Part shown: in pieces, positions 1 to 64,000 of the stretch | How positions within the stretch are numbered: position 1 is the stretch's first letter | Layout of the letters: each line of letters starts with the position of its first letter | DNA from: Candidatus Latescibacterota bacterium | Lineage (GTDB): Bacteria; Latescibacterota; UBA2968 | NCBI GenBank assembly: GCA_965204745.1 | Contig: OZ242010.1 | Coordinates: 2,816,001-2,880,000 of the forward strand | Direction: 5' to 3' | DNA: 64,000 nt | Notes under the pieces: model-generated | Seen by the model: only the letters and a program-made list of their open reading frames with translations | The model's database searches: none | What the model was told of the DNA's origin: nothing | Program-made: the position numbers and the translations under genes

Positions 1-368
1 GTGAGGGGAATGGTCTTTGTCCCGTCGCCGGTGGATATGTCGATGCCGCCGCCGGTTGCCAGCGGCAGTTCTTCATGCGATTGAAATTGCGAAATCTGAT
101 ACCCCTTGGGCAGGTCGGGATAAAAGTAGTTTTTTCGCAAAAACCGACTGCGCGGCTGGATGGTGCAACCCGCGGCCAGGGCGATCCGCATCGCCAGATC
201 GACTGCGTTTTGGTTGAGCACGGGCAACGCGCCCGGCAAGCCCAAGCAGACCGGGCAGACGTGGGTGTTGGGATCGCCGCCAAATTCCGCGCTGCACCCG
301 CAGAAAATTTTGGTGGTGGTCGCCAGTTGGGCGTGGACTTCCAAGCCGATGACGGGTTCGTAGATCAT
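1..368 (-). CDS. gatB: Asp/Glu-tRNA amidotransferase subunit B (5' part; runs off window start)
   Basis: Manual translation from ATG at 368: [15 protein letters not shown]...[12 protein letters not shown]...[17 protein letters not shown]; ATGA overlap with the gatA stop. Confidence 0.95.
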
Positions 369-1813
369 GCCAATTCTCTTTCGACAACCGCGGCGGCGCG
401 CAAAATGGTTTCCTCGGCAAAGGCATCGCCGAGCAGTTGCAAGCCGATGGGCAAGCCCGCGGGGGAAGTCCCACACGGGACTGAAATGCCGGGAATGCCC
501 GCGAGATTGACGGACACCGTGTAAATATCGGAGAGGTACATCTGGAGGGGATCGCGGAGTTTTTCGCCTAACTCGAAGGCCGGGGTGGGCGATACGGGCG
601 ACGCGATCAAATCGCAGGTCTCAAACGCGCTGGCAAAATCCCGGCGGATGAGGGTGCGGGCCTGCTGTGCTTTGCGGTAATACGCATCGTAGTATCCCGC
701 GCTGAGGGCGTACGTCCCCAGCATGACGCGCCGCTTGACTTCCGCGCCAAAGCCCTGACTGCGCGTTTGGATGTACATGTCGATCAGGTTTTCCGCGTCT
801 GCGCGAAACCCGTATTTCACCCCGTCGTAACGCGACAGATTGGACGAGGCTTCGGCTGTGGCGACGACGTAGTACGCGGCGATGGCATAGGCGGGATGCC
901 CGGCGATGGGCAGGGAAATTTCGCGGATGTACGCGCCATTTTTCTCGAGAATTTCGACGCCGCGCATGACGGCCCGGCGGACATCGGGTTGCAGACCCTC
1001 GGCGAAAAATTCTTTTGGCAATCCGATGGCGAGGCCCTCGACGCCGCGTCGACACGCCGAGGGATAATCGGGCACCGGCACGCGAGCAGCCGTGGAATCC
1101 CGGGGGTCGTGCCCGGCAATGACGCGGAGCAGGAGGGCGGCATCTTCGACCGTGCGCGCAACCGGGCCGATTTGGTCGAGCGACGACGCGTATGCGATGA
1201 GGCCGTACCGAGAGACGCGCCCGTACGTGGGCTTGAGCCCGACCACGCCGCAAAAGGATGCGGGCAAGCGGATGGAGCCGCCGGTGTCGGATCCCAAGGT
1301 CATAAACGCCTGACCCGCCGCGACGGCCGCCGCAGATCCACCGCTGGATCCCCCGGCCACGCGGGTCGGGTCGTGCGGATTTTTGACCGCGCCAAAATGG
1401 GAGTTTTCGCTGGAAGAGCCCATGGCAAATTCATCCATGTTGAGTTTGCCCAAGATGATGGCATCGGCTCGGCGCAGGCGGGAGACAGCGGTCGCGTCGT
1501 AAGGGGGGATGAACTGGGCGAGGATTTTTGAAGCGCAGGTCGTGCGGAGCCCTTGCGTACACAAGGTGTCTTTCAGGGCGATGGGGATGCCGGCGAGTGG
1601 GCCTAATGGCACGGCGTCAGCGGCTTTTTGATCGACGGCGTCAGCGGCTTTCAGCGCGCCTTCTCCATCGAGGGTGATGAATGCGTTGAGGTCTGTGCGG
1701 CGGATGTGCGCGAGGGTTTTTTGTGCGATGTCGCGGGCCGTGTGCGAACCCGTGCGAATGCCGTCTATAAGCCCCCGCGCGGTTTGTGCGGGAAAAACAG
1801 CGTCGTCAGGCAC
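365..1813 (-). CDS. gatA: Asp/Glu-tRNA amidotransferase subunit A
   Basis: Amidase signature [32 protein letters not shown]. Confidence 0.97.
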
Positions 1814-1825
1814 CCTGCCTCCAGA

Positions 1826-2053
1826 TTACGATTTTGTGGTGGTGTCCGATGGCGTCTGTGTGGCTTGTTGATCGGACGTCGACGTCGCATTGACGTTGTT
1901 CTCAATCTCGGTCTGCACGTCTCTGACGCCGCGCTTAAATTCGGTGATGCCCTTGCCCAGAGATTGGGCAATTTCGGGAATGCGTTTCGCGCCGAAGACC
2001 AACAGGACGACGATCAGAATCATCACGATTTCCCACGGTCCCATGCCGAACAT
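1826..2053 (-). CDS. tatA: Twin-arginine translocase TatA/E
   Basis: TM helix-FG-amphipathic helix (LLVFGAKRIPEIAQSLGKGITEFK). Confidence 0.93.
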   Translation of the reverse strand: MFGMGPWEIVMILIVVLLVFGAKRIPEIAQSLGKGITEFKRGVRDVQTEIENNVNATSTSDQQATQTPSDTTTKS

Positions 2054-2073
2054 AGTACACCTCCAGAAATGAG

Positions 2074-2352
2074 TTAATAGGAATACTTGACGTAGTACCA
2101 GGCAACGCCGATACCGAGAAAGCTCAACACGTTGAAGTCGAGCGAAAAGCCAAAGGTGAGGGTCATAATGATCAAATTCAACCGGATGGGGTAGAACTCG
2201 TAAGCGTACGAATTGACCAGCACTTTTTCGACCACGTTGTTTTGTAGGCCCAGGCTGTCAAAAACCACGGCCAATATCTCGCCGACCACGCTGCCGGCGA
2301 GGATGCCGATCGCGATTGCAACGATGAGAACCCCCAGATTTTTTTGCCTCAT
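2074..2352 (-). CDS. Small membrane protein, DUF4321-like
   Basis: 92 aa, hydrophobic, with LNL..MTLTFGFSLDFNVLS pattern; in operon. Confidence 0.7.
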   Translation of the reverse strand: MRQKNLGVLIVAIAIGILAGSVVGEILAVVFDSLGLQNNVVEKVLVNSYAYEFYPIRLNLIIMTLTFGFSLDFNVLSFLGIGVAWYYVKYSY

Positions 2353-2377
2353 AACAACCCTTTCGGGACAGCGAATT

Positions 2378-3109
2378 TCAGTCTTTCACGTCGGCCACTT
2401 CGCGGTCCGCGATGAGGCAGTAGAACCACCTGAGCATGCCGGCCAAAGAGATGGCGAGCGCGAGCGGGAAAAACACTTCGTACGTGTAGAAAACCATGAG
2501 CACCATCACGCAGAACAGGCCGATCAGGCAGAGGCGGTGGCGCGTGGTTTCGATAGACAAGCGCGGAAATGCGGGGTATTCGATGGTGCTGACCATGAGA
2601 AATGAGAGCATGATGCACAGGCCAATGGCGATGAGCGGCTCGTGCGCGTCGCTTTGCCACACCCGTTCCGTGAACAGGATGTACGCGGCTAGGGTACTCG
2701 CTGCCGTGGGGATGGGAAGGCCCGTGAAATTGTCTTTGTCAAAGCCCTTTAAGTGCGCGTTGAAACGCGCCAAGCGCAGCGCGCCGCACAACAGAAAGAG
2801 AAAACAGATCGCAAACGGCAACCAAAAAATGACCAGCAGGGCGTCGAAGTAGTAGAGCATGAGCAGGGCCGGGGCCACGCCAAAGGAGCAGACATCCACG
2901 ATAGAATCGAACTGAACCCCAAAGGTGCTGGACGTGTGAAAGTAGCGCGCGATTTTTCCATCGCACGCGTCGAGCAAGCCGGCGATCACGATGAGGAGTG
3001 CCGCGCCGAGAAAACGCCCGTTCACAGCGTAGTACATCGACAAAAATCCGCAAAACAAACTGCTGATGGTGAACAAGTTGGGCAGGGCTACTTTGGCATT
3101 CATTGGCAT
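2378..3109 (-). CDS. pssA: CDP-diacylglycerol--serine O-phosphatidyltransferase
   Basis: PNLFT, DACDGKIAR, FG..FDS..D..SFGVAP, ALRLARFN, FTGLPIP motifs. Confidence 0.9.
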   Translation of the reverse strand: MPMNAKVALPNLFTISSLFCGFLSMYYAVNGRFLGAALLIVIAGLLDACDGKIARYFHTSSTFGVQFDSIVDVCSFGVAPALLMLYYFDALLVIFWLPFAICFLFLLCGALRLARFNAHLKGFDKDNFTGLPIPTAASTLAAYILFTERVWQSDAHEPLIAIGLCIMLSFLMVSTIEYPAFPRLSIETTRHRLCLIGLFCVMVLMVFYTYEVFFPLALAISLAGMLRWFYCLIADREVADVKD

Positions 3110-3122
3110 GCCTCCGGTGGGG

Positions 3123-4247
3123 TTACTCGTTGCGCGGGTCCGCTTCTAGGACGAGTTGGGCGTCGAAAACGCGGTGTCGAGGGCGCAAAATTTTGAGGTG
3201 AAAGGTATCGCCGACAGCCGCGTACCGAAACGCATCGACGACCTGGTCCGCGCTGTTGGCATTTTGGCGGTTGACCATCACGATCACGTCGCCGGGTATC
3301 AACCCCGCGCTTTCGCCCGGGCTTAGGGGATCGACGACGGTGATCAGCGCGCCTTTTATGGTGGGAACGCCCAGCGTGCGCGCAATATACGGGTTGATGT
3401 TGTGAATGTCCAGCCCGGTCCAGAACTCGCGGCTGCCCTGATCGATGAGTTGACACGCCACTTCTATCGCGCGGTCGATGGGCACGGCAAAGCCGATGCC
3501 CAAGGAGCCGCCCTGTGAAAAGATGAATGAATTGACGCCGATGACTTGGCCGAGGCTGTTCACCAAAGGGCCGCCGCTGTTGCCCGGGTTGATCGAAGCG
3601 TCGGTTTGAATCAGGCCCTTGTGGGCGCGCGCGTTTTGCTCGGGGCGGACGATGCGATCTATCGCGCTGATAACGCCGACTGTGGCGGTGGGGTTGAGGT
3701 CTTCAAAGTGCAACCCAAAGGGATTGCCGAGCGCGATGGCCCATTCGCCGATGATGACGCTTTCCGAGGTGCCCATCTGCGGGACGTAGAGGCTATCCGC
3801 GTCGATTTGCACGACTGCGAGGTCCCATTGCCGGTCGATAAAAACGTCGAGCACGTCGAAGCGACGACCATCTGGAAAGGTGACGAAAATTTCCTGCGCG
3901 CCATCTACGACGTGGCTGCTGGTCAAGATGTAGCCATCGGCTTGAATCACAACCCCGGATCCAATGCCGGGGATGCGCTGCATGTCGGAATAGGGATCAA
4001 AGGGTTCAAAAAACCGGTCGGGATAGCGGGGATACGACCGGTCATAGACGGTATTGATGCTGACGACTGCGGGCGCGGCGTGTTCAATGGCTTGCACTAT
4101 GGCATTGCGGCGCGAAGTCTCGATGCTTTCACTGCGCGTGTTGGGCAAGGGCCGGTTGAGCATGGGAAAGATCCCCAGGCCGATGACTATGCCCAATGAC
4201 AAAATCAGCAGGGTGCGTTTCACGGCACTCATCCTCGCGGAGGTCAT
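3123..4247 (-). CDS. HtrA/DegQ-family serine protease with one PDZ domain
   Basis: N-terminal TM, TSSHVV, QTDASINPGNSGGPL, C-terminal PDZ; start may be 4232. Confidence 0.93.
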   Translation of the reverse strand: MTSARMSAVKRTLLILSLGIVIGLGIFPMLNRPLPNTRSESIETSRRNAIVQAIEHAAPAVVSINTVYDRSYPRYPDRFFEPFDPYSDMQRIPGIGSGVVIQADGYILTSSHVVDGAQEIFVTFPDGRRFDVLDVFIDRQWDLAVVQIDADSLYVPQMGTSESVIIGEWAIALGNPFGLHFEDLNPTATVGVISAIDRIVRPEQNARAHKGLIQTDASINPGNSGGPLVNSLGQVIGVNSFIFSQGGSLGIGFAVPIDRAIEVACQLIDQGSREFWTGLDIHNINPYIARTLGVPTIKGALITVVDPLSPGESAGLIPGDVIVMVNRQNANSADQVVDAFRYAAVGDTFHLKILRPRHRVFDAQLVLEADPRNE

Positions 4248-4974
4248 CGCGGTAAATCACCCGTTCGAGAAACAAGCCCTGGGGCGGCGCGGATTCCCCG
4301 GCACTTTGGCGGTCGCGTGCGCGGAGAATATCGCGCATGGCTTCTGGGGATCGCGCCCCGCGGCCTATCTCGGCGAGCGTGCCCACGATGCTTCGCACCA
4401 TCGCGCGCAAGAAGCGGTCGCCGGAAATGCGAAACGTGAGCTCGTCGCCGCGCTGTTGCCAATCGCAAGCGTAAATTCGACAGACGCGATTTTCCCGTTC
4501 GTGCGCCGCCACGCAAAAAGATGTGAAGTCGTGCCGACCGATGAGCATGTGACTCGCCCGTTTTATTGCGCCGAGATCGAGTTGGCGGCGCGCGTACCAC
4601 GCATAGTGCCGACCAATGGGCCGTTTGGTATAACGGATGCGGTAAAAATAATGCCGGCGCCGGGCATCGAAACGCGCGTGAAAGTCGGGCGATGCGCTAT
4701 CGGCGCGGTTGACGGCGACATCCGGGGGCAACATGCCATTGAGGGCGTGTTGCAAGCGGTCGAGTGGCATATCTCGCGTGGGCGCGAAGTTGACGACCTG
4801 CCCGAGGGCGTGAACGCCCGCATCGGTGCGCCCAGACGCCGTGACCGAAATCGGCGCGCCGTAGAGCCGCTGGAGCCGCGCTTCGAGTTCTCCTTGAACC
4901 GTGCGCTGGCGGGGCTGAATTTGCCAGCCCTTAAAGTCCGTGCCATCGTATTCGAGGGTCAGGCGAATTTGCAT
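4129..4974 (-). CDS. truA: tRNA pseudouridine(38-40) synthase
   Basis: YDGTDFKGWQ, SGRTDAGVHA, FLRAMVR; start set to MQIRLTLEY; C-terminal tail overlaps htrA. Confidence 0.93.
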   Translation of the reverse strand: MQIRLTLEYDGTDFKGWQIQPRQRTVQGELEARLQRLYGAPISVTASGRTDAGVHALGQVVNFAPTRDMPLDRLQHALNGMLPPDVAVNRADSASPDFHARFDARRRHYFYRIRYTKRPIGRHYAWYARRQLDLGAIKRASHMLIGRHDFTSFCVAAHERENRVCRIYACDWQQRGDELTFRISGDRFLRAMVRSIVGTLAEIGRGARSPEAMRDILRARDRQSAGESAPPQGLFLERVIYRDDLREDECRETHPADFVIGHSHRPGDLSHAQPALAQHAQ

Positions 4975-5234
4975 GATAGGGCCTGCGCCAAATCCCAACT
5001 TCCACGAGATCATACTCCAAACCGCTCGAAAAATATACCATCTCACATGGGGAAAGTCAATGACGAAAAGGGGAACGTTTTTTGCCGGTGGGTGAACGAT
5101 TCGTTCCCCCCAAAGCCATCTTATCGGAGAGCGGAGAGGTTCTGTCGTAGGGCGTTTGAACGGGCGTTGTACCCCGCTCGTGCCTTTCATCAGGGAGGAA
5201 TGAGGAATAGACATTCCATAGAGATCAGGCGGTG

Positions 5235-5535
5235 CTTGTCTCAAGCGTTTGGTTCTGCATCCTTGTTGGTTGCCTTCGATGCCTTCGGCGACCTACTTTT
5301 TTTCAACAGCAAAAAAAAGTAGGCAAAAAATGCCGCTCTCAAACGCCGAGGGGCTTGCACAGCGCAAATCGCTTTGGTAACAGAACGACATGCGCCAGCC
5401 TGCTAAGAGGGTTGCAAAATGAATGTTGGTTGCGAGACGGACTTACGCGCTGTGCGTGATGGCTTTAGCTGATGGTCTTTTGCGATGGCATTTTTGCAAT
5501 GACTTCTCTGAATGGTTGCGGAACGTCAAGGGGAT
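5235..5535. repeat. Diverged internal copy of the ~415-bp MITE-like dispersed repeat
   Basis: Similar to 18660-18960 and 21260-21560 (CTACTTTTTTT-CARCAGC-AAAAAAAAGTAG hairpin etc.); terminal IRs not recognisable. Confidence 0.8.
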
Positions 5536-5663
5536 CGCTCGCTGTCAGCATACCGCATCACATGAGGTCAACAGAAAATCAATTTAGCATAACGGACCGA
5601 GGAGTAGGTTCCGATAAATGGCACAAAAATTGCCACAGTACGGGTCGGGGGAAAGGAGAAGGT

Positions 5664-8021
5664 ATGAGAAGACCCGCATTGTGGACTGCGCTGTTCTTTG
5701 CATTGGGCATCGGCTTGCACGGGTATGTAGGGGAATTGCAGATCGCTTTGGTGCTCGGCGCGGTTGTCCTCGTCGGGCTTTGTGGCATGGGGTTCTGGTT
5801 GCGCTGGCACGCGAGAAATCTGAGCGTCCTGTTCGCGGGCGTGCTCGTGCTGATCGGCGCGTTGCGCGGGGCGCAAAGCCTGGAGCGCGACGCGGATCAC
5901 TTCGTGCTGTTTTTGCCGGACCGCGCATTCGTGGAAGCCGAGGGCTTTGTCGCGTCTGAACCCGAGCGCATCAAGGGCGATTATCGCGTCGTGTTTGACG
6001 TGCGCCAACTCGCGGTTGAAGACGCGGTGCATGCGGTCAGCGGCAAGGCCCTCATCCGATTTCGGGCCGGGACCGCGGTGCCCGCGTACCGGGATTGGAT
6101 GCGGTTGCAGGTGCAACTCTATCAACCGAGCCAGCCGCGCAACCCGGGCGCGTTTGACTATCGGGCATTTTTGCAGCGCAGGGGCTTGGATGCTTTGGGC
6201 ACGGTGCGAAAGCGGTCGCAAATCCTCGCGCATCGAGAAGGCGCGGACGACTGGTGGGCGCGGATCATTCTGCCGGTGAGAGGCGTTATCCGCGGCGCGA
6301 TTGAACAAAATCTTTCCGGTGGGCCGGCTGGGCTTTTGAAGGGCGTGTTGTTGGGCGCGAAAAAGGCCGTGCCCGAAGAGGTCAAGACCGCGTTCGCACA
6401 AACTGGGGTCAATCACGTCTTGGCGGTGTCCGGGCTGCACGTCGGGCTGATTGCAGGCGCGGTGTTTTTCATGCTGAAAATGCTCGGGGTCAGACGAGGG
6501 ATTACCGCGGGGTTGACGATTTGCGCGCTGGTGTTTTACGCGCTCATCACCGGGTTGCCCCCGTCTGTGGTGCGTGCCGCGACAATGGGTTGCGTGGCAT
6601 TGCTGGGCATCGTGGGGCAGCGCGATATCGATGGCGGCAATATCTTGGGCATCGCGGGGTTGGGCTTGCTGATCGCCCGGCCGCAGGATTTGTTCGACGT
6701 GGGGTTTCAACTGTCATTCGTCGCCACGGGTGGCATCTTGGTGCTCTATCGGCCCTTGCGCGATCTCATGCCGGTCGAGAGGGGATGGTGCGATACGTGG
6801 ATCGCTGGGCCCTTGGCGGTTTCGGTCGCCGCGCAAGTGACGACCCTGCCCTTTGTGGTGTCGTATTTTGGGTTGGTGTCGGTCGTCGGCCTGATCGCCA
6901 ATTTGATCGTCGTGCCTCTGGTCGGTGTCGGCGTCGGCTTGGGCCTGCTGACGGTGGTGGCGTTTGTCGTGTGGTCGCCGATAGCGACGGTCTTGAACGC
7001 CGCGAACTGGCTCGTTTTGAGCAGTGCGATTGGGCTTGCGAACTGGATGGCGCGGCCCGATTGGGCGGCGTTTGAGGTCGCGCGGCCGCCGTGGTTTGTC
7101 TTTGGCGTGTACCTGTCCCTGGTGCCCCTGATTTTGCCGCAGGTCAGACGGGTTTGCAGCGCGTATTGTCTCATCCTCGCCCTGGTTCTGGCAAATATCG
7201 GGGTTTGGAAAACTATCTTACTTTCGGGGTCGGCCCTCGAAGTCTATGTCCTCGACGTGGGTCAGGGGGATGCGATTTTTTGCCGGTATCCAAATGGGCG
7301 AACCCTGCTGGTCGATGGCGGCATTCGCACGCACTATACGGACATGGGCGAGCGCGTGGTGTTGCCATTTCTCAACAGTCAGGGGGTTGGACATGTGGAT
7401 GTCGTGGTGGGGTCGCACCCGGATGCGGATCACATCGGCGGGCTGATTTCCGTGTTGGAAGAGGTGTCGGTCGGGCATTATCTCGATTCGGGGCAACACG
7501 TCGAAACGGTTACCGGCAAGCGGCTTTTGGAGGTCGTCAAGGCAAAGGGCATCGCGTATCACGCAGTCGCCGCGGGGGACAGTCTGATAGGGCTTGGCGG
7601 GTTGGTGCTCCATCCGACACCGGATTATGTGTCCGATTCAGGGCCGGCGCCCGAGGGCGAGAATAATGGGTCGGTCGTCATTCGCATCGTGCATCGCGGC
7701 GCCACGCTGTTGCTGACAGGCGATATTGAACGCGAGACAGATGGCGACATGGCGCGCTGGGGCCATCGCTTGCGCGCAGACATTCTCAAGGCCGCGCACC
7801 ATGGCTCGCGCACGTCCTCAACCCGCGCATTTCTCGATGCGGTCGATCCCAAGGTGGCGGCGATTTCGTGCGGGGTGAACAATAAGTTTCGGCATCCCTC
7901 GCCGGAGGTGATTGCGCGCTTTCGAAAGATGGGCATACAAATTTGGCGCACCGATCAGTCGGGTGCTATTGCGATGAAGCTAGATGGGGGGCGGATCGAT
8001 GTCGTGCCGTGGATAAAATAA
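5664..8021 (+). CDS. comEC: DNA uptake channel ComEC/Rec2
   Basis: RNPGAFDY, HVLAVSGLHV, GFQLSF, metallo-beta-lactamase DVGQGD and SHPDADHIGG. Confidence 0.95.
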   Translation: MRRPALWTALFFALGIGLHGYVGELQIALVLGAVVLVGLCGMGFWLRWHARNLSVLFAGVLVLIGALRGAQSLERDADHFVLFLPDRAFVEAEGFVASEPERIKGDYRVVFDVRQLAVEDAVHAVSGKALIRFRAGTAVPAYRDWMRLQVQLYQPSQPRNPGAFDYRAFLQRRGLDALGTVRKRSQILAHREGADDWWARIILPVRGVIRGAIEQNLSGGPAGLLKGVLLGAKKAVPEEVKTAFAQTGVNHVLAVSGLHVGLIAGAVFFMLKMLGVRRGITAGLTICALVFYALITGLPPSVVRAATMGCVALLGIVGQRDIDGGNILGIAGLGLLIARPQDLFDVGFQLSFVATGGILVLYRPLRDLMPVERGWCDTWIAGPLAVSVAAQVTTLPFVVSYFGLVSVVGLIANLIVVPLVGVGVGLGLLTVVAFVVWSPIATVLNAANWLVLSSAIGLANWMARPDWAAFEVARPPWFVFGVYLSLVPLILPQVRRVCSAYCLILALVLANIGVWKTILLSGSALEVYVLDVGQGDAIFCRYPNGRTLLVDGGIRTHYTDMGERVVLPFLNSQGVGHVDVVVGSHPDADHIGGLISVLEEVSVGHYLDSGQHVETVTGKRLLEVVKAKGIAYHAVAAGDSLIGLGGLVLHPTPDYVSDSGPAPEGENNGSVVIRIVHRGATLLLTGDIERETDGDMARWGHRLRADILKAAHHGSRTSSTRAFLDAVDPKVAAISCGVNNKFRHPSPEVIARFRKMGIQIWRTDQSGAIAMKLDGGRIDVVPWIK

Positions 8022-8051
8022 AAAAAGCGACCCGATTGGATCGCTTTTTTT
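8021..8051. terminator. Bidirectional intrinsic terminator
   Basis: AAAAAAGCGA-CC-CGATT-GG-ATCGCTTTTTTT stem flanked by A and T tracts. Confidence 0.75.
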
Positions 8052-8245
8052 GGGTGGATGGAGGCGTCTTTTCCCTCGGCCTCCGCGGATTGGGATGCAC
8101 CAAAATTTAGGGTGCGGTTTCTTCTAAGATCGGCCTGATACAGCGTCATCTCCCCCGGTGACACCGCAATCTAACCGTTGAAGAACCGCCTTATTTTTCC
8201 TGGACCAATCCCAGAATTTGAGGGTGTGACCATCCTCCATCCACG
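8052..8245 (-). ncRNA. Candidate ~190-nt rod-like structured RNA (6S-like)
   Basis: Closing helix GTGGATGGAGG/CCTCCATCCAC, inner pairs TGGGAT/ATCCCA and GCGGTTCTTC/GAAGAAACCGC around a central bubble; promoter upstream and terminator downstream; no credible ORF. Confidence 0.4.
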
Positions 8246-8421
8246 CAATGGGTCAACAGTGTGATTCGGAACAAAACAACCCCGAAAAGCGGGGTCGTGC
8301 AACGTGCGACTTCCTCCCCACAAGGCCTGGCGATAGACCCGGTACTCCAGATGCGAAAAATATGCGTAACCATATTAAAAATATAAAGATATGGCCGATG
8401 TTCACCCTGAAGCACAGAGAC

Positions 8422-8450
8422 AATATATAGTGTGAAGGGCAGGGCGTCAA
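8422..8450 (-). promoter_or_regulatory. Sigma70-type promoter
   Basis: TTGACG-17 nt-TATATT on the minus strand, pointing into the non-coding comEC-accA gap. Confidence 0.6.
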
Positions 8451-8574
8451 CCCTTATTTTCGCCTTTTTGAGCGGTTTGTGGAGCGGCATAAAAATAAGG
8501 TTTTGAAACTTAAGGATATACCCCATCAAAAAAAAATTTTGGCGTTTCATGATGGGCTTTGGGCACGCGCCTAG

Positions 8575-9540
8575 TTATGGCGATTCCTCCCAAACGCCCA
8601 TGCGCGCAAATTTTTCGGCTCGCAATTTGGGCAGATTTTCAGACGGGATTTTGTCCGTCTCTGCGAATGCCTCTGAAACGGCTTTTTTTAAGTTTTGCGC
8701 GGCCAATTCAAAGTTGCGATGCGCCCCCCCAAATGGCTCTGCCACGATGCGGTCGATGATGCCCAAGTCCATGAGATCTTCTGCCGAAATTTTCATGGCT
8801 TCTGCGGCTTCGGTGCGTTTGTCGCGGTTGCGCCACAAGATGAGCGAGCAGGATTCGGGGTTGATCACGGAGTACCAGGCGTTTTCGAGCATGAGGATGT
8901 GGTCGCCCACCCCGATGCCGAGCGCACCTCCGCTCGCGCCTTCGCCGATGATCGCCACGACAATGGGAATGGGCAGGCGCGCCATTTCAAACAGGTTGCG
9001 CGCAATGGCTTCCGAGATGCTGCGCTGTTCCGAGGCCAGGCCGGGGAACGCGCCCGGGGTATCGACCATGCAGAGCACGGGTCGATTGAATTTGGCGGCC
9101 AACTGCATCAGGCGGAGGGCTTTGCGATACCCTTCCGGGTGGGGCAGGCCAAAATTGCGCGCGAGGTTCTCCTGCGTGTTGCGTCCCTTTTGTTGCCCGA
9201 TGACGACGATGGGCCGGCCTTCAAAATACGCCAGTCCGCCCGCGATAGCGCGGTCATTGCCGGAACAGCGATCCCCGTGCAATTCGATGAAATCAGCCAT
9301 CATGAGGTCGATATAATCCAGGGAATAGGGCCGCTGCGGGTGGCGCGACAACTGGTATTTTTGCCACCGCGTGAGGTTGTTAAAAATGTCGCGCTCGAGT
9401 TTCGCGCTGCGTTCCTCAAGGGCTTTAATTTCCGTGCTCTTGTCCGCGTTTTCCGCTTGGGCCCGCGCCCGCAGTGCGGCGATTTGCTTTTGCAATTCGG
9501 CGAGTGGCTGTTCAAAGTCGAGATAAGATCGGTCGCTCAT
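8575..9540 (-). CDS. accA: Acetyl-CoA carboxylase carboxyltransferase alpha
   Basis: YLDFEQP, RHPQRP, PEGYRKALR, DTPGAFPG, GEGASGGAL. Confidence 0.97.
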   Translation of the reverse strand: MSDRSYLDFEQPLAELQKQIAALRARAQAENADKSTEIKALEERSAKLERDIFNNLTRWQKYQLSRHPQRPYSLDYIDLMMADFIELHGDRCSGNDRAIAGGLAYFEGRPIVVIGQQKGRNTQENLARNFGLPHPEGYRKALRLMQLAAKFNRPVLCMVDTPGAFPGLASEQRSISEAIARNLFEMARLPIPIVVAIIGEGASGGALGIGVGDHILMLENAWYSVINPESCSLILWRNRDKRTEAAEAMKISAEDLMDLGIIDRIVAEPFGGAHRNFELAAQNLKKAVSEAFAETDKIPSENLPKLRAEKFARMGVWEESP

Positions 9541-9659
9541 GGGAATCGTCCTTTCGCAGTCGGAAATTAGCGGAACGAGTTACAAATAACAGGTGGGCTT
9601 GAAACGCACCCCATTGTACCGCCCGTTCATCGGTGCTTTTGTTTTTGGGCGGAGGCGGG

Positions 9660-9683
9660 GACTGACAACTGACAACTGACAAC
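9660..9683. repeat. Heptamer tandem repeat (CTGACAA)n, left part
   Basis: About 3 units here, continuing at 10869-10905 after the IS. Confidence 0.85.
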
Positions 9684-10868
9684 GGCGTTGTTGCATAAAT
9701 AGCAATTTCCTGCAAGTTGGGATTGCAAAAAGACAGGCTCCTTCGTAGATTGGGCATATAGATCACCAAAACAACTCACCCTTTCTCACCAGGAACCTGT
9801 CATGCCCAAGATAACCGCTTCCAAACCCGCCGTCAAGTCCCCGCGTCGCCCGCGTCGCCCGCGCTGTGCGCCTGTCTATCGGGTTAGGAACTGGGCGGCC
9901 TACGAGGCCGGTCTCAAGCAGCGGGGCAGTCTGACGTTTTGGATCACGCCGCAAGCCCTTCGGAACTGGTACCATCAAGGGCCAACGCAACGGGGGCGGC
10001 AAAACACCTTTTCAGATTTGGCTATTCAAACGGCATTGATGGTGCGCTTGGTCTATGCCTTGCCCCTGCGTCAAACCGAGGGGTTTCTCAAGTCCATCCT
10101 GGCATTGATGGGGGTGGATTTGCGTGTGCCCGATCACACGACCCTCTGCCGGCGACAGGGCGATTTGAACGTGGATTTACCTGTCCAATCCCGTCACGAG
10201 CCGATCCACTTGGTGGTGGATTCTACCGGCCTGAAAGTGTATGGCGAAGGCGAATGGAAGGTGCGTCAACACGGCTTTTGCAAGCGCCGGACTTGGCGCA
10301 AATTGCACATCGGCGTCGATGAGGCCACCGGGGAGATTGTCGCACAGACCCTGACCTCGGCAAGCGTTGATGACGCTTCGCAGGTCAACCCCTTGCTCGA
10401 TCAAGTCCCGGCCCCTGTCCATACGCTGGGCGCCGATGGCGGCTATGACAAACGCAAGGTCTTCAACACATGCGCCGCCCCCAAACAAGGAGCCCCCATC
10501 CGACCTCTGATTCCCCCGCGCCATGATGCCAAAATTGAACAACACGGAAACAGGAAGGCACCCCCCCTCGCCCGCGATGAAATCATCCGAGCCATCCGGC
10601 GTCAAGGCCGCCGACAGTGGAAACGCACCAGTGGCTATCATCGTCGCTCGGTCGTTGAAACCCACATAGGCCGCTACAAACAACTCATTGGGCGGCAGTT
10701 GCGCGCACGAAAAAAGAAGAACCAAGAAACGGAAGCACGGTTGGGATGTGCGGTGCTCAATCGCATGATGAGGATCGCGAAACCCGTGTCCTATCCCATA
10801 GAAAGAAGGGCTTAAATTTCGCGGGAAAGGGACGAACTTAGCCACGACAACATTTATGCAACAACGCC
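9684..10868 (+). mobile_element. IS5-family (IS903-like) insertion sequence, complete
   Basis: 17-bp perfect TIR GGCGTTGTTGCATAAAT; 9-bp TSD ACTGACAAC. Confidence 0.93.
9802..10815 (+). CDS. IS5-family DDE transposase
   Basis: NWAAYE..LKQRGSLT, PDHTTLCRR, DSTGLK..GEGEW, DGGYD, YHRRS..ET. Confidence 0.95.
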   Translation: MPKITASKPAVKSPRRPRRPRCAPVYRVRNWAAYEAGLKQRGSLTFWITPQALRNWYHQGPTQRGRQNTFSDLAIQTALMVRLVYALPLRQTEGFLKSILALMGVDLRVPDHTTLCRRQGDLNVDLPVQSRHEPIHLVVDSTGLKVYGEGEWKVRQHGFCKRRTWRKLHIGVDEATGEIVAQTLTSASVDDASQVNPLLDQVPAPVHTLGADGGYDKRKVFNTCAAPKQGAPIRPLIPPRHDAKIEQHGNRKAPPLARDEIIRAIRRQGRRQWKRTSGYHRRSVVETHIGRYKQLIGRQLRARKKKNQETEARLGCAVLNRMMRIAKPVSYPIERRA

Positions 10869-10905
10869 ACTGACAACTGACAACTGACAACTGACAACTG
10901 ACAAC
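10869..10905. repeat. Heptamer tandem repeat (CTGACAA)n, right part
   Basis: About 5 units directly after the IS. Confidence 0.85.
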
Positions 10906-10984
10906 TTGGGCGGTGGCGGGGTTGCCTCACCTCTCCCGCCTTACGTCTTACGTCTCACCGAAGGGGGTTGGGCAGGGGGGGCGT

Positions 10985-12190
10985 CTATTCTATTCGCCCC
11001 AATGCCGCTTCCACGCGGTCCATGCCCTGGGCGATAAGGTCTGCCGATGCCGCGTAGGAGAATCGCAGGTACCCCGGCGCGCCAAACCCGGTGCCGGGCA
11101 CGCACGCCACGCCCGCTTCGTCGAGCAGATAATCGCACAGCGATACATCGCTGTCAATGCGCCCGCGAGGCGATGATTTGCCGATGAGTTCGGATATGTC
11201 GGGAAACACGTAAAACGCGCCGCGTGGCGATGGGCATGACACGCGCGGCATTCGATTGAGGCGGGAAACGATTTGATCGCGCCGCGTGGCAAATGCCCGT
11301 CTCATCGTTTCCACGCAATCCTGCGGGCCGGTGAGGGCTTCGAGTGCGGCGTATTGCGAGATGGTGCAGGTGTTTGTGGTTTCCTGCGTTTGGACTTTGA
11401 TCATCAGGTCGATCAAGTTTTGCGGCCCCGCGCCATAGCCCACGCGCCACCCGGTCATGGCATGGGATTTGGAGACGCCGTTGACGACCAGGGTTTTCCC
11501 TGCCAACTCGGGCATCAGCGCGGCAATGGACACGTGCTCGGCGTTGTCGTACAGGAGTTTTTCGTAGATTTCATCCGCGATGACGTAGATGTTCGCCTGC
11601 GCGATGACCTCGGCCAAGGCCGCGAGGTTGTCGCGGGTATAGACCGCGCCTGTTGGGTTGCAAGGGCTGTTTAAGAGCAGGAATTTTGTGCGCGGGGTGA
11701 TGGCGTTTTCGAGTTGTTGCGCGGTCATGCAAAAGTCCGCGTCTCGCGTGGTGGGCACGATGATCGGCTCGCCCCCCATCAAGCGCACTTGATCCGCGTA
11801 GCTCGTCCAATACGGCGCGGGGATGATGGCTCGGTCTCCGTCTTCTATCAACGCGATGATGGCGTCGAAGATGGTTTGCTTCGCGCCGCACGTCACGATG
11901 ATTTGCGATGGCGCGTAGCGCAACCCATTGTCGCGCTCCAATTTGTCGCAAATCGCCTGCTTGAGTTCGGGAATGCCCGACGCGGGGTTGGTGTATCGCG
12001 TGTGCCCGGTTTCGATGGCGCGGATCGCAGCGGCGCGGATGTGCGCGGGGGTGTCGAAGTCGGGTTCACCCGCGACGAGTGAGATGAGATCGACGCCCTG
12101 CCGCTTCAACGCACCGGCTTTGGCAAATGCCGACACGGTCGCAGAGGCTTGAATATTGAGCACGCGCTGGGTAAAGGGAGATTTGGGCAT
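10985..12190 (-). CDS. Aspartate aminotransferase (class I/II, PLP-dependent)
   Basis: GEPDFDTP, NSPCNPTG, DEIYE, SKSHAMTGWRVG. Confidence 0.92.
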   Translation of the reverse strand: MPKSPFTQRVLNIQASATVSAFAKAGALKRQGVDLISLVAGEPDFDTPAHIRAAAIRAIETGHTRYTNPASGIPELKQAICDKLERDNGLRYAPSQIIVTCGAKQTIFDAIIALIEDGDRAIIPAPYWTSYADQVRLMGGEPIIVPTTRDADFCMTAQQLENAITPRTKFLLLNSPCNPTGAVYTRDNLAALAEVIAQANIYVIADEIYEKLLYDNAEHVSIAALMPELAGKTLVVNGVSKSHAMTGWRVGYGAGPQNLIDLMIKVQTQETTNTCTISQYAALEALTGPQDCVETMRRAFATRRDQIVSRLNRMPRVSCPSPRGAFYVFPDISELIGKSSPRGRIDSDVSLCDYLLDEAGVACVPGTGFGAPGYLRFSYAASADLIAQGMDRVEAALGRIE

Positions 12191-12228
12191 GGCTAAGAGA
12201 TGGAGAAAAACCTAGGGACAGCGTCCCG

Positions 12229-13425
12229 TTACGTCGTGTATTCGGCATTGATGCGGACGTAGTCGTACGTGAGGTCGCACGTATAAATGGTCGCCGCCGC
12301 GTCGCCGCTAGACAGGTCGATGGCGATAGCGATGTCGGACGCGGAAAGGGCATCGACAGCGCGGTCGTGGTCAAAGGGCAAGCCACCGCCGTTGGCGTAA
12401 ATGGGAATGCCCGCCATGGAAACGGAGACGCGGGCCGGGTCGATAGCGACACCGGCATAGCCCGCGGCGCACAAAATGCGGCCCCAGTTGGGATCGCGTC
12501 CAAAAACCGCGGTTTTGACGAGGTTGGAGTTGGCAACGGACATGCCCACGGTGCGCGCGTCTTCTCGCGTGGGCGCGCCTGCAACGCGAATGGCGATGAG
12601 TTTGGTCGCGCCTTCCCCATCGCGTGCGATTTGTTTGGCGAGGCTGATGCAGACCGCGTTGAGTGCTGTCTGAAAGGCGCGGAGGTCTTCGCCCGTGAGT
12701 TCGTTCGCGTTTGCCGCGCCATTGGCCAGGGCCAATACCGTGTCGTTGGTGCTCATGTCGCCGTCAACCGTAATGCAGTTGAAGGATTGCGTCACCGCGT
12801 CGCGCAGTGCGTTTTGAAGCGCGGGCACGGCCAGGGCCGCATCCGTCACCACAAACGCGAGCATAGTCGCCATGTTGGGCGCGATCATGCCCGCGCCCTT
12901 GGCAATGCCTGCGATAGTGATTTCGCCGTCCCGGATTTGGAGGCGCGCAGACGCTTTTTTGGGCACGGTGTCCGTGGTCATGATCGCTTCTGAAGCGTCG
13001 TCCCAGCCGGTTGCATCGAGTTGTGGGATGATGGTTTGAATCCCGGTTTCGAGATATGCCATCTGCAAGGGCACGCCGATGACGCCAGTGGAATTGACGA
13101 GTACATCTTCTGGCGCGATGTCCAATCCGCCACCCACCCATTGCGCGGTCTGTCGCGCATCGCGCATGCCTTGGTCGCCAGTACACGCATTGGCGTTTTT
13201 GCTGTTGACCACAACAGCACGCGCACATCCATCGCGCAGGTGCTCTCTGTTGATCTGCACAGGGGCCGCGCACACGCGATTGGTCGTGAACATCCCGGCT
13301 GCCGAAGCCGGGCGATCAGACGCGATGAGCGCGAGGTCCTTCTCCTCGCCATCCTTAAGCCCGCAATGCAACCCCGCGGCCGTATAGCCCTTGGGGGGAT
13401 AAATGGCATTTTCCGTAACGTTCAC
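12229..13425 (-). CDS. argJ: Bifunctional ornithine acetyltransferase/N-acetylglutamate synthase
   Basis: KGAGMIAPNMATML, VDGDMSTND, DGEGATK, DPNWGR; start inferred at GTG after GAGG. Confidence 0.95.
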   Translation of the reverse strand: MNVTENAIYPPKGYTAAGLHCGLKDGEEKDLALIASDRPASAAGMFTTNRVCAAPVQINREHLRDGCARAVVVNSKNANACTGDQGMRDARQTAQWVGGGLDIAPEDVLVNSTGVIGVPLQMAYLETGIQTIIPQLDATGWDDASEAIMTTDTVPKKASARLQIRDGEITIAGIAKGAGMIAPNMATMLAFVVTDAALAVPALQNALRDAVTQSFNCITVDGDMSTNDTVLALANGAANANELTGEDLRAFQTALNAVCISLAKQIARDGEGATKLIAIRVAGAPTREDARTVGMSVANSNLVKTAVFGRDPNWGRILCAAGYAGVAIDPARVSVSMAGIPIYANGGGLPFDHDRAVDALSASDIAIAIDLSSGDAAATIYTCDLTYDYVRINAEYTT

Positions 13426-13560
13426 AACACACCTCACTGTAGAGTTATCAAGATACGCCGCTCGTTTCCTCACAGATCGTACACCAGCCGATCAATCTTT
13501 GGATAGCACCGAAACGTACACAAACCATTCTGTTCGGTATGCGTGCGATTGTTCAGAACG

Positions 13561-15552
13561 TCAAATACTGTTCTGGATAATCCTCATCGTTTTTTCTTTT
13601 ACTTCGACTTTCTTGGAGATGATGTCCTCTATTTCGCTTGTGATTTTTCTGATTTCATCTTTGTCATTGTTGATCGGCAGGACAACTTCGCCCAGTCTGT
13701 TTCCGATTGTCGAGATTGTCGCCTGTACAAAGGTTTTGGAATCGATCTGTTTTCTTACAATTTTGCTGTTCAAAAGGTAAAATAGGTAGTATGGGTCGAT
13801 GAATTTTTTCTTCATTACTCTTATCTTTTTGAGATGGCTTTGAATGATGATTTTTATGTCCAATCTCGTGACAATAGCGGTGCGCCCGATTAAAAACGTG
13901 CCATCGCTCACAAACAGAATATCTCTTTCCCGAATATCTTGGGAGCATTTGTACTCGTCATACACTTCCTCTGCCACTGCCTTAATAGGGTCAAACTTGA
14001 TTTCCCAATTCACGATATCGCTGGTTCGCACAAATGGCACGTTCCCCGTACCATAAAAGCGCGAGCCTATCTCGTTACCCCTTTTGATCTGCAAGATATT
14101 TTTTTTTAGCAATTCTCCAATTGAAACCAAAAAATATTTTCCGCTGTGTTTCAACTCCTCTAATTCTCTACGGACTTCCGGGTTGTAATACTCTGGAATA
14201 AAAATGCTCTCGTTCAACTCGGAATACGGGATGTGGAAGCCGAGGTGATTTTCCTCATCTTTTCGTTTGAAGTTGTTCGTGATGGAGGGAATATCGTCAT
14301 CGAGGATTTCTTCGCCGGTTTCAACATCCGCTTTGTAGATCGGTTTGCCGTTTTTGTTGTGTCCAACACTGCCTGCGATAGCCATGAACAACGAATCTCG
14401 TCTCTCGGTCGTCTTTTCGAGAAAAAGCACGCTCGTTTTCGTATGCGTGCTCGGTTGAAAAGTTTCTTGGGGGAGGCTCACAACGCCGGTAACCGAGCAC
14501 ACGCTGTTCACATATTCCCAGATATATCTGTCCGAAGGATTACCAAAAATACCTTCCGGGAGAACGATGCCCAAACGACCACCCTCGCGTAGCAGTTGAA
14601 TACACCGCTCGATGAACAGGACTTGAGGGGATTGTTTCTCGAGTGATTCGCGTGATCTGTACCATTTGCCGTGCTTTCGCCACCTGTGACCGAGTTGATA
14701 CTGCCCCAGTAGTTGTTTTCCTATGACTGGGATTTTCGCTCCGAAAGGAGGATTGGTAAGCACGATGTCAAATGCACCACACTGGATATCCCTTCTCGTA
14801 TCTCCGCTCCATTTTGCTGGATTATCCAAGCTGTTCTCGCAGTAGATGCGATAATCGCCATCACCGATTAGCGAGAGATAAATTTTTGCGATTTTTGCGA
14901 GAAAGGCATCTTTGTCAAGCCCTACAATATCAAAATCTTTCGCACTGCGAGACAGAAAATATCTCAATGTGTAGGCCAGAAAACCACCGCTTCCACAAGC
15001 CGGGTCGATCATTCTTTCACCTTCCCGGGGCTCGAGAATATCGATCATCATTTGTACGACGTTTCTCGGCGTGAAAAATTGTCCCGCGCCACCTCTAAAC
15101 GAAGTTCCTATTAACTCCTCAAAAGCATCTCCGATTACATCCCTGTCAGCGTCCAAAATAGAATAGTCTTCCAGTGTCGAGACGATAAATGACAGGTCTT
15201 TGGGTTGCACTTCTATTTTTTCATTCGGTTCAAAGAGGCCGGGATAGACGTCTTTCACCCTGTCAAACAAGTTGCTGATCCGCGACAGGAGCAAGTCGTT
15301 GCTTTCGCGTGGACGGTTGGAAAATTCGACGATATCCAGACTCGTTTTTTCGTCGTAGATTTTGCAAAATAGCAACCGCATCATGTTTTGGGCGATTTTC
15401 TCATCCCGCGTGATTCCAGTCACATTCCCCGCACAGTAATCTCTTATTTTTTTGAAAACGGACTTCAGATTGTTTATCGGACGCAATTCGGCAACACTGA
15501 CGAACCTTTTTGTTTTTAAGGTGTCTGGATTAAACAAAGAGGGTGCTTCCAT
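13561..15552 (-). CDS. N6-adenine DNA methyltransferase fused to a C-terminal HsdS-like target-recognition domain
   Basis: GQFFTPR, DPACGSGGF, NPPF, C-terminal PFVRTSDI...DILF...YYLFYLLNS; AT-rich relative to flanks. Confidence 0.88.
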   Translation of the reverse strand: MEAPSLFNPDTLKTKRFVSVAELRPINNLKSVFKKIRDYCAGNVTGITRDEKIAQNMMRLLFCKIYDEKTSLDIVEFSNRPRESNDLLLSRISNLFDRVKDVYPGLFEPNEKIEVQPKDLSFIVSTLEDYSILDADRDVIGDAFEELIGTSFRGGAGQFFTPRNVVQMMIDILEPREGERMIDPACGSGGFLAYTLRYFLSRSAKDFDIVGLDKDAFLAKIAKIYLSLIGDGDYRIYCENSLDNPAKWSGDTRRDIQCGAFDIVLTNPPFGAKIPVIGKQLLGQYQLGHRWRKHGKWYRSRESLEKQSPQVLFIERCIQLLREGGRLGIVLPEGIFGNPSDRYIWEYVNSVCSVTGVVSLPQETFQPSTHTKTSVLFLEKTTERRDSLFMAIAGSVGHNKNGKPIYKADVETGEEILDDDIPSITNNFKRKDEENHLGFHIPYSELNESIFIPEYYNPEVRRELEELKHSGKYFLVSIGELLKKNILQIKRGNEIGSRFYGTGNVPFVRTSDIVNWEIKFDPIKAVAEEVYDEYKCSQDIRERDILFVSDGTFLIGRTAIVTRLDIKIIIQSHLKKIRVMKKKFIDPYYLFYLLNSKIVRKQIDSKTFVQATISTIGNRLGEVVLPINNDKDEIRKITSEIEDIISKKVEVKEKTMRIIQNSI

Positions 15553-15585
15553 TTACTTACTCCTGCGGCGGAGGGCAATCTGCTT

Positions 15586-16758
15586 TCAGAACAGGGCGCG
15601 TTTGACATTTCGCACGGCTTGGCGGATTCGGTGTTCGTTTTCGACCAGAGAGATGCGGACATAGCCCTCGCCCATGTCGCCAAAGCCAATGCCGGGAGAC
15701 ACTGCGACTTCGGCTTCTTCCATGAGTTTGAGGGCGAAGTTCATCGAGCCGAGATGCCGATAGGGTTCTGGAATGGGCGCCCACACAAACATAGACGCTT
15801 TGGGTTTGTTGACCGGCCACCCGATGCGGTTGAGACCGCCTATGAGCGTATCCCTGCGGCTTTGATACATGGCCGCTGCTTGCCGCACGCAGTCTTGCGG
15901 GCCGTCAAGTGCGGCAATGGCCGCGACTTGGATCGGGGTGAAGACGCCGTAGTCGTAGTAATTTTTGATGATGGACAAGGCTCTGATCACCTCGGGATTG
16001 CCCAAGCAGAAGCCCACGCGCCACCCGGCCATGTTGTAGGATTTGGACATGGTGTAAAATTCGACCCCGATTTCTTTCGCGCCTTTGACCTGCAACAGAC
16101 TCGGCACTTCGGTGCCGTCAAACGCGATGTCCGAATAGGCCATGTCGTGGATGACGATGATATTTTGACGCCGGGCAAAAGCCACAATTTCCTGAAAAAA
16201 AGAAATATCGACCGTGGCCGTGGTGGGGTTGTGCGGGAAGTTGAAAATCATGACCTTGGGCTTGGGCCACAACTCCCGCGAGATCATGTGCAGATCGGGC
16301 ACAAATTCTTTTTCCGCGCGCAAGGGCAGGCTGAGGACATTGCCATTGGCGATTGCAACGCCGTACAAGTGCAGGGGATAGGCCGGATTGGGCACGATGG
16401 CGAGGTCGCCCGGATCCAGGAGGGCCAGGCAAATATGCGCCAACCCCTCTTTGGAGCCAATGGTGACTATGGCCTCGGTTTCCGGATCGAGATCGACGCG
16501 GAATCGGCGTTTGTAATGCCGGCAGATGGCCCGGCGCAACGCGGGAATGCCCGCCGATGGCGCGTACCCGTGCGCTTTGGGATCGCGGGCCACTTCGGCG
16601 AGTTTGTCGATAATATGCGGCGGCGTGGGCTGGTCCGGATTGCCCATGCCCAGGTCGATGATATCCACGCCCTCGCGCCGCAGGTGCATTTTGCGGGCAT
16701 TGACCTCGTGAAAAATGTATGGCGGCAGGCGTTCGATGCGTCGAGAATTGATTTGCAT
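15586..16758 (-). CDS. AlaC/LL-DAP-like PLP aminotransferase
   Basis: RIERLPPYIF, GMGNPD, NFPHNPT, SKSYNMAGWRVG, SPGIGFG. Confidence 0.88.
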   Translation of the reverse strand: MQINSRRIERLPPYIFHEVNARKMHLRREGVDIIDLGMGNPDQPTPPHIIDKLAEVARDPKAHGYAPSAGIPALRRAICRHYKRRFRVDLDPETEAIVTIGSKEGLAHICLALLDPGDLAIVPNPAYPLHLYGVAIANGNVLSLPLRAEKEFVPDLHMISRELWPKPKVMIFNFPHNPTTATVDISFFQEIVAFARRQNIIVIHDMAYSDIAFDGTEVPSLLQVKGAKEIGVEFYTMSKSYNMAGWRVGFCLGNPEVIRALSIIKNYYDYGVFTPIQVAAIAALDGPQDCVRQAAAMYQSRRDTLIGGLNRIGWPVNKPKASMFVWAPIPEPYRHLGSMNFALKLMEEAEVAVSPGIGFGDMGEGYVRISLVENEHRIRQAVRNVKRALF

Positions 16759-16834
16759 GGGAATGCTCATTAAAAGGGTCAAGCCCTATCCGAGACGGGG
16801 AGATGTTCTCTCGTCTCGAGGAAAATGGAAATTT

Positions 16835-16885
16835 AGCCACAAAAGGCACAAAAAGCACAAAAGTATAAAAGCCACAAAAAGCACG
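16835..16885. repeat. Short degenerate GCACAAAA tandem repeat
   Basis: gccacaaaaggcacaaaaagcacaaaagtataaaagccacaaaaagcacg. Confidence 0.6.
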
Positions 16886-16986
16886 AGCGGGGTACAACTG
16901 GCGATAGCCAGTTCAAAGACGAGTGGTGTATAGGGGCGATGCCTCCGTGTTCGGTCAAAGATACAAGGGGTTAGAGGGTAGGGCCA

Positions 16987-18567
16987 TCAGTTGATGGCAA
17001 TGACGCCATCGAGCAACAATTTGTAGGTCAAACTATCGACCAGCGCGATCCAACTGGCTTCGATGCTGTTTTCAGAAACGCCCACCGTATTCCAGACGCG
17101 CTGGCGGTCAGAGGATTCGATCAGCACGCGGGTTTTGGCCGCCGTGCCCTCTGCGCTGGACAACACGCGCACTTTGTAATCTTCGAGGCGCACGTCTTTG
17201 AGGGTGGGATACACGCTTTCAAGGGCTTGGCGCAAGGCCAAGTCCAAGGCATTGACCGGCCCGTTGCCTTCGCCTATCGTGTGGTAAATGCGACCGTCGA
17301 TCTCGAGTTTGACAATGGCTTCGACTTCAGAGCCGGCCATGTTCTTGCGGTTGATCGTGCGGTAGTGGATGAGTTTGAACGGGTTGCGAATGCTGCCCAA
17401 TACCCGCCGCGCGAGAATCTCAAACGAGGCTTCAGCCGCTTCAAACACATAGCCCTCGTGCTCGAGTTGCTTAATTTCTCGCAACAATTTTTGCACGGTG
17501 GGATGGCGTTTGTCCAAGCCCGGGATCAGGTGATCCAATTTTGCGGCAATCGCGCCCCCGCCCGATTGTTCCGACAGGAGAAACCTGCGCTCGTTGCCCA
17601 CCCATTCCGCGCTGCAATGCTCGTAAGTGGCGGGTTGTTTGAGCATGGCATCCACATGAACCCCGGCCTTGTGTGCAAACGCGCTTTCGCCCACGTACGG
17701 TTGGCGGTGGTCGTGGTACACATTGGCTATTTCGCTGACAAAGCGGGACAATTCCATGAGTTTTGTGAGATTTGCCGCGCCAATCGCTGTTTTGCCCAGC
17801 TTGAGCTCGATATTGGGAATGACCGAACACAGATTGGCATTGCCACAGCGTTCGCCGTATCCGTTGATCGTACCCTGCACGTGCATCGCCCCCATTTCGA
17901 GCGCGACAATGCTGTTGGCCACGGCCATGCCCGCGTCGTTGTGCGTGTGAATGCCCAGAGGCACGGTGAGTTCGCGCTGAACGGCCGCGATGATCTGCTG
18001 GATTTCGTAGGGCATCGTGCCGCCATTGGTGTCGCACAAGGCGATCACCTCTGCGCCGCCGGCCTGCGCGGCCTGCAAGGTGCTCAATGCGTATTCGGGA
18101 TCGGCTTTGTACCCGTCAAAAAAGTGCTCGGCATCGTAGATGACTTCCCTGCCGTTTTCCTTGAGCCACGCGCAGGAATCCGCGATGATCTGCAAATTTT
18201 CGTCGAGCGTTGCCCGCAGGACGTCGGTGACGTGCAGGGTCCAGCTTTTTCCAAAGAGCGTGACGACCGCTGTGCCGGCCCTGAGCAAGGTGGCGAGGGT
18301 CGGATCGTCTTCGGGCGGATTGCCCACGCGGCAGGTGCTGCCAAAGGCCACGATTTTGGCATTGCGAAATTCGCAGTCGCGCACGCGCTCAAAAAACTCG
18401 AGGTCCTTGGGATTGGTCGGATTCGGCCAACCGCCTTCGATGTAGTGAATGCCCATCGCGTCGAGACGCTGCGCGATCATGGCTTTGTCTTCAGCCGAAA
18501 ACGAAATGCCCTCGGCCTGCGCGCCATCTCGAAGGGTGGAGTCGTAAATTTGCACCAGTTCAGACAT
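16987..18567 (-). CDS. cimA: Citramalate synthase
   Basis: DSTLRDGAQAEG, IEGGWP, YDAEHFFDG, HTHND, GYGERCGN, LEDYKVR. Confidence 0.93.
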   Translation of the reverse strand: MSELVQIYDSTLRDGAQAEGISFSAEDKAMIAQRLDAMGIHYIEGGWPNPTNPKDLEFFERVRDCEFRNAKIVAFGSTCRVGNPPEDDPTLATLLRAGTAVVTLFGKSWTLHVTDVLRATLDENLQIIADSCAWLKENGREVIYDAEHFFDGYKADPEYALSTLQAAQAGGAEVIALCDTNGGTMPYEIQQIIAAVQRELTVPLGIHTHNDAGMAVANSIVALEMGAMHVQGTINGYGERCGNANLCSVIPNIELKLGKTAIGAANLTKLMELSRFVSEIANVYHDHRQPYVGESAFAHKAGVHVDAMLKQPATYEHCSAEWVGNERRFLLSEQSGGGAIAAKLDHLIPGLDKRHPTVQKLLREIKQLEHEGYVFEAAEASFEILARRVLGSIRNPFKLIHYRTINRKNMAGSEVEAIVKLEIDGRIYHTIGEGNGPVNALDLALRQALESVYPTLKDVRLEDYKVRVLSSAEGTAAKTRVLIESSDRQRVWNTVGVSENSIEASWIALVDSLTYKLLLDGVIAIN

Positions 18568-18606
18568 GTGATTTTCCCAATGAGGAGACCTTGAACGGGT
18601 TGTCGC

Positions 18607-19023
18607 TAGGTCGTGTTGACATTTTATTTTTTCTGACGTTACACACAGATTAGCAACTGTGTTGCTTGCTGATTTAAGGCGTTTGGTCCTACAGCCTCGT
18701 TTGTTGCTTTCGATGCCTTCGGCGACCTACTTTTTTTCAGCAGCAAAAAAAAGTAGGCAAAAAATGCCGCTCTCAAACGCCGAGAGGCTTGCACAGCGCA
18801 AATCGCTTTTGTAATCGCACGACATGCGCCAACCTGCAAAGGGGGTTGCAACATGGATGTGGGTTGCGAGACGGCCTTGCGCGCTGTGCGTGATGGCTTG
18901 ATCGGAGGGGTTTTGCGAGAGCACTTGTTGTGATGCCTGCTTTGAACTGCGGAACGTCAGGGCTTGAGTTTCTCGATAAACCGCTCAAGCCGTTGCATGG
19001 CTCGTAAATCTCAACACAACCTA
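18607..19023. mobile_element. MITE-like element (~415 bp), complete copy
   Basis: Terminal IRs TAGGTCGTGTTGACATTT / AAATCTCAACACAACCTA with TA at both ends; right end coincides with the leuD TAG; no transposase. Confidence 0.8.
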
Positions 19024-19614
19024 AAAGCCCGCGACGTAAGGCAGTTTGGCGGCGACGGCGCGGGTGGCGTCTCGGGCTTCGAGGAGCATGCCCGTGGCGT
19101 CCCACGCGCCTTCGATGAGTTGCAGGCGGTTGCTTTCTGCGATTTGCAGATCGATTTCCAAAGTGCCAAATGTCAATTTTTTGTTTTGGAGATCGACCGC
19201 CATTTCCCGCTGCGGATGCGCGCCAACGGCATCTTGGATTGTTGCGATGTCCTCGGGCGGCGCGGTCAGACAAGGCATGCCCATCGCCGTGCAATTGCCG
19301 AGAAAAATTTCCGCAAAGGATTCGCCGACAATGGCCCGAATCCCCCAGCGCATCAGGGCTTGGGGCGCGTGTTCCCGAGACGACCCGCACCCGAAATTGG
19401 CATTGACGACGAGGATGGCCGCGCCCCGATAGGCCGGATTGTCAAACGGGTGATCGGGATTCGATTTGCGGTCGTCTTCAAATGCGTGTTCGCCCAAGCC
19501 ATCAAACGTAATGGCGCGCAGATAGCGCGCGGGGATGATGCGGTCCGTGTCGATATCGTTTCCCCGAACCGCAACCGCACGGCCCGTCGCGTTTTGAATC
19601 ACAGATAAATTCAT
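19021..19614 (-). CDS. leuD: 3-isopropylmalate dehydratase small subunit
   Basis: DIDTDRIIPARYL, NFGCGSSREHAP. Confidence 0.96.
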   Translation of the reverse strand: MNLSVIQNATGRAVAVRGNDIDTDRIIPARYLRAITFDGLGEHAFEDDRKSNPDHPFDNPAYRGAAILVVNANFGCGSSREHAPQALMRWGIRAIVGESFAEIFLGNCTAMGMPCLTAPPEDIATIQDAVGAHPQREMAVDLQNKKLTFGTLEIDLQIAESNRLQLIEGAWDATGMLLEARDATRAVAAKLPYVAGF

Positions 19615-19699
19615 GAATATCCTCTTCCTGATATTGGTCTGAATCGCGGATTGGCGCGGATTAAGGGATTGCGCGGAATAACCCCACACCCCCACATCC

Positions 19700-19925
19700 G
19701 CTTAGACCCCCTACCCTCCTGAAAGGGGAATGCAAATGTTTTTTGCGAGGGATCACGCGAGGGTTTTGGGGGTTTATCGCATGCCCCACGCGCTTAAAGC
19801 CCCCAACCTATCCCGTGCGTTTATCTCTCAAGAAAGCCATGCTCCCCCTTTCCTTGAAGGCACAGGCGTAGCCTACAATGAGCGAAGCGAATAACGGGGG
19901 CCGGGGGGATAGGTCACACCGCCAG
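19700..19925. repeat. REP-like palindrome cluster related to the nuoL-nuoM array
   Basis: CCCCC...CCT-N-AGGGG hairpins; GGCACAGGCGTAGCCTACAATGAGCGAAGCGAATAACGGGG(G)CCGGGGG(G)ATAGGTC also at ~55361-55415, and in part at 21567-21610. Confidence 0.7.
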
Positions 19926-19939
19926 CGCGTTTGACCTCA

Positions 19940-21202
19940 TCACATCCCACCGCCCATAGTCGGATATCGTCTGTACTTATTCGAGAAAAATTGCGATAGC
20001 CTACCAATGCGGACATCGCGCAATTCTTTGGGCATGAGAAAGTCGTAGTCGAGAATGGCGATGATTTCGATCTCGCCATCCCCCACGACAACCACCATGT
20101 TTTCATACCAAGATGCCGAGGGGAATGTGCGGACTTGTGTCGGTTCGTTTTCGTATAATTTTGTCTTTTTGATTTTGTCGATCAAAAGAACGCCCGATGT
20201 TTCTTCGACAACCCAGCCAAAAGTGCCAATAAGCACCCGTTCTGCATCGGGGGTTGAAATCGCATAATCCGCAAGCCCGTTTTGCGTGCGTTGGAAATTA
20301 AACGCCCAATTGAAAGCCTGCACAGTGTGATGGTGCGACACGCCCACAGCCCGTTCTCTGCTACAGTAGAGCCGTTGCGGTCGTCCGATATCAAGCGCGA
20401 TTTCGCAAAAATGAGACTCCGCTTTTCCAGCGGGTAATCGCCGCCCCGTAGAATTTTTTCTCAAAATTTTGTCGCGTTCAAGATGGGCAAAATTGTCCGT
20501 CGCCTCATAGCCATTAGATACCGCCATCCAGATGCTGGTGTGAAAGTCAAAATCCGATGTTATCACGGCATCGCCCCAGTGCCAGCCGATGTGGTTTGCG
20601 GAAATGGGCACTGCCTCCTCCTCGCCAAATCCCACGCGCACCCGTTTTGACGAAATATCGCAAATGGGGACAACGTGCAACCACTCGGGCGACATGACCC
20701 ATAAGGACTGCGAATTTACACCAATAGAGAACGCACAATCGTCGAGTACCCGATAGATTCGAGAGCATTTTCCCTTCGCATGCCCCGGCCCTGCCTTGAC
20801 ATAACTGACCCCTTCTTCCCCTATCAGCCAGACGTGAGAACGGAAAAGTTCAATGGTGTGAAACCGCTCAGGCCCCAAGTCAAACTCATTGCGTTCATCT
20901 TCTTTGGGACAAAGAACAGTGCCATCCATCTGTTGCAAATTCTCAAGCAACACGTTCTTAAAGCCGTCATACTGTGCCCAATCCATGAGACACCTATCTT
21001 CATGGGCCAACGCATTGTTGGTCAACACCATAGCCGCCAACGGATCGGTCCCACTTTTATTCCGTGCCGGGAAAACGCGCTCTATCAACCTGTTCCAATC
21101 GAGCAGTTGCAACGTGTTCTCTGCGGTCAGAAGATAGAGGTGCCCCCGATAAAAAAACGCATCGAGATACGCGCCTGGCAATTTGAGTTTCAAAAACTGC
21201 AT
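19940..21202 (-). CDS. Hypothetical protein, beta-rich (possibly propeller-like)
   Basis: Uninterrupted ~420-aa ORF with atypical composition; MITE inserted 3 bp upstream of the inferred ATG. Confidence 0.7.
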   Translation of the reverse strand: MQFLKLKLPGAYLDAFFYRGHLYLLTAENTLQLLDWNRLIERVFPARNKSGTDPLAAMVLTNNALAHEDRCLMDWAQYDGFKNVLLENLQQMDGTVLCPKEDERNEFDLGPERFHTIELFRSHVWLIGEEGVSYVKAGPGHAKGKCSRIYRVLDDCAFSIGVNSQSLWVMSPEWLHVVPICDISSKRVRVGFGEEEAVPISANHIGWHWGDAVITSDFDFHTSIWMAVSNGYEATDNFAHLERDKILRKNSTGRRLPAGKAESHFCEIALDIGRPQRLYCSRERAVGVSHHHTVQAFNWAFNFQRTQNGLADYAISTPDAERVLIGTFGWVVEETSGVLLIDKIKKTKLYENEPTQVRTFPSASWYENMVVVVGDGEIEIIAILDYDFLMPKELRDVRIGRLSQFFSNKYRRYPTMGGGM

Positions 21203-21204
21203 CT

Positions 21205-21562
21205 TAGGTCGTGTTGACATTTTATTTTTAGACCTGACGTTACGCACAGAGTAGCAAATGTGTTGCTTGCTCATTTAAGGCGTTTGGTCCTACAGCCTCG
21301 TTGGTTGCCTCCGATGCCTTCGGCGACTTACTTTTTTTCAACAGCAAAAAAAAGTAAGCAAAAAATGCCGCTCTCAAACGCCGAGAGGCTTGCACAGCGC
21401 AAAGCGCTTTTGTAACAGAACGATATGCGCCAGCCTGCAAGGTGGGTTGCATAATGGATGTTGGTTGCGAGACGGCCTTGCGCGCTGTGCGTGATGGCTT
21501 GATCGGAGTGGGTTTTGCTATGGCACTTATTGCGATGCCTTCTTTGAACTGCGAAACCTCAG
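21205..21562. mobile_element. MITE-like element, right-truncated copy
   Basis: Begins TAGGTCGTGTTGACATTTTATTTT and is colinear with 18607-18960. Confidence 0.8.
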
Positions 21563-21606
21563 TGAATACAATGACCGAAGCGAATAACGGGGGCCGGGGG
21601 GATAGG

Positions 21607-21733
21607 TCACACCGCCGGCTCCGCATCCGCGTCGCCGGCCGCCAGTGCGTTCATGTACGCGAGGCACAGATCGCGGGACAAATACCGGCCATAGTCGGCG
21701 GTTTCTTGTTGCTCGACAATGGGGAATGTCGAA
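21607..21733 (-). pseudogene. Detached 3' end of the type IIG RM gene
   Basis: Reads STFPIVEQQETADYGRYLSRDLCLAYMNALAAGDADAEPAV*, in frame with the upstream gene once the IS701 and one TSD are removed. Confidence 0.85.
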
Positions 21734-22813
21734 TAGGACTTACGCCAGGGTCATTGGTATCGCCGGTGTTTTGAGTTGTTGTCTCAAATAATCCTCCCAT
21801 AAGCCATGTTTGACTTGATAGATGGTTTGTCCAGTCTGATAGGCGACTTGGGTCAGTCGTCCCCAAACGAGAAAGGCACACGCGATGTGGTTTCGCACAA
21901 TGCGTGCCAATCGGCATTGACACTTTTCAAGCCCCGTTACCTGTTTTGCTTCCCGGTGAACTTGCTCAATCTTCCAACGCAAGTGGCACACCGCTTGTGC
22001 CACTGACGGGTCGGTTTGAGTCAAGTCGTTGGTTACGATATACGCCGTGCGTCTCGTCGCAGACGCGACCCGGAATACGTTCACCTTGTGGTTTTTAGGG
22101 AACCCTCTGAGTTTCATGCGTTTTCCTGTGGCCTGTTCGCGTTTTGTCCAAGTTAAGGCATCGACCCGTTGATAGGGGTTTTCACCTGACGAATCGTCCA
22201 CGAGGCGATTCTTTTTGATAGGACAGTAATAGGTCTTTTGCAAGTGCTCAATGTGAAGCATGACCGCTTTGGTGGCATACCAAGTATCCATCACCACTCG
22301 CTCAAAAGGCAGTTTTTTGTGATAGACCAAGAGTGACAACATCTCTTTGACGTGGTCTAACTTGGTTTTTCCATCCCCTTGCGGATCGTAAATGCGATAG
22401 TCAATCAGCCAAAACCGATCTTGAATCGGATTGACATACACACACGTCACCACACCGATCCCCGAGATGACCCCCTTCGCATTGCCACTGTATTGCCGAC
22501 GCACGAGAGCCATCTTTTTGGCATAGCGCTTATCTAAGACCGTGTCATCAAAGAGAATTACGCCCTTTGCGGTCGACGTGAGGTGGGGTTTGACGTTTTT
22601 CCAGATCACACGCGGCGAGACGCGATCCCCACCCAGATAGCGGTTGAGCATATCATGCGTGAACCGGTCGCTGTGATCTGCGAAATGAGTCAGGGTATAA
22701 TTGAGCGGACTGCTAAGCAGATACTGGCAGTAATCCAAGCGCGTTGGTTTCGCCATACAGACCTCCAAAGTGAGGATGGGGGTTCGATCCTGTTCTTTTT
22801 TGCGTAAGTCCTA
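21734..22813 (-). mobile_element. IS701-family insertion sequence
   Basis: TIR TAGGACTTACGC / GCGTAAGTCCTA; 5-bp TSD TCGAA (21729-21733, 22814-22818). Confidence 0.88.
21740..22756 (-). CDS. IS701-family transposase
   Basis: DYCQYL, FDDTVLDK, RRQYSGN, MDTWYA, RWKIEQ.HRE.KQ, RNHI. Confidence 0.92.
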   Translation of the reverse strand: MAKPTRLDYCQYLLSSPLNYTLTHFADHSDRFTHDMLNRYLGGDRVSPRVIWKNVKPHLTSTAKGVILFDDTVLDKRYAKKMALVRRQYSGNAKGVISGIGVVTCVYVNPIQDRFWLIDYRIYDPQGDGKTKLDHVKEMLSLLVYHKKLPFERVVMDTWYATKAVMLHIEHLQKTYYCPIKKNRLVDDSSGENPYQRVDALTWTKREQATGKRMKLRGFPKNHKVNVFRVASATRRTAYIVTNDLTQTDPSVAQAVCHLRWKIEQVHREAKQVTGLEKCQCRLARIVRNHIACAFLVWGRLTQVAYQTGQTIYQVKHGLWEDYLRQQLKTPAIPMTLA

Positions 22814-25800
22814 TCGAATAGACATAGCGCGCATCATCGCGGTCCGCAATGCCGTAGAGGTGAAAGAATACCGCGTCGAGTTGGGCGCGCAAACGCAGGC
22901 GGCGGTCCTCATCCCAAACAAAGGGCGGTCGCACCTCGCCCGATTCATCGACATAGCCCAAGTCGCGGGCGAAAGGGGCCATGTCATGCGCGGTGTACGC
23001 GAGTTCCAACACGGCTTCGCGGACGAGATCGCGGGCGGTTTTGGGGCCGAATCGGACAGACGCGAAGCGATCCGGGGCGATGACCGGGAGTTGCTCGATG
23101 ATGAACCAGTTCAAATGCTGACCTTGCACTTTTTGGCGCGTAACAAAATCGAATGCAAGGGCATTCAAATTGGCGGCCAGCAGATAGGCTTCCTTTTTGT
23201 ATGCTTGCACGGCGCCGTCTTCGGCGATAGGCAACAGAATGGGCAAACTGTTGCCAAAACCGGCGCGTGGCACGATAGCGGCAATCATCGTTCGCATATT
23301 GGTCGGGTTGGTAATTCCGCGGAAACCCAATGCCCAGCCGCTGCTCTGCGGAAAGGCCATCTCCACATTTTCCGCAGGAACATAGTATTGCGGTTGCGGG
23401 AGAAAGTCCAGATCCGCGTGTTGCCCCGCGCTGACTTCCTCGCTCAAATAGGGATTGTGCGTACTCTGAGGGTTGATGCGAACCGAGTTGGCGCGGTGGT
23501 CAAATTGCCAAATCATTCGGCCTTGGTACAGCGGTAGCCATTCCCCACTTGGACTATTGAAGCGATTGCCGCCGATGGGATACGCCCCTTCCCGCTCTTC
23601 CAATTCTTCCCGCGTGCGAAATAGTCCGGAGTCGTTGGTCATATCGAACATTCTGTTGTAGCGCACCGGCCAAGCGCGGCGTTCTTTGTCTCCTGCGTGA
23701 TCGACCAATACAGGATGGTGCTCGTAGATGCGGCGGGTGATCTCGGCATCCTTGCGGTTGCGAAAGACGGGGGCAGTGCCGGTGTTCGGATTCACGCGGG
23801 CGAAATCGTCCGGCGTCAGCGGGAAACAGCGTTGTGGATCGTCAATCGTTGCGATGTCGTGGAGGAAGAAGGCGCAGTGCGTCTCGGGGAATGTTCGTTT
23901 TTCGCCGCCGAATATTAGGGCGCAGAACTTGAACGAGGCGTGAATGTCTTTGAAGAAAATTTTCTTGTTCTCAAAATCGAATACACCAGCGACGTGCCCG
24001 GCCGTGGAGGCGGATTTGAAGAAGGGCGCCGCGGTCTTGTCCGCGTAGATGCCCGAGGGCGTGAGCAAGCCGATGATGCCATCCGGCTTTACGAGGCGCG
24101 TCGCCCGTTCCACGAACAAGGAGTAGAGGTTGATGTCGCCGCCGCCGAGCAGGGGATAGTCGCCGGAGGTGCGGACCAAGTGCGCGAGTTTGTCCGATTG
24201 CGCCTTGGCCGCGTCGAAGTGGGCGGCCAGTGGATCGTCCTGTTTGCGGAGCTTTTGGATGGCGGTGCGCCGCGCTGCTGCGGTTGGGGCGCGTGCCAAC
24301 TCGGGCGCGCGGCTCGCGAACCACTCGACCTCTTGCAACTTGATGCGATCCCACGGCGGATTGCCGATCACCGCGTCAAAGCCGCCTTCTGGCTGATTGC
24401 GTTGCCAGTTCTGCCACACGCCCGGGAACGCGGCCTCCCAGTGCAAGAAGTGCTCGCGGTGCGCGAGGGTCTTGGCCTCGTTCCAGAGCGCGGAAAAGCT
24501 CGACCATGCCGCGTCGCCGGTATCGGGCAGAAGGTCATGCATGCACTCCGGCCCCCTGGCCAAAAGCGCGTACGCACTGGCCTGCTGGCGGCCGAGCGTC
24601 GTAACGAGCGGCCCTTCTAGGGTGGCGCGGTTTTTTTCGCTCAGGCCCGCGCTTACCCAGCGCAAGCCGCAGAGGAAATCGAGCAAGCCGCGCAGGTCCG
24701 CGGTCGTCTCCTCCACTTGCCCGAACAGGGACGCGGACGCTCGCACCTCGGCCACATCCGCGTCGGACATGTCCTCAATGCGCTGCATGCCTTTGGTGGC
24801 GGTCTCGGCCCCGGCAATGGCACTGGCGGCGAACAGGCCGCCGAGTCGGCTCAATTCGTCGGTGGCCTCCTTGACGCGCATGCCCACGAGCGAATCCCCG
24901 CAGCGCAGATGGTGATCGAGAAAACTCAGCGGCGCGCCTGCGGTGAAGGTGTGCAACCACAGGGACACTTTGGCGAGTTCGACGACCATCGGGTTTTTAT
25001 CCACCCCGTAAATGCACCGCTTGAGCACCATGCGCCGGATGATGTGCCGGTCGTCGAGGCGTTCGGCGTCAATGGCCCAGCCATTTTTTTCAGCATTGCC
25101 CATAATCGTATCGCGGATGGCGTCAACGCGCTCGGTCAGCGGCGAGACATAGCCCGGTATCGCGTCTTCGGCCATCGCCGCGATCACGCGGTCCGCGAGA
25201 TAATCCACAAGCCCGGCCAAGAAGTGCCCGGATCCCATCGCCGGATCGCAGATTTTCAACTCGAGCAACCTCACCGCCGGATCGACGCGCTTGAGTTCGG
25301 CAATTTTGACCCGCTTGGCGCGGCGGCTTTTTTTGAGTTCTTTCACCTTGCTGGCAAAGGCATCTATGCGGGCCTGCACCAATGGGTCAAGCGTCTTTTC
25401 GATAATCAGGCGCACGAGCCCATCCGGCGTATAGTAGCTGCCCGATCCCTTGCGCGCAAAAATGTTTGGACGGATCACAACCCCATCGCCATCGCGCACG
25501 ACCTCGTGTTCGAGCAACCCCTCGTAGATCGATCCGAGTTGCTCAACACTCAGGTTGCGGTAATTGATATAGCGGCGGCCTTCGGGCATCTTCTCGAAGG
25601 ACAGGGCGTCGATCACATCGACCATGACCTGATCGCCGAGGCGGATATCGGACAGGAGCGGCGTGCGTTCGCGGTCGAACAGGCCCCCGTTGTACGGCGG
25701 CAGGCCAAGAGAGGAATCGCCCTTGTCGATGATCCGGCACAAATCGTCGATGGCGTGGTAGTAGCGGGCCGCAGTGCCCGAGACCGCATCGCCCCGTTCT

Positions 25801-26765
25801 TTCCGCGCGCGCACCTCGGCGCGCACTTTTCGCAGGCTGTAATCGTCGTAGCGGCTATCGCGCACGGGCAGCAGGTCGCGATCTTCGGCATAGAGGATGA
25901 ACAACAGGCGGTAGAGCAAGGTCAGGGCCGCGGCGCGTACGTCGGGCAACGGCGCGTCGGGCGCGGCTTGGACCATAACCCGAGCGAGTTGGGGAAAGAC
26001 TTCGTCGAAGACCAACCCGGAAACATTGTTGGCGACGCGCTCTTCGTAAAAACGCCCCTCGTCGAGCGCGTATTGGTGAAACGTGGGATCGCCGCCAAAA
26101 CTCTCTCGACGAAAGAACAGGACGAACAACTTCAAGCAGTGCCGTCTTTCTCCAGCGGAGAGATCGAAGAGTGCCGCGAGGTCGATCTCGAAAAACTGTT
26201 CCGACACGGAGCGGGCACCTTGGTAATAAAGCCGCCATTTCGCGCCATTGGTCAGGATGCCCCAGCGGAGCTTGCCCTGGGTCAGATCATCGACGCGCCG
26301 CAAATAGCGGAGCATCTGCGTTGAAGGCGCGGTCGTTTCGCCATCGCTTTGGCCTCGGCGGTCGAGGGGCATGTGCCAACGCTTGGACTCGACAATGGCG
26401 ATGCCAAACACATAGCGTTGCCATTCTCGGCGGTGTGTATTGGCGCGATCTTTTGTCTCGTCATCGACAAATAGCAGCCCATCGGGCACATCGGATCGCC
26501 CCCGAGGCGCGAGGTTTTGTTGCCGCAGGTGCGCGGTCCAACCGAGACGCCGCAGGATGGGCCAGATCAAATCGTCCTCGGTCTGCGTTTCATTCGGCGA
26601 TTGATCTGCGGGGAATCGGTCAAAAATTTCCCAAAACGCGCTGTCGATCCCGTCGATCATCCCATCGTCCAACGCGCGATAGGCGTCTGCGCGAATCGCT
26701 GTTTCCCGCAGAAAATCGTCGGCAAACAGGGTTCCGGAAAATAGACTGGCGAAAAAGTCGGTCAT
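22713..26765 (-). CDS. Type IIG (Eco57I-like) restriction endonuclease-methyltransferase, C-terminus replaced by IS701 read-through
   Basis: PD...ESK nuclease motif, LTNG..WRLY, GSYYTP, DPAMGSGHF, GNPPW; start at MTDFFASL. Confidence 0.9.
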   Translation of the reverse strand: MTDFFASLFSGTLFADDFLRETAIRADAYRALDDGMIDGIDSAFWEIFDRFPADQSPNETQTEDDLIWPILRRLGWTAHLRQQNLAPRGRSDVPDGLLFVDDETKDRANTHRREWQRYVFGIAIVESKRWHMPLDRRGQSDGETTAPSTQMLRYLRRVDDLTQGKLRWGILTNGAKWRLYYQGARSVSEQFFEIDLAALFDLSAGERRHCLKLFVLFFRRESFGGDPTFHQYALDEGRFYEERVANNVSGLVFDEVFPQLARVMVQAAPDAPLPDVRAAALTLLYRLLFILYAEDRDLLPVRDSRYDDYSLRKVRAEVRARKERGDAVSGTAARYYHAIDDLCRIIDKGDSSLGLPPYNGGLFDRERTPLLSDIRLGDQVMVDVIDALSFEKMPEGRRYINYRNLSVEQLGSIYEGLLEHEVVRDGDGVVIRPNIFARKGSGSYYTPDGLVRLIIEKTLDPLVQARIDAFASKVKELKKSRRAKRVKIAELKRVDPAVRLLELKICDPAMGSGHFLAGLVDYLADRVIAAMAEDAIPGYVSPLTERVDAIRDTIMGNAEKNGWAIDAERLDDRHIIRRMVLKRCIYGVDKNPMVVELAKVSLWLHTFTAGAPLSFLDHHLRCGDSLVGMRVKEATDELSRLGGLFAASAIAGAETATKGMQRIEDMSDADVAEVRASASLFGQVEETTADLRGLLDFLCGLRWVSAGLSEKNRATLEGPLVTTLGRQQASAYALLARGPECMHDLLPDTGDAAWSSFSALWNEAKTLAHREHFLHWEAAFPGVWQNWQRNQPEGGFDAVIGNPPWDRIKLQEVEWFASRAPELARAPTAAARRTAIQKLRKQDDPLAAHFDAAKAQSDKLAHLVRTSGDYPLLGGGDINLYSLFVERATRLVKPDGIIGLLTPSGIYADKTAAPFFKSASTAGHVAGVFDFENKKIFFKDIHASFKFCALIFGGEKRTFPETHCAFFLHDIATIDDPQRCFPLTPDDFARVNPNTGTAPVFRNRKDAEITRRIYEHHPVLVDHAGDKERRAWPVRYNRMFDMTNDSGLFRTREELEEREGAYPIGGNRFNSPSGEWLPLYQGRMIWQFDHRANSVRINPQSTHNPYLSEEVSAGQHADLDFLPQPQYYVPAENVEMAFPQSSGWALGFRGITNPTNMRTMIAAIVPRAGFGNSLPILLPIAEDGAVQAYKKEAYLLAANLNALAFDFVTRQKVQGQHLNWFIIEQLPVIAPDRFASVRFGPKTARDLVREAVLELAYTAHDMAPFARDLGYVDESGEVRPPFVWDEDRRLRLRAQLDAVFFHLYGIADRDDARYVYSIGLTQKRTGSNPHPHFGGLYGETNALGLLPVSA

Positions 26766-26800
26766 TATTTTTTTATCCGCGTTTATCTGCGCTTCGCCGT

Positions 26801-28198
26801 TCACATCCCTCGCACGTCGATGACTTCGCCGGCAATGGCCGCGGCGGCCACCATCGCGGGGCTCATCAAGAGCGTGCGCCCTGTGGGGCTGCCTTGCCGG
26901 CCTTTGAAATTGCGGTTGCTGGACGAGGCGCAAACTTCGCGGCCCTGCAATTTGTCGGGGTTCATCGCCAAACACATGGAGCAACCCGCGCCGCGCCATT
27001 CAAAGCCCGCGTCTCCAAACACATGGTGCAAGCCCTCGGCTTCGGCGGCTTTGAGAACGGATTTGGATCCCGGGACGACCAGGGCCTTGACGCCATCGGC
27101 GACGCGGTGGCCTTTGACGATGCGGGCCGCTTCTCGCAGGTCGGAAATCCGGCTGTTGGTACACGATCCCACAAATGCCACGTCGATGGGAATGCCCGAG
27201 ATGGCCGTGCCCGGCGATAAGTCCATATAATCGTACGCTTCGGCGGCGACATCGCGCTCGTCGTCCGGCAAGTCCGTGAGCGCGGGCACTTTTTCCGAGA
27301 CGAAGAGGGCTTGCCCCGGGGTGATGCCCCACGTCACGGTGGGTTCGAGGGCAGAGCCGTCGAGGTGATAGACGTCGTCGTAATCCGCGTCTGGGTCAGA
27401 GGCGAGAGAATGCCACCACGAGATGGCGCGGTCAAACGCGTCGCCCGAAGGCGCGTACGCGCGGCCTTGCAAATAGTCGTAAGTCGTCTGGTCGGGATTG
27501 ACATACCCCGCGCGCGCGCCGCCTTCGATAGACATGTTGCACACGGACATGCGCGCTTCCATGTCCATGCCCGCTATCGCGGCGCCTGCGTATTCGTACG
27601 CGTAGCCAGTGCCGCCTTGGACGCCGAGGTTGCGGATGATGTTGAGAATGACGTCTTTGGCGTACACGCCGTCGCCCAAGGTGCCGCTCACTTCAATGCG
27701 GCGCACTTTGAGCGGGTCCATTGCCAAGCACTGCGTTGCGAGGACGTCGCGCACTTGTGACGTGCCAATGCCAAATGCTATCGCGCCAAACGCGCCGTGC
27801 GTGGCGGTGTGGCTGTCCCCGCAGGCAATGGTCATGCCCGGTTGCGTGAGGCCCAATTCCGGGCCGATGACGTGGACGATGCCCTGGCGCTCGTCGTCGA
27901 GGTCGAACAGGGGAATGCCAAATTCCGCGGCATTGTCCTCGATGGCGAGCAACATGTGTTCGGCCATTTCGTCTGCAAAGGGCCGGTCGCGGTCGCGCGT
28001 GGGCACGATGTGATCGACGGTGGCGAACGTGCGGTCTGGATACGCGATGCCCAACTTGCGCTCCCGCAACATTTCAAACGCCTGCGGGCTGGTGACTTCG
28101 TGGACGAGGTGCAAGCCGATGAACAACTGCGTTTGACCCGATGGCAGGGTCCGCACCGCATGCGCGTCCCAAACTTTTTGAAACAAACTTTGCCCCAT
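26801..28198 (-). CDS. leuC: 3-isopropylmalate dehydratase large subunit
   Basis: [41 protein letters not shown]. Confidence 0.97.
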
Positions 28199-28219
28199 GA
28201 TCTCCTCTTTTCTCGGTGT

Positions 28220-29770
28220 TCACACGGTCGGCTCGCGCTCTTTGTGCGTGGCTTGCTGGAGGGCCAGGCGATTGAGCGCGTCGAGGAAGGCTTTGACGCT
28301 GGCTTCGATGATATCGGTGGATGCGCCGCGCCCTCGGCAGACGCGCCCGTGGCAGGACACGTTGACCGTGACTTCGCCGATGGCTTCCGCGCCCCCGGTC
28401 ACGCCGCGGATGGTGTAGTTTTCGACTTTGGTGTCCGCGTTGGCCGTGGCTTTTTTGATGGCGCGATAGGCCGCATCCACGGGCCCGTCGCCCCAAGCGG
28501 ATTCCTGAATGTGGGTCTCGCCATCGATGCCGATGCGAACCGTCGCGGAAGGTACGGTGCCCGTGCCGCTGACCGTGTGCAAGTAGTCGAGGGTGAAGCG
28601 CGTGGGGAAGTCGCGGATCTCGTCTTCCACAATCGCCATGAGGTCTTCGTCATAGACCTCTTTCTTTTTGTCAGCCACTTTGACGAACCGCTCGTACGCG
28701 ATGTCTAATTCCGCTCGATCCAAGCGAAAGCCGAGTTCCTCCAGGCGATGGCGCAAGGCGTGCCGCCCAGAGCGCGCGGTGAGCACGATGCTCGATTCGT
28801 CCCACCCCACGGATCGGGGATCGATGATTTCAAAATTTTCCCGGTCTTTGAGCACGCCGTCTTGGTGGATGCCCGAGCTGTGGGCAAATGCGTTGGCGCC
28901 CACAATGGGTTTGTTCGGCGGAACGACAATGCCCATCAACCGGCTGACCAAGCGGCTCGTGGTCGCAATTTCCCGGGTTTCGATGTCCGTGTACAGGTCA
29001 AAGTAATCCCCGCGCGTCTTGAGGGCCATGACCACTTCTTCGAGCGAGGTGTTGCCCGCGCGTTCGCCCAAGCCATTGATGGTGCATTCGACTTGGCGCG
29101 CGCCGTTTTTGAGGGCTTCGAGCGCGTTGATGGTCGCCATGCCCAAATCGTCATGGCAGTGGACGCTGACGACTGCGCGATAGATGTTGGGCACGCGGTC
29201 GCAGATGTTGCGGATGATCGCGCCGAACTGATCGGGCACGGCATAGCCCACCGTGTCGGGAATGTTGATGGTGGTGGCGCCCGCGTCGATGGTGGCTTCG
29301 ATCACTTCGAGGAGATAGCGCGGGTCTGTGCGCGCCGCGTCCATCGGAGAAAATTCCACGTCGTCGCAGTACGACTTGGCACGCGCAACCGCATCCACGG
29401 CCATTTGTCGGACTTGGTCCGGGGATTTGCCCACCATGGCGATGTGCAGGGGCGAGGTGCCGATGAACGTGTGAATGCGCGGATTGGGCGCGTCTTTCAA
29501 GGCTTCGCCCGTGCGGTCGATGTCTTTGAAGATGGCGCGGGACAAGCCGCAGATCACCGGGCCTTCGACCTCGTGGGCAATGCGCCGCACGGCCTCAAAG
29601 TCCTGATCGGAGGAGATGGGGAACCCGGCTTCGATCACATCGACATTGAGCCGGGCGAGTTGCCGAGCGATTTCGAGTTTTTCGCGCACGGTGAGGGACG
29701 CGCCGGGGGTTTGTTCTGCGTCTCGCAAGGTGGTGTCAAAAATGATGACGCGATTTTTGTTTTTGTGCAT
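28220..29770 (-). CDS. leuA: 2-isopropylmalate synthase
   Basis: FDTTLRDAEQ, HCHDDLG, NGLGERAGN, HSSGIHQDG, regulatory domain GDGPVDA. Confidence 0.96.
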   Translation of the reverse strand: MHKNKNRVIIFDTTLRDAEQTPGASLTVREKLEIARQLARLNVDVIEAGFPISSDQDFEAVRRIAHEVEGPVICGLSRAIFKDIDRTGEALKDAPNPRIHTFIGTSPLHIAMVGKSPDQVRQMAVDAVARAKSYCDDVEFSPMDAARTDPRYLLEVIEATIDAGATTINIPDTVGYAVPDQFGAIIRNICDRVPNIYRAVVSVHCHDDLGMATINALEALKNGARQVECTINGLGERAGNTSLEEVVMALKTRGDYFDLYTDIETREIATTSRLVSRLMGIVVPPNKPIVGANAFAHSSGIHQDGVLKDRENFEIIDPRSVGWDESSIVLTARSGRHALRHRLEELGFRLDRAELDIAYERFVKVADKKKEVYDEDLMAIVEDEIRDFPTRFTLDYLHTVSGTGTVPSATVRIGIDGETHIQESAWGDGPVDAAYRAIKKATANADTKVENYTIRGVTGGAEAIGEVTVNVSCHGRVCRGRGASTDIIEASVKAFLDALNRLALQQATHKEREPTV

Positions 29771-29903
29771 GGTGATTCCTTTGCGCGCCAGACCGAGGTG
29801 AACGGGCAGACGGAACGGGTCTGGCTGTCATTGCCCTCTGCCAAACGAGATCGAGGTCGCCGAGGTCGGCTTCCATCTGCATCACCTCCTTTTGCTGAAC
29901 GGG

Positions 29904-30401
29904 TTAGGGTTCTTGGATCGCGGAGTCCCGCAACAGGGCCACGGTGCCGGTGCGCGCGATTTCCAGGATGCCAAAAGAACGCAGCATGCCGATGATGGCC
30001 TGAATTTTGTCGTAGCGGCCCGTGACTTCAATGGTCATGGAATGCGTGCTCACATCCACGATATTTGCGCGGAACACTTCGGCGATTTGAATGACCTCTG
30101 CGCGCGTGGCTGTATCGGCCTTGACTTTGATGAGCACGAGTTCGCGTTCGACAAATTTGCCCTGCGTGATGTCGATCACGCGGATGACGTCGATGAGGCG
30201 GTCCAATTGCTTGACCACCTGCTCGAGCACGCTGTCGTCACCGCCGACAACGATGGTCATGCGCGAGATGCTCGGGTCTTCTGTTTCGCCGACGGACAAG
30301 CTGTCGATGTTGAATCCGCGACTGGAGAAAAGCCCCGAGATGTTGCACAAGACGCCAAAATGGTTTTCGACCAGCGCGCAAATCGTGTGTTTTTGAGTCA
30401 T
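29904..30401 (-). CDS. ilvN: Acetolactate synthase small (regulatory) subunit
   Basis: LVEN..GVL..ISGLFSSRGFNIDSL, SRMTIV, ERELVLIKV, EIARTG. Confidence 0.95.
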   Translation of the reverse strand: MTQKHTICALVENHFGVLCNISGLFSSRGFNIDSLSVGETEDPSISRMTIVVGGDDSVLEQVVKQLDRLIDVIRVIDITQGKFVERELVLIKVKADTATRAEVIQIAEVFRANIVDVSTHSMTIEVTGRYDKIQAIIGMLRSFGILEIARTGTVALLRDSAIQEP

Positions 30402-30439
30402 GAGAATTTCCCGAATCCATGAGGTGACAACGGCCAGTG

Positions 30440-30730
30440 AATCGATCAAAGGCTCTGTCCTGTTGTGGCGTTGTCGTGAAAGTGGGGAAAGAGCCTGCGC
30501 TTAGTGAACGAGAATAGCGAGGGAAAGGCCCGCGATGAGGAGCAGGTGCAGACGCGCGCGACCTGCAATGGAAAGGCGCGAAATGCGGATGACCTGCTGT
30601 CGCAGGTGTCCACCGCTTCGCAAGGTGGAGATCGCCAATGTGGGGATTGAGCGCATGGCAGAACTAGGGAATTGCGTGGTTGCGAATTTCAGATGGCATA
30701 ACCTACGCAACCTAAGTGGAATATGTCAAG
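30440..30730 (-). promoter_or_regulatory. Putative promoter plus Leu/Ile-rich leader peptide (attenuator) of the ilvN-leu operon
   Basis: TTGACA at 30729-30724; uORF 30656-30501 ending LHLLLIAGLSLAILVH*; downstream GGCTCT/AGAGCC pairing. Confidence 0.5.
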
Positions 30731-30849
30731 GAAAAAAACAGCGAAGGGAAGGTGAGAGGTGAGAGGCAAGACGGGAGAGGCAAAGGAGGCAAGAGGTGAG
30801 AAGGCCACCCCTCTCCCCTCTTGTATCGTAAGGGAATCGAGATGCCATC

Positions 30850-30982
30850 TTGAGGCTCGGGGAAGGCCGGCCCCTCTTGAGGCGATGACCTTGTAGGTAA
30901 GATAGGCCCCCCGACCGCCGGGTCTATGCCGAAGGTATCTAAGCCCCTTGAGGCTGCATATACAAGACGGTAGACTTGGCGT
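30850..30982 (+). ncRNA. IS110 bridge RNA (predicted), copy 1
   Basis: Two stem-internal-loop modules; guides GCCCCTCT, AGGTAAG, AGGTATCT and ATACAAG, of which three match the flank or element end. Confidence 0.7.
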
Positions 30983-31050
30983 CAATGGTCGGGACGCGAC
31001 CCCGAGCGCGCACCAGATCCCTTACAACCCCCTCATCACAGGAGGCCCCC

Positions 31051-31965
31051 ATGTCGAAATCTCACCCCGCTTTTGCCGGCATTGATGTCAGTGCCCGCAC
31101 GTTGTCCGTTGCCCTGTCCAGACCCGGACAAGCTGTCATGCAAGCGACCTTTGCCAATGATCCCCAAGCGCATAAGCGGTTGCTGAAGTGGCTCACGAAG
31201 GGCGGGCACATGGTCTCTGTGTGCCTCGAAGCGACCGGGCTTTACAGTTTGGGGGTGGCCTTGGCCTTGCATCGGCATCGCCACACAAAGGTCATGGTCG
31301 TCAATCCCAAAGCGATGAGCAAGTACGCCCAAGCCTGCATGCAACGGGCGAAGACGGATGCGAAGGATGCGTTGTTGATCCTCGACTATGCCGAGCGCAT
31401 GCCTTTTGTGCCTTGGCAAGCGCCGAGCGAGCAACGGCTTCAACTGCAAGCCCTCACCAGACGCATTGACCAACTCAAGCAGGAGATCATCCGCGAACAG
31501 AGCCGCAACCACGCGCAGAGCTACCACATCCGCAGCACACGTCTCATCGCACGCGATATTCAGGTGAATATTCGACACTTCAAACGCCGGATTGCATACT
31601 TGGAAAGCCAAGCCCTCGATCTCGTTTTGCACGATGAGCCCCTCAAGCGTGCCTACCAACGCCTCTGCTCGACGCCTGGCATCGCGCAAACGAGTGCCTT
31701 GCGGCTCTTGGCCGAGTTGACCCTTTTGCCAGAGGAGATGCAACCGCCCCAGTGGGTCGCACATGCAGGCCTGGATCCCAAACCCAAACAATCGGAACCG
31801 CCATCCACAAAGACGCATCTCGAAAACCGGGAATAAGTACCTCCGCCATGCCCTCTATATGCCTGCCTGGGTGGCCATCAGACACGAAGGCCATGTCAAA
31901 GCCTTCTATGACCAACTCATCGCCCGCGGCAAGAAACCTTTGCAGGCTATCGTTGCGGTGATGCG
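31051..31965 (+). pseudogene. IS110 recombinase/transposase, frameshifted near 31800 and truncated
   Basis: GIDVS, CLEATG.Y, VVNP, AKTD.KDA, TPGI, AHAGLDP..KQS, then RISKTGNKYLRHALY in another frame. Confidence 0.88.
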
Positions 31966-32115
31966 ATGGTCCGTTCCAAACTTTTGCGTATCTTACGTCT
32001 TGTACTTTGCACTCGATAACGAATTTGCGCGTCCGCGCTCCTTGGGGCCAGACGATGAGCAGATCGGTACGCAAACGGCCCAAGCCATACTCGCGCTCAA
32101 TATGCCCACCGCTGT

Positions 32116-33501
32116 TCATGATCCTTTGCAAAATTTGCGCGTCCGCGCTCCTTGGGGCCAGACGATGAGCAGATCGGTACGCAAACGGCCCAAGCCATAC
32201 TCGCGCTCAATATGCCCACCGCTGTTCATGATCCTTTGCAAAAACGCCTGTAACAGCAACTGGGGGCCGGCCTCTCGATACGCGAATCGCTTGACCCAAT
32301 GCTCGGAATTTTCGCGGAAAAAGGTCTGGAACGCGACCAGCAATTTGACCACATCCAAACTGCCATCGGCGTTGACGTACCAAGTTGTTTCTTGCTCAAA
32401 TTCCCCTTGGACCACCCACGTCAGTTCGCGGGGCACGACTTCGGCGTAGATCGGATTGGCGATGTGATACGGCTGATCTTGACCCACGAGCCCGAGATCC
32501 TGTACATACTCCAAATCGCGATCCGTGAAGTGGCGGTCCTCATCGCCGCCGCTCAAGATCGGTTCGATAATGCGTTGCACGCGGTCTTCTTTGAGTTTGT
32601 CAGCCAACTGGTCGAGATGTGTTTCGCGGCGCAAGATGAGTTGTTCTTGGGCTTCTCGGATGTCGTCCTCGGTGATCGGATCAATCCGCGCCTCTGCGGC
32701 CTCGTCTCGGAAGCAGGTTTCATCCGCCAGCGCGTTGACCAGCCAGGGCTGTCCTTGCGTCTGCGTCCAGATCAATTCCAGCGCGTCAGGCGTAAATACC
32801 TGCCCGGTTCCCTCGGTGTGTTGCGCGAGCAGGGCGTGTACCTCGTCCTGCGAAAAGTCGCCCAAGCGCAGGGATCGCGCCTTGATGTTAAACGCGCTCC
32901 CGCCAGTGATGGTCGCATTCGCAGAACCGGAATGGATGCGGTAATCGCGCACGTCGCGCACCCCGCACAAAATCACGCTTTGCGGAAAGTGCTCAGGACG
33001 CTGGTCGTAGCCAGCGCGCAACTGCCGCAACACAGAGAGGAGCGAGTCGCCAATCAGCGAATCGATCTCGTCAATGAGCAGCACCAAGGGGGTCGGATCT
33101 ACCTCGGCCCAGCGCGTCAACGCCTCTTGCAAAGCCGCATCTGGTCCGACCTCGGCAAGGAGACCTGACCAGACCTTGCCCAAAAAGTCGTCGCCCAAGG
33201 TCATGCGTGCCCGAGACGCCAATCCAGCCAGAATAGCGCGCATCACCCGTTCCACATCTTCGCGTGCGGCCTGCCCGGCTTCAACATTGACGTACACGCA
33301 GCGGTACGCGCCTTCGGCGTTGAGCAAATCGCGCAAGGCCAGCAGGGCCGAGGTCTTGCCCGTTTGCCGAGGCGCGTGCAACACAAAGTAGCGTTTGTCC
33401 CGGATGAGGCGGCGCACCTCGTTGAGATTCAATCGCTCCAAAGGCGGAATGCAGTAGTGATCCGCAACCACCACCGGCCCGCTGGTGTTGAAGAAGCGCA
33501 T
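32116..33501 (-). CDS. AAA-like ATPase with C-terminal PD-(D/E)xK-like domain; 3' end disrupted
   Basis: MRFFNTSGP, HAPRQTGKT, LLIDEID, GSAFNIK, REYGLGR.RTDL; 110-bp tandem duplication at 32022-32241. Confidence 0.85.
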   Translation of the reverse strand: MRFFNTSGPVVVADHYCIPPLERLNLNEVRRLIRDKRYFVLHAPRQTGKTSALLALRDLLNAEGAYRCVYVNVEAGQAAREDVERVMRAILAGLASRARMTLGDDFLGKVWSGLLAEVGPDAALQEALTRWAEVDPTPLVLLIDEIDSLIGDSLLSVLRQLRAGYDQRPEHFPQSVILCGVRDVRDYRIHSGSANATITGGSAFNIKARSLRLGDFSQDEVHALLAQHTEGTGQVFTPDALELIWTQTQGQPWLVNALADETCFRDEAAEARIDPITEDDIREAQEQLILRRETHLDQLADKLKEDRVQRIIEPILSGGDEDRHFTDRDLEYVQDLGLVGQDQPYHIANPIYAEVVPRELTWVVQGEFEQETTWYVNADGSLDVVKLLVAFQTFFRENSEHWVKRFAYREAGPQLLLQAFLQRIMNSGGHIEREYGLGRLRTDLLIVWPQGARTRKFCKGS

Positions 33502-33603
33502 GTCGCGTTTCCTTTATTTTTTTGTCAACCGATCTCGTTATGGACAGTGCAATGTGTCAATGTCGATTTTGAAAGATAACCCAAACACGCCCCGATAACA
33601 AGA

Positions 33604-33640
33604 AAAAGACCCCGCAACTCGTTGCAGGGCCTCTTTTATT
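33604..33640. terminator. Hairpin/terminator, duplicated at 35227-35260
   Basis: AAAAAGACCCCGCAAC-TC-GTTGCAGGGCCTCTT. Confidence 0.6.
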
Positions 33641-33678
33641 CCTGTTACGCGATTTCGATTATGGTGGATTCTGAGAGC

Positions 33679-34053
33679 CTAAGGGGCCGAGACATCGCCG
33701 TTTATGTAGCGAGTCCACATTTCCTTACAGATCAAGGTACTCACATACAAGCCCATTACCAACACCCCGAAATGAAAAATGTGAACGATAAAATGAAAAA
33801 TATGGACAGCCAAGGATTGATCGAAAGAAAGGATTTGCCGAGACACACAGATAAGCAAGTAAAAGACCAAGCCAATCACATTAATCCATGCCCCTAAGCA
33901 AAATATCAATAGACCCAACATCACCTTCTCTCGTGCCCGGGAGACGATAGTCGTGGTTGGTTCTCGGATGAATGCGGAAAATATCGACCCGAAGGTAACA
34001 GCGACAGCCAATATCGCGTATAGCTGTATCGGTGGCAACTCGGGCATCGGCAA
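33679..34053 (-). CDS. Hypothetical membrane protein (~3 TM)
   Basis: Hydrophobic ORF with GGAG RBS, 6 bp after the upstream stop. Confidence 0.6.
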   Translation of the reverse strand: MPMPELPPIQLYAILAVAVTFGSIFSAFIREPTTTIVSRAREKVMLGLLIFCLGAWINVIGLVFYLLICVSRQILSFDQSLAVHIFHFIVHIFHFGVLVMGLYVSTLICKEMWTRYINGDVSAP

Positions 34054-34059
34054 CTCCTA

Positions 34060-34659
34060 TCAGGTCAGCGTTGCGGTGTTGGGTGGGCCGAACTTTCGTG
34101 CAATGTCTCGTTTGTATTTGCCGAGTACCTCATCTGTCACATGTTTGAGATCGCGCCGAACTCTGGTGCAATCGATCCATCTGATCCGGCGTTCACTAGC
34201 CCCCAATTTGTGCCGCGACAGATAGGCTTTTCTGCCGTCGTCGATGATCTTGTAGTGAACGTCGTTCGCCGCCACATTGTCGCCTGTCCGAATATCTACT
34301 TGGGAATGGCTGCCAAACGCTTGCCTGAAACGCAGGTCGTGGTCGAAGTTAAAGAAACACTGGATTTTGAAATCCGCGTTTTGATCCAACTTCCCCTGCA
34401 CGGCAACAATGACTTCGGGATTGTTATAGATCGATTCCGCCATATCGTCGCCGTCGTCATAGATGGTCATTTTCTTTTTCGCTTCATCCAACAGGTCAAT
34501 GAAATACTCGGTCGCCGCAGGGTCATCGTTGATGGCATTGGTGGCGGTGATATCGAGAATCGGCCACGCTTTGTAGAGCGTTCGGATGGCGGCAAAGACA
34601 CAAAACGCACCCCCCAAAAGTGCCAAAGTCACTGTTCCATAGATAACGAACTCCATCAT
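34060..34659 (-). CDS. N-terminal TM protein with a degenerate PLD-like domain
   Basis: TM helix, then FIDLLDEAKKKMTIYD and VHYKIIDDGRKAYLSRH (H-x-K-containing PLD-like motif). Confidence 0.6.
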   Translation of the reverse strand: MMEFVIYGTVTLALLGGAFCVFAAIRTLYKAWPILDITATNAINDDPAATEYFIDLLDEAKKKMTIYDDGDDMAESIYNNPEVIVAVQGKLDQNADFKIQCFFNFDHDLRFRQAFGSHSQVDIRTGDNVAANDVHYKIIDDGRKAYLSRHKLGASERRIRWIDCTRVRRDLKHVTDEVLGKYKRDIARKFGPPNTATLT

Positions 34660-34671
34660 TCGATTCTCCTT

Positions 34672-35088
34672 TCAACGAACACATAAGTTGCCCAAGTCAA
34701 GAATGAGGTCACGGAGGAGGGAGTGGTACTTTGCGTCTCTAATTTCTTTCTCCGTCAGTTTCGATTTCGGGGGTTTGTTTTTATTTTCGGCTGGATGCCG
34801 CCCCGTGTTGCGAACCCATATGTCATACAAATGCCCCTCGGCCTCCTCGGCTTCGGCAATCGTCTGAGTCGGTATCCATATTGCGTATTCCGCGATGCCA
34901 TTGATCCGTTCGTTTTCCTCGTCTAACCCGAAATGGTCGGTGAGTCTATTGCGAAGGTCCTTTGCTTTGCCGACATAGATGAAGTCGCCATTCTCCGCGA
35001 ACAGCAGGTAGTATCCGGGGGAAACGGGTACTTGCGTGATATTCCTTATGGGTAAGCCGCACTTTTCAACTACAAAATTCCAATCCAT
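34672..35088 (-). CDS. Stand-alone GIY-YIG nuclease, copy 1
   Basis: PGYYLL...FIYVGKAKDLRNRL..H...AEEAE...P..N. Confidence 0.85.
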   Translation of the reverse strand: MDWNFVVEKCGLPIRNITQVPVSPGYYLLFAENGDFIYVGKAKDLRNRLTDHFGLDEENERINGIAEYAIWIPTQTIAEAEEAEGHLYDIWVRNTGRHPAENKNKPPKSKLTEKEIRDAKYHSLLRDLILDLGNLCVR

Positions 35089-35398
35089 AATTATATCCTT
35101 TCTTTGCTAAATTTGTTGCGATTAGTGTGATGGGATCAATCCCCTGTATTAAAAACATATTATGCCGGTGGAGAGGCAAAGTCAAGGCCCGAGAGCCAAA
35201 AATTTTCATTATCGCCGCAAAAAACAAAAAAGACCCCGCAACTCGTTGCAGGGCCTCTTGAGATTATGTGCTATGTGCAGTGCAGATCACTGGAATTTAT
35301 GTTTTGTGCCGTATCGCTTGATAAACATCCGCTTCTCTTCTTCGGTCGGTTTGGGGTTTCGGACTTTCGGGTTACATGTCGCCCAACCCACCTCAAAG

Positions 35399-35671
35399 TC
35401 ACAGAACTTCAACACTCGCAACAATTCGTCCATAAACATCACGAGTCTGTACAGTGCAACGAACCATTTTGCCTTGAAGGGCATTTTGGAGCTGAATTTT
35501 TGCAATGTTACCTTGCCGGGTCCCCAATTCTGGCGCATCGATATCAGCAATCCGAATGTGTTCATACTGATTGTAGTTATATTCATTGGATTCTCCGATA
35601 CGGGTGACTTGCATTTCAAACGTGTCACCATCAATAACACGGATAACTGGTCCTTCAATAATATCAGCCAT
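35399..35671 (-). CDS. Minimal thermonuclease (SNase-like), copy 1
   Basis: VIRVIDGDTF, IRIADIDAPE, RDVYGRIVA; GGAGG RBS. Confidence 0.88.
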   Translation of the reverse strand: MADIIEGPVIRVIDGDTFEMQVTRIGESNEYNYNQYEHIRIADIDAPELGTRQGNIAKIQLQNALQGKMVRCTVQTRDVYGRIVASVEVL

Positions 35672-35714
35672 TTCAACCTCCTTGAAAATCAGGTTACGTT
35701 TTCTATGGGATTAG

Positions 35715-35743
35715 ATAATATCAACAAATCTGAACCTTGTCAA
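35715..35743 (-). promoter_or_regulatory. Sigma70 promoter of thermonuclease copy 1
   Basis: TTGACA-17 nt-TATTAT; the -10 box is absent from copy 2. Confidence 0.7.
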
Positions 35744-35821
35744 GGACTTTTTAGTGTTTCCTGTGGTTTTTTAGTATTACTCGCCCTGTTTCTCTTGCTT
35801 TCAACAAGTGCGATCCGTCAG

Positions 35822-36229
35822 TTACAACTCAATGACAAAATCGGGATTCGACATGTTCTTTTTGAACTCGGCGAAGTCCTTCAGTGGATTTTCTTGAATA
35901 ATCCCAAGAATACCGCCAAGTGCCACTTGAAGTTCGTTGTCGTTGCCCGAGTCTGTTGCCCGATGAAGCAGATGGTAGAACTGTTCCAGTGCCACCTTCC
36001 GCTCTGCGAACCGATGCTCGAAATAGGTGAGAATAACTTCCTTTTCGTTGTTGAGTGCAGTGACAAGCACATCTCGCTTAGACCAGATTTCTTCTCGCTT
36101 TGTCCGCTCCTCTGAGCGAATTTTGTAGTATGCTATTGCCTCGGTGATAAGAGGCAAGACGTTGACCGCACTGCCAGCCGCCCTGCTGACTTTCCCGCCA
36201 ACTTTCATTACCGTCCCTACTTTTGACAT
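35822..36229 (-). CDS. Hypothetical alpha-helical/coiled-coil protein
   Basis: 135 aa, AGGAGG RBS, long helical segment EERTKREEIW...FEHRFAER. Confidence 0.8.
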   Translation of the reverse strand: MSKVGTVMKVGGKVSRAAGSAVNVLPLITEAIAYYKIRSEERTKREEIWSKRDVLVTALNNEKEVILTYFEHRFAERKVALEQFYHLLHRATDSGNDNELQVALGGILGIIQENPLKDFAEFKKNMSNPDFVIEL

Positions 36230-36328
36230 GGTTGTGCAAACCTCCTATAAGTGATTGAAAAGGATTGTAGGCGGTCCAAATTGACTGCCCTTCCACCTAG
36301 CACAGATTGTTCTGTGCGAAGGCTCTTT

Positions 36329-37222
36329 TTACGGAATGATGTTTCCGTTCTTATCGACGATGGCGACATCCAGAAGATCGCCCAAGGTCTTTGCCGTGCG
36401 GGCGACTTGGTAAGCATCCCCTAAGTCTGCCGGGTTGCCTCGGTTGAGCAGTCGGTCAAGTGCCCGATCTACCTCGTCGGTAGATTCGTGCAACTCATCC
36501 ACTCGGCGCAATACGGTTTTGATCACTGCGATCTGCTGTTTCCTCTGCGCTTCGGCTTTATCCATCTCGGCGATCTGCTTTTCTACCTCTGTTTTGACTT
36601 TTTCAGCCTTAGAATTGGCGAAAAATCCCGCCACCAGCAAGGCTGGTCCGGCGACGAGACCGCCGAATACTACCGTGCCGAGTGCTACGCCACCACCGCC
36701 CGCAGCAAGCGAACCACCACCCAACCAAGCGAGAGTGGCACTCTTGGCCGCTGCACCGCTAAGGGTACCAATCGCTGTACCGGTTGAGGCCGTCCCGAAC
36801 ACGCTGACCGCACCATAGACGCCCGTAGCCGTTGCTACACCAGCGGCTCCACTCTTAGCGATGCCGCCGAGCACTTCAACCGCGTGTGCCGATACACCTT
36901 CCCACGCCGCCAATTTCTGAGGCGTGATCTCAAATCGTTGCTCCAAGTCGCGCTCGTGGATCTTTGCCCTTTTCAGAAAGTCCACGGCACGCCCTATTGT
37001 AACGAGAGCTCCCAATCTTCGCCGTTCCAATGCTTCAAACTTTGCTTCTGCGTTTTCCCACCAACCCTTATAGCGTCGCTCAGCAAAGCCATAATCAGTA
37101 CGGCGACGATCATAGCGTTCTTTGGCGTTTTTGATTTTGTCCTTGGCGTCTAACATACTACCGATACCACCGCCAATAGAGGCACCTATCGCAGCACCTG
37201 CAATAATGAGTGGAAGAGGCAT
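36329..37222 (-). CDS. Coiled-coil protein with a central glycine-zipper hydrophobic hairpin
   Basis: MPLPLIIAG start with AGGAG RBS; FGTASTGTAIGTLSGAAA..ATLAWLGGGSLAAGGGG. Confidence 0.85.
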   Translation of the reverse strand: MPLPLIIAGAAIGASIGGGIGSMLDAKDKIKNAKERYDRRRTDYGFAERRYKGWWENAEAKFEALERRRLGALVTIGRAVDFLKRAKIHERDLEQRFEITPQKLAAWEGVSAHAVEVLGGIAKSGAAGVATATGVYGAVSVFGTASTGTAIGTLSGAAAKSATLAWLGGGSLAAGGGGVALGTVVFGGLVAGPALLVAGFFANSKAEKVKTEVEKQIAEMDKAEAQRKQQIAVIKTVLRRVDELHESTDEVDRALDRLLNRGNPADLGDAYQVARTAKTLGDLLDVAIVDKNGNIIP

Positions 37223-37286
37223 AACGAATACTCCTTTCCTCAAAAAGATGAACACCTTTACGAACAAAACATATTTGCCGAGCCTT

Positions 37287-37502
37287 TTAACTATCTCTCC
37301 CTTCCGACTCGTCTTTTTCCTGGGATTTATGTTTTGCGCCGTATCGCTTGATAAACATCCACTTCTCTTCTTCGGTCGGTTTGGGGTTTCGGACTTTCGG
37401 GTTACATGTCGCCCAGCCCACCTCAAAATTGATGCGTTTTGCAAACGCTTTCTCCGCCTCTATTTCAGCGACGGTGGGGTAAAGCCTATCTCGCGGTGTC
37501 AC
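37287..37502 (-). CDS. Small hypothetical protein coupled to thermonuclease copy 2
   Basis: GTGA overlap with the nuclease stop; the homolog in copy 1 is broken by a 70-bp deletion. Confidence 0.45.
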   Translation of the reverse strand: MTPRDRLYPTVAEIEAEKAFAKRINFEVGWATCNPKVRNPKPTEEEKWMFIKRYGAKHKSQEKDESEGRDS

Positions 37503-37774
37503 AGAACTTTAACACTTGCAACAATTCGTCCATAAACGTCACGAGTCTGTACAGTGCAACGAACCATTTTGCCTTGACGGGCATTTTGGAGCCGATCTCT
37601 TGCAATTCTACCTTGCCGGGTCCCCAATTCCGGCGCATCGATATCAGCAATCCGAATGCGTTCATACTGATTGTAGTCATCATATTCATTGAATTTTCCA
37701 GTATGAGTGACTTGCATGTCAAACGTGTCACCATCAATAACATGGGTAACTGGTCCTTGAATAATATCAGCCAT
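37499..37774 (-). CDS. Minimal thermonuclease (SNase-like), copy 2
   Basis: VTHVIDGDTF, IRIADIDAPE, RDVYGRIVA. Confidence 0.88.
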   Translation of the reverse strand: MADIIQGPVTHVIDGDTFDMQVTHTGKFNEYDDYNQYERIRIADIDAPELGTRQGRIARDRLQNARQGKMVRCTVQTRDVYGRIVASVKVL

Positions 37775-37884
37775 TTCGACCTCCTTGAAAGTCAGGTTAC
37801 GTTTTCTGCCAAAAAAATCAGAACCACGTCAAGGTCTTTTTAGTGTTTCCTGTGGTTTTTTTACTATTACTCGCTCTGTGCCGT

Positions 37885-38643
37885 TTAGAACTCTACGTTG
37901 ATGGTGAGCGTGAACTCCGTTTGTTCGCGCACATGACGATCATAGCCTGCTTCCAGCGATAGAAAGGTGGGGATATCAAGCCTGACCAGAACATTAAGGT
38001 TGCGTTGTACTTCACTGGTCATGTTTAACCGGAGGTTTCGGCTTATGAGTTGGTTATTCGAGTTTTTGCACATTTCGAGAAGTGATCTCATATTGGCGTC
38101 GCCCAATAATCCTTTTTGCTTTAGGAGTTCCTTAGCCGCCTGCACATTTGGAGAGCCGCCCTTGAATTCGTCCGTCAGGTTTAGTTGGTTGCTAAACGAA
38201 GTCAACTCTTCATTTTCTTTTTTTCCTTCTACGCCCCTCCCGAGTACGTTGCCTTCAACAGAAACGGTTTCTTTACCCTTGGCGTTTTTATGCTCAACCT
38301 GTTCTACTGTGACCTTGCTGGCACCTAACAGGCCGCATAACGTGGAAAAGTGCAGGTGTTTCTCCAGTGCGAAACGCTCCACCGCCTGTTTTGAGTCTTC
38401 GTACACATCTTTATCAAATGGGCTTTGAATCAGTACAGCTCCTGACCGGGCAAGCCCACTGTCAAATAGACCTTGTACGACTGAGTTGGACTGCTTCGAA
38501 GAAGAAGGAAGTATATAGACTTCTTCGTTGAGCAAGAGTTCAGCACCGCCATCCCGATACTCTAAAGCATCAATCTCAGGCTGGTTGAGCACAAATACAG
38601 TTTTGCGACGATGGGGTTCATTCGGCCATGTACTATCGGTCAT
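37885..38643 (-). CDS. Hypothetical protein, possible beta-pore-forming (MACPF/CDC/gasdermin-like) core
   Basis: Clear ORF with AGGAG RBS; SPF...Y, LLGASKV followed by amphipathic strands, ends TLTINVEF; the fold is inference. Confidence 0.7.
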   Translation of the reverse strand: MTDSTWPNEPHRRKTVFVLNQPEIDALEYRDGGAELLLNEEVYILPSSSKQSNSVVQGLFDSGLARSGAVLIQSPFDKDVYEDSKQAVERFALEKHLHFSTLCGLLGASKVTVEQVEHKNAKGKETVSVEGNVLGRGVEGKKENEELTSFSNQLNLTDEFKGGSPNVQAAKELLKQKGLLGDANMRSLLEMCKNSNNQLISRNLRLNMTSEVQRNLNVLVRLDIPTFLSLEAGYDRHVREQTEFTLTINVEF

Positions 38644-38718
38644 TGTGTCTCCTTTGAGTAATTTGGCGAGTTGGTTCTGGGCGAGGTTCTGAATGAGAAC
38701 GCCTCGTCTTGCGTTCTT

Positions 38719-39228
38719 TCATTTTCGGAAAACGATTTCGTATATTATCCATAACACTGCCAAAAAGATTGACACGCCCACCGCTCCTCGTACTATCTTC
38801 CGGCGTCTTCTGATTTTTTTTTTTACTTCTAAGATAGCCACAACACCGTGACGAGCCACCTTTTGGCTGTCATCTGAAATCGTTCTGCCAATACGCTCGG
38901 CAAAACCCACCATAGCTTTGACGACATCATCAGGCCACGATTCCGATGGCTCAGCAGATACATGACCATAGCAAAGGATCGGCGCAATTCTGCCGGCGTT
39001 ATCCAACTGATCAGAGGGCGTCTGCAAGAGGAATTTATCGCCATACAAAAACGCAGTATGCGAACCTTCCGAGAAGCTCCTGGCGCCGTTTGAAGAAACT
39101 TCTGATATTTTTTGCGCTAAATCTTGGCGTTCAGTCACGTTCTCTTCTGCAAGAAAGTGCCCGTTGACCTCCATAGGGTCGGTGGTCTGATTGTCCAGAC
39201 TTTGAGCGCGAAAAGATAGATTGTCCAT
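38719..39228 (-). CDS. C-terminally membrane-anchored protein with a D-x-x-G-R-x-x-P motif
   Basis: LDNAGRIAPILCYG; KKKIRRRRK then a TM helix; TAATG coupling to the GTPase. Confidence 0.75.
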   Translation of the reverse strand: MDNLSFRAQSLDNQTTDPMEVNGHFLAEENVTERQDLAQKISEVSSNGARSFSEGSHTAFLYGDKFLLQTPSDQLDNAGRIAPILCYGHVSAEPSESWPDDVVKAMVGFAERIGRTISDDSQKVARHGVVAILEVKKKIRRRRKIVRGAVGVSIFLAVLWIIYEIVFRK

Positions 39229-39911
39229 TATTCTTGTATCTCACTAAATATCTGAAATACCAATTTTTCTGTGTCCCTTTTCCACTTCAAGCTACCCAAT
39301 ACGACCCTTACCTTATTTTTTCCTCCACCGAGTTGCACAATTTTTTGAATGATAGGCATTTTATATACCCGATCTTTATAGTCTCCAATTTGATCTTCTG
39401 GCAATTTAGTTAAGTCAGGCTTAGTAAGGTCGCAGTGCGTTCCAATAATGAAGAAAGGGTCATCTTTGGGGTTATCCTGCAACCACCCTCCAATTTGCCA
39501 CATATCAGCCTCAACCCGAACTTCGGTCCTTTTATCGCCTTTCATCAACTTATCTATACGCAAGAGATACAGTACGATATCCGCGTCGGCTGTAATAGAT
39601 TTCCATACAGCATAGTCATCTTTGCTTCCAGGCACATCGTTCGATGCCTTAATCTTTAGAGACAAATCTTTGAGCTTAAAACGGCGAGCGGCGGTTTTTT
39701 CTTTTGCGATTGTCTGCTCATACTTTTCCGGTATAGTGCCTTCGGTCAAGAAGTTAATCAACACGGTTTTTCCAACCCGACGCTCTCCAAGGACAGCGAG
39801 TTTCTTGCCCCCGTGGGCTATTACAATTTTGTCCCAGTTTAAGGCGACAGCACCTGTAGCAAGTGCAGCTACAGCAATAATAATGGGAATCCAAATCATG
39901 GTAACCTCCAA
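39228..39911 (-). CDS. Membrane-anchored small (Ras/Arf-like) GTPase
   Basis: N-terminal TM; G1 GERRVGKT, G2 YEQT, G3 DVPG, G4 THCD; start may be 39899. Confidence 0.85.
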   Translation of the reverse strand: MEVTMIWIPIIIAVAALATGAVALNWDKIVIAHGGKKLAVLGERRVGKTVLINFLTEGTIPEKYEQTIAKEKTAARRFKLKDLSLKIKASNDVPGSKDDYAVWKSITADADIVLYLLRIDKLMKGDKRTEVRVEADMWQIGGWLQDNPKDDPFFIIGTHCDLTKPDLTKLPEDQIGDYKDRVYKMPIIQKIVQLGGGKNKVRVVLGSLKWKRDTEKLVFQIFSEIQE

Positions 39912-40021
39912 AATTTAAGAATGAGAAGCCAAAATGACCACTTGCAGGTGACTCCGAATTTTTAACTCGCAGAATATATTTCAGAATTGTCCCGCGTATC
40001 CTTACCAGCAAGATTTGATAA

Positions 40022-40854
40022 TTATTCTAATATCAGGGGCGCGTCGTCATACGTTTGCTTGACGGTGCTCTCGTCATAGATGCGTTCAAGTTTTCGAACG
40101 ATAAAATGTCCCCGAGCCATATTCTGAAAGTGATCGATAAAAATCGTGTTAATTGCGGCACCGCCAATTGCCCCGATCACTGGTAGGGCTTGAGCCGCTA
40201 CCTTCTGCGATACAACAACGCCAAAGCGCGAAGCGATCTGGGAGATAAGGCGAACAAGGGCAGGCGCTCTAACTCCTTGGGCAAGAACCTGCGGATTGGC
40301 AAGAAATCGGGCGGCATCGACAACCTCATGGGTTAGCAACATCCGAACTGCAAAATAGCTTGATTTAGTAGCATCATTTTCATCAGATTGACCACCCAAA
40401 GCAAAGACCTCTAAGCAAGCCAGTCTCGCCTCCATGCCTTCAAGGTTTTCCCCCTGGCTCCTCGCTATGTCAGCGATGGAGCGAAGCATGATTGCTGTGG
40501 AAAGCGGCAGTTCGATTGCGAGTGCCTTTAGACCGAATGCGCCACCGATGCTTCCAGTTCCCATGACCATAAGTTTATGCATGGCATTGCTGGGATCTAC
40601 GATGGATGTCGTATCCAGAGTTTTTACCGCGACCTGTAATCCTTTCTCCAAAGTGTCTCTGCTGAGCTGATTGATTATATCAGCATACTCGGGCGGAAGT
40701 CTCTCAAAGCCAGCTTCGATAGGTCTTCCAATAGTCTCTCAAAGCCAGCTTCGATAGGTCTTCCAATCGCAACGGTGAGTTTTTGTGCGAGGCTGGTTGA
40801 TTCAAGCAAACGTTTGGCCTCGTGTAATTCGTCCAGATGTTCTTTGAGCAACAT
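40022..40854 (-). pseudogene. EcsC-family protein split by a 35-bp tandem duplication
   Basis: IELPLST.IMLRSIADIARSQGE, CLEVFALGG, IASRFGVVVSQK..AQALPVIGA; duplication 40698-40732/40733-40767. Confidence 0.85.
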
Positions 40855-41107
40855 CGTTTCTCCTTTCGCGTGAGGATTGTTATTGGCACTTTTTGCTGTG
40901 ACTGCCAAACTAAAGAAGGCGCACGGAAAAATCAAGTGGCTTTCTCCGCTTTTTTAGGTTGGTGAGAATCATTTGCCGCGCTTCGATTTCACCCACATAG
41001 CCACAATACCCACTGCTATCCCCCCAAAGCCAGTCTCTTGTTACGTCGTTTCTTTATTGAGCACTTGAGCGTGATTCCGAATCGTTCATAACCGTCATCT
41101 ATGGGCC

Positions 41108-41668
41108 TCAGGCTCTTAGCGACCGGAGCTCGTTCAGAATTTGGCGGAGGCGGAGTTTTGCGATCTTGGTTTCGTTGTCCCGCAGTTTCGATTTCGGGGG
41201 TTTGTTTTTGTTTGCGAATGGAGGCAGACCCGTGTTGCGAACCCATGTGTCATACAAATGCCCCTCGGCCTCCTCGGCTTCGGCAATCGTCTGAGTTGGC
41301 ATCCATATTGCGTATTTCGCGATGCCATTGATCCGTTCGTTTTCCTCGTGCGGTCCATCTTCACCCTGCCCAAAATGGTTAACGAGTCTCTGGTGGAGGT
41401 TATCCGCTTTGCCGACATAGATGAAGTCGCCATTCTCCGCGAACAGCATGTAATATCCGAGGGTCGTCGGTGCTTGTGCGATATCTTCTACATACAAGCC
41501 GTATGCCTTGGCTAAATCAAAAAAATTCCAGTCCTCGGATTTATCACGCCCGCGGATCAGCGCATGATAGATACTGTTGAGCATAGTTTTTTTTCTTTTT
41601 TCTGCCCGATCCCGACCCCTGATTAACTGCTCGCCTAACGAGACAGCAGAAGCGTGTTTAGAATCCAT
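41108..41668 (-). CDS. GIY-YIG nuclease copy 2 with N-terminal extension
   Basis: GYYMLFAENGDFIYVGKA; core nearly identical to 34672-35088; extension contains LIRGRD twice. Confidence 0.85.
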   Translation of the reverse strand: MDSKHASAVSLGEQLIRGRDRAEKRKKTMLNSIYHALIRGRDKSEDWNFFDLAKAYGLYVEDIAQAPTTLGYYMLFAENGDFIYVGKADNLHQRLVNHFGQGEDGPHEENERINGIAKYAIWMPTQTIAEAEEAEGHLYDTWVRNTGLPPFANKNKPPKSKLRDNETKIAKLRLRQILNELRSLRA

Positions 41669-41760
41669 TTTCTCCTCCTTTCGGCTACGCTCAAATTCGG
41701 TTTCTAATGATGGCCCTCAACACTTTTGATATGATACTTTGTTTGGTCATTTCGTCAAGT

Positions 41761-42519
41761 TTATTTTTTTGATTCATGGTGTATTTCTTTTAGTCCCTCG
41801 AATAATTGAAATACAAGTGCCAAAGTGTCCGCAACGGCTTGAACCAAGAACTTTACCTCCTCTGGCTTAAAAGCGTCCTTCTTTTCACAATCAATATTCA
41901 CAACGCCTGCTGTAGTGCCATTCACTCGATAAGGACAGGATATTACACTTTTGTAGGCAACGGTTTCCTTGTCTGATACTATTAGAAAGTGGCGATGCGT
42001 TTCTATATTATTGACAATTTTGACTTGCTGTTCGAAAAAAGCACGACCAGCTATCCCAAGACCTATGGGAATTTCTGTAACAGGCGTTTTTTCATATCTA
42101 TCTGGAGGCGTATTTGTTGACCACTCGACAACCCTGAGATTTTCTGAACTTTCTGAATATGGAACCATAAGATTTGCATAGCATGGAACACCAATGATTT
42201 GGTTGAAAAGACTGGCTGATATATCCAAGACTTTGAGCACAGAAGAGCTTAAGATATCTTCATGGTCTTCTGGATGGCGATAGATCTCGAACAACTTCTC
42301 CGAGACGAGAATATCTCGAAATTCGTGTGGCAATTGATGTACATGGCTAAATGAGGAAAGCAATCGTCTATAAGCCTGTCGATCTTTCCAAAACCGAAAC
42401 GCCACATATCCCAGACAAAACGCAAGCACCAAAGAGCTTGCCACAACCCAGTGGTCAAGCAATAAAGACAAAAATGAGACAATGCAAGAAAAGATAGCCA
42501 ACCAAGATTTTTTATCCAT
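41761..42519 (-). CDS. 2-TM protein with C-terminal GAF domain
   Basis: IPIGLGIAGRAF, YKSVISCP, GVVNIDC...DAF. Confidence 0.8.
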   Translation of the reverse strand: MDKKSWLAIFSCIVSFLSLLLDHWVVASSLVLAFCLGYVAFRFWKDRQAYRRLLSSFSHVHQLPHEFRDILVSEKLFEIYRHPEDHEDILSSSVLKVLDISASLFNQIIGVPCYANLMVPYSESSENLRVVEWSTNTPPDRYEKTPVTEIPIGLGIAGRAFFEQQVKIVNNIETHRHFLIVSDKETVAYKSVISCPYRVNGTTAGVVNIDCEKKDAFKPEEVKFLVQAVADTLALVFQLFEGLKEIHHESKK

Positions 42520-42707
42520 CTCATTACCTCATAAATTCCGGCCATCACTTGCTCAATATAGGAACCAAATTGTTGTCGCATAAAATAAAAAAATAGATGA
42601 TGGGGGGGCGTATCCAGTCCCAACATCGTTACATTTGCCAATGCGTCATTCAGCAACGGTCACGTTTAACGATCCCATTCTTTGCGGGAACGCCTTTAGA
42701 TACTGCT

Positions 42708-42929
42708 TTAGAGTTTCTCAAACTCATTTGGGGTCAATCTCGCTTGGCGCAAAATACTCCGCAATATGCCAATTGGAATCTCACGGTGATGTGGAACAAT
42801 CGTTGTACACACCTTATCATCGCTGTATCGAACAAACTTTACATGACTGCCTCGTTGGCTGATTATTGTGAATCCTGCCTTTTCCAACTTACGCTTGACC
42901 TGACGATAGGGAAGGGGTTTAAGCGGCAC
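42708..42929 (-). CDS. hicA: HicA-family toxin
   Basis: GF...SQRGSHVKF, VPHH.EIPIGILRSILRQA. Confidence 0.9.
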   Translation of the reverse strand: MPLKPLPYRQVKRKLEKAGFTIISQRGSHVKFVRYSDDKVCTTIVPHHREIPIGILRSILRQARLTPNEFEKL

Positions 42930-43137
42930 TGACTTTGACCTCAAATTTTCGGATTGCTGGTTTCAAACTCGGTTGCGGGGGTTCAAAGTACAGTTCCAAT
43001 GCTTCCCCGAGATGGGTCAATGCTTCTTCTTCGCTTTCGCCTTGACTGGCAATATCCACCTCTAAACACTGGGCGATAAACCAGTCCTCTTCTCGCCAGA
43101 TACTCGCCGTAAAAACTTGCGTTTTCATCTTTGCCAT
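42919..43137 (-). CDS. hicB: HicB-family antitoxin
   Basis: WFIAQCLEVDIASQGESEEEAL..L.EALELYFE. Confidence 0.9.
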   Translation of the reverse strand: MAKMKTQVFTASIWREEDWFIAQCLEVDIASQGESEEEALTHLGEALELYFEPPQPSLKPAIRKFEVKVSAA

Positions 43138-43180
43138 CTCCTCTCTTCAAGTCAGATTCTCACTTCAATGCCTTGCAAAT

Positions 43181-43570
43181 TTACCATCTTCGTAGCGACA
43201 GGTCGTCAACTTCTTTGAAGTGGTCATCGCGAGAAATTAGAGTGAGTTGATGCTGTTGAGCTATCGCAACAATCCACAGATCGTTTTCCGGAATTGGCCG
43301 GCCTTTTGCCCGCAACTTGTTTTTGATCTGTCCATATATTCGAGCAGTGCCCCAATCACAGCCGACAATTACAGAACTTGAAGCAAATTCATCAATGCGG
43401 GCTTGATTCGTTTCTACACGGGCCGATTTCAGAGCACCGTAGTAGAGTTCACCTAAGACAATACTTGGGATCAATACCTCTTCAGCACGGTATAGATGGT
43501 CCTGTATGGATTGATCTTGGGCAAAGAGCGCGATGACAATATTCGTGTCGAGTAAATACCTACCATTCAT
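43181..43570 (-). CDS. vapC: VapC/PIN toxin
   Basis: YLLDTN, VLGELYYG, GRPIPENDLWI, SRD.HF. Confidence 0.92.
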   Translation of the reverse strand: MNGRYLLDTNIVIALFAQDQSIQDHLYRAEEVLIPSIVLGELYYGALKSARVETNQARIDEFASSSVIVGCDWGTARIYGQIKNKLRAKGRPIPENDLWIVAIAQQHQLTLISRDDHFKEVDDLSLRRW

Positions 43571-43787
43571 CTGTCTGCACCTTTTCACAATCTGCTTTAA
43601 TGGCTTGAGCCATGTCTCGGAGATCGGTCGCCGGTATTTGTCCTGCGAAGACCAACAGATTTTTACCGGGAACGCCCTTGGGATGAGTTGCCAAGTCGTG
43701 GGCTGTCATTTCCAACAGGCGCAACCGGTCGGCGGTGGACAGGGGTTTGACATGGTTTTCATAGACTGCTTCCAAGTGATCCATCAC
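43560..43787 (-). CDS. Putative VapB antitoxin
   Basis: 75 aa overlapping the vapC start; acidic C-terminus. Confidence 0.7.
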   Translation of the reverse strand: MMDHLEAVYENHVKPLSTADRLRLLEMTAHDLATHPKGVPGKNLLVFAGQIPATDLRDMAQAIKADCEKVQTDEW

Positions 43788-43879
43788 AGTATCTCCTTTC
43801 GCGTGAGGATTGTTATTGGCACTTTTGCTCTAAAAAAAAACACCCCTCGCACAACAGTATTTTCCCACCAATCAACTTC

Positions 43880-44089
43880 TCAGAGATTTTCTACGTCGTG
43901 CGTCTCGTTTGTGCGGTCTTGTTGGGCCGCCTTCCTGCGGAGACGCTCCAAGAATGGATCTTTGAGTTCCTGCGATGCGAGCCAATCGAGTTCCTCTTCG
44001 CATGTCATCCCTTTGATCTGAACCGAAAGTTTGGCGCGAATCGAGCGCATCATCTCAACGGAATCGAATTTTTTCTTTTTATTTTTCAT
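43880..44089 (-). CDS. Small partner (putative antitoxin) downstream of the PIN gene
   Basis: KKFDSVEMMRSIRAKLS pattern; overlaps the PIN stop. Confidence 0.7.
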   Translation of the reverse strand: MKNKKKKFDSVEMMRSIRAKLSVQIKGMTCEEELDWLASQELKDPFLERLRRKAAQQDRTNETHDVENL

Positions 44090-44540
44090 CTCTTAAAACC
44101 TCTCGCGGAGAGCGGATTTCAAGGGTCAAGTAGCCACGCCGGAGATTCACGGAATTGTAGCCATGAATCCGATGCGGATTCACGATGTGTCTGAAGTTCC
44201 AACTCACAAGCACGTTCACGCGGGCAACAGTGGCCATGGCGATGTGTTGAGCATCTGCCCGCATACGCCTGCTGACGATCCCTTCGGATATATAGGCGTC
44301 TGCGAGTTCCTGTGACTCTGTGCTGAGACGCAGAACTTCGATGTGTTCTTCCGGCACCGCGGCAAGGTGAGCACGCACTTCATTCGGAGATGTTGCAAGT
44401 TCTTGAATGGTGAGATCAGAGAGCACGAGCACATAATCTCCCTTGATAAAGCACGCCATCAATCGAATGGAATGCTCGCGCCACTCATCGTCCTCGCATC
44501 CTCCAATCACGGAGGTGTCGATATAGATCCGTGCTTTCAT
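44079..44540 (-). CDS. PIN-domain protein
   Basis: IYIDTSVIGG, DAQHIA, LVSWNFRHIVN, IRSPREV. Confidence 0.9.
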   Translation of the reverse strand: MKARIYIDTSVIGGCEDDEWREHSIRLMACFIKGDYVLVLSDLTIQELATSPNEVRAHLAAVPEEHIEVLRLSTESQELADAYISEGIVSRRMRADAQHIAMATVARVNVLVSWNFRHIVNPHRIHGYNSVNLRRGYLTLEIRSPREVLRDEK

Positions 44541-44675
44541 CTTTGGATTGCTGGTTTCAAACTCGGTTGCGGGGGTTCAAAGTACAGTTCCAATGCTTCC
44601 CCGAGATGGGTCAATGCTTCTTCGCTTTCGCCTTGACTGGCAATATCCATCTCTAAACACTGGGCGATAAACCAG
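44537..44675 (-). pseudogene. HicB fragment (duplicate of 42919-43137)
   Basis: WFIAQCLEMDIASQGESEEALTHLGEALELYFEPP; 5' end replaced by REP sequence. Confidence 0.8.
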
Positions 44676-44687
44676 CACCCGAAAAAA

Positions 44688-44769
44688 GGTGAGAAGGTAG
44701 AGGCAAGACGTGAGAAGGCCACCCCAAAAAAGTGAGAAGGTAGAGGTAAGACGTGAGAAGGCCACCCCT
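44688..44769. repeat. REP-like repeats (GTGAGAAGG/GAGGYAAGACG) forming the IS110 target
   Basis: Related units at 30750-30819, 45531-45560 (inverted) and 10926-10960. Confidence 0.7.
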
Positions 44770-45532
44770 CTTGTATCTTGGAAGTAAGGGTTAATTAGGA
44801 GTTGCGCCCTCGTATCGAGATAAGCCATCTTGATGCCCGGCTCGGGGAAGGCCGGCCCCTCTTGAAGGCGATGACCTTGTAGGTAAGATAGGCCCCCCGA
44901 CCGCCGGGTCTATGCCGAAGAGTATCTAAGTCCCTTGAGGCTGCATATACAAGACCGGTAGACTTGGCGTCAATGGTCGGGATCGAACTCGAGCGCACAC
45001 CAGACCCCTTACAACCCCTCATCACAGGAGGCCCCCATGTCGAAATCTCAACCCGCTTTCGCCGGCATTGATGTCAGTGCCCGCACGTTGTCTGTTGCCC
45101 TGTCCAGACCCGGACAAGCTGTCATGCAAGCGACCTTTGCCAATGATCCCCAAGCCCATAAGCGGTTGCTGAAGTGGCTCACCAAGGGCGGGCACATGGT
45201 CTCTGTGTGCCTCGAAGCGACCGGGCTTTACAGCTTGGGGGTGGCCTTGGCCTTGCATCGGCATCGCCACACAAAGGTCATGGTCGTCAATCCCAAAGCG
45301 ATGAGCAAGTACGGTCAAGCCCGCATGCAACGAGCCAAGACGGATGCGAAGGATGCGTTGTTGATCATGGATTATGCCGAGCGCATGCGTTTGTGCCTTG
45401 CCGAGTGAGCAACGGCTTCAACTGCAAGCCCTCACCAGACGCATTTCAAGCGATCATCAGTGAACAGAGCCGCAACCACGCGCAAAGCTACCACATCCTC
45501 ATCGCACGCGATATTCAGGTGAATATTCGACA
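44770..45532 (+). mobile_element. IS110-family element, copy 2 (5' half, multiple deletions)
   Basis: Colinear with copy 1; left end CTTGTAT; transposase fragment 45037-45530. Confidence 0.85.
44835..44970 (+). ncRNA. IS110 bridge RNA (predicted), copy 2
   Basis: Guides GCCCCTCT (44855), AGGTAAG (44881), AGAGTATCT (44919), ATACAAG (44947). Confidence 0.7.
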
Positions 45533-45608
45533 CCTCTTGCCTCTCCCGTCTTGCGTCTTGGCTCACACCGGCTTATCGTATATCTTCTCAAACACCGCGT
45601 CCGCGCCT

Positions 45609-46859
45609 TCATCTTTGCAGGCTATCGTTGCGATGGGGATCGACGATGACGATGCCATCCGGGCCAAATTGTGCGGTAACAACCGCGCCTTTGCCTGCGC
45701 GGAGGTACTCGAAATTGCGGTCGCGGACAATGCGTGCGGCATCGACTATCGCCGCGGTAATCCGGCCGTCTTCGGCCGTGGGATAAATCTCCTTCACGTC
45801 GGCGACAGACGCGCCCAAAAACTTCACGCGACACACCGCCACCAATGCCACTGTGATGCTGTCTATGCCATACCCCACATACACCTGTGACCCGTCGGGG
45901 CGTTGGACATTGCGCGTAAAATGATTGTTGGAACTCTGGCTGCTGCCGCCCGCGTACCAAAACCGAAACCCGCGGTACTGCTGGTCGGATTCCACCTTGC
46001 CTTCCGTGCCCACAATCTCGTGGCCCTGATTGACCGGGCCTTCAAAGTCATCGGGCGTGATCCAGTTGTTGTGAAAATAAACGCTCATGCCATTGTCAAA
46101 ATCCACGCGCACCTGCACCGCGTCATAAGCGTCTATCCCATCGCGCACCAACCGCTTTTTTTGCCCCACCGCCGTGAGCGACACGGGCTTGCTGCGATAG
46201 TAATTGTAGAACAAATCGACCCAATGCGGCCCCACATAAGAAAAGGGATCGCTGTCTTCGGCCCACTTAAACGTGCTCGTGGAGACTTCGAGGGGTTCTT
46301 CCAGCATCGCCAAGCCGTAGAGCGGATCCCCGATGCGATGGGCGATATCGCGCTGGATCCGCAGGTGATCCGGGTCGTAGCGTTTGTGCATGTCCACCGC
46401 GCAGATCAGTTCTTTTTCATCGGCCAATTCGACCATTTCATCGGCTTCCCGAATCGACAAGCACATCGGTTTTTCCGTAATCACATGCGTGCTGTTGTGC
46501 AACGCGGCCAGCACCACAGGCGTGTGCAAATTGTCGGGCGTGGCAACGGCCATCACATCCAAGTCGGGAAAATCGCGCAACACAGCTTCCCACGGGGTCT
46601 CGCCCCAATACGGCTTGGGCGCGTGTCCGGTCCACTGCTCAAAATTCGCCCGTGCGCGCTGTGCGGACGCCTCGGTGCGCGTGGCAACGGCCACCAACTC
46701 AAATTCGACATCCGCCAGATCGCGCGCCCAGGCATCAAGCCCGACGCGCCCCATAAGACCGCTGATGCCATTGCATTGCAAATCCGCGTACGCCCGCGCG
46801 TGAATATCCCCGCCAAACATCCCCGCGCCAATCAACGCAATCGTCACCTTCCTCGCCAT
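45609..46859 (-). CDS. Gfo/Idh/MocA-family oxidoreductase
   Basis: IGAGMFG, VATPDNLH, EKPM, HKRYDP; native C-terminus probably extends to 45563. Confidence 0.9.
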   Translation of the reverse strand: MARKVTIALIGAGMFGGDIHARAYADLQCNGISGLMGRVGLDAWARDLADVEFELVAVATRTEASAQRARANFEQWTGHAPKPYWGETPWEAVLRDFPDLDVMAVATPDNLHTPVVLAALHNSTHVITEKPMCLSIREADEMVELADEKELICAVDMHKRYDPDHLRIQRDIAHRIGDPLYGLAMLEEPLEVSTSTFKWAEDSDPFSYVGPHWVDLFYNYYRSKPVSLTAVGQKKRLVRDGIDAYDAVQVRVDFDNGMSVYFHNNWITPDDFEGPVNQGHEIVGTEGKVESDQQYRGFRFWYAGGSSQSSNNHFTRNVQRPDGSQVYVGYGIDSITVALVAVCRVKFLGASVADVKEIYPTAEDGRITAAIVDAARIVRDRNFEYLRAGKGAVVTAQFGPDGIVIVDPHRNDSLQR

Positions 46860-46990
46860 CTGTTCCTCCCTTCAGAATTGGGATTTACGAAACAAAAAAT
46901 AAAATTGCGTGTGTTTCAAAATCTTCTACATTCCGCTCCTGTAAGTTGTTACAAATCGTCACTTGTCGCCACAAAACCAAAGGAACAAAA

Positions 46991-47242
46991 ATGCTCATGA
47001 TTCAAATTGAAGTGCCGGAAGAAATTTTTCTGTCCTTAAAAGAGACCCCCGAGGAATTTGCCCAAGAGGTCCGCAGGGCCGCTGCTGCCAAGCTATATGA
47101 AATGGGCAAAATGTCTTCCGGGCGTGCCGCGGAACTCGCCGGCATGTCGCGCATCCAATTTCTCCAAGATATGGGTCACTACGGCGTGTCCATATTTGAC
47201 CTGACACATGAGGAATTAGAACAGGACCTGCAAAATGCCTGA
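46991..47242 (+). CDS. UPF0175-family antitoxin-like protein
   Basis: AAAKLYEMGKMSSGRAAELAGMSRIQFL, EELEQDL. Confidence 0.85.
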   Translation: MLMIQIEVPEEIFLSLKETPEEFAQEVRRAAAAKLYEMGKMSSGRAAELAGMSRIQFLQDMGHYGVSIFDLTHEELEQDLQNA

Positions 47243-47275
47243 AGTCGTCATCAGTAACACATCGCCGATCTTTAC
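47235..47275 (+). pseudogene. 5' stub of the cognate PIN (DUF3368-like) gene
   Basis: MPEVVISNTSPI, then cut off by the convergent gene. Confidence 0.6.
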
Positions 47276-48138
47276 TCCTTCCAATCCCTCACCAACCTGC
47301 GCCAGACTTTCACAATTTCATTCTTCTCTCGAATGGCGTCCTGCCAAATATCCGGGAAACAGGCCAGCGCGTACCCAGAGCCTTGGGGGCCGAGTTCGGG
47401 AACGGCGTAGAGCGTCTTGCCCGGTTTCGCGCCTTGCAACCACGCATCGAGCGCGGGTTCCAGATAGTTCGCCAACCAAATCTTAAAATCGCGATCCAAT
47501 CGCCCTTTGCCATTGGTCACGGGCGTTTGGCAATGGCTGCCCGTAAAGGGGCGAAAATGGATGAGTTCGTGCCTACGCAAGAGATCCACGCGCTCGGACA
47601 GTCGCGCCCAGTATTCGTGCGGGCGGAGCTGTTTGATAATGGCCGGATGCGAGTGATCGAAATTCATTCGCAATTTCTTCTCGTACTTCTTCTCGTACGC
47701 CGCGGCCAGTGCAAACGCCTTTTCCGGGGTTTCCGTACACGTATCCCGGTGGATCTCTATCGCGGGTTTGACCCCGTACTTCTTCCCGGCTTTCACCACT
47801 GCTCGCGCCACTTTCAGCGCGTTTTTTGTGCGCGTATCGTGATCGCACAACTGCACGTTGAGATGCACCACGCCGAGATCGGCAAATGCTTTGATCTTTT
47901 CATCGGCTTCCTTCTTGCTACCCACATCCACCCCGCCCACCATTTCCAATCCATTCGCGTGCAACTCAGCGGCCAACTCGGCATCGGCCCCGGCCGCCAT
48001 GCCGGCAAACCCCGCTTCTTTCACCCGCCGCACTTTGGTCTGAACGGCCCAGGGATTTCTCGCAGACGGGTAATCTCGCAAGGACCAGTCCGCGGCCATG
48101 ATTTTGATCTTCGGTTTTTGAACCCTCTGTTTTGCCAT
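47272..48138 (-). CDS. Sugar phosphate isomerase/epimerase (xylose-isomerase-like TIM barrel)
   Basis: EIHRDT.TE, NFDHSH, HFR, VPELGP. Confidence 0.8.
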   Translation of the reverse strand: MAKQRVQKPKIKIMAADWSLRDYPSARNPWAVQTKVRRVKEAGFAGMAAGADAELAAELHANGLEMVGGVDVGSKKEADEKIKAFADLGVVHLNVQLCDHDTRTKNALKVARAVVKAGKKYGVKPAIEIHRDTCTETPEKAFALAAAYEKKYEKKLRMNFDHSHPAIIKQLRPHEYWARLSERVDLLRRHELIHFRPFTGSHCQTPVTNGKGRLDRDFKIWLANYLEPALDAWLQGAKPGKTLYAVPELGPQGSGYALACFPDIWQDAIREKNEIVKVWRRLVRDWKE

Positions 48139-48225
48139 ATCTCACCTCCGTTTTTCCGGCCCTCACATCGGCCCGATGCGTTTGGGGCCTTTGTCCATCG
48201 CGAGCATGGACGCATCGAAACTGCG

Positions 48226-49593
48226 CTACATCAAATCGAGTTTGACATCCACATACTCCGCATCGTCCCACAAATTGTCAAACTCGCCCGGGTCTGCTGC
48301 CAAATCGTATAGCTCGCCCAGGCTGTGCCCGTGATAAACCACCAGTTTGTACTGCCGGTTGCGATACATCGTGGCATAGGTGCCATCGGCTTGATCCAGC
48401 GCGTCGTAATACTCGCAGCGCACAAACTCGCGGTGTTCATCAGCGGGGCACGCGCCGCTCAGCATGGGCAACAAAGAACGCGGTTGCATGCGGTCGGGCA
48501 CTGCCCTGCCGGCCAGTTCCAACAAGAGCGGGGCGATATCGCGCAATTCGACCAGCGCGTCGCTCCGTCGGCCCGATTGCACATGCCCAGGCCATGAAAA
48601 AATCAGGGGCACGCGCACCAGGCCTTCGTAAAACCGACAGCCCTTTTTGAGCAACCCGTGGTCGCCGAGCATCTCGCCGTGGTCGCTCGTGAAAATGACC
48701 AGTGTATTGTCGCGTTGTCCCGTGTCTTCAAGCGCGGCAATCACGCGCCCTATCTGCTCGTCGATCAACGCGATCATCGCGTAATACGCCGCGATCAGGG
48801 TTCGGGCATCGCGGCCGCGTTCGGCACTGGGATTTTTGCCGGGCGAGTGCGGCTCAATTGCGTCCGGATGCCGGCCCTTGGATTGAAAATCGATGGCTTC
48901 GAGTTTCGCTTGTTGCGCCAAGTCGCTCTCCCGAAACAGCGGGCCGTTCACCGCTTGCGGATCGAACCTATCGCGGTACGCTTTGGGCGGGTTAAACGGC
49001 GGATGCGGGTCGTAGATATTCACGCAGGCCAGCCAGGGGCCATCGCGTTGCTCGCGCATAAATTCAATGGTCTTTTCCGCACACCACGTCGTCTGGTGCA
49101 ATTCTGCGGGCACCCCATCCGGGCTTTTGATCAACTCGCCCAAGACCTCGCCCTTTGACCGCACCCAATCCGCGTAATCGTGCCCGGTTTCCCAATCGTC
49201 TCGCGGCGCGTGGCTGTATTGCCAATACCGGTACCCATCATCCACCCGTTTTTCGATGCGGCGATACGCACTCGACAAATGCAGTTTGCCGATCAACCCG
49301 CAATCGTAGCCCGCGTCTGATAGCATTTTGGTGACCAGCGGGGGCGCGTCTGGAAAATGCGAATTGCCATTGCCAGTGACGTGTACCGCACTCGCGTATT
49401 GCCCGGTCAAAAAACTCGCCCGGCTCGGCGTGCAGATGGGGCTTTGGCAATACGCATGCGTCAATGCAAACCCCTCTGCGATCAACCGGTCGATATTGGG
49501 CGTATCCACATGCGGATTGCCCAACGCGCCAATGGTGTCATACCGCTGCTGATCCGTGCAAATCCACAGGATATTTGGTCTCGATCCTTTCAT
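48226..49593 (-). CDS. Cys-type sulfatase; in-frame TAG ~20 codons before the likely native end (48163)
   Basis: PNILWICTDQQR, CTPSRAS, GKLHL, PHPPF, SDHG. Confidence 0.92.
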   Translation of the reverse strand: MKGSRPNILWICTDQQRYDTIGALGNPHVDTPNIDRLIAEGFALTHAYCQSPICTPSRASFLTGQYASAVHVTGNGNSHFPDAPPLVTKMLSDAGYDCGLIGKLHLSSAYRRIEKRVDDGYRYWQYSHAPRDDWETGHDYADWVRSKGEVLGELIKSPDGVPAELHQTTWCAEKTIEFMREQRDGPWLACVNIYDPHPPFNPPKAYRDRFDPQAVNGPLFRESDLAQQAKLEAIDFQSKGRHPDAIEPHSPGKNPSAERGRDARTLIAAYYAMIALIDEQIGRVIAALEDTGQRDNTLVIFTSDHGEMLGDHGLLKKGCRFYEGLVRVPLIFSWPGHVQSGRRSDALVELRDIAPLLLELAGRAVPDRMQPRSLLPMLSGACPADEHREFVRCEYYDALDQADGTYATMYRNRQYKLVVYHGHSLGELYDLAADPGEFDNLWDDAEYVDVKLDLM

Positions 49594-49766
49594 CCCCGTT
49601 GCTCCTTTGAATAACGCCCGACCTGAAAACCCTCGCAATATAACCCCTACTTTGGAAAAATATAGAACTTTTTGCCCCCTGAGCAAAATTTGGTTTGAGC
49701 GGACTGCGGTGTGTGATATATTGAGCTGGTTAGCAAAACGAGCGATCAGATCAAAGGAGCGCGTAC

Positions 49767-51347
49767 ATGGCAGAATTTAGTTTGGAACGCTACAAGATCA
49801 CCAAGCCCGCGGTGTTGCGAAATGCCTCGCCCGCGGTGCTCTACGAGGAAGCCCTCACCCATGAAACCGGGTCCGCCATCACCAGCACTGGGGCCTTGGT
49901 CGTGCGCTCGGGCGCGAAAACCGGGCGCAGCCCAGGCGACAAGCGCATCGTGGAACACCCGGACAGCGCGGGCGACATCTGGTGGGGCGAGGTCAACATC
50001 AAACTCGACGAGCACACCTTTCTCGTCAACCGCGTGCGCGCTGTTGACTATCTCAATGTTTGCGACCGCATCTATGTCGTGGATGGGTACGCGGGTTGGG
50101 ATTCCAAATACCGCATCAAAGTGCGCGTGATCTGCGCGCGTGCGTACCAAGCCTTGTTCATGCACAACATGCTCATGCGGCCCTCGCGCACGGAACTCGA
50201 AAATTTTGGCGAACCCGATTATACCATCATCAACGCGGGCCGGTTTCCCGCCAACCTGTACACCGCCAAAATGACCTCGACCACCAGCGTCAACCTCAGC
50301 TTTGAATTTCGAGAAATGGTCATTTTGGGCACGGAATACGCCGGCGAAATGAAAAAGGGCATCTTCACCGTGCTCAATTACCTCTTGCCCAAACAGGACA
50401 TTTTGTCCATGCACTGCGCGGCCAATGTGGGCGAACAGGGCGACACCGCGCTCTTTTTTGGCCTGTCCGGCACCGGCAAAACCACCCTGTCTGCGGATCC
50501 GCAGCGCAGCCTCATCGGCGATGACGAGCACGGTTGGAGCGAGCGCGGCATCTTCAATTTTGAAGGCGGTTGTTACGCCAAGTGCATCGGCCTATCCCGT
50601 GCGCGCGAACCCGAGATTTACAATGCCATCCGCTTTGGCACCGTGCTCGAAAACGTGGTTTTTGACGCCATGACCCGCGTGGTCAATTACGACGATGATA
50701 CCATCACCGAGAACACCCGCGCGGCCTATCCCATCGAGTACATTCCCAATGCACAAATCCCCTGTACGAGCGGGCATCCGAAAAACATCATCTTTTTGAC
50801 CTGCGATGCCTTTGGCGTTTTGCCGCCGGTGAGCAAACTCACACCCGAACGAGCGATGTACCACTTCATCAGCGGGTACACCGCCAAAGTCGCGGGCACG
50901 GAAATGGGCATTACCGAGCCACAGGCGTCTTTCTCGGCCTGCTTTGGCGCGCCCTTTCTCGTGTGGCACCCGGGGAAATACGCCGAGCAACTCGCAAAAA
51001 AAATGCAGCAGCACAACGCGGACGTGTGGCTGGTCAACACCGGTTGGTCCGGCGGCGGGTACGGCGTTGGCAAGCGCATCACCCTGACCAATACGCGGTC
51101 GATCATCCGCGCCATCCACAACGGCGCGCTGGCAGATGTCCCGTACGAAACCGATCCGCGCTTTGGCTTCAGCGTTCCAAAAACCTGTCCCGACGTCACG
51201 GGCAGCATCCTGTCCCCGCGCACCACCTGGTCCAACCCAACCGAATACGACGCCCGCGCCGCGCACTTGGCCCGGCTATTTAAGGAAAATTTCGCGCAAT
51301 TTGAAACCGGCGTCTCGGATAAAATCCTCCGCGCAGGGCCTGTGTAA
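49767..51347 (+). CDS. pckA: Phosphoenolpyruvate carboxykinase (ATP)
   Basis: [43 protein letters not shown]. Confidence 0.97.
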
Positions 51348-51528
51348 TACCAAATATTGGAACACCTCAACCCGTTTTCAGAGGGGAATTTCGGCATGGT
51401 TGCAAAGGAAACAAAATTTCAAACCGTCTGAGAATAATCGCAAAGACGCGCTCCAAGCAGAACTCACATTGTCTTAGCGCGCGACTAGACGCCCCCCGCT
51501 GACCGCTTGGAAGCTTGGGCTTGGGTGG

Positions 51529-51563
51529 ACTGACAACTGACAACTGACAACCGACAACTGACG
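51529..51563. repeat. Heptamer tandem repeat (CTGACAA)n
   Basis: About 5 units just upstream of the nuoI RBS. Confidence 0.8.
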
Positions 51564-51574
51564 AGGAACTTTAC

Positions 51575-52147
51575 ATGGGACTGATAAAAGAAATTCTCGA
51601 TGGCAGTACGACCCTGTTGCGTGGCATGAAAGTCACATGGGACAACTTTCGGAAACCGCCGGTCACCTCGCAATATCCAAAAGAAAAAATCGAGATGTCC
51701 AAGGCGTTTCGCAATGTGATCGTCCTCATCGAAAAAGAGGACATTGGCTCGCACGACTGCATCGACTGCAAAGCCTGCGAGCGCGTGTGTCCGTCTTTCT
51801 GCATTGAGTTGGATGGGGAACGGCCCGAGGGGTTGCGGCGCAAACGGGCGACCAAGTTCATCGTCGATTTTGCCCTGTGCAGCGACTGCGGGTTGTGCTT
51901 GGACGTGTGTCCCACAGACACGCTGGGATACAGCGAGGTTCACGATGAAGCCGGGTACCAGCGCAGCGACTTTCTCTACGACCTCATCGAACCGTGGGCG
52001 GACGGGGAAGACGCCGCGCGCGAACGCCTCAAAGAAATCGAAGCCGAGCAAGCCAAAGAACGCGCCCAACGCGCCGCAGCACGGCGAGCATCGGCGAAGA
52101 AGGCGAAAAAGGGCGTGCGGAAAATCCCGAGAAGCAGGGGGCAGTGA
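51575..52147 (+). CDS. nuoI: NADH-quinone oxidoreductase subunit I
   Basis: T.QYP.E, two CxxCxxCxxxCP motifs. Confidence 0.9.
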   Translation: MGLIKEILDGSTTLLRGMKVTWDNFRKPPVTSQYPKEKIEMSKAFRNVIVLIEKEDIGSHDCIDCKACERVCPSFCIELDGERPEGLRRKRATKFIVDFALCSDCGLCLDVCPTDTLGYSEVHDEAGYQRSDFLYDLIEPWADGEDAARERLKEIEAEQAKERAQRAAARRASAKKAKKGVRKIPRSRGQ

Positions 52148-52647
52148 TGCTCGAACAGGTGGTCGTCTATATTTTTGTGGCCCTGGTCCTGATCGGGGGA
52201 TGCCTGGCCGCGTTTTCCCGGCAAGTGCTCTACGCCATCATCGGATTGGGGATCAGCCTCTTGGGCTTGGCGGGCTTGTTTCTCCACTTGGGCAGCCCGT
52301 TTGTCGCGGCGATGCAGGTGCTCATCTACATCGGCGGAATCACGGTCGCCATCGTGTTTGCGATGATGCTCTCCATTGCCATGTCCGTGCGCCCGCCAGA
52401 TCCGGATGTCCGCAAACTCATTTTTGCAATTGTGTGCGCGGTGCTGTTTTTCGTCTCAATCGCCTATTTGATCCGCGACACAACGTTTCGGCAAATCGCG
52501 TCGCCTGCCCCTGAAAAAGCGTGGGCCGTGGGCGCGTTGGGCCACGCCTTGCTCACGCATTACAACCTCGTGTTTGAAACCCTGTCACTCATTTTGCTCT
52601 TGGCGATCATCGGCGCCATCCTGATCGCCCGCAAGGAGAAAACGTGA
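52147..52647 (+). CDS. nuoJ: NADH-quinone oxidoreductase subunit J
   Basis: FVAAMQVLIYIGGI, YNLVFE.LSLILL.AIIGA. Confidence 0.92.
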   Translation: MLEQVVVYIFVALVLIGGCLAAFSRQVLYAIIGLGISLLGLAGLFLHLGSPFVAAMQVLIYIGGITVAIVFAMMLSIAMSVRPPDPDVRKLIFAIVCAVLFFVSIAYLIRDTTFRQIASPAPEKAWAVGALGHALLTHYNLVFETLSLILLLAIIGAILIARKEKT

Positions 52648-52949
52648 CCCTCGAAGCCTATTTGCTCGTGGCCGCCGCGCTGTTTGCATTCGGGTTGATC
52701 GGCGCGCTGTCCCACCGCAACCTCATTGCCCTGCTCATCGGCATAGAACTCATGATGAATGCCGCCAGTTTGAATCTGATGGCGTTCAATCGGTTCGTCG
52801 TCACGGATCCCACAGTGGGCCAAATTTTCGTCCTGATCATCATCGGGCTGGCCGCTGCGGAAGTCGCTATTTTTTTGTCGATCATCCTGCGTCTGTATCG
52901 GGCGTACCGCGATATCGATGCGGAAAAACTCACGGAACTGAGCGGTTGA
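52644..52949 (+). CDS. nuoK: NADH-quinone oxidoreductase subunit K
   Basis: IELMMNAA.LN, GQIF, AAAEVA. Confidence 0.93.
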   Translation: MTLEAYLLVAAALFAFGLIGALSHRNLIALLIGIELMMNAASLNLMAFNRFVVTDPTVGQIFVLIIIGLAAAEVAIFLSIILRLYRAYRDIDAEKLTELSG

Positions 52950-54778
52950 TGGATACCCTTTCTCTCATCCTGTTGACCACGGGCGCGCCCCTGGCGTGTT
53001 TTGTCATCGCCCTCCTCTTTCTGATGCAACGCCCCGGCGCCGCGCAAGTGCTGGTCTTGTTCGGCAGCGCGGTTTCCCTCATCAGCGCGGTCTGCTTGCT
53101 GGTGCAAGGCGCGGTCGATCCCCTGCGGTTTTTGTGGTTTCAAAGCGGGGCGTTTCAACTGCAATTTGGCTTTTTCCTGGACGGCGCGAGTCTCATGTTC
53201 GGCGTGGTCGTCTCCCTGATAACGGCGTGTATCGCGCTCTATTCCACGAGCTACATGGCACATGACCCGGGCAAGACGCGGTATTTTGCGATGTTGGGGT
53301 TTTTCGCGTGGTCCATGCTGAGTTTTGTCTATGCGGTGGATCTCTTGCAGGCGTTCATCTTTTGGGAACTCGTGGGCCTGGCTTCGTTCTTCCTCATCGG
53401 GTTCTGGTTTGAAAAACCCGAGGCCGCAGGGGCCGCGCGCAAAGCCTTTCTCATGACCCGCCTAGGCGACGTGGGCCTGTTCATCGGGATTTTGCTCATT
53501 CTCCAACTCGCGCAAAGTTTTGACCTGCCCGGCCTCTTGGACGCAGAATCCGGGCTTGGGACCCGCGTATCGCCCGGCGCGCTCAATGCCATCGCATTGC
53601 TCATTTTCGTCGGCATTATGGGCAAAAGCGCGCAGTTCCCCTTGCACACCTGGCTGCCAGACGCGATGGAAGGCCCGACGCCGGTCAGCGCGCTGTTGCA
53701 CTCGGCGACGATGGTGGCCGCAGGGGTCTTTCTGATGATCCGCTTGCACCCGCTCTTCATGGCCGCGCAAGACGCCGCGCTCATCGTTTTGAGCATCGCC
53801 ACGTTCACGGCCCTGCTCGCATCCACCATCGCCATGGTCGATAGCGACATCAAAAAGGTGCTCGCGTATTCCTCGATCAGCCAACTCGGGTTTATGCTGA
53901 TGGCCCTCGCGGCCGGTAGCTTATTCGCGGGCGTCTTCCACCTGATCACGCACGCGGTTTTCAAAGCCCTGCTCTTTCTCTGCTCGGGCATCTACATCCA
54001 CGCCTTTCACACCAACCACATAGCCGAAATCGGACGGCGCGGGGGACGGCACCTCAAAACCGCGACCCTCGGCCTCCTCATCGGCGGCGCGGCTTTGGCG
54101 GGCGTGCCCCCATTGGCAGGGTTCTGGAGCAAAGAAGAAATTTTCGCCCAACTCGGTCACAATGGTTTTACCATTTACATGGCGGGTGCGTTTTTGGCCG
54201 CGTTCCTCACCGCGTATTACACGTTCCGCATGATTTTCCTCATCGCAAAACCCGGGCAGGTGCAAGCCCCTGAAGCTGGATCTGCCGAACCCCTGGCGAT
54301 GAAACTGCCCGTGTGGTTGCTCGCACTCGGCGCGGTCGTGCTCGGTTTTTTTGGCCGCGACATCGCATCGGGCTTGGGCCTCATCGCGCCGCAGCACAGC
54401 GTCGCGTCGATGCTGCCCGCTATCGGGGTCGTCCTCCTCGGCATCGCACTCGCGTATTACGACTATGGCCGCGCCAATGCACCGCGCACCGGCTTCATCC
54501 GCACCCTCGCGCCGCTCAATACCCTGTTTGTGAACAAATGGTACATCGACGACCTGTACCGCGTCACCTTCGTCGCCCTCACCAACGCCCTGTCCCGCAT
54601 CTTGCACTGGGCAGAAACCCACCTTCTCGACAACAACTACGACCGCTTCGGCCTGGGCATCTTACGCACGGGCGCGAAATCGACCCGCATCCAAAACGGC
54701 TGGATGCAACTCTACTTGGGCTGGGCCATTCTCTTGCTGGCCGTGCTGGTGATAGCTTTACGGGACCTACCCCCCTAA
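52949..54778 (+). CDS. nuoL: NADH-quinone oxidoreductase subunit L
   Basis: WELVG, GKSAQFPLHTWLPDAMEGPTPVSALLHSATMV, DIKKVLAYS. Confidence 0.96.
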   Translation: MDTLSLILLTTGAPLACFVIALLFLMQRPGAAQVLVLFGSAVSLISAVCLLVQGAVDPLRFLWFQSGAFQLQFGFFLDGASLMFGVVVSLITACIALYSTSYMAHDPGKTRYFAMLGFFAWSMLSFVYAVDLLQAFIFWELVGLASFFLIGFWFEKPEAAGAARKAFLMTRLGDVGLFIGILLILQLAQSFDLPGLLDAESGLGTRVSPGALNAIALLIFVGIMGKSAQFPLHTWLPDAMEGPTPVSALLHSATMVAAGVFLMIRLHPLFMAAQDAALIVLSIATFTALLASTIAMVDSDIKKVLAYSSISQLGFMLMALAAGSLFAGVFHLITHAVFKALLFLCSGIYIHAFHTNHIAEIGRRGGRHLKTATLGLLIGGAALAGVPPLAGFWSKEEIFAQLGHNGFTIYMAGAFLAAFLTAYYTFRMIFLIAKPGQVQAPEAGSAEPLAMKLPVWLLALGAVVLGFFGRDIASGLGLIAPQHSVASMLPAIGVVLLGIALAYYDYGRANAPRTGFIRTLAPLNTLFVNKWYIDDLYRVTFVALTNALSRILHWAETHLLDNNYDRFGLGILRTGAKSTRIQNGWMQLYLGWAILLLAVLVIALRDLPP

Positions 54779-55607
54779 CCCCCCTTCCTAAGAGGAAGGG
54801 GGGAACGCGGATGGGTTTTGCGAGAGGATAGCGTGAGGGATTTTTAATCGCTTTATAGCCCTCGTTCAACGCCATCAAAACAGCGATTGATATAAGCCAT
54901 CAAAGGAGCTTTACTCCCCTTTCCTCGCAGGAAAGGGGCCGGGGGATAGGTCCCATACCCTATGCCCTCGCGCAACGCCATTAAAACGGCCATGGATATA
55001 AGCCATCAAAGGAGCTTTGCTCCCCTTTCCTCGCAGGAAAGGGGCCGGGGGATAGGTCCCATACCCTATGCCCTCGGTCAACGCCATCAAAACAGCGATT
55101 GATATAAGCCATCAAAGGAGCTTTGCTCCCCTTTCCTCGCAGGAAAGGGGCCGGGGGATAGGTCCCATGCCCTATGCCCTATGCCCTCGGTCAACGCCAT
55201 CAAAACAGCGATTGATATAAGCCATCAAAGGAGCTTTGCTCCCCTTTCCTCGCAGGAAAGGGGCCGGGGGATAGGTCCCATACCCTATGCCCGTGCTCAA
55301 CGCCATCAGAGCAACCATAGATATAAGCCATCAAAAGAGCTTTGCTCCCCTTTCCTCGCAGGCACAGGCGTAGCCTACAATGAGCGAAGCGAATAACGGG
55401 GCCGGGGGATAGGTCCCATACCCCATGCCCGTGCGCAACGCCATTAAAACGGCCATGGATATAAGCCATCAAAAGAGCTTTACTCCCCTTTCCTCTCAGG
55501 AAAGGGGCCGGGGGATAGGTCCCATACCCTAGGCCCTCGGTCAACGCCATCAAAGGAGCTTTACTCCCCTTTCCTCGCAGGAAAGGGGCCGGGGGATAGG
55601 TCCCATG
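54765..55607. repeat. Tandem array of seven ~106-bp REP-hairpin units plus a leading inverted REP
   Basis: CAACGCCA recurs at 54867, 54973, 55079, 55192, 55298, 55436, 55542; units carry CCCCTTTCCT-N3-AGGAAAGGGG (interrupted in unit 5). Confidence 0.93.
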
Positions 55608-57080
55608 CCACTTCTCTCTGCCATACTTCTCGTTCCCGTGCTCACGCTCGTCGTGCTTTTGCTGATGCCCAAGCGCGCTGTGCGGAGTATTCGGTGGGTG
55701 TGTGCGTGCAGTGGTTTGTCAACCTGTGCGTTGGGTGTGCAACTCTGGATGGGATATGACCCTGCGGTGGGCGGCATTCAGTTCGAGGAAATGATCCCGT
55801 GGGTCGCGGCGATGGGCATTTCCTATCACCTCGGCGTGGATGGGTTTGGCACGGTGCTCGTCATGCTCAATGCCCTCGTGTATTTCACCGGGGTGCTCAC
55901 CATGTGGGACTTGGAAACGCGCGTAAAAGAATACTTCGCGTTTATGGTGCTCTTGGTCATCGGCGTGTTTGGCGTGTTTCTGTCGCTGGACATGTTCTTC
56001 TTCTTCTTCTTTTACGAAATCGCGGTCGTGCCCATGTACCCCCTCATCCTGATCTGGGGCAGCGGGAACAAGGAATACGCCGGGATGAAACTCATGCTCT
56101 TCCTCTTGGCCGGCAGCGCGTTGCTCTTTCCGAGCCTGTTGGCGATATACCACCACGCGGGCCTCAACACCTTTGACCTCATCGCCCTGTCCAACCACAG
56201 CTTCGACTCCGACTTTCAGATTTTCGTCTATCCCTTCCTGTACATTGGTTTTGGCGTTCTGGCCGGCCTGTTTCCCTTTCACGGCTGGTCCCCCACGGGC
56301 CACGTCGCCGCGCCATCTGCGGTCTCCATGCTGCACGCGGGCGTTTTGATGAAACTCGGCGCGGTTGGCATTCTCAGTATTGGCATGCGCCTGTTGCCCG
56401 AAGGTGCCGTGTATTGGGCGCCGGTCTTTGCGGCCTTGGCTGTAATCGGGATTATATACGGCGCGTTCGTCGCCATGCGACAGACCGACTTCAAATTCGT
56501 GATCGGCTTTTCATCCGTGTCGCACATGGGCATTGTCTTGCTCGGCCTCAACCTCGCGGTCTTGGGCACCACCGCAGGCGCAGACGCGCTCAATGGCGCG
56601 GTGTTTCAGATGTTCGCGCACGGCATCATGACCGCCCTGTTCTTCAGCACGGCTGGGTACCTCTACGACAAAGCCCATTCCAAAACCATCGGGGATTTCG
56701 GGGGCTTGGGCGCGCAAATGCCGCGGGCCGTGTCCATCTTCATCGTCGCGGGCCTGTGTGGGGCGGGCCTGCCCGGGCTGGCGAGTTTCTGGGCGGAACT
56801 GCTCGTGTTTCTCGCGGCATTGAAAATCTATCCCATTGCCGGGGTCATCATCGTCATCGGCCTCGTGCTCACGGCGATTTACATTTTGCGCGTCTTCAAC
56901 CTGGCCTTTTTCGGCCCGCCCAATCCCAAGTGGGAAAACCTGCGGGCCATGGACATGGCGGGCCTGCACCTGCTGCCGAGGGCCATTTTGATCGCCGTGC
57001 TCGTGCTCTTCGGCTTTGTGCCGCGCCTCATGCTCGACTTGATCAACAGCACGACGATGGCGTTTTTGGATGTGTTTTGA
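55605..57080 (+). CDS. nuoM: NADH-quinone oxidoreductase subunit M
   Basis: YHLGVDG, FPFHGWSP.GH..AP, AGVLMKLG, SSVSHMG, GLPGL..F..E. Confidence 0.95.
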   Translation: MPLLSAILLVPVLTLVVLLLMPKRAVRSIRWVCACSGLSTCALGVQLWMGYDPAVGGIQFEEMIPWVAAMGISYHLGVDGFGTVLVMLNALVYFTGVLTMWDLETRVKEYFAFMVLLVIGVFGVFLSLDMFFFFFFYEIAVVPMYPLILIWGSGNKEYAGMKLMLFLLAGSALLFPSLLAIYHHAGLNTFDLIALSNHSFDSDFQIFVYPFLYIGFGVLAGLFPFHGWSPTGHVAAPSAVSMLHAGVLMKLGAVGILSIGMRLLPEGAVYWAPVFAALAVIGIIYGAFVAMRQTDFKFVIGFSSVSHMGIVLLGLNLAVLGTTAGADALNGAVFQMFAHGIMTALFFSTAGYLYDKAHSKTIGDFGGLGAQMPRAVSIFIVAGLCGAGLPGLASFWAELLVFLAALKIYPIAGVIIVIGLVLTAIYILRVFNLAFFGPPNPKWENLRAMDMAGLHLLPRAILIAVLVLFGFVPRLMLDLINSTTMAFLDVF

Positions 57081-57133
57081 ATCAAAAAAGCATGCGAATC
57101 GGCAAGAGTGTTGTGTCGAGATAGGAAAAATAA

Positions 57134-58558
57134 ATGGAAAACGCCCTTCTCTTCGCGCCGGAAATCGTTTGCCTGATCATGGGCCTCGCGCTCTTTTTTA
57201 GCGCGGTGCTCAACTGGTCGTATCGCGTCACTCGGCGCATTGCCATGGCATTGGGCATTGCGATGGTCGCGGCGTGTGTGTGGACCTTGCCCCTCGAGGG
57301 CGAACCCTTTTTCCCCGGCATCTACGCGGTCGATTTCTTCTCGCAACTAATCAAAACCGCGCTCGCGGTCGGGTTCTTGTTCGTCGCAATCGTCAGCGCA
57401 GAACCGCTCACGGTCGACCGCAGTGCCTGGGCCGAGATGCCGCTCTTTTTGATCTGTTCCACGCTCGGCATGATGATGATGGTCAGCGCGACCGAGCTCC
57501 TCACCCTGTACGTGGCGATGGAATTGGCCGCGTACCCGGTCTATATCGTCGTCGCGTTGCACCGCAATGTGGATACCGGCGGCGAAAGTGCCACCAAATA
57601 CATGGTGCAGGGCATGGCGGCCTCGGCCATTTCGCTCTACGGGATGAGCTTCCTCTTCGGCGCGTTTGGATCGACTTACTTTTCCGCCATCGGCTTGTCG
57701 CACGCCGCGTCGCAACCCATCTTCTACTTGGGCTTGTTTCTCGCGCTCGCCGGCTTCTTCTTCAAACTCGGCGCGTTTCCCTTCCACTTTTGGGCACCGG
57801 ACGCGTACCAAACCGCGCCCCATCCGGTCATTACATTTGTCGCCACAGTATCCAAAATCGCGGCCATTGGCATCTTGTGCCGGTTGTTGTCGCTGGCGAT
57901 GCCCGGCGGCTGGGAATCGGCCCACGCGCAAACCGCGCTGATGTGGGCGAGTGTCATCGCCATGACCTTGGGCAATCTGGCCGCGCTCGCACAACGCGAT
58001 CTCAAACGCCTGCTCGGGTATTCCACCGTCGCGCACGCGGGTTACGTTCTCCTCGCATTGCAGACCTTCGCCGAATCCGGGCTGACCGCGGCCCTGTTTT
58101 ACGCGCTGGGCTATTTTGCCATGTCCTTTGCGTGCTTCCTCGCGATCTGCGAAGTGGGCCGCAGCGAAGACCACCTCCCCATCAACGCCGTGTCCGGCCT
58201 TTACAAACGCGCGCCATTGCTCTGCTTTACCCTGCTCATCGGCTTGTTCGGCCTCATTGGCCTGCCGCCCACAGTGGGCTTTGTCGGCAAGTGGTTCCTC
58301 TTTTCCGCGGCCCTGCAACGCGGGCAATTCTACCTCGTCCTGATCGCCGCGATCAACGCCACAGTTGCCATGTACTATTATCTCCTCATCATCCGCCAAC
58401 TCTACTGGGCAGAGCCTACGACCCAAGAGCCGATCAAACCGCAACCCCTCGTCGCGCTCACCGCACTGGCGACCATCATCATCGTGGTCGCAATGGGCAC
58501 GGTGCCCGGGCCCTTTTGGGATATGGCCGCGCGGGCGGCGCGGGGTCTCGTTCAGTAG
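57134..58558 (+). CDS. nuoN: NADH-quinone oxidoreductase subunit N
   Basis: ESATKY, FKLGAFPFHFWAPDAY, KRLLGYST.AHAGY, GLPPTVGF.GK. Confidence 0.95.
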   Translation: MENALLFAPEIVCLIMGLALFFSAVLNWSYRVTRRIAMALGIAMVAACVWTLPLEGEPFFPGIYAVDFFSQLIKTALAVGFLFVAIVSAEPLTVDRSAWAEMPLFLICSTLGMMMMVSATELLTLYVAMELAAYPVYIVVALHRNVDTGGESATKYMVQGMAASAISLYGMSFLFGAFGSTYFSAIGLSHAASQPIFYLGLFLALAGFFFKLGAFPFHFWAPDAYQTAPHPVITFVATVSKIAAIGILCRLLSLAMPGGWESAHAQTALMWASVIAMTLGNLAALAQRDLKRLLGYSTVAHAGYVLLALQTFAESGLTAALFYALGYFAMSFACFLAICEVGRSEDHLPINAVSGLYKRAPLLCFTLLIGLFGLIGLPPTVGFVGKWFLFSAALQRGQFYLVLIAAINATVAMYYYLLIIRQLYWAEPTTQEPIKPQPLVALTALATIIIVVAMGTVPGPFWDMAARAARGLVQ

Positions 58559-58580
58559 GTCGTGTTGACATTTTATTTTT
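58556..58580. mobile_element. Left end of a fourth MITE copy (remainder at ~61320-61366)
   Basis: TAGGTCGTGTTGACATTTTATTTTT starting at the nuoN stop; resumes as CACAGATTAGCAATGTGTTGCTTACTCATTTA. Confidence 0.8.
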
Positions 58581-58795
58581 GGGAATTATATACAAAGTGG
58601 CCGGAATCATTATTACACAAATTATTCGATTAACACACTTCGAATCCATAAGATACTCTCTAAGAAATCGAAATCGCATGTTCACCCCCGCAAACAAATA
58701 AGAATTATCAAAATTATTCAAAAAATATCCCCCCAGACAGACAACAGAAAACCCACCTGAGAGGATATTCTCTAAATACACCTCATTACAACATG

Positions 58796-59023
58796 TTAAT
58801 GTCCATTAAAGACTTTCTCCATCCTTTCCATATATCCCCGATCACCCCCAAATTCCTTCTCCAACCTCTGTCGCAAAAATTGACGTTCCGCCTGTCGACC
58901 TTCTTGTCGACCTTCTTGTCGACCTTCTTGTCGACCTTCTTGTCGACCTTCTTGTCGGGCCTCATCGCGCAGTTTCTTTGCACGGTATTCCCGTCGATTA
59001 GACAAGAAGTCAAAAAAATACAT
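58796..59023 (-). CDS. Small protein with (RQEG)n repeats; probably the 3' part of an IS607-interrupted locus
   Basis: 12-bp tandem repeat encoding ARQEGRQEGRQEGRQEGRQEGRQ. Confidence 0.55.
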   Translation of the reverse strand: MYFFDFLSNRREYRAKKLRDEARQEGRQEGRQEGRQEGRQEGRQAERQFLRQRLEKEFGGDRGYMERMEKVFNGH

Positions 59024-59030
59024 GATCCCA

Positions 59031-59200
59031 CCTGATACCTTTCTGTTGACACTTATTAACAGTCAAGCCAAAGTCAATAAGTGTTCAACCAGTGCAAGTT
59101 ACGTCAAACAATCACGCAACTTGGGTGTATCCCCCAAAGCACGGAGAAAAATACCCCGTGCGCCATTTAGATCTCGATCCATCGCCTGACCATCTATCCG
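59031..59200 (-). ncRNA. TnpB omegaRNA scaffold (predicted)
   Basis: Long hairpin GTTGAACACTTATTGAC...GTTAATAAGTGTCAAC between the tnpB stop and the right end; 5' boundary uncertain. Confidence 0.6.
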
Positions 59201-60223
59201 ACTACGAATGACTTTCGCACCGCCCAAGTTCTTCACACGCTCGCCTGTCCAACTGACTGTTTTGGACGTGTATGCCTCATTGACATCGAAGACCAACTTG
59301 CCGGTCTCAAATGCTTTGTGCTTGAGAAACTGCTTGAAGCGGTAATGGGCGAAGGTCAACATACTGCGAACAGATTTACGACGAAGGCAACGCCGACCCC
59401 GCACAACCATCTCGGTCGTCTCAAATGTGGGCAACAGAATCACATCGTAGTTGTCCACCAGCCAACGAGACACCTGCTTGTGCAGTTCATCGATCAAGTC
59501 TCGTATGCGCCAGCGTAACCGACCTGTCGCACGCTTCAAACGCACCTTGCGAAAGCCAATAGCCTTTGTCATGCGACCGATCAACTCGTCAAGGTGAACA
59601 CACAAACGTTGGATACGACCAAAATCGCCCTCGCCAATCTTACCGCAGTCATTCTCAGAATAGAACGTCAAGAAACTGCGAATACCCGGATCAAGTGCCA
59701 CGACGCGCCCTTGGGTCTCGGCTACGCGCCGTGGACTTGAATAGGGCACAGTCACATAGTACCGACCCTGATGAACAATAAATCGACCATCTTTTACTGC
59801 CGCAACAGATTCGGACAACCGAATAGCACCAAGACTGCGAGGGTATATGGTCGTCCGATCTTTATTCCAAGCCACATTGCACAAAGCAAACGATTGTGTA
59901 GGGCACTTCCTCTCCCGAAAGTTTAAGAGCACCTTTCGCTTTTTCCCTTTCTTCTTCAATCGGTTACGCTCACGCCAAACGGCTTGGTTTGCCCTGTACG
60001 CATCGGTTATCGCACCAGACAATATCTTGCTCGGCACATCGCCAAAACGCTTAGGACTCACCGCACGGACAATCACACGCATCTCATACTCAGACAACGG
60101 AAAGCCCGCACGATACAAGGACACCGCCTCGTTATACCACCAACGACTCGCCGACATCCACAAGTCAATCAATGAACGCTGTTCAGCGTTCAGATAGACT
60201 CTTATCTTTCTTGATTTTGTCAC
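59099..60223 (-). CDS. tnpB: TnpB RNA-guided nuclease, rearranged-RuvC type
   Basis: KIRVYLNAEQ, ALDPGIR, ILLPTFE, VNEAYTSKT, DRDLNGARGI; the frame stays open upstream to 60730. Confidence 0.92.
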   Translation of the reverse strand: MTKSRKIRVYLNAEQRSLIDLWMSASRWWYNEAVSLYRAGFPLSEYEMRVIVRAVSPKRFGDVPSKILSGAITDAYRANQAVWRERNRLKKKGKKRKVLLNFRERKCPTQSFALCNVAWNKDRTTIYPRSLGAIRLSESVAAVKDGRFIVHQGRYYVTVPYSSPRRVAETQGRVVALDPGIRSFLTFYSENDCGKIGEGDFGRIQRLCVHLDELIGRMTKAIGFRKVRLKRATGRLRWRIRDLIDELHKQVSRWLVDNYDVILLPTFETTEMVVRGRRCLRRKSVRSMLTFAHYRFKQFLKHKAFETGKLVFDVNEAYTSKTVSWTGERVKNLGGAKVIRSRIDGQAMDRDLNGARGIFLRALGDTPKLRDCLT

Positions 60224-60758
60224 GATATTTGCGGAGTCCGGACAGCCGACAAGAGAACGTATCGAGAATGGACAAAATATCTTCCGTGAGTTCTTGTTCT
60301 GGACGACAACTTGACTCGTCGAGAACCACGACCTCGCCCCCGTTTTGCTTTGCCAACCACTCAATAAGTTCAAAGCCGAACCGTGCAAGGCGGTCTTTGT
60401 GGGCAACCACAATCCGCAACTTCTCTCCGCTGTGTAAGCGTTCCAGTAGGGCAACAAGTCCCTTCCGCTTCCAGTTGAGGCCTCCGCCAATGTCTTTGAC
60501 GACCTCTGCTCCGGGATAACGGGATTGCAAGAGGGCAACTTGCCCTCGCAAGTCGTCTTTTTGGGCATAACTGCTGACCCGCGCATAGCACACAACGGCA
60601 ACGCCAACTTCTTCCCGCAAGAACGCATCGACATTGTAAAGCCTCCGACCACCCGGACTGCGGATATGTTCAATCCGACCGTCAGTCGCCCACTTACGCA
60701 ATGTGCTCGGATGAACGCCAAGCAAAGCAACCGCTTTGCGAGTATTTACATACGCCAT
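60183..60758 (-). CDS. tnpA: IS607 serine recombinase TnpA
   Basis: MerR-like HTH LGVHPSTLRKW, YARVSS..QK.DL, DIGGGLNWKRKG, HKDRLARFG. Confidence 0.95.
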   Translation of the reverse strand: MAYVNTRKAVALLGVHPSTLRKWATDGRIEHIRSPGGRRLYNVDAFLREEVGVAVVCYARVSSYAQKDDLRGQVALLQSRYPGAEVVKDIGGGLNWKRKGLVALLERLHSGEKLRIVVAHKDRLARFGFELIEWLAKQNGGEVVVLDESSCRPEQELTEDILSILDTFSCRLSGLRKYRDKIKKDKSLSER

Positions 60759-60797
60759 AGTAACAACATACGGCTTTTGTGAACAAATGTTGACAAT

Positions 60798-61064
60798 TTA
60801 TTTCCTACACGCTACTCCTCCAAAATGAGAAATACCAAACCAATACCCTACAAATGCCACCAATTCCTCCCAATCTTTATCCACTATCTCAGGACTCCAT
60901 CCCGTCCATAACACTGACCAACCCGACGCTTTACTGAGTCCAAAAACAAAAGCAAGTGCGATAAAGAAAATGTTGTTGTATAAATCATACTTCTCAGCAA
61001 TCTTCTTCCATTTGTCCGATTTCATATCAGACCTTAAGTCTTTCTGTCTTTCTGCCACACACAC
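60798..61064 (-). CDS. Small membrane protein ending at the IS607 left end
   Basis: GAGGAGG RBS, two hydrophobic segments; stop supplied by IS607 sequence. Confidence 0.6.
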   Translation of the reverse strand: MCVAERQKDLRSDMKSDKWKKIAEKYDLYNNIFFIALAFVFGLSKASGWSVLWTGWSPEIVDKDWEELVAFVGYWFGISHFGGVACRK

Positions 61065-61374
61065 CTCCTCAAAAAAAGGGGATTATATACAATAGTGCCG
61101 GAGAGTGCTTGACGAAACCTTTACCACTAAATCACACTTTTTTTTACTTTCTCAAAGTATTCTCGCCAGAACTCCAAATAATCCTTTTCTGACTATCAGA
61201 ATAAAATCACAATAAGCTCTCTCTATATATATCTAAAATCATATTGTCAATGTTTTTTTATTATTCAAACATCAAAATTCCTCAAACATCAAATCCCGGC
61301 CACTTTGTATATAATTCCCTTATTTTTTTTCTCACAGATTAGCAATGTGTTGCTTACTCATTTAGAGATACGGT

Positions 61375-61475
61375 TCATTCTGCCGATCTAACACGGTGAC
61401 GGACAAGTCGATTTCGCAGACTTTCTATTGTTCAGTGGATGCTTCAACAAGCCGTTGCCGTGTCCATCGGAGTAG
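61375..61475 (+). pseudogene. Degenerate EF-hand/dockerin gene remnant
   Basis: ...GDGQVDFADFLLFSGCFNKP, paralogous to the motif in 61945-63498. Confidence 0.55.
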
Positions 61476-61527
61476 CAAAGGCCACGGGCTACGCCTATTC
61501 TAAAGTCGCCCAAATTTTTTTATTTTG

Positions 61528-61900
61528 ACGTAAGCGTTGATTCTGTCTTATTTCCTGCGATTTATTTAAGCGATCTCGTTGGCTATGGGTGTTGTGGTGG
61601 CGTGCGTCTTTGATGCAGAATAACGGCTTGTGGGGCGTGCCTACGGTTCGCCCCATTTTCACAAGGAGATGGAGATGAAGTATCTCGAGTATCTCGTAGC
61701 TGTTGCCATCTTTGCCATCTGGCTGGGGGCAGTCGAATTCGCCCTAATTCTTTTCTTTGATTGGCGTAAGCGTAAGCGTAAGCGTCGTAAGCGTTGATTC
61801 TGTTGCCTGGTGTTATCCGTATGAAAGCGATCTCGTTTGCTATGGGTTTGTAGTGGCGTGCGTCTTTGATGCAGAATAAGGGCTTGTGGGGCGTGCCTGA
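61528..61900. repeat. ~115-bp imperfect direct repeat (61528-61642 and 61785-61898)
   Basis: CGTAAGCGTTGATTCTGT...AAGCGATCTCGTT...GGCGTGCGTCTTTGATGCAGAATAA.GGCTTGTGGGGCGTGCCT twice. Confidence 0.8.
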
Positions 61901-61944
61901 CAAACGCCCCAAATTCTTTCTCTCTCTTATTGGAGGGTTGCAAA

Positions 61945-63498
61945 ATGTTGAAGCGTATGTTTGGTTGTTTCGCAGTTGTCTTGTTGGCGCTGGCAATGCA
62001 ACAGCCCGTTGCCGCACAAAACAGTGCCGACTTTGATGGCGATGGCACGGTGGGCTTTGCAGACTTCTTGGCGTTTGCAGGGCAATTTGGTGCCCAGCGC
62101 GGAGACGGCAGATACCAAGCCAAATTTGATCTGAATAGCGATGGCAAGATTGATTTTGCAGACTTTCTACGCTTTGCCAGCAGCTATGGTCAGTCAGTGC
62201 CACCTAGTGGCGGGGGCGGTAGCGGGGGCGGTAGTAGCGGCGGCGGCGGGGGCAGTGGTGGTAGTGGTGGCGGTAGTAGCAGTCCCGATCTGATCGTTGA
62301 ATCGCCTTCTGTCAGCGATAGCACGCTGACGCCTGGGCAATCCTTCACCCTGCAAGTCACCGTTCGCAATCGGGGCACGGGGCAATCAGCCTCGACGACC
62401 CTGACCTATTACCGCTCGTCCAATTCGACGATCTCTACGAGCGATACAGAAGTGAGCACGGATTCGGTCAGCGGTCTGTCCGCTTCGGGCACAGGTTCGG
62501 AATCGATCAGGCTAACTGCTCCGTCGAGTACCGGCACGTATTACTACGGCGCGTGTGTGGCAAGCGTCAGCGGCGAGACCGATACCCGCAACAACTGCTC
62601 AACAGGCGTGCGCGTTACGGTGAGTGGCGGCGGCGGTAGCACGGAAGTTGTTATTCCCGATGCCAACCTTCGCGCTGAAATTGAGAGCCGTTTGGGCAAG
62701 GCACGCGGTGCGCCGATCACACGGGCAGACATGGCGAGCTTGACGCTGATTGACGCGGGAGGTGCGGGCATTAACGATTTGACAGGGCTTGAGTATGCAA
62801 CCAACCTGACAACGTTAGGGCTTAGCGGCAACCAGATCTCGGATATCGCCGCATTATCGGGATTAACCAACCTGACAAAGTTATGGCTTTGGAGCAACCA
62901 AATCTCGGATATCGCCGCATTATCGGGTTTAACCAAACTGACAGAGTTACGGCTTAGCGGCAACCAAATCTCGGATATCGCCCCACTATCGGGATTAACC
63001 AAACTGACATTCTTAACCCTTTCCGGCAACCAGATCTCGGATATCGCCGCATTATCGGGATTAACCAAACTGACATACTTAAACCTTCGCGGCAACCGAA
63101 TCTCGGATATCGCCCCACTATCGAGATTAACCAACCTGACATCGTTACTGCTTAACGACAACCAAATCTCGGATATCGCCGCGCTAGCGGGATTAACCAA
63201 CCTGACATGGTTATCCCTTTACGACAACCAAATCTCGGATATCGCCGCATTATCGGGATTAACCAACCTGACAAAGTTATGGCTTTGGAGCAACCAAATC
63301 TCGGATATCGCCGCATTATCGGGATTAACCAACCTGACAGAGTTAGACCTTGATCGCAACCGTATCTCGGATATCGCCGCATTATCGGGATTAACCAACC
63401 TGAGAGTGTTATACCTTCAAGACAACCCGTTGAGTGCCACATCAAGAAACACGCACATTCCGGCACTTCGGGCCAGAGGGGTTACGGTGATTTTTTAG
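61945..63498 (+). CDS. Secreted EF-hand/dockerin + Gly linker + CARDB + internalin-type LRR protein
   Basis: Signal peptide; DFDGDGTVGFADF and DLNSDGKIDFADF; PDLIVES...YYYGACV; IPDANLR cap; about nine 22-aa LRRs (66-bp repeats). Confidence 0.92.
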   Translation: MLKRMFGCFAVVLLALAMQQPVAAQNSADFDGDGTVGFADFLAFAGQFGAQRGDGRYQAKFDLNSDGKIDFADFLRFASSYGQSVPPSGGGGSGGGSSGGGGGSGGSGGGSSSPDLIVESPSVSDSTLTPGQSFTLQVTVRNRGTGQSASTTLTYYRSSNSTISTSDTEVSTDSVSGLSASGTGSESIRLTAPSSTGTYYYGACVASVSGETDTRNNCSTGVRVTVSGGGGSTEVVIPDANLRAEIESRLGKARGAPITRADMASLTLIDAGGAGINDLTGLEYATNLTTLGLSGNQISDIAALSGLTNLTKLWLWSNQISDIAALSGLTKLTELRLSGNQISDIAPLSGLTKLTFLTLSGNQISDIAALSGLTKLTYLNLRGNRISDIAPLSRLTNLTSLLLNDNQISDIAALAGLTNLTWLSLYDNQISDIAALSGLTNLTKLWLWSNQISDIAALSGLTNLTELDLDRNRISDIAALSGLTNLRVLYLQDNPLSATSRNTHIPALRARGVTVIF

Positions 63499-63506
63499 TT
63501 CCGTGT

Positions 63507-64000
63507 GGCGTTGTTGCATAAATAGCAATTTCCTGCAAGTTGGGATTGCAAAAAGACAGGCTCCTTCGTAGATTGGGCATATAGATCACCAAAACAACTC
63601 ACCCTTTCTCACCAGGAACCTGTCATGCCCAAGATAACCGCTTCCAAACCCGCCGTCAAGTCCCCGCGTCGCCCGCGTCGCCCGCGCTGTGCGCCTGTCT
63701 ATCGGGTTAGGAACTGGGCGGCCTACGAGGCCGGTCTCAAGCAGCGGGGCAGTCTGACGTTTTGGATCACGCCGCAAGCTCTTCGGGGGTGGTACCATCA
63801 AGGGCCAACGCAACGGGGGAGGCAAAACACCTTTTCAGATTTGGCTATTCAAACGGCATTGATGGTGCGCTTGGTCTATGCCTTGCCCCTGCGTCAAACC
63901 GAGGGGTTTCTCAAGTCCATCCTGGCATTGATGGGGGTGGATTTGCGTGTGCCCGATCACACGACCCTCTGCCGGCGACAGGGCGATTTGAACGTGGATT
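63507..64000 (+). mobile_element. IS5-family element, second copy (runs off window end); transposase starts at 63625
   Basis: Same left TIR and near-identical sequence to 9684-10180. Confidence 0.93.

Follow-up and report, generated by a model that had tools for sequence, protein, structure and literature searches.

Decayed copies of an IS110/IS621-type insertion sequence with a probable two-module bridge RNA matched to heptamer-repeat targets in a Latescibacterota genome

The window, by which we mean the whole 64-kb stretch of DNA that was analysed (positions 2816001–2880000 of contig C1 of the source genome, G000), contains two copies of one repeat, each opening with CTTGTAT after the pentamer CCCCT (Table 1). 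Both copies share the same anatomy, in which a leader of about 230–270 nt is followed by an ATG-initiated gene, and both are preceded by repetitive sequence on their left side. The neighbours of copy 1 are an acetolactate-synthase small-subunit gene and an AAA-ATPase gene, and copy 2 abuts sequence of the heptamer-array type at an internal truncation.

Table 1. Features of the two element copies and their surroundings, in window coordinates (a single number gives the first letter of the feature).
Feature	Copy 1	Copy 2	Strand	Remarks
Left flank	30742–30819	44683–44769		Copy 1: heptamer-type array (GGTGAGA / GGCAAGA units) turning into CCTCTCCCCT; copy 2: a pair of 43-nt repeat units, both with GGCCACCCC as their end
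Left-target pentamer CCCCT	30815–30819	44765–44769		
Element copy (IS110/IS621-type; copy 1 decayed)	30820–31966	44770–45533	+	Copy 1: comparison with master copies
Putative bridge-RNA two-module region	30856–30994	44841–44982	+	Copy 1: string positions, covariance model, pair counts on relatives; copy 2: covariance model, all four guides intact
Target module outer stem, TCGGGGAAGGCC	30857–30868	44842		Pairs with GGCCCCCCGA
Target module outer stem, GGCCCCCCGA	30905–30914	44891		
Left target guide segment, GCCCCTCT	30870	44855		
CCCCTCT	30871–30877			
Right target guide, AGGTAAG	30895–30901	44881		
Donor module stem, GCCGGGTCTA	30917–30926	44903		Pairs with TAGACTTGGC
Donor module stem, TAGACTTGGC	30971–30980	44959		
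Left donor guide	30933–30940	44919		Copy 1: AGGTATCT, one A lost; copy 2: AGAGTATCT
Right donor guide, ATACAAG	30960–30966	44947		
Recombinase gene remnant	31052–31966 (ATG 31052)	ATG 45037	+	Copy 1: frameshifted, cut at 31966
Perfect 110-bp tandem duplication	32022–32241			Beyond copy 1 truncation
Heptamer-array sequence, CTCTTGCCTCTCCCGTCTTGCG...		45534–45560		Abuts internal truncation; not a right-end junction
Acetolactate-synthase small-subunit gene	29904–30449		−	Neighbour of copy 1
AAA-ATPase gene	32116–33501		−	Neighbour of copy 1

With the window copy as blastn query, we recovered 52 full-length relatives, along with fragments, from the source genome. Thirty of these are identical at 100%, seven stand at 99% or above, eight at 96.1%, two at about 95% and five at 88–89%. 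Every one of the 52 starts with CT-TGTAT and finishes with AGAGTAT-CT, the right end that the preliminary description had expected of intact copies, and a CT core is present at both junctions throughout; terminal inverted repeats are absent (CT-TGTATC... against ...GAGTAT-CT). The element measures 1295 bp with CT counted at both ends and consists of a 269-nt leader and a 335-aa reading frame that is open in 51 of the 52 copies and stops at element position 1277. The IS110 DEDD domain has 57 matches in the genome, all of them from this one element family, which accounts for about 67 kb of the 5.5-Mb genome. One pair of copies stands in tandem, at 1121591–1124182 of the source genome (G000).

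Measured against the 30 identical master copies, copy 1 differs by deletions only, with zero substitutions over about 1150 nt. It has lost 35 nt in five pieces within its first 70 nt, as well as single bases at reference positions 96, 152, 186, 1012 and 1023, and it ends at reference position 1187, so that the right end is missing. The losses at positions 96 and 152 fall in the target-loop inner stem and the left donor guide, and those at 1012 and 1023 (near 31792 and 31802 in the window) shift the frame of the gene. Beyond the truncation lies a perfect tandem duplication of 110 bp, and the deletions and this adjacent duplication could reflect either real decay or consensus error. Copy 2 shows about 30 differences from the master copy, some of them substitutions and others deletions, and breaks off at reference position 797. 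Copy 1 is most likely non-functional, and copy 2 keeps an intact guide module without a working gene or a right end.

It is probable that both window copies are defunct relics, perhaps altered in assembly, and that neither yields a functional bridge RNA or recombinase, function being confined to the intact copies elsewhere. The 11 deletions of copy 1 with no substitution beside them, the position of four of its five single-base losses in two-base runs, the base missing from each of two elements of the guide region, and the truncation followed by a perfect duplication, a pattern that consensus errors in a repeat could produce, all point in this direction, as does the missing right end of both copies, which entails that neither can form the putative junction promoter described below. 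Against this, the guide module of copy 2 is complete, scores above that of copy 1 at 167 bits in a covariance-model search and, given read-through transcription, could act in trans. The relic reading concerns the state of these two copies rather than their kind, and is compatible with the identification of the element that follows.

The 335-aa protein carries both domains of the IS110 family, DEDD_Tnp_IS110 (PF01548; 1.2e-24, residues 9–154) and Transposase_20 (PF02371; 4.8e-20, residues 203–287) in Pfam. Its best match among solved structures is the ISCro4 recombinase (PDB 9t56; 7.6e-40, residues 7–326), and the IS621 recombinase also matches over near full length (5.8e-36). The motifs GIDVS, CLEATG, KTDAKDA and RISKTG place D12, E60, D103, D106 and S258, which align opposite D11, E60, D102, D105 and S241 of IS621, residues named as catalytic in the relevant passages of PMC11208158. 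The earlier suggestion of a bridge-recombinase orthologue thus agrees with the domain content of the protein and with its homology to the IS621 and ISCro4 recombinases.

The leader contains the two-module layout that had been read from the letters of copy 1. All of the stems and loops quoted in the preliminary description are present at 30857–30980 and again at 44842–44968, and within the 64 kb these strings are confined, or nearly so, to the two copies. That description had also suggested a covariance model as a check, and a model of the two modules matched the window solely at the two copies, at 44841–44982 with 167 bits and no gaps and at 30856–30994 with 143 bits and three 1-nt gaps, the next-best match having E = 0.91. 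We counted base pairs in an alignment of 20 distinct leaders (A1) against a hand-written structure in which each module consists of an outer stem and an inner hairpin; the leader of genome G030, in whose row MAFFT had shifted the target-loop stem by one base, was read from the covariance-model alignment and by eye, outside this count. In this alignment 90.5% of cells pair, compared with 31–45% when the partners are slid by 1–3 columns. The four module helices are 99, 100, 92 and 100% paired, whereas a 5′ stem-loop, at 45–75%, is not conserved. Compensatory changes occur at six pairs, and the depth of covariation is shallow, with about seven lineages and an effective sequence number of 1.19 for the covariance model. 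Thermodynamic signals are weak: the intact leader folds with a z-score of −2.26 and window copy 1 with one of −2.12, and at minimum energy the whole leader lacks the outer stem of module 1, whose 5′ strand pairs instead with a downstream CCCCGAG. An Rfam scan of positions 30300–32300 with E up to 10 returned only noise (the best match, an unrelated microRNA model, reached 18.7 bits with E = 3.1), and a bridge-RNA family was absent among its matches.

We compared the guide segments with the insertion sites of those copies, 45 in number, whose target loop is the one seen in the window. Their flanks read CCCCT / TACCT in 20 copies, CCCCT / TGCCT in 17, TACCT / TACCT in four, CCCCT / CCCGT in two, and CCCCT / TACTT and CCCCT / TGCCC in one each, which gives a left flank of CCCCT in 41 of 45 and right flanks of TACCT in 24 and TGCCT in 17. 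From these flanks, CCCCUCU equals the left target plus the core, and AGGUAAG is the complement of the core plus TACCT, with a U-G wobble covering TGCCT. A perfect or wobble site is found in 37 of the 45 copies and the remaining eight carry 1–3 mismatches, raw counts that are inflated because the flanks are low-complexity repeats. The genome also contains free 12-mers of both types, five perfect and 65 wobble, so that occupancy is 20/25 for perfect sites and 17/82 for wobble sites (Fisher p = 1.2e-7). On the donor side, the left donor guide AGAGUAUCU agrees with the right end AGAGTATCT at 9/9 positions and AUACAAG is complementary to CTTGTAT at 7/7.

Most of what had been proposed from the two window copies about targets and ends is borne out by these comparisons. 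CCCCTCT had been equated with the left flank plus the CT core, and CCCCT does precede CTTGTAT at both 30820 and 44770; ATACAAG had been called the reverse complement of the first bases of the element, which it is at all seven positions; and the predicted donor, AGAGTAT-CT-TGTAT, is exact. For the proposed target, CCCCTCTTRCCT, the part CCCCT|CT|TACCT or TGCCT holds in 37/45 copies, and the leading A is peculiar to the flanks of the two window copies, the base being mostly T genome-wide. The comparison of AGGTAAG with a CTTGCCT at 45536 reached the right outcome by way of a false right-end junction, because that heptamer comes after the point, reference position 797, where copy 2 is truncated internally. 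The statement that the target is a REP repeat does not stand: the target is instead a heptanucleotide tandem array of the type (CCTCTYN)n, not a classical palindromic REP.

If the loops act as guides, changes in a loop and changes in the flanks of its own insertion should go together, and we observed such changes at several levels of divergence. Within the genome, copy L002 carries the guides TCCCTCT and AGGTGAG and is flanked by TCCCT-CT and CT-CACCT. The five copies of the 88% subfamily carry the right guide AAGTAAG beside CT-TACTT in four and CT-TACCT in one; on their left, four copies with CGCCTCT are flanked by CGCCT-CT (three) or CACCT-CT (one), and the single copy with TGCCTCT is flanked by TACCT-CT. 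Among the genomes of 30 relatives, three gave matches to the element query, G016 with nine, G018 with 19 and G030 with four, and the other 27 gave none. G016 and G018 are Latescibacterota MAGs whose elements have 76–84% protein identity. In G016 the guides TCCYCCT and AGAAAAG accompany the flanks ..CCYC-CT and CT-TTTCT, and in G018 the guides CTCGCCTCT and AGGGAG accompany CTCGCCT-CT and CT-CCCGT, CTCGCCTCT being identical over 9 nt to the most frequent left flank with its core. More distantly, G030 (54% identity) pairs ACGUUAG with CT-AACGT in 3/3 copies, and a Gemmatimonadota locus (L031; 48% identity) pairs CCGUUAG with CT-AACGG, its left side being cut by the contig end. The donor loop, by comparison, stays matched to the element ends in all subfamilies and lineages, and relatives carry AUAGACAAG as the pattern of their left donor guide.

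Over 77 insertions, 665 of 752 non-core positions agree with the guides of the copy concerned, a total reached by 0 of 5000 shuffles of guide type, and the own-type guide scores highest in six of the eight guide-type groups; these shuffle tests overstate significance because the lineages are related and few, so the covariation between guides and flanks is strong in a qualitative sense and its p-value is not a true probability. There are exceptions. In copy L005 the own guides match at 7/10 positions, the guides of L002 suit the flanks better, and the leader resembles a mosaic of two subfamilies; in G018 the fourth right-target base is mismatched throughout; left flanks in G016 match at 6–8 of 9 positions; and left junctions in G030 read AT, not CT, in two of three copies.

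These observations also bear on the possibility that the leader is a structured 5′ untranslated region or other regulatory element, that the protein picks the target, and that the identity between loop and flank is a by-product of repeats that resemble the element. The low-complexity nature of the targets, which occur in hundreds of arrays, and the weak folding z-scores would fit such an account. We nevertheless consider it very unlikely, as single-base differences in the loop track differences in the flanks, both between L002 and the main family and between CCGUUAG/CT-AACGG and ACGUUAG/CT-AACGT, as the donor loop is constant and matches the conserved ends, and as the recombinase is homologous to enzymes shown to be RNA-guided. 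The Pfam domains of the protein are common to the bridge-RNA branch and to the IS1111 / seekRNA branch, in which a guide RNA would lie downstream of the gene and the upstream leader would be unrelated to targeting. Here, however, all four guide matches are in the upstream leader, and there is no room for a downstream guide RNA because only 18 nt separate the stop codon from the right end, which makes membership of that branch exceedingly improbable.

We found one trace of mobility by comparing Logan contigs from four runs of four studies. Contigs from three of these runs, each from a different study (X2, X3 and X5), show one insertion site empty, with exactly 1293 bp skipped, that is, the 1295 bp of the element less 2 bp; the fourth run (X1) had no cover at the joint. 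The site lies in a 19.7-kb stretch with two identical copies, and each empty-site contig joins position 591 to 1885 with a 4-letter ambiguity. The skipped segment is the copy at L032 593–1887, and the joined flanks read CCCCT-CT-TACCT, a joint that calls for caution because its short side is 26 letters, under the caution line of 30, and falls within the heptamer array. For the second copy in this stretch, there was no empty-site joint among the joints listed. Support for activity of the element is indirect and comes from the 30 identical copies and this one empty-site allele. Among the public runs listed for the stretch there was no RNA run.

A promoter scan of the integrated left end found no sigma-70-like promoter. 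When the two ends of the element are joined computationally, the junction reads TTGACC, 18 nt, TATCTT, with a score of 9/12, and each lineage seen carries a hexamer of the TTGAC type (TTGACC, or TTGAAC in G018) 15–16 nt from its right end. Neither window copy can form this putative junction promoter, because both lack the right end.

The insertion sites belong to a host repeat system. The flanks are tandem heptamers such as CCTCTTG, CCTCTTA and CCTCTCC, of the type (CCTCTYN)n, and the 12-bp target spans two adjacent heptamer units. Tandem Repeats Finder lists 1119 period-7 arrays in the genome, covering 38 kb and falling mainly in the ACTGACN and CCTCTYN classes. Separately, 90 genomic modules open with the first 10 nt of the element (CTTGTATCTT), usually preceded by a left-target-like CCT and continuing into the hairpin YGGGCGAGCACGGGGGCATCGCCC. 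We considered these modules as miniature elements and rejected the idea, given that 83 of the 90 lack AGTATCT within 400 nt and that an end of the form GGCTAA...TCT occurs within 500 nt in just 28 of them. They could represent solo junctions between left target and right donor, or non-autonomous partners, in either case produced or mobilized by bridge-recombinase activity; one example of such a route is the 'direct transfer' of a left junction by a target-loop-only RNA, as described for CazIS110-1 in the available part of a preprint (10.1101/2025.10.25.684509). That the element and the host repeat system are entangled beyond simple targeting seems to us unlikely; part of this view is that, among close relatives, the target loop appears to have changed on five or more occasions, following different heptad variants of the repeat system.

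Taken together, we read the two window copies as decayed members of a 1295-bp insertion sequence of the IS110/IS621 type whose leader encodes a two-module bridge RNA matching both target and donor, a reading to which we assign a probability of about 0.92. It is based on the anatomy of the element, the ends and flanks of 52 copies, the covariation of guides with flanks, the conserved helices, the homology of the protein and one empty-site allele. According to this model, the leader of about 270 nt, which precedes the recombinase gene within the left end, would encode a non-coding bridge RNA with two internal-loop modules. Its left target guide, CCCCUCU, would pair with the bottom strand, being identical to the left target and CT core as read on the top strand, and the right target guide would accept CT plus TGCCT via U-G wobble. 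In the second module, the left donor guide AGAGUAUCU matches the right end of the element and the right donor guide AUAUACAAG would pair with the left end, CT-TGTAT. The predicted target for recombination is CCCCTCTTACCT, a site that recurs in the (CCTCTYN)n heptamer arrays of the genome. By analogy with IS621 and its relatives, production of the RNA would start from the junction promoter (TTGACC, 18 nt, TATCTT), and the chemistry of recombination is presumably theirs as well.

The closest point of reference is IS621 of E. coli (PDB 8wt6 series), whose recombinase likewise combines a DEDD RuvC-like domain with a Tnp domain bearing a catalytic Ser. As described in the passages of PMC11208158 and PMC11208160 available for comparison, IS621 also places its guide RNA in the left end and builds it from two pseudo-symmetric modules of stem, guide, stem-loop and guide (PMC11208158), with four guides that all include the core and follow the same strand logic as here (PMC11208160): its left target guide reads in the sense of the top strand, to which its right target guide is complementary. 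The earlier assignment of an LTG/RTG/LDG/RDG layout with a CT core agrees with this strand logic. Further likenesses are the CT core itself, with donor positions 6–10 reading A-T-C-T-T in both, and a GU linker before and an AU 'handshake' after the right target guide, where the AU can pair with donor positions 6–7 (AT) following strand exchange (PMC11208158). A −35-like hexamer near the right end would meet a −10-like hexamer of the left end only on the circle (PMC11208160, PMC11208158). Wobble is tolerated in both systems, the natural IS621 target being ATCAGGCCTAC against an encoded ATCGGGCCTAC, and the AUAGACAAG of the relatives described above reproduces a 9-on-7 discontiguous pattern (PMC11208160). 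The intact element gave no blastn match in E. coli genomes, so that its RNA was compared with that of IS621 through published descriptions only and the relatedness of the two is seen at the protein level.

The two systems differ in several respects. IS621 targets a REP sequence in E. coli, whereas the element here is targeted to a heptamer tandem array; the effective left target guide spans 9 nt in IS621 and 7 nt including the core here, with a loop some 3 nt shorter on its 5′ side; and the right target guide of IS621 uses 4 nt, extendable to 7, whereas 7 nt are used natively here. The present element also occurs in 52 copies in one genome and is known from sequence alone. ISCro4 shares the same catalytic motifs and differs in host lineage and target. 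ISPpu9 and ISPpu10 of Pseudomonas putida resemble the element in that an IS110-family member inserts into a multi-copy intergenic repeat, and, in the portions of these sources that we compared (PMC12288879, 10.64898/2026.03.19.712850), their targets are palindromic REP or conserved intergenic sequences rather than two adjacent 7-bp units. CazIS110-1 of Caloranaerobacter azorensis, a bridge-RNA IS110 element, is reported in the available part of its preprint to copy out while preserving the donor copy (10.1101/2025.10.25.684509), and a copy-out route of this kind would fit the 30 identical copies here; the 'tandem repeat' of that text refers to tandem cargo copies, not to a repeat target. Our literature search found no report of an IS110 element with a heptanucleotide target, and the element itself did not appear in the titles and abstract openings of work on sponge-symbiont IS110 elements or Latescibacter transposases.

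We therefore regard this as a new element within the known family of bridge recombinases, and the supplementary orthologue tables of PMC11208160 may already include it or a close relative. It carries the features of the IS621 group that can be recognized in sequence, and as far as these go it leaves the known mechanism unchanged. Its value lies in being a natural example of a bridge recombinase in which the exact ends, the 12-bp target and the donor can be read from 52 copies in one genome. The natural variants of the target loop, each found in the site that it encodes, form a panel for guide rules, wobble tolerance and guide length outside the elements of E. coli. Finally, the element indicates that a 7-bp tandem array can serve the bridge-recombinase family as a landing pad present in many copies, which helps to explain the burst to about 67 kb of element DNA in this genome.

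The genome carries 1119 period-7 tandem arrays, about 38 kb altogether, which fall mainly into an (ACTGACN)n class and a (CCTCTYN)n class; the latter serves as landing pad for the element, a 1295-bp IS110/IS621-type insertion sequence with a bridge-RNA leader. The first 10 nt of the element, CTTGTATCTT, occur 212 times genome-wide, 160 of them not within the element, and in 90 of these 160 a REP-like hairpin, YGGGCGAGCACGGGGGCATCGCCC, comes next, usually with ..CCT ahead of the 10-mer. For 83 of these 90 modules, no matching right end was found within 400 nt. The flanks of the two copies in the window (30742-30819 and 44683-44769) consist of repeat material related to these genome-wide CTTGTATCTT modules.

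Coordinates of genes, repeats and element sites in the window and the source genome (G000)
Feature	Location	Strand	Description
AAA-ATPase gene	window 32116-33501	minus	
Period-7 array material	window 30742-30819, 45534-45560		examples
66-bp tandem array	window 62667-63493		at least 9 units
Repeat of about 106 bp	window 54846-55606		five copies
282-nt dispersed repeat	window 5199/18633/21234		three copies
Repeat pair	window 9684/63507		at least 300 nt, 99% identity
CTTGTATCTT sites	G000:C1:1426500, 778368, 747868		examples
L005 element copy	G000:C1:602780-604074		

Just past the truncated end of copy 1, one of the two decayed element copies in the window, we observed a perfect 110-bp tandem duplication (window 32022-32241) at the 3′ end of the AAA-ATPase gene, which may be real or an artefact of assembly; related 93-nt stretches are found again at several other sites in the genome. 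The 55 nt that separate the truncation from the duplication (window 31967-32021) contain GCGTATCTTACGTCTTGTAC, which resembles a right-end/flank/left-end junction, in degenerate form, from a related element.

Elsewhere in the genome, a leader-like sequence at G000:C1:1668778, beginning CTTGTATCTTGCGAGA..., is similar to the left end of relatives in another genome, G016; no IS110-domain matches were found near it, and the sequence may represent the remnant of a solo leader. In the lineage of a further genome, G030 (loci L033-L035, 54% identity), the left target guide has AU as its 3′ letters, and the junctions read AT on the left in two of three cases and CT on the right, such that the ‘core’ letters differ between the two junctions.

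A head-to-tail pair of elements (G000:C1:1121591-1124182), with CT-TACCT-CT as sole spacer, combines one copy of the master sequence, shared by 30 identical genomic copies, with one from the 96% subfamily. The L005 copy sits in TCCCT-CT-CACCT, flanks that its target-loop guides (TGCCTCT, AAGTAAG) do not fit, and its leader is mosaic-like, resembling the 88% subfamily in part and the 96% subfamily in part, which suggests that copies may have recombined with one another after insertion.

Follow-up and report, generated by a model that had tools for sequence, protein, structure and literature searches.

A predicted three-gene operon encoding a membrane-anchored Ras/Roc-like GTPase recurs among defence genes in many unrelated genomes

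Three adjacent genes within a 64,000-nucleotide stretch of a Candidatus Latescibacterota genome (the window), coding for a small GTPase and the proteins p169 and p252 (Table 1), are, judged by comparison of sequences, a widely conserved and undescribed three-gene operon that lies among genes of anti-phage defence in many unrelated genomes. We consider it very likely that this trio is a conserved, independent unit, and we lean towards a role for it as a system of defence or conflict. The overall account, of an undescribed GTPase-switched defence candidate, we favour by a smaller measure. Comparison with PADLOC v2.0.0, Pfam and NCBIfam assigns the trio to no named system, in keeping with the first-pass annotation, which had not recognised the combination of genes.

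Conservation of the trio and its separation from neighbouring genes

All six minus-strand ORFs that the first-pass annotation had listed are present where it placed them, their translations contain the motifs it quoted (GERRVGKT, DVPG, THCD, LDNAGRIAP, LLGASKV and a Gly/Ala-rich stretch), and the region is AT-richer than its surroundings, as described, with a GC content of 0.43–0.54 compared to 0.55–0.63 in the flanks. Homologues at E≤1e-3 number 117 for p252, 101 for the GTPase and 66 for p169, and on this homology the three ORFs are real genes, each with many relatives. The proposal that all six genes constitute a single system stands for the trio, which is conserved and translationally coupled, but not for the remainder, which is not co-conserved; their distribution divides the six adjacent genes into three modules, independent of one another, that lie side by side in a variable island rich in defence genes, and the over-merged call is corrected accordingly.

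Table 1. Positions of the trio, its neighbouring modules and the direct repeats in the window.
Feature	Position	Strand	Description
GTPase (core gene 1)	39228–39911	-	227-aa small Ras/Roc-like GTPase (Pfam Ras/Roc); N-terminal membrane anchor, residues about 1–26
p169 (core gene 2)	38719–39228	-	169-aa tail-anchored protein; alpha/beta domain 1–112, long helix, basic tract, C-terminal TM about 144–168
p252 (core gene 3)	37885–38643	-	252-aa soluble protein; unnamed family, no structural match
p297 (gene A)	36329–37222	-	297-aa coiled coil with Gly/Ala-zipper hairpin; PDC-M09A-like (PADLOC match)
p135 (gene B)	35822–36229	-	135-aa helical partner of p297; no family in Pfam, NCBIfam or PADLOC
Direct repeat, copy 1	37287–37880	.	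Immediately after p252; truncated SNase-like ORF 37499–37774 (Pfam SNase 8.2e-5)
Direct repeat, copy 2	35290–35789	.	Immediately after p135; truncated SNase-like ORF 35399–35671
EcsC-family gene	40022–40857 (40022–40651 plus N-terminal piece 40675–40857)	-	Neighbour module; Pfam EcsC, frameshifted

The order of the trio genes is identical in nine of the ten distinct genome loci that hold p252. A metagenome set comprises 41 loci, 27 of which extend 1250 nt or more upstream of p252; in these 27, tblastn finds the GTPase without exception and p169 in 26, the 27th (L058) having an ORF of the p169 cluster, and there are no violations of the order in any of the 41. Conservation of this neighbourhood across genomes, which the first-pass annotation had named as a check, is thus borne out. 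The trio is spread through many unrelated genomic contexts with its order kept, and its occurrence among close relatives is patchy, the GTPase being present in four of the 20 congeners searched, at different loci. No further conserved gene was found beside the trio across about 50 loci. The GTPase stop and p169 start codons share one base (TAATG) in the window, and the two genes overlap in many other loci, so that the coupling claimed from the window alone extends well beyond it. Natural p169–p252 fusions also exist: P0206 has an N-terminus matching p169 (BLASTP 8e-42) with p252 at 206–456, and P0316 matches the p169 profile (hhalign 93%). In P0257 and L016, p252 is linked to a Zn-ribbon/Gly-zipper membrane protein, and the C-terminal helix motif of p169 is also seen in the L016 protein.

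The first-pass annotation had read EcsC, the GTPase, a TagF/GAP1-N-like anchor, a beta-pore former, a Gly-zipper protein and a helical partner as one GTP-licensed membrane-attack system. The six genes are indeed adjacent and co-oriented in the window, the relative L007 also has a PDC-M09A family gene downstream of the trio, at a distance of 1.4 kb, and in the congener G018 the gene immediately upstream is again EcsC. However, EcsC is next to the trio in no locus but these two, the window and G018, the p297–p135 pair adjoins it only in the window, and none of the other window genes, EcsC, p297 and p135 among them, is present in the 41 metagenome loci. A 199-aa gene comes straight after the trio in G018, where the pair is missing, and in L007 an HTH gene stands between the trio and the complete PDC-M09A and PDC-M09B genes. 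The frameshift in EcsC, the recurrence of the pair on its own and the direct repeats that flank it in the window point the same way, and we regard a single six-gene system as very improbable and already contradicted by the comparative data.

The pair is bracketed by two direct repeats of roughly 500 nt, the only copies in the genome, with repeat families D3, D4, D7 and D13 of copy 1 being 90–96% identical to 35290–35772. Elsewhere, the p135 gene lies beside a p297 homologue in L060–L064 and L066, and a search for the trio genes in these six 3.4-kb loci found none. p297 matches the PADLOC PDC-M09A models (PDLC04407, 2.4e-26; PDLC04406, 2.4e-25), has sub-threshold NCBIfam matches to XaxA-type (7.1e-4) and NheB (6.9e-3) proteins, and has a Gly-zipper motif that the bona fide PDC-M09A in L007 also carries. 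PDC-M09 is treated as a PADLOC candidate system in the one paper found to use the term. In the window an unrelated helical protein takes the place of its 486-aa PDC-M09B; p135 has no similarity to the PDC-M09B of L007 and no PADLOC match. Part of the first-pass combination is therefore already listed, p297 belonging to a PADLOC candidate family, and the trio is unlisted. We interpret the pair as a separate, PDC-M09A-like membrane-hairpin candidate.

The EcsC-family assignment holds, with a 209-aa part matching Pfam EcsC (PF12787) at 1.2e-25, covering only profile positions 85–240, and PADLOC PDC-S29 at 6.2e-6, but the gene is not intact in the window. A 35-nt tandem duplication (copies at 40764–40730 and 40729–40695, read directly) puts its N-terminal part out of frame with the rest; a contig from another run, X5, lacks the duplication, being shorter by exactly 35 nt at this point. 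The gene is intact in G018 (L012:4665–5546, EcsC 2.9e-30). We read the broken EcsC gene as a separate candidate beside the trio, to which it is perhaps an optional accessory.

The defence-like setting that had been claimed is supported, both here and in relatives, by the genes near the trio, which very often belong to defence. WYL, HEPN, GmrSD, STAND, PIN or helicase-PLD domains are carried by nine of 20 flanking ORFs scanned, and at E≤1e-5 PADLOC matches six of ten flanking ORFs, to HmaC (E=0), MkoA (7e-55), HEC-05 (3e-186), HEC-06 (6e-44) and, twice, WYL. Neighbours of the trio in other genomes include HmaC, Mokosh-like, GmrSD-type, WYL and JukA-like genes, with WYL regulators adjoining it in two independent contexts. 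A JukA-like gene (PADLOC JukA 1.1e-22) starts 2 nt after p252 in L013–L015, and in L011 and L018, too, a gene of the same cluster (c3) comes after the trio. The window itself contains HicA, two PIN genes and IS110. Some contexts of the trio are non-defence.

Properties of the three proteins

The GTPase matches Pfam Ras (PF00071; 5.7e-6, 26.5 bits, cut-off 21.6) and Roc (PF08477; 4.9e-6, 27.2 bits, cut-off 27), and Ras/Roc families are precomputed for many of its homologues. In alignment A3 the P-loop has the invariant residues G42, G47 and K48, and its T49 is conserved in at least 90% of sequences, as is D92 of the DxxG motif, in which G95 is invariant. No Gln follows DxxG, and G4 is a variant [TN]-x-x-D (THCD) in which D161 is conserved to at least 90% and the Lys is not kept. 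The N-terminus is hydrophobic in 24 of 26 family members, consistent with the membrane anchoring reported earlier; p169, likewise described as anchored, has a hydrophobic C-terminal segment in 24 of 29.

p169 has no family in Pfam (E≤0.1), NCBIfam or PADLOC, and no Pfam family is common to 29 of its relatives (E≤5). Longin, roadblock and SRX domains have a five-stranded sheet with the order beta-beta-alpha-beta-beta-beta-alpha-alpha. The AF2 model of p169 (pLDDT 90) has the order beta-beta-alpha-beta-beta-beta-beta-alpha-alpha and gives weak longin/SRX/roadblock-like structural matches, and p169 may be a bacterial longin/SRX-like GTPase partner. Alignment A4 shows a D-x-x-G-R-x-x-P motif in which D76 and R80 are invariant and P83 is conserved to at least 90%. 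The first-pass annotation had ascribed a D-x-x-G-R-x-x-P motif to TagF and had likened p169 to TagF and GAP1-N; this likeness finds no support among the Pfam matches of the 29 relatives. Pfam TagF_N (PF09867) has no match in p169 and 28 relatives, and none in the whole genome at E≤0.01, where 14 control genomes were equally silent and the sensitivity of the search is unproven. The TagF chain 9t0n ranks 11th by Foldseek with a weak match to the p169 model (E 0.047, TMq 0.20, rmsd 14.7), and is not among the best 50 VIA rows of Foldseek's top 1000.

p252 similarly matches no family in Pfam, NCBIfam or PADLOC. Its own family comprises more than 900 clusters at 50% identity. Its confident model has no match among solved and viral structures, which gives no support to the suggestion, to be checked against MACPF/CDC and gasdermin folds, that it is a beta-pore former. 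Conservation of Q73, Y81, K95, C103 and E211 suggests a defined site.

A proposed switch and its alternatives

In the mechanism we propose, the Ras-like GTPase and p169 would be located together at the inner membrane, facing the cytoplasm, and the alpha/beta domain of p169, through its invariant D76/R80 loop, would act as GTPase regulator or effector adaptor. R80 is a candidate for the arginine finger, since the GTPase has no Gln after DxxG. p252, the putative effector, would be held by the helical region of p169 (about 95–140) until a trigger, most plausibly phage infection, shifts the nucleotide state of the GTPase and p252 is released or activated. That the switch works in this manner is a tentative proposal, somewhat less probable than its failing in some part.

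Alternatively, the trio could be a G-protein module at the membrane that serves signalling or regulation and resembles MglA-MglB or the actinobacterial conservons (CvnA-D), with a role in polarity, envelope function or stress response and an incidental location in islands. In these systems too a small Ras-superfamily GTPase without Gln after DxxG is coupled to a small alpha/beta partner, and the predicted p169 fold weakly resembles the longin/roadblock platforms; conservons are described in PMC13343842 as G-protein systems pairing a roadblock protein with a Ras-like GTPase. The non-defence contexts and the lack of a recognisable effector domain in p252 also fit. Against it, Pfam finds no match in p169, p252 or the 29 p169 relatives to Robl_LC7, the partner in both systems, or to the DUF742 and histidine-kinase-like partners of the conservon, and unlike MglAB and the conservons the trio has two membrane-anchored components, an obligatory third protein and a setting in defence islands. 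With its patchy distribution within one genus and defence genes, WYL regulators among them, recurring as immediate neighbours in unrelated contigs, we consider a signalling role unlikely. Less probable still is that the trio is the effector module of a variant of the Juk family against jumbo phages, with a separately encoded JukA- or EcsC-type sensor. The closely following JukA-like genes and the EcsC gene directly preceding the trio in the window and G018 are consistent with this, and the Juk preprint (10.1101/2022.09.17.508391) states that jukA shares putative operons with EcsC-like genes and that JukA also occurs fused to a Ras-like GTPase. But the JukA-like gene neighbours the trio only within a single set of related genomes that are syntenic, neither a JukA-like nor an EcsC gene is seen in most of the 41 metagenome loci, JukA-like and EcsC proteins are not detectably similar, and none of the three trio proteins matches the PADLOC JukA or JukB models. 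A JukA-like gene was not found in the genome of the window either, a weak point since the query gave no match anywhere.

The eukaryotic SR-beta/SR-alpha SRX pair and longin-domain GTPase platforms are also among the closest known systems. Pfam holds GAP1 models. The DO-GTPase/GAP1 systems, as set out in Kaur et al. 2020 (PMC7159879), resemble the trio in having a TRAFAC GTPase, sometimes with an N-terminal TM, a co-evolving partner directly downstream, and mobile, conflict-type neighbourhoods. There, GAP1 has three domains (GAP1-N, -M and -C) and occurs with GASH or FNIII components, and the DO-GTPases, often paralogous pairs, keep a Walker B glutamate; the trio, in contrast, has one Ras/Roc-type GTPase with DVPG, a partner of only 169 aa with no Pfam match, and no GASH or FNIII, p252 being without a Pfam match and no other conserved gene adjoining the trio across about 50 loci.

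Bacteria rarely have small Ras-like GTPases, and those that occur are poorly understood. Our literature search met with no description of an anti-phage system based on such a GTPase, and in a 2026 review of defence systems GTPases come up only in connection with GIMAP/Eleos. It would be a strong claim, which we hold to be rather unlikely, that the trio is a new class of immune system, the first on a Ras-superfamily switch, with a tail-anchored longin/SRX-like regulator and an effector of about 250 aa with a previously unseen fold. If true, the pairing of a membrane GTPase with such a regulator would be of a kind that otherwise characterises the GTPase platforms of eukaryotic endomembranes. The trio is a compact and testable three-gene candidate with two family-less proteins, and if it were shown to defend, it would represent a new switch logic in bacterial immunity and a bacterial model for membrane GTPase-platform pairs.

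The six-gene block and its borders

All six minus-strand ORFs that the first-pass annotation had assigned to one system are present in the window, their translations carry the motifs quoted for them, and the stretch that contains them is AT-richer than its surroundings (GC 0.43–0.54 versus 0.55–0.63). We refer to the GTPase, p169 and p252 genes together as the trio, and to the 297-aa and 135-aa genes as p297 and p135. In the window the GTPase stop and the p169 start have one base in common, and a similar overlap is seen in many other loci. Promoter and terminator scans of the window gave results near chance and have no bearing on the limits of operons.

Coordinates of features in and around the six-gene block (window numbering)
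Feature	Position	Remarks
EcsC gene	40022-40857	minus strand
GTPase gene	39228-39911	minus strand; 227 aa
p169 gene	38719-39228	minus strand; 169 aa
p252 gene	37885-38643	minus strand; 252 aa
p297 gene	36329-37222	minus strand
p135 gene	35822-36229	minus strand
Direct repeat (~500 nt), copy 1	37287-37880	after p252; truncated SNase-like ORF inside
Direct repeat (~500 nt), copy 2	35290-35789	after p135; truncated SNase-like ORF inside
GIY-YIG gene, two copies	41108-41668; 34672-35088	duplicated in window
IS110 copies	31029; 45015	limits of the AT-richer stretch
35-nt tandem duplication in EcsC	40695-40764	copies starting at 40764 and 40729
Insertion site in p169	38732-38733	C-terminal end; 3-nt and 26-nt insertions in a contig of sequencing run X5
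110-nt tandem duplication	32022-32241	perfect, two copies, 100% identical; 3' end region of 461-aa AAA-ATPase gene
Segment of antitoxin-like gene (DUF7387)	42945-43084; 44539-44675	~140 nt, beside HicA; 98% identity, 1.6 kb apart

The two copies of the direct repeat are 90–96% identical to each other, and because the whole genome contains only these two we rejected the idea that the repeat is a dispersed mobile element. The GIY-YIG genes, of which no other copies were found in the genome, have diverged to 65% protein identity and flank the entire block from EcsC to p135. The 461-aa AAA-ATPase ORF has a longer homologue of 525 aa in the congener G018, and the repeated DUF7387 segment suggests a decayed second copy of a toxin–antitoxin pair.

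Owing to its tandem duplication, EcsC lies in two frames. The gene is intact in G018 (L012:4665-5546, Pfam EcsC 2.9e-30) and one X5 contig skips exactly the 35 nt, so the break is specific to this strain or assembly; since that contig lacks the extra copy and contigs from runs X1 and X2 break at the duplication site, the broken allele is not universal. Among PADLOC models EcsC matches the candidate family PDC-S29 (6e-6).

Conservation of the trio apart from its neighbours

Searching 60 relatives, including 20 congeners, we found the GTPase in five (four congeners and a genome from a different family), and the order GTPase, p169, p252 is identical at all five loci. The G018 island is syntenic with the window, running from EcsC through the trio directly into genes for a 199-aa protein, a 124-aa protein and an ATPase; p252 thus directly precedes the 199-aa gene, and the window therefore has an insertion relative to G018, composed of repeat, p297, p135, repeat and GIY-YIG. 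A scan of species-representative genomes yielded more loci; apart from one short contig, all bear the label Candidatus Latescibacterota. The full trio is present at nine of ten distinct genome loci carrying p252; at the tenth (L016) the GTPase is absent and p252 lies behind a Zn-ribbon/Gly-zipper membrane protein that has only a C-terminal helix motif in common with p169. At L011 (G057:C2, 8598-10468) the trio is decaying, with an in-frame TGA in the GTPase and a p252 without residues ~138–204.

Querying metagenomes with an alignment of p252 produced 41 loci; in 27 of these the sequence upstream of p252 is 1250 nt or longer. The GTPase is present in all 27 and p169 in 26 by tblastn, while at the remaining locus (L058) one ORF falls into the p169 cluster; no violations of the trio order were seen. 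The predicted neighbourhood conservation of these three genes is thus kept, whereas the proposal that all six genes form one system is not borne out: EcsC, p297, p135, the SNase fragment and GIY-YIG occur at none of the 41 loci, and p297 and p135 recur without the trio. Beyond close synteny no fourth conserved gene was found beside the trio, and tblastn of p252 against plasmid and phage collections gave no match.

Of the 168 genomes of the phylum that we searched, 10, including that of the window, encode the 135-aa protein. A 297-aa homologue adjoins it in 3.4-kb loci (L060–L064 and L066) that contain no trio genes, and the window p297 is PDC-M09A-like by PADLOC. The pair is a variant of PDC-M09, an already listed, untested PADLOC candidate. 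Judged from sequence, the six genes are three modules and not one system.

Features of the three proteins

The GTPase scores above the cut-offs of both Pfam Ras and Pfam Roc, and its DxxG is not followed by a Gln. Across 26 sequences the P-loop, DxxG and a [TN]xxD variant of G4 are conserved, and 24 of 26 members have a hydrophobic N-terminus. Neither p169 nor p252 has a family in Pfam, NCBIfam or PADLOC v2.0.0, nor is any family common to the 29 relatives of p169, in agreement with the earlier view that the combination is not a named system.

Conserved features of the p169 family are an N-terminal AQxLDN motif, an FAxxIGR helix, an invariant D76/R80 loop (the DNAGRIAP of the first-pass annotation), and a C-terminal part with a basic tract followed by a hydrophobic tail, the latter in 24 of 29 members. 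The X5 insertions fit the variable tail length across the family. The AlphaFold model (pLDDT 90) has the order bb-a-bbbb-a-a; with it Foldseek returned nothing below E 0.019, the Atlas structures gave nothing usable, and the p169 profile found chance-level matches only among PDB sequences (best E 0.17). A TagF_N search of the genome found nothing, with controls silent too, and we found nothing useful in the literature on TagF with longin or DENN.

The p252 family is large (930 representative clusters at E≤1e-3, 333 at E≤1e-30) and soluble, with TM-like segments in none of 33 members. The predicted model is confident (pLDDT 85, pTM 0.84), Q73, Y81, K95, C103 and E211 are invariant polar residues, and an Atlas search gave only unnamed clusters plus a Bact_GSDM lead (0.89). 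Among the 150 best p252 representatives are two natural p169–p252 fusions, P0206 (p169 match at 8e-42) and P0316 (p169 profile match, hhalign 93%), and one fusion to a Zn-ribbon/Gly-zipper membrane module (P0257). These fusions argue that p252 would act on p169 at the membrane.

Several of the sequencing runs containing 37885-39911 are labelled sponge metagenome and none listed is an RNA run; X5 contains 0.60 of the sampled words of this stretch.

Genomic context and possible roles of the trio

The surroundings of the trio in the window include a HicA gene, a pair of PIN genes, genes for a GAF membrane protein and an AAA ATPase, and IS110; at L007 its flanking genes are the two members of a complete PDC-M09A+B pair along with one for an AAA-ATPase/PDDEXK protein. 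We scanned 20 flanking ORFs from metagenome loci for domains: nine have defence-typical ones (WYL twice, HEPN_Swt1+DUF499, GmrSD twice, HEPN, NB-ARC/NACHT, PIN, and SF1 helicase+PLD), two are metabolic and nine gave no match. Six of the ten ORFs compared with PADLOC match at E≤1e-5 (HmaC E=0, MkoA 7e-55, HEC-05 3e-186, HEC-06/SspE-like 6e-44, and WYL twice). At L010 and L023, and upstream in L013–L015, the genes around the trio are housekeeping ones, which favours a role outside defence, as a G-protein signalling module akin to MglAB or the conservon (PMC13343842); given the flanking genes listed here we consider this unlikely.

A JukA-like gene (1.1e-22) begins 2 nt after p252 in L013–L015, and at L011 and L018 the trio is followed by a gene of the same cluster. 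A preprint (10.1101/2022.09.17.508391) associates JukA with EcsC-like genes and Ras-like GTPase fusions, which speaks for the trio as an effector module for JukA- or EcsC-type sensors; we regard this as less probable than a signalling role. The JukA-like gene in L013–L015 and L018 is followed by one for a conserved protein of 320–417 aa (e.g. L015:8493-9746) that has no Pfam or PADLOC match and could be a new JukB-type partner.

The GAP1/DO-GTPase systems, as set out by Kaur et al. 2020 (PMC7159879), differ from the trio in partner architecture. A 2026 review of defence systems names GTPases solely for GIMAP/Eleos, and we found no Ras-like-GTPase defence system in the openly readable full-text literature. 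On the best-supported interpretation, the three genes of the trio make up a previously undescribed module of defence islands that is complete in itself. In it, a Ras-like GTPase anchored in the membrane would be coupled to a tail-anchored p169, which would tether the soluble p252; p169 may regulate the GTPase, perhaps via R80, and p252 would be under the control of the nucleotide state of the GTPase.
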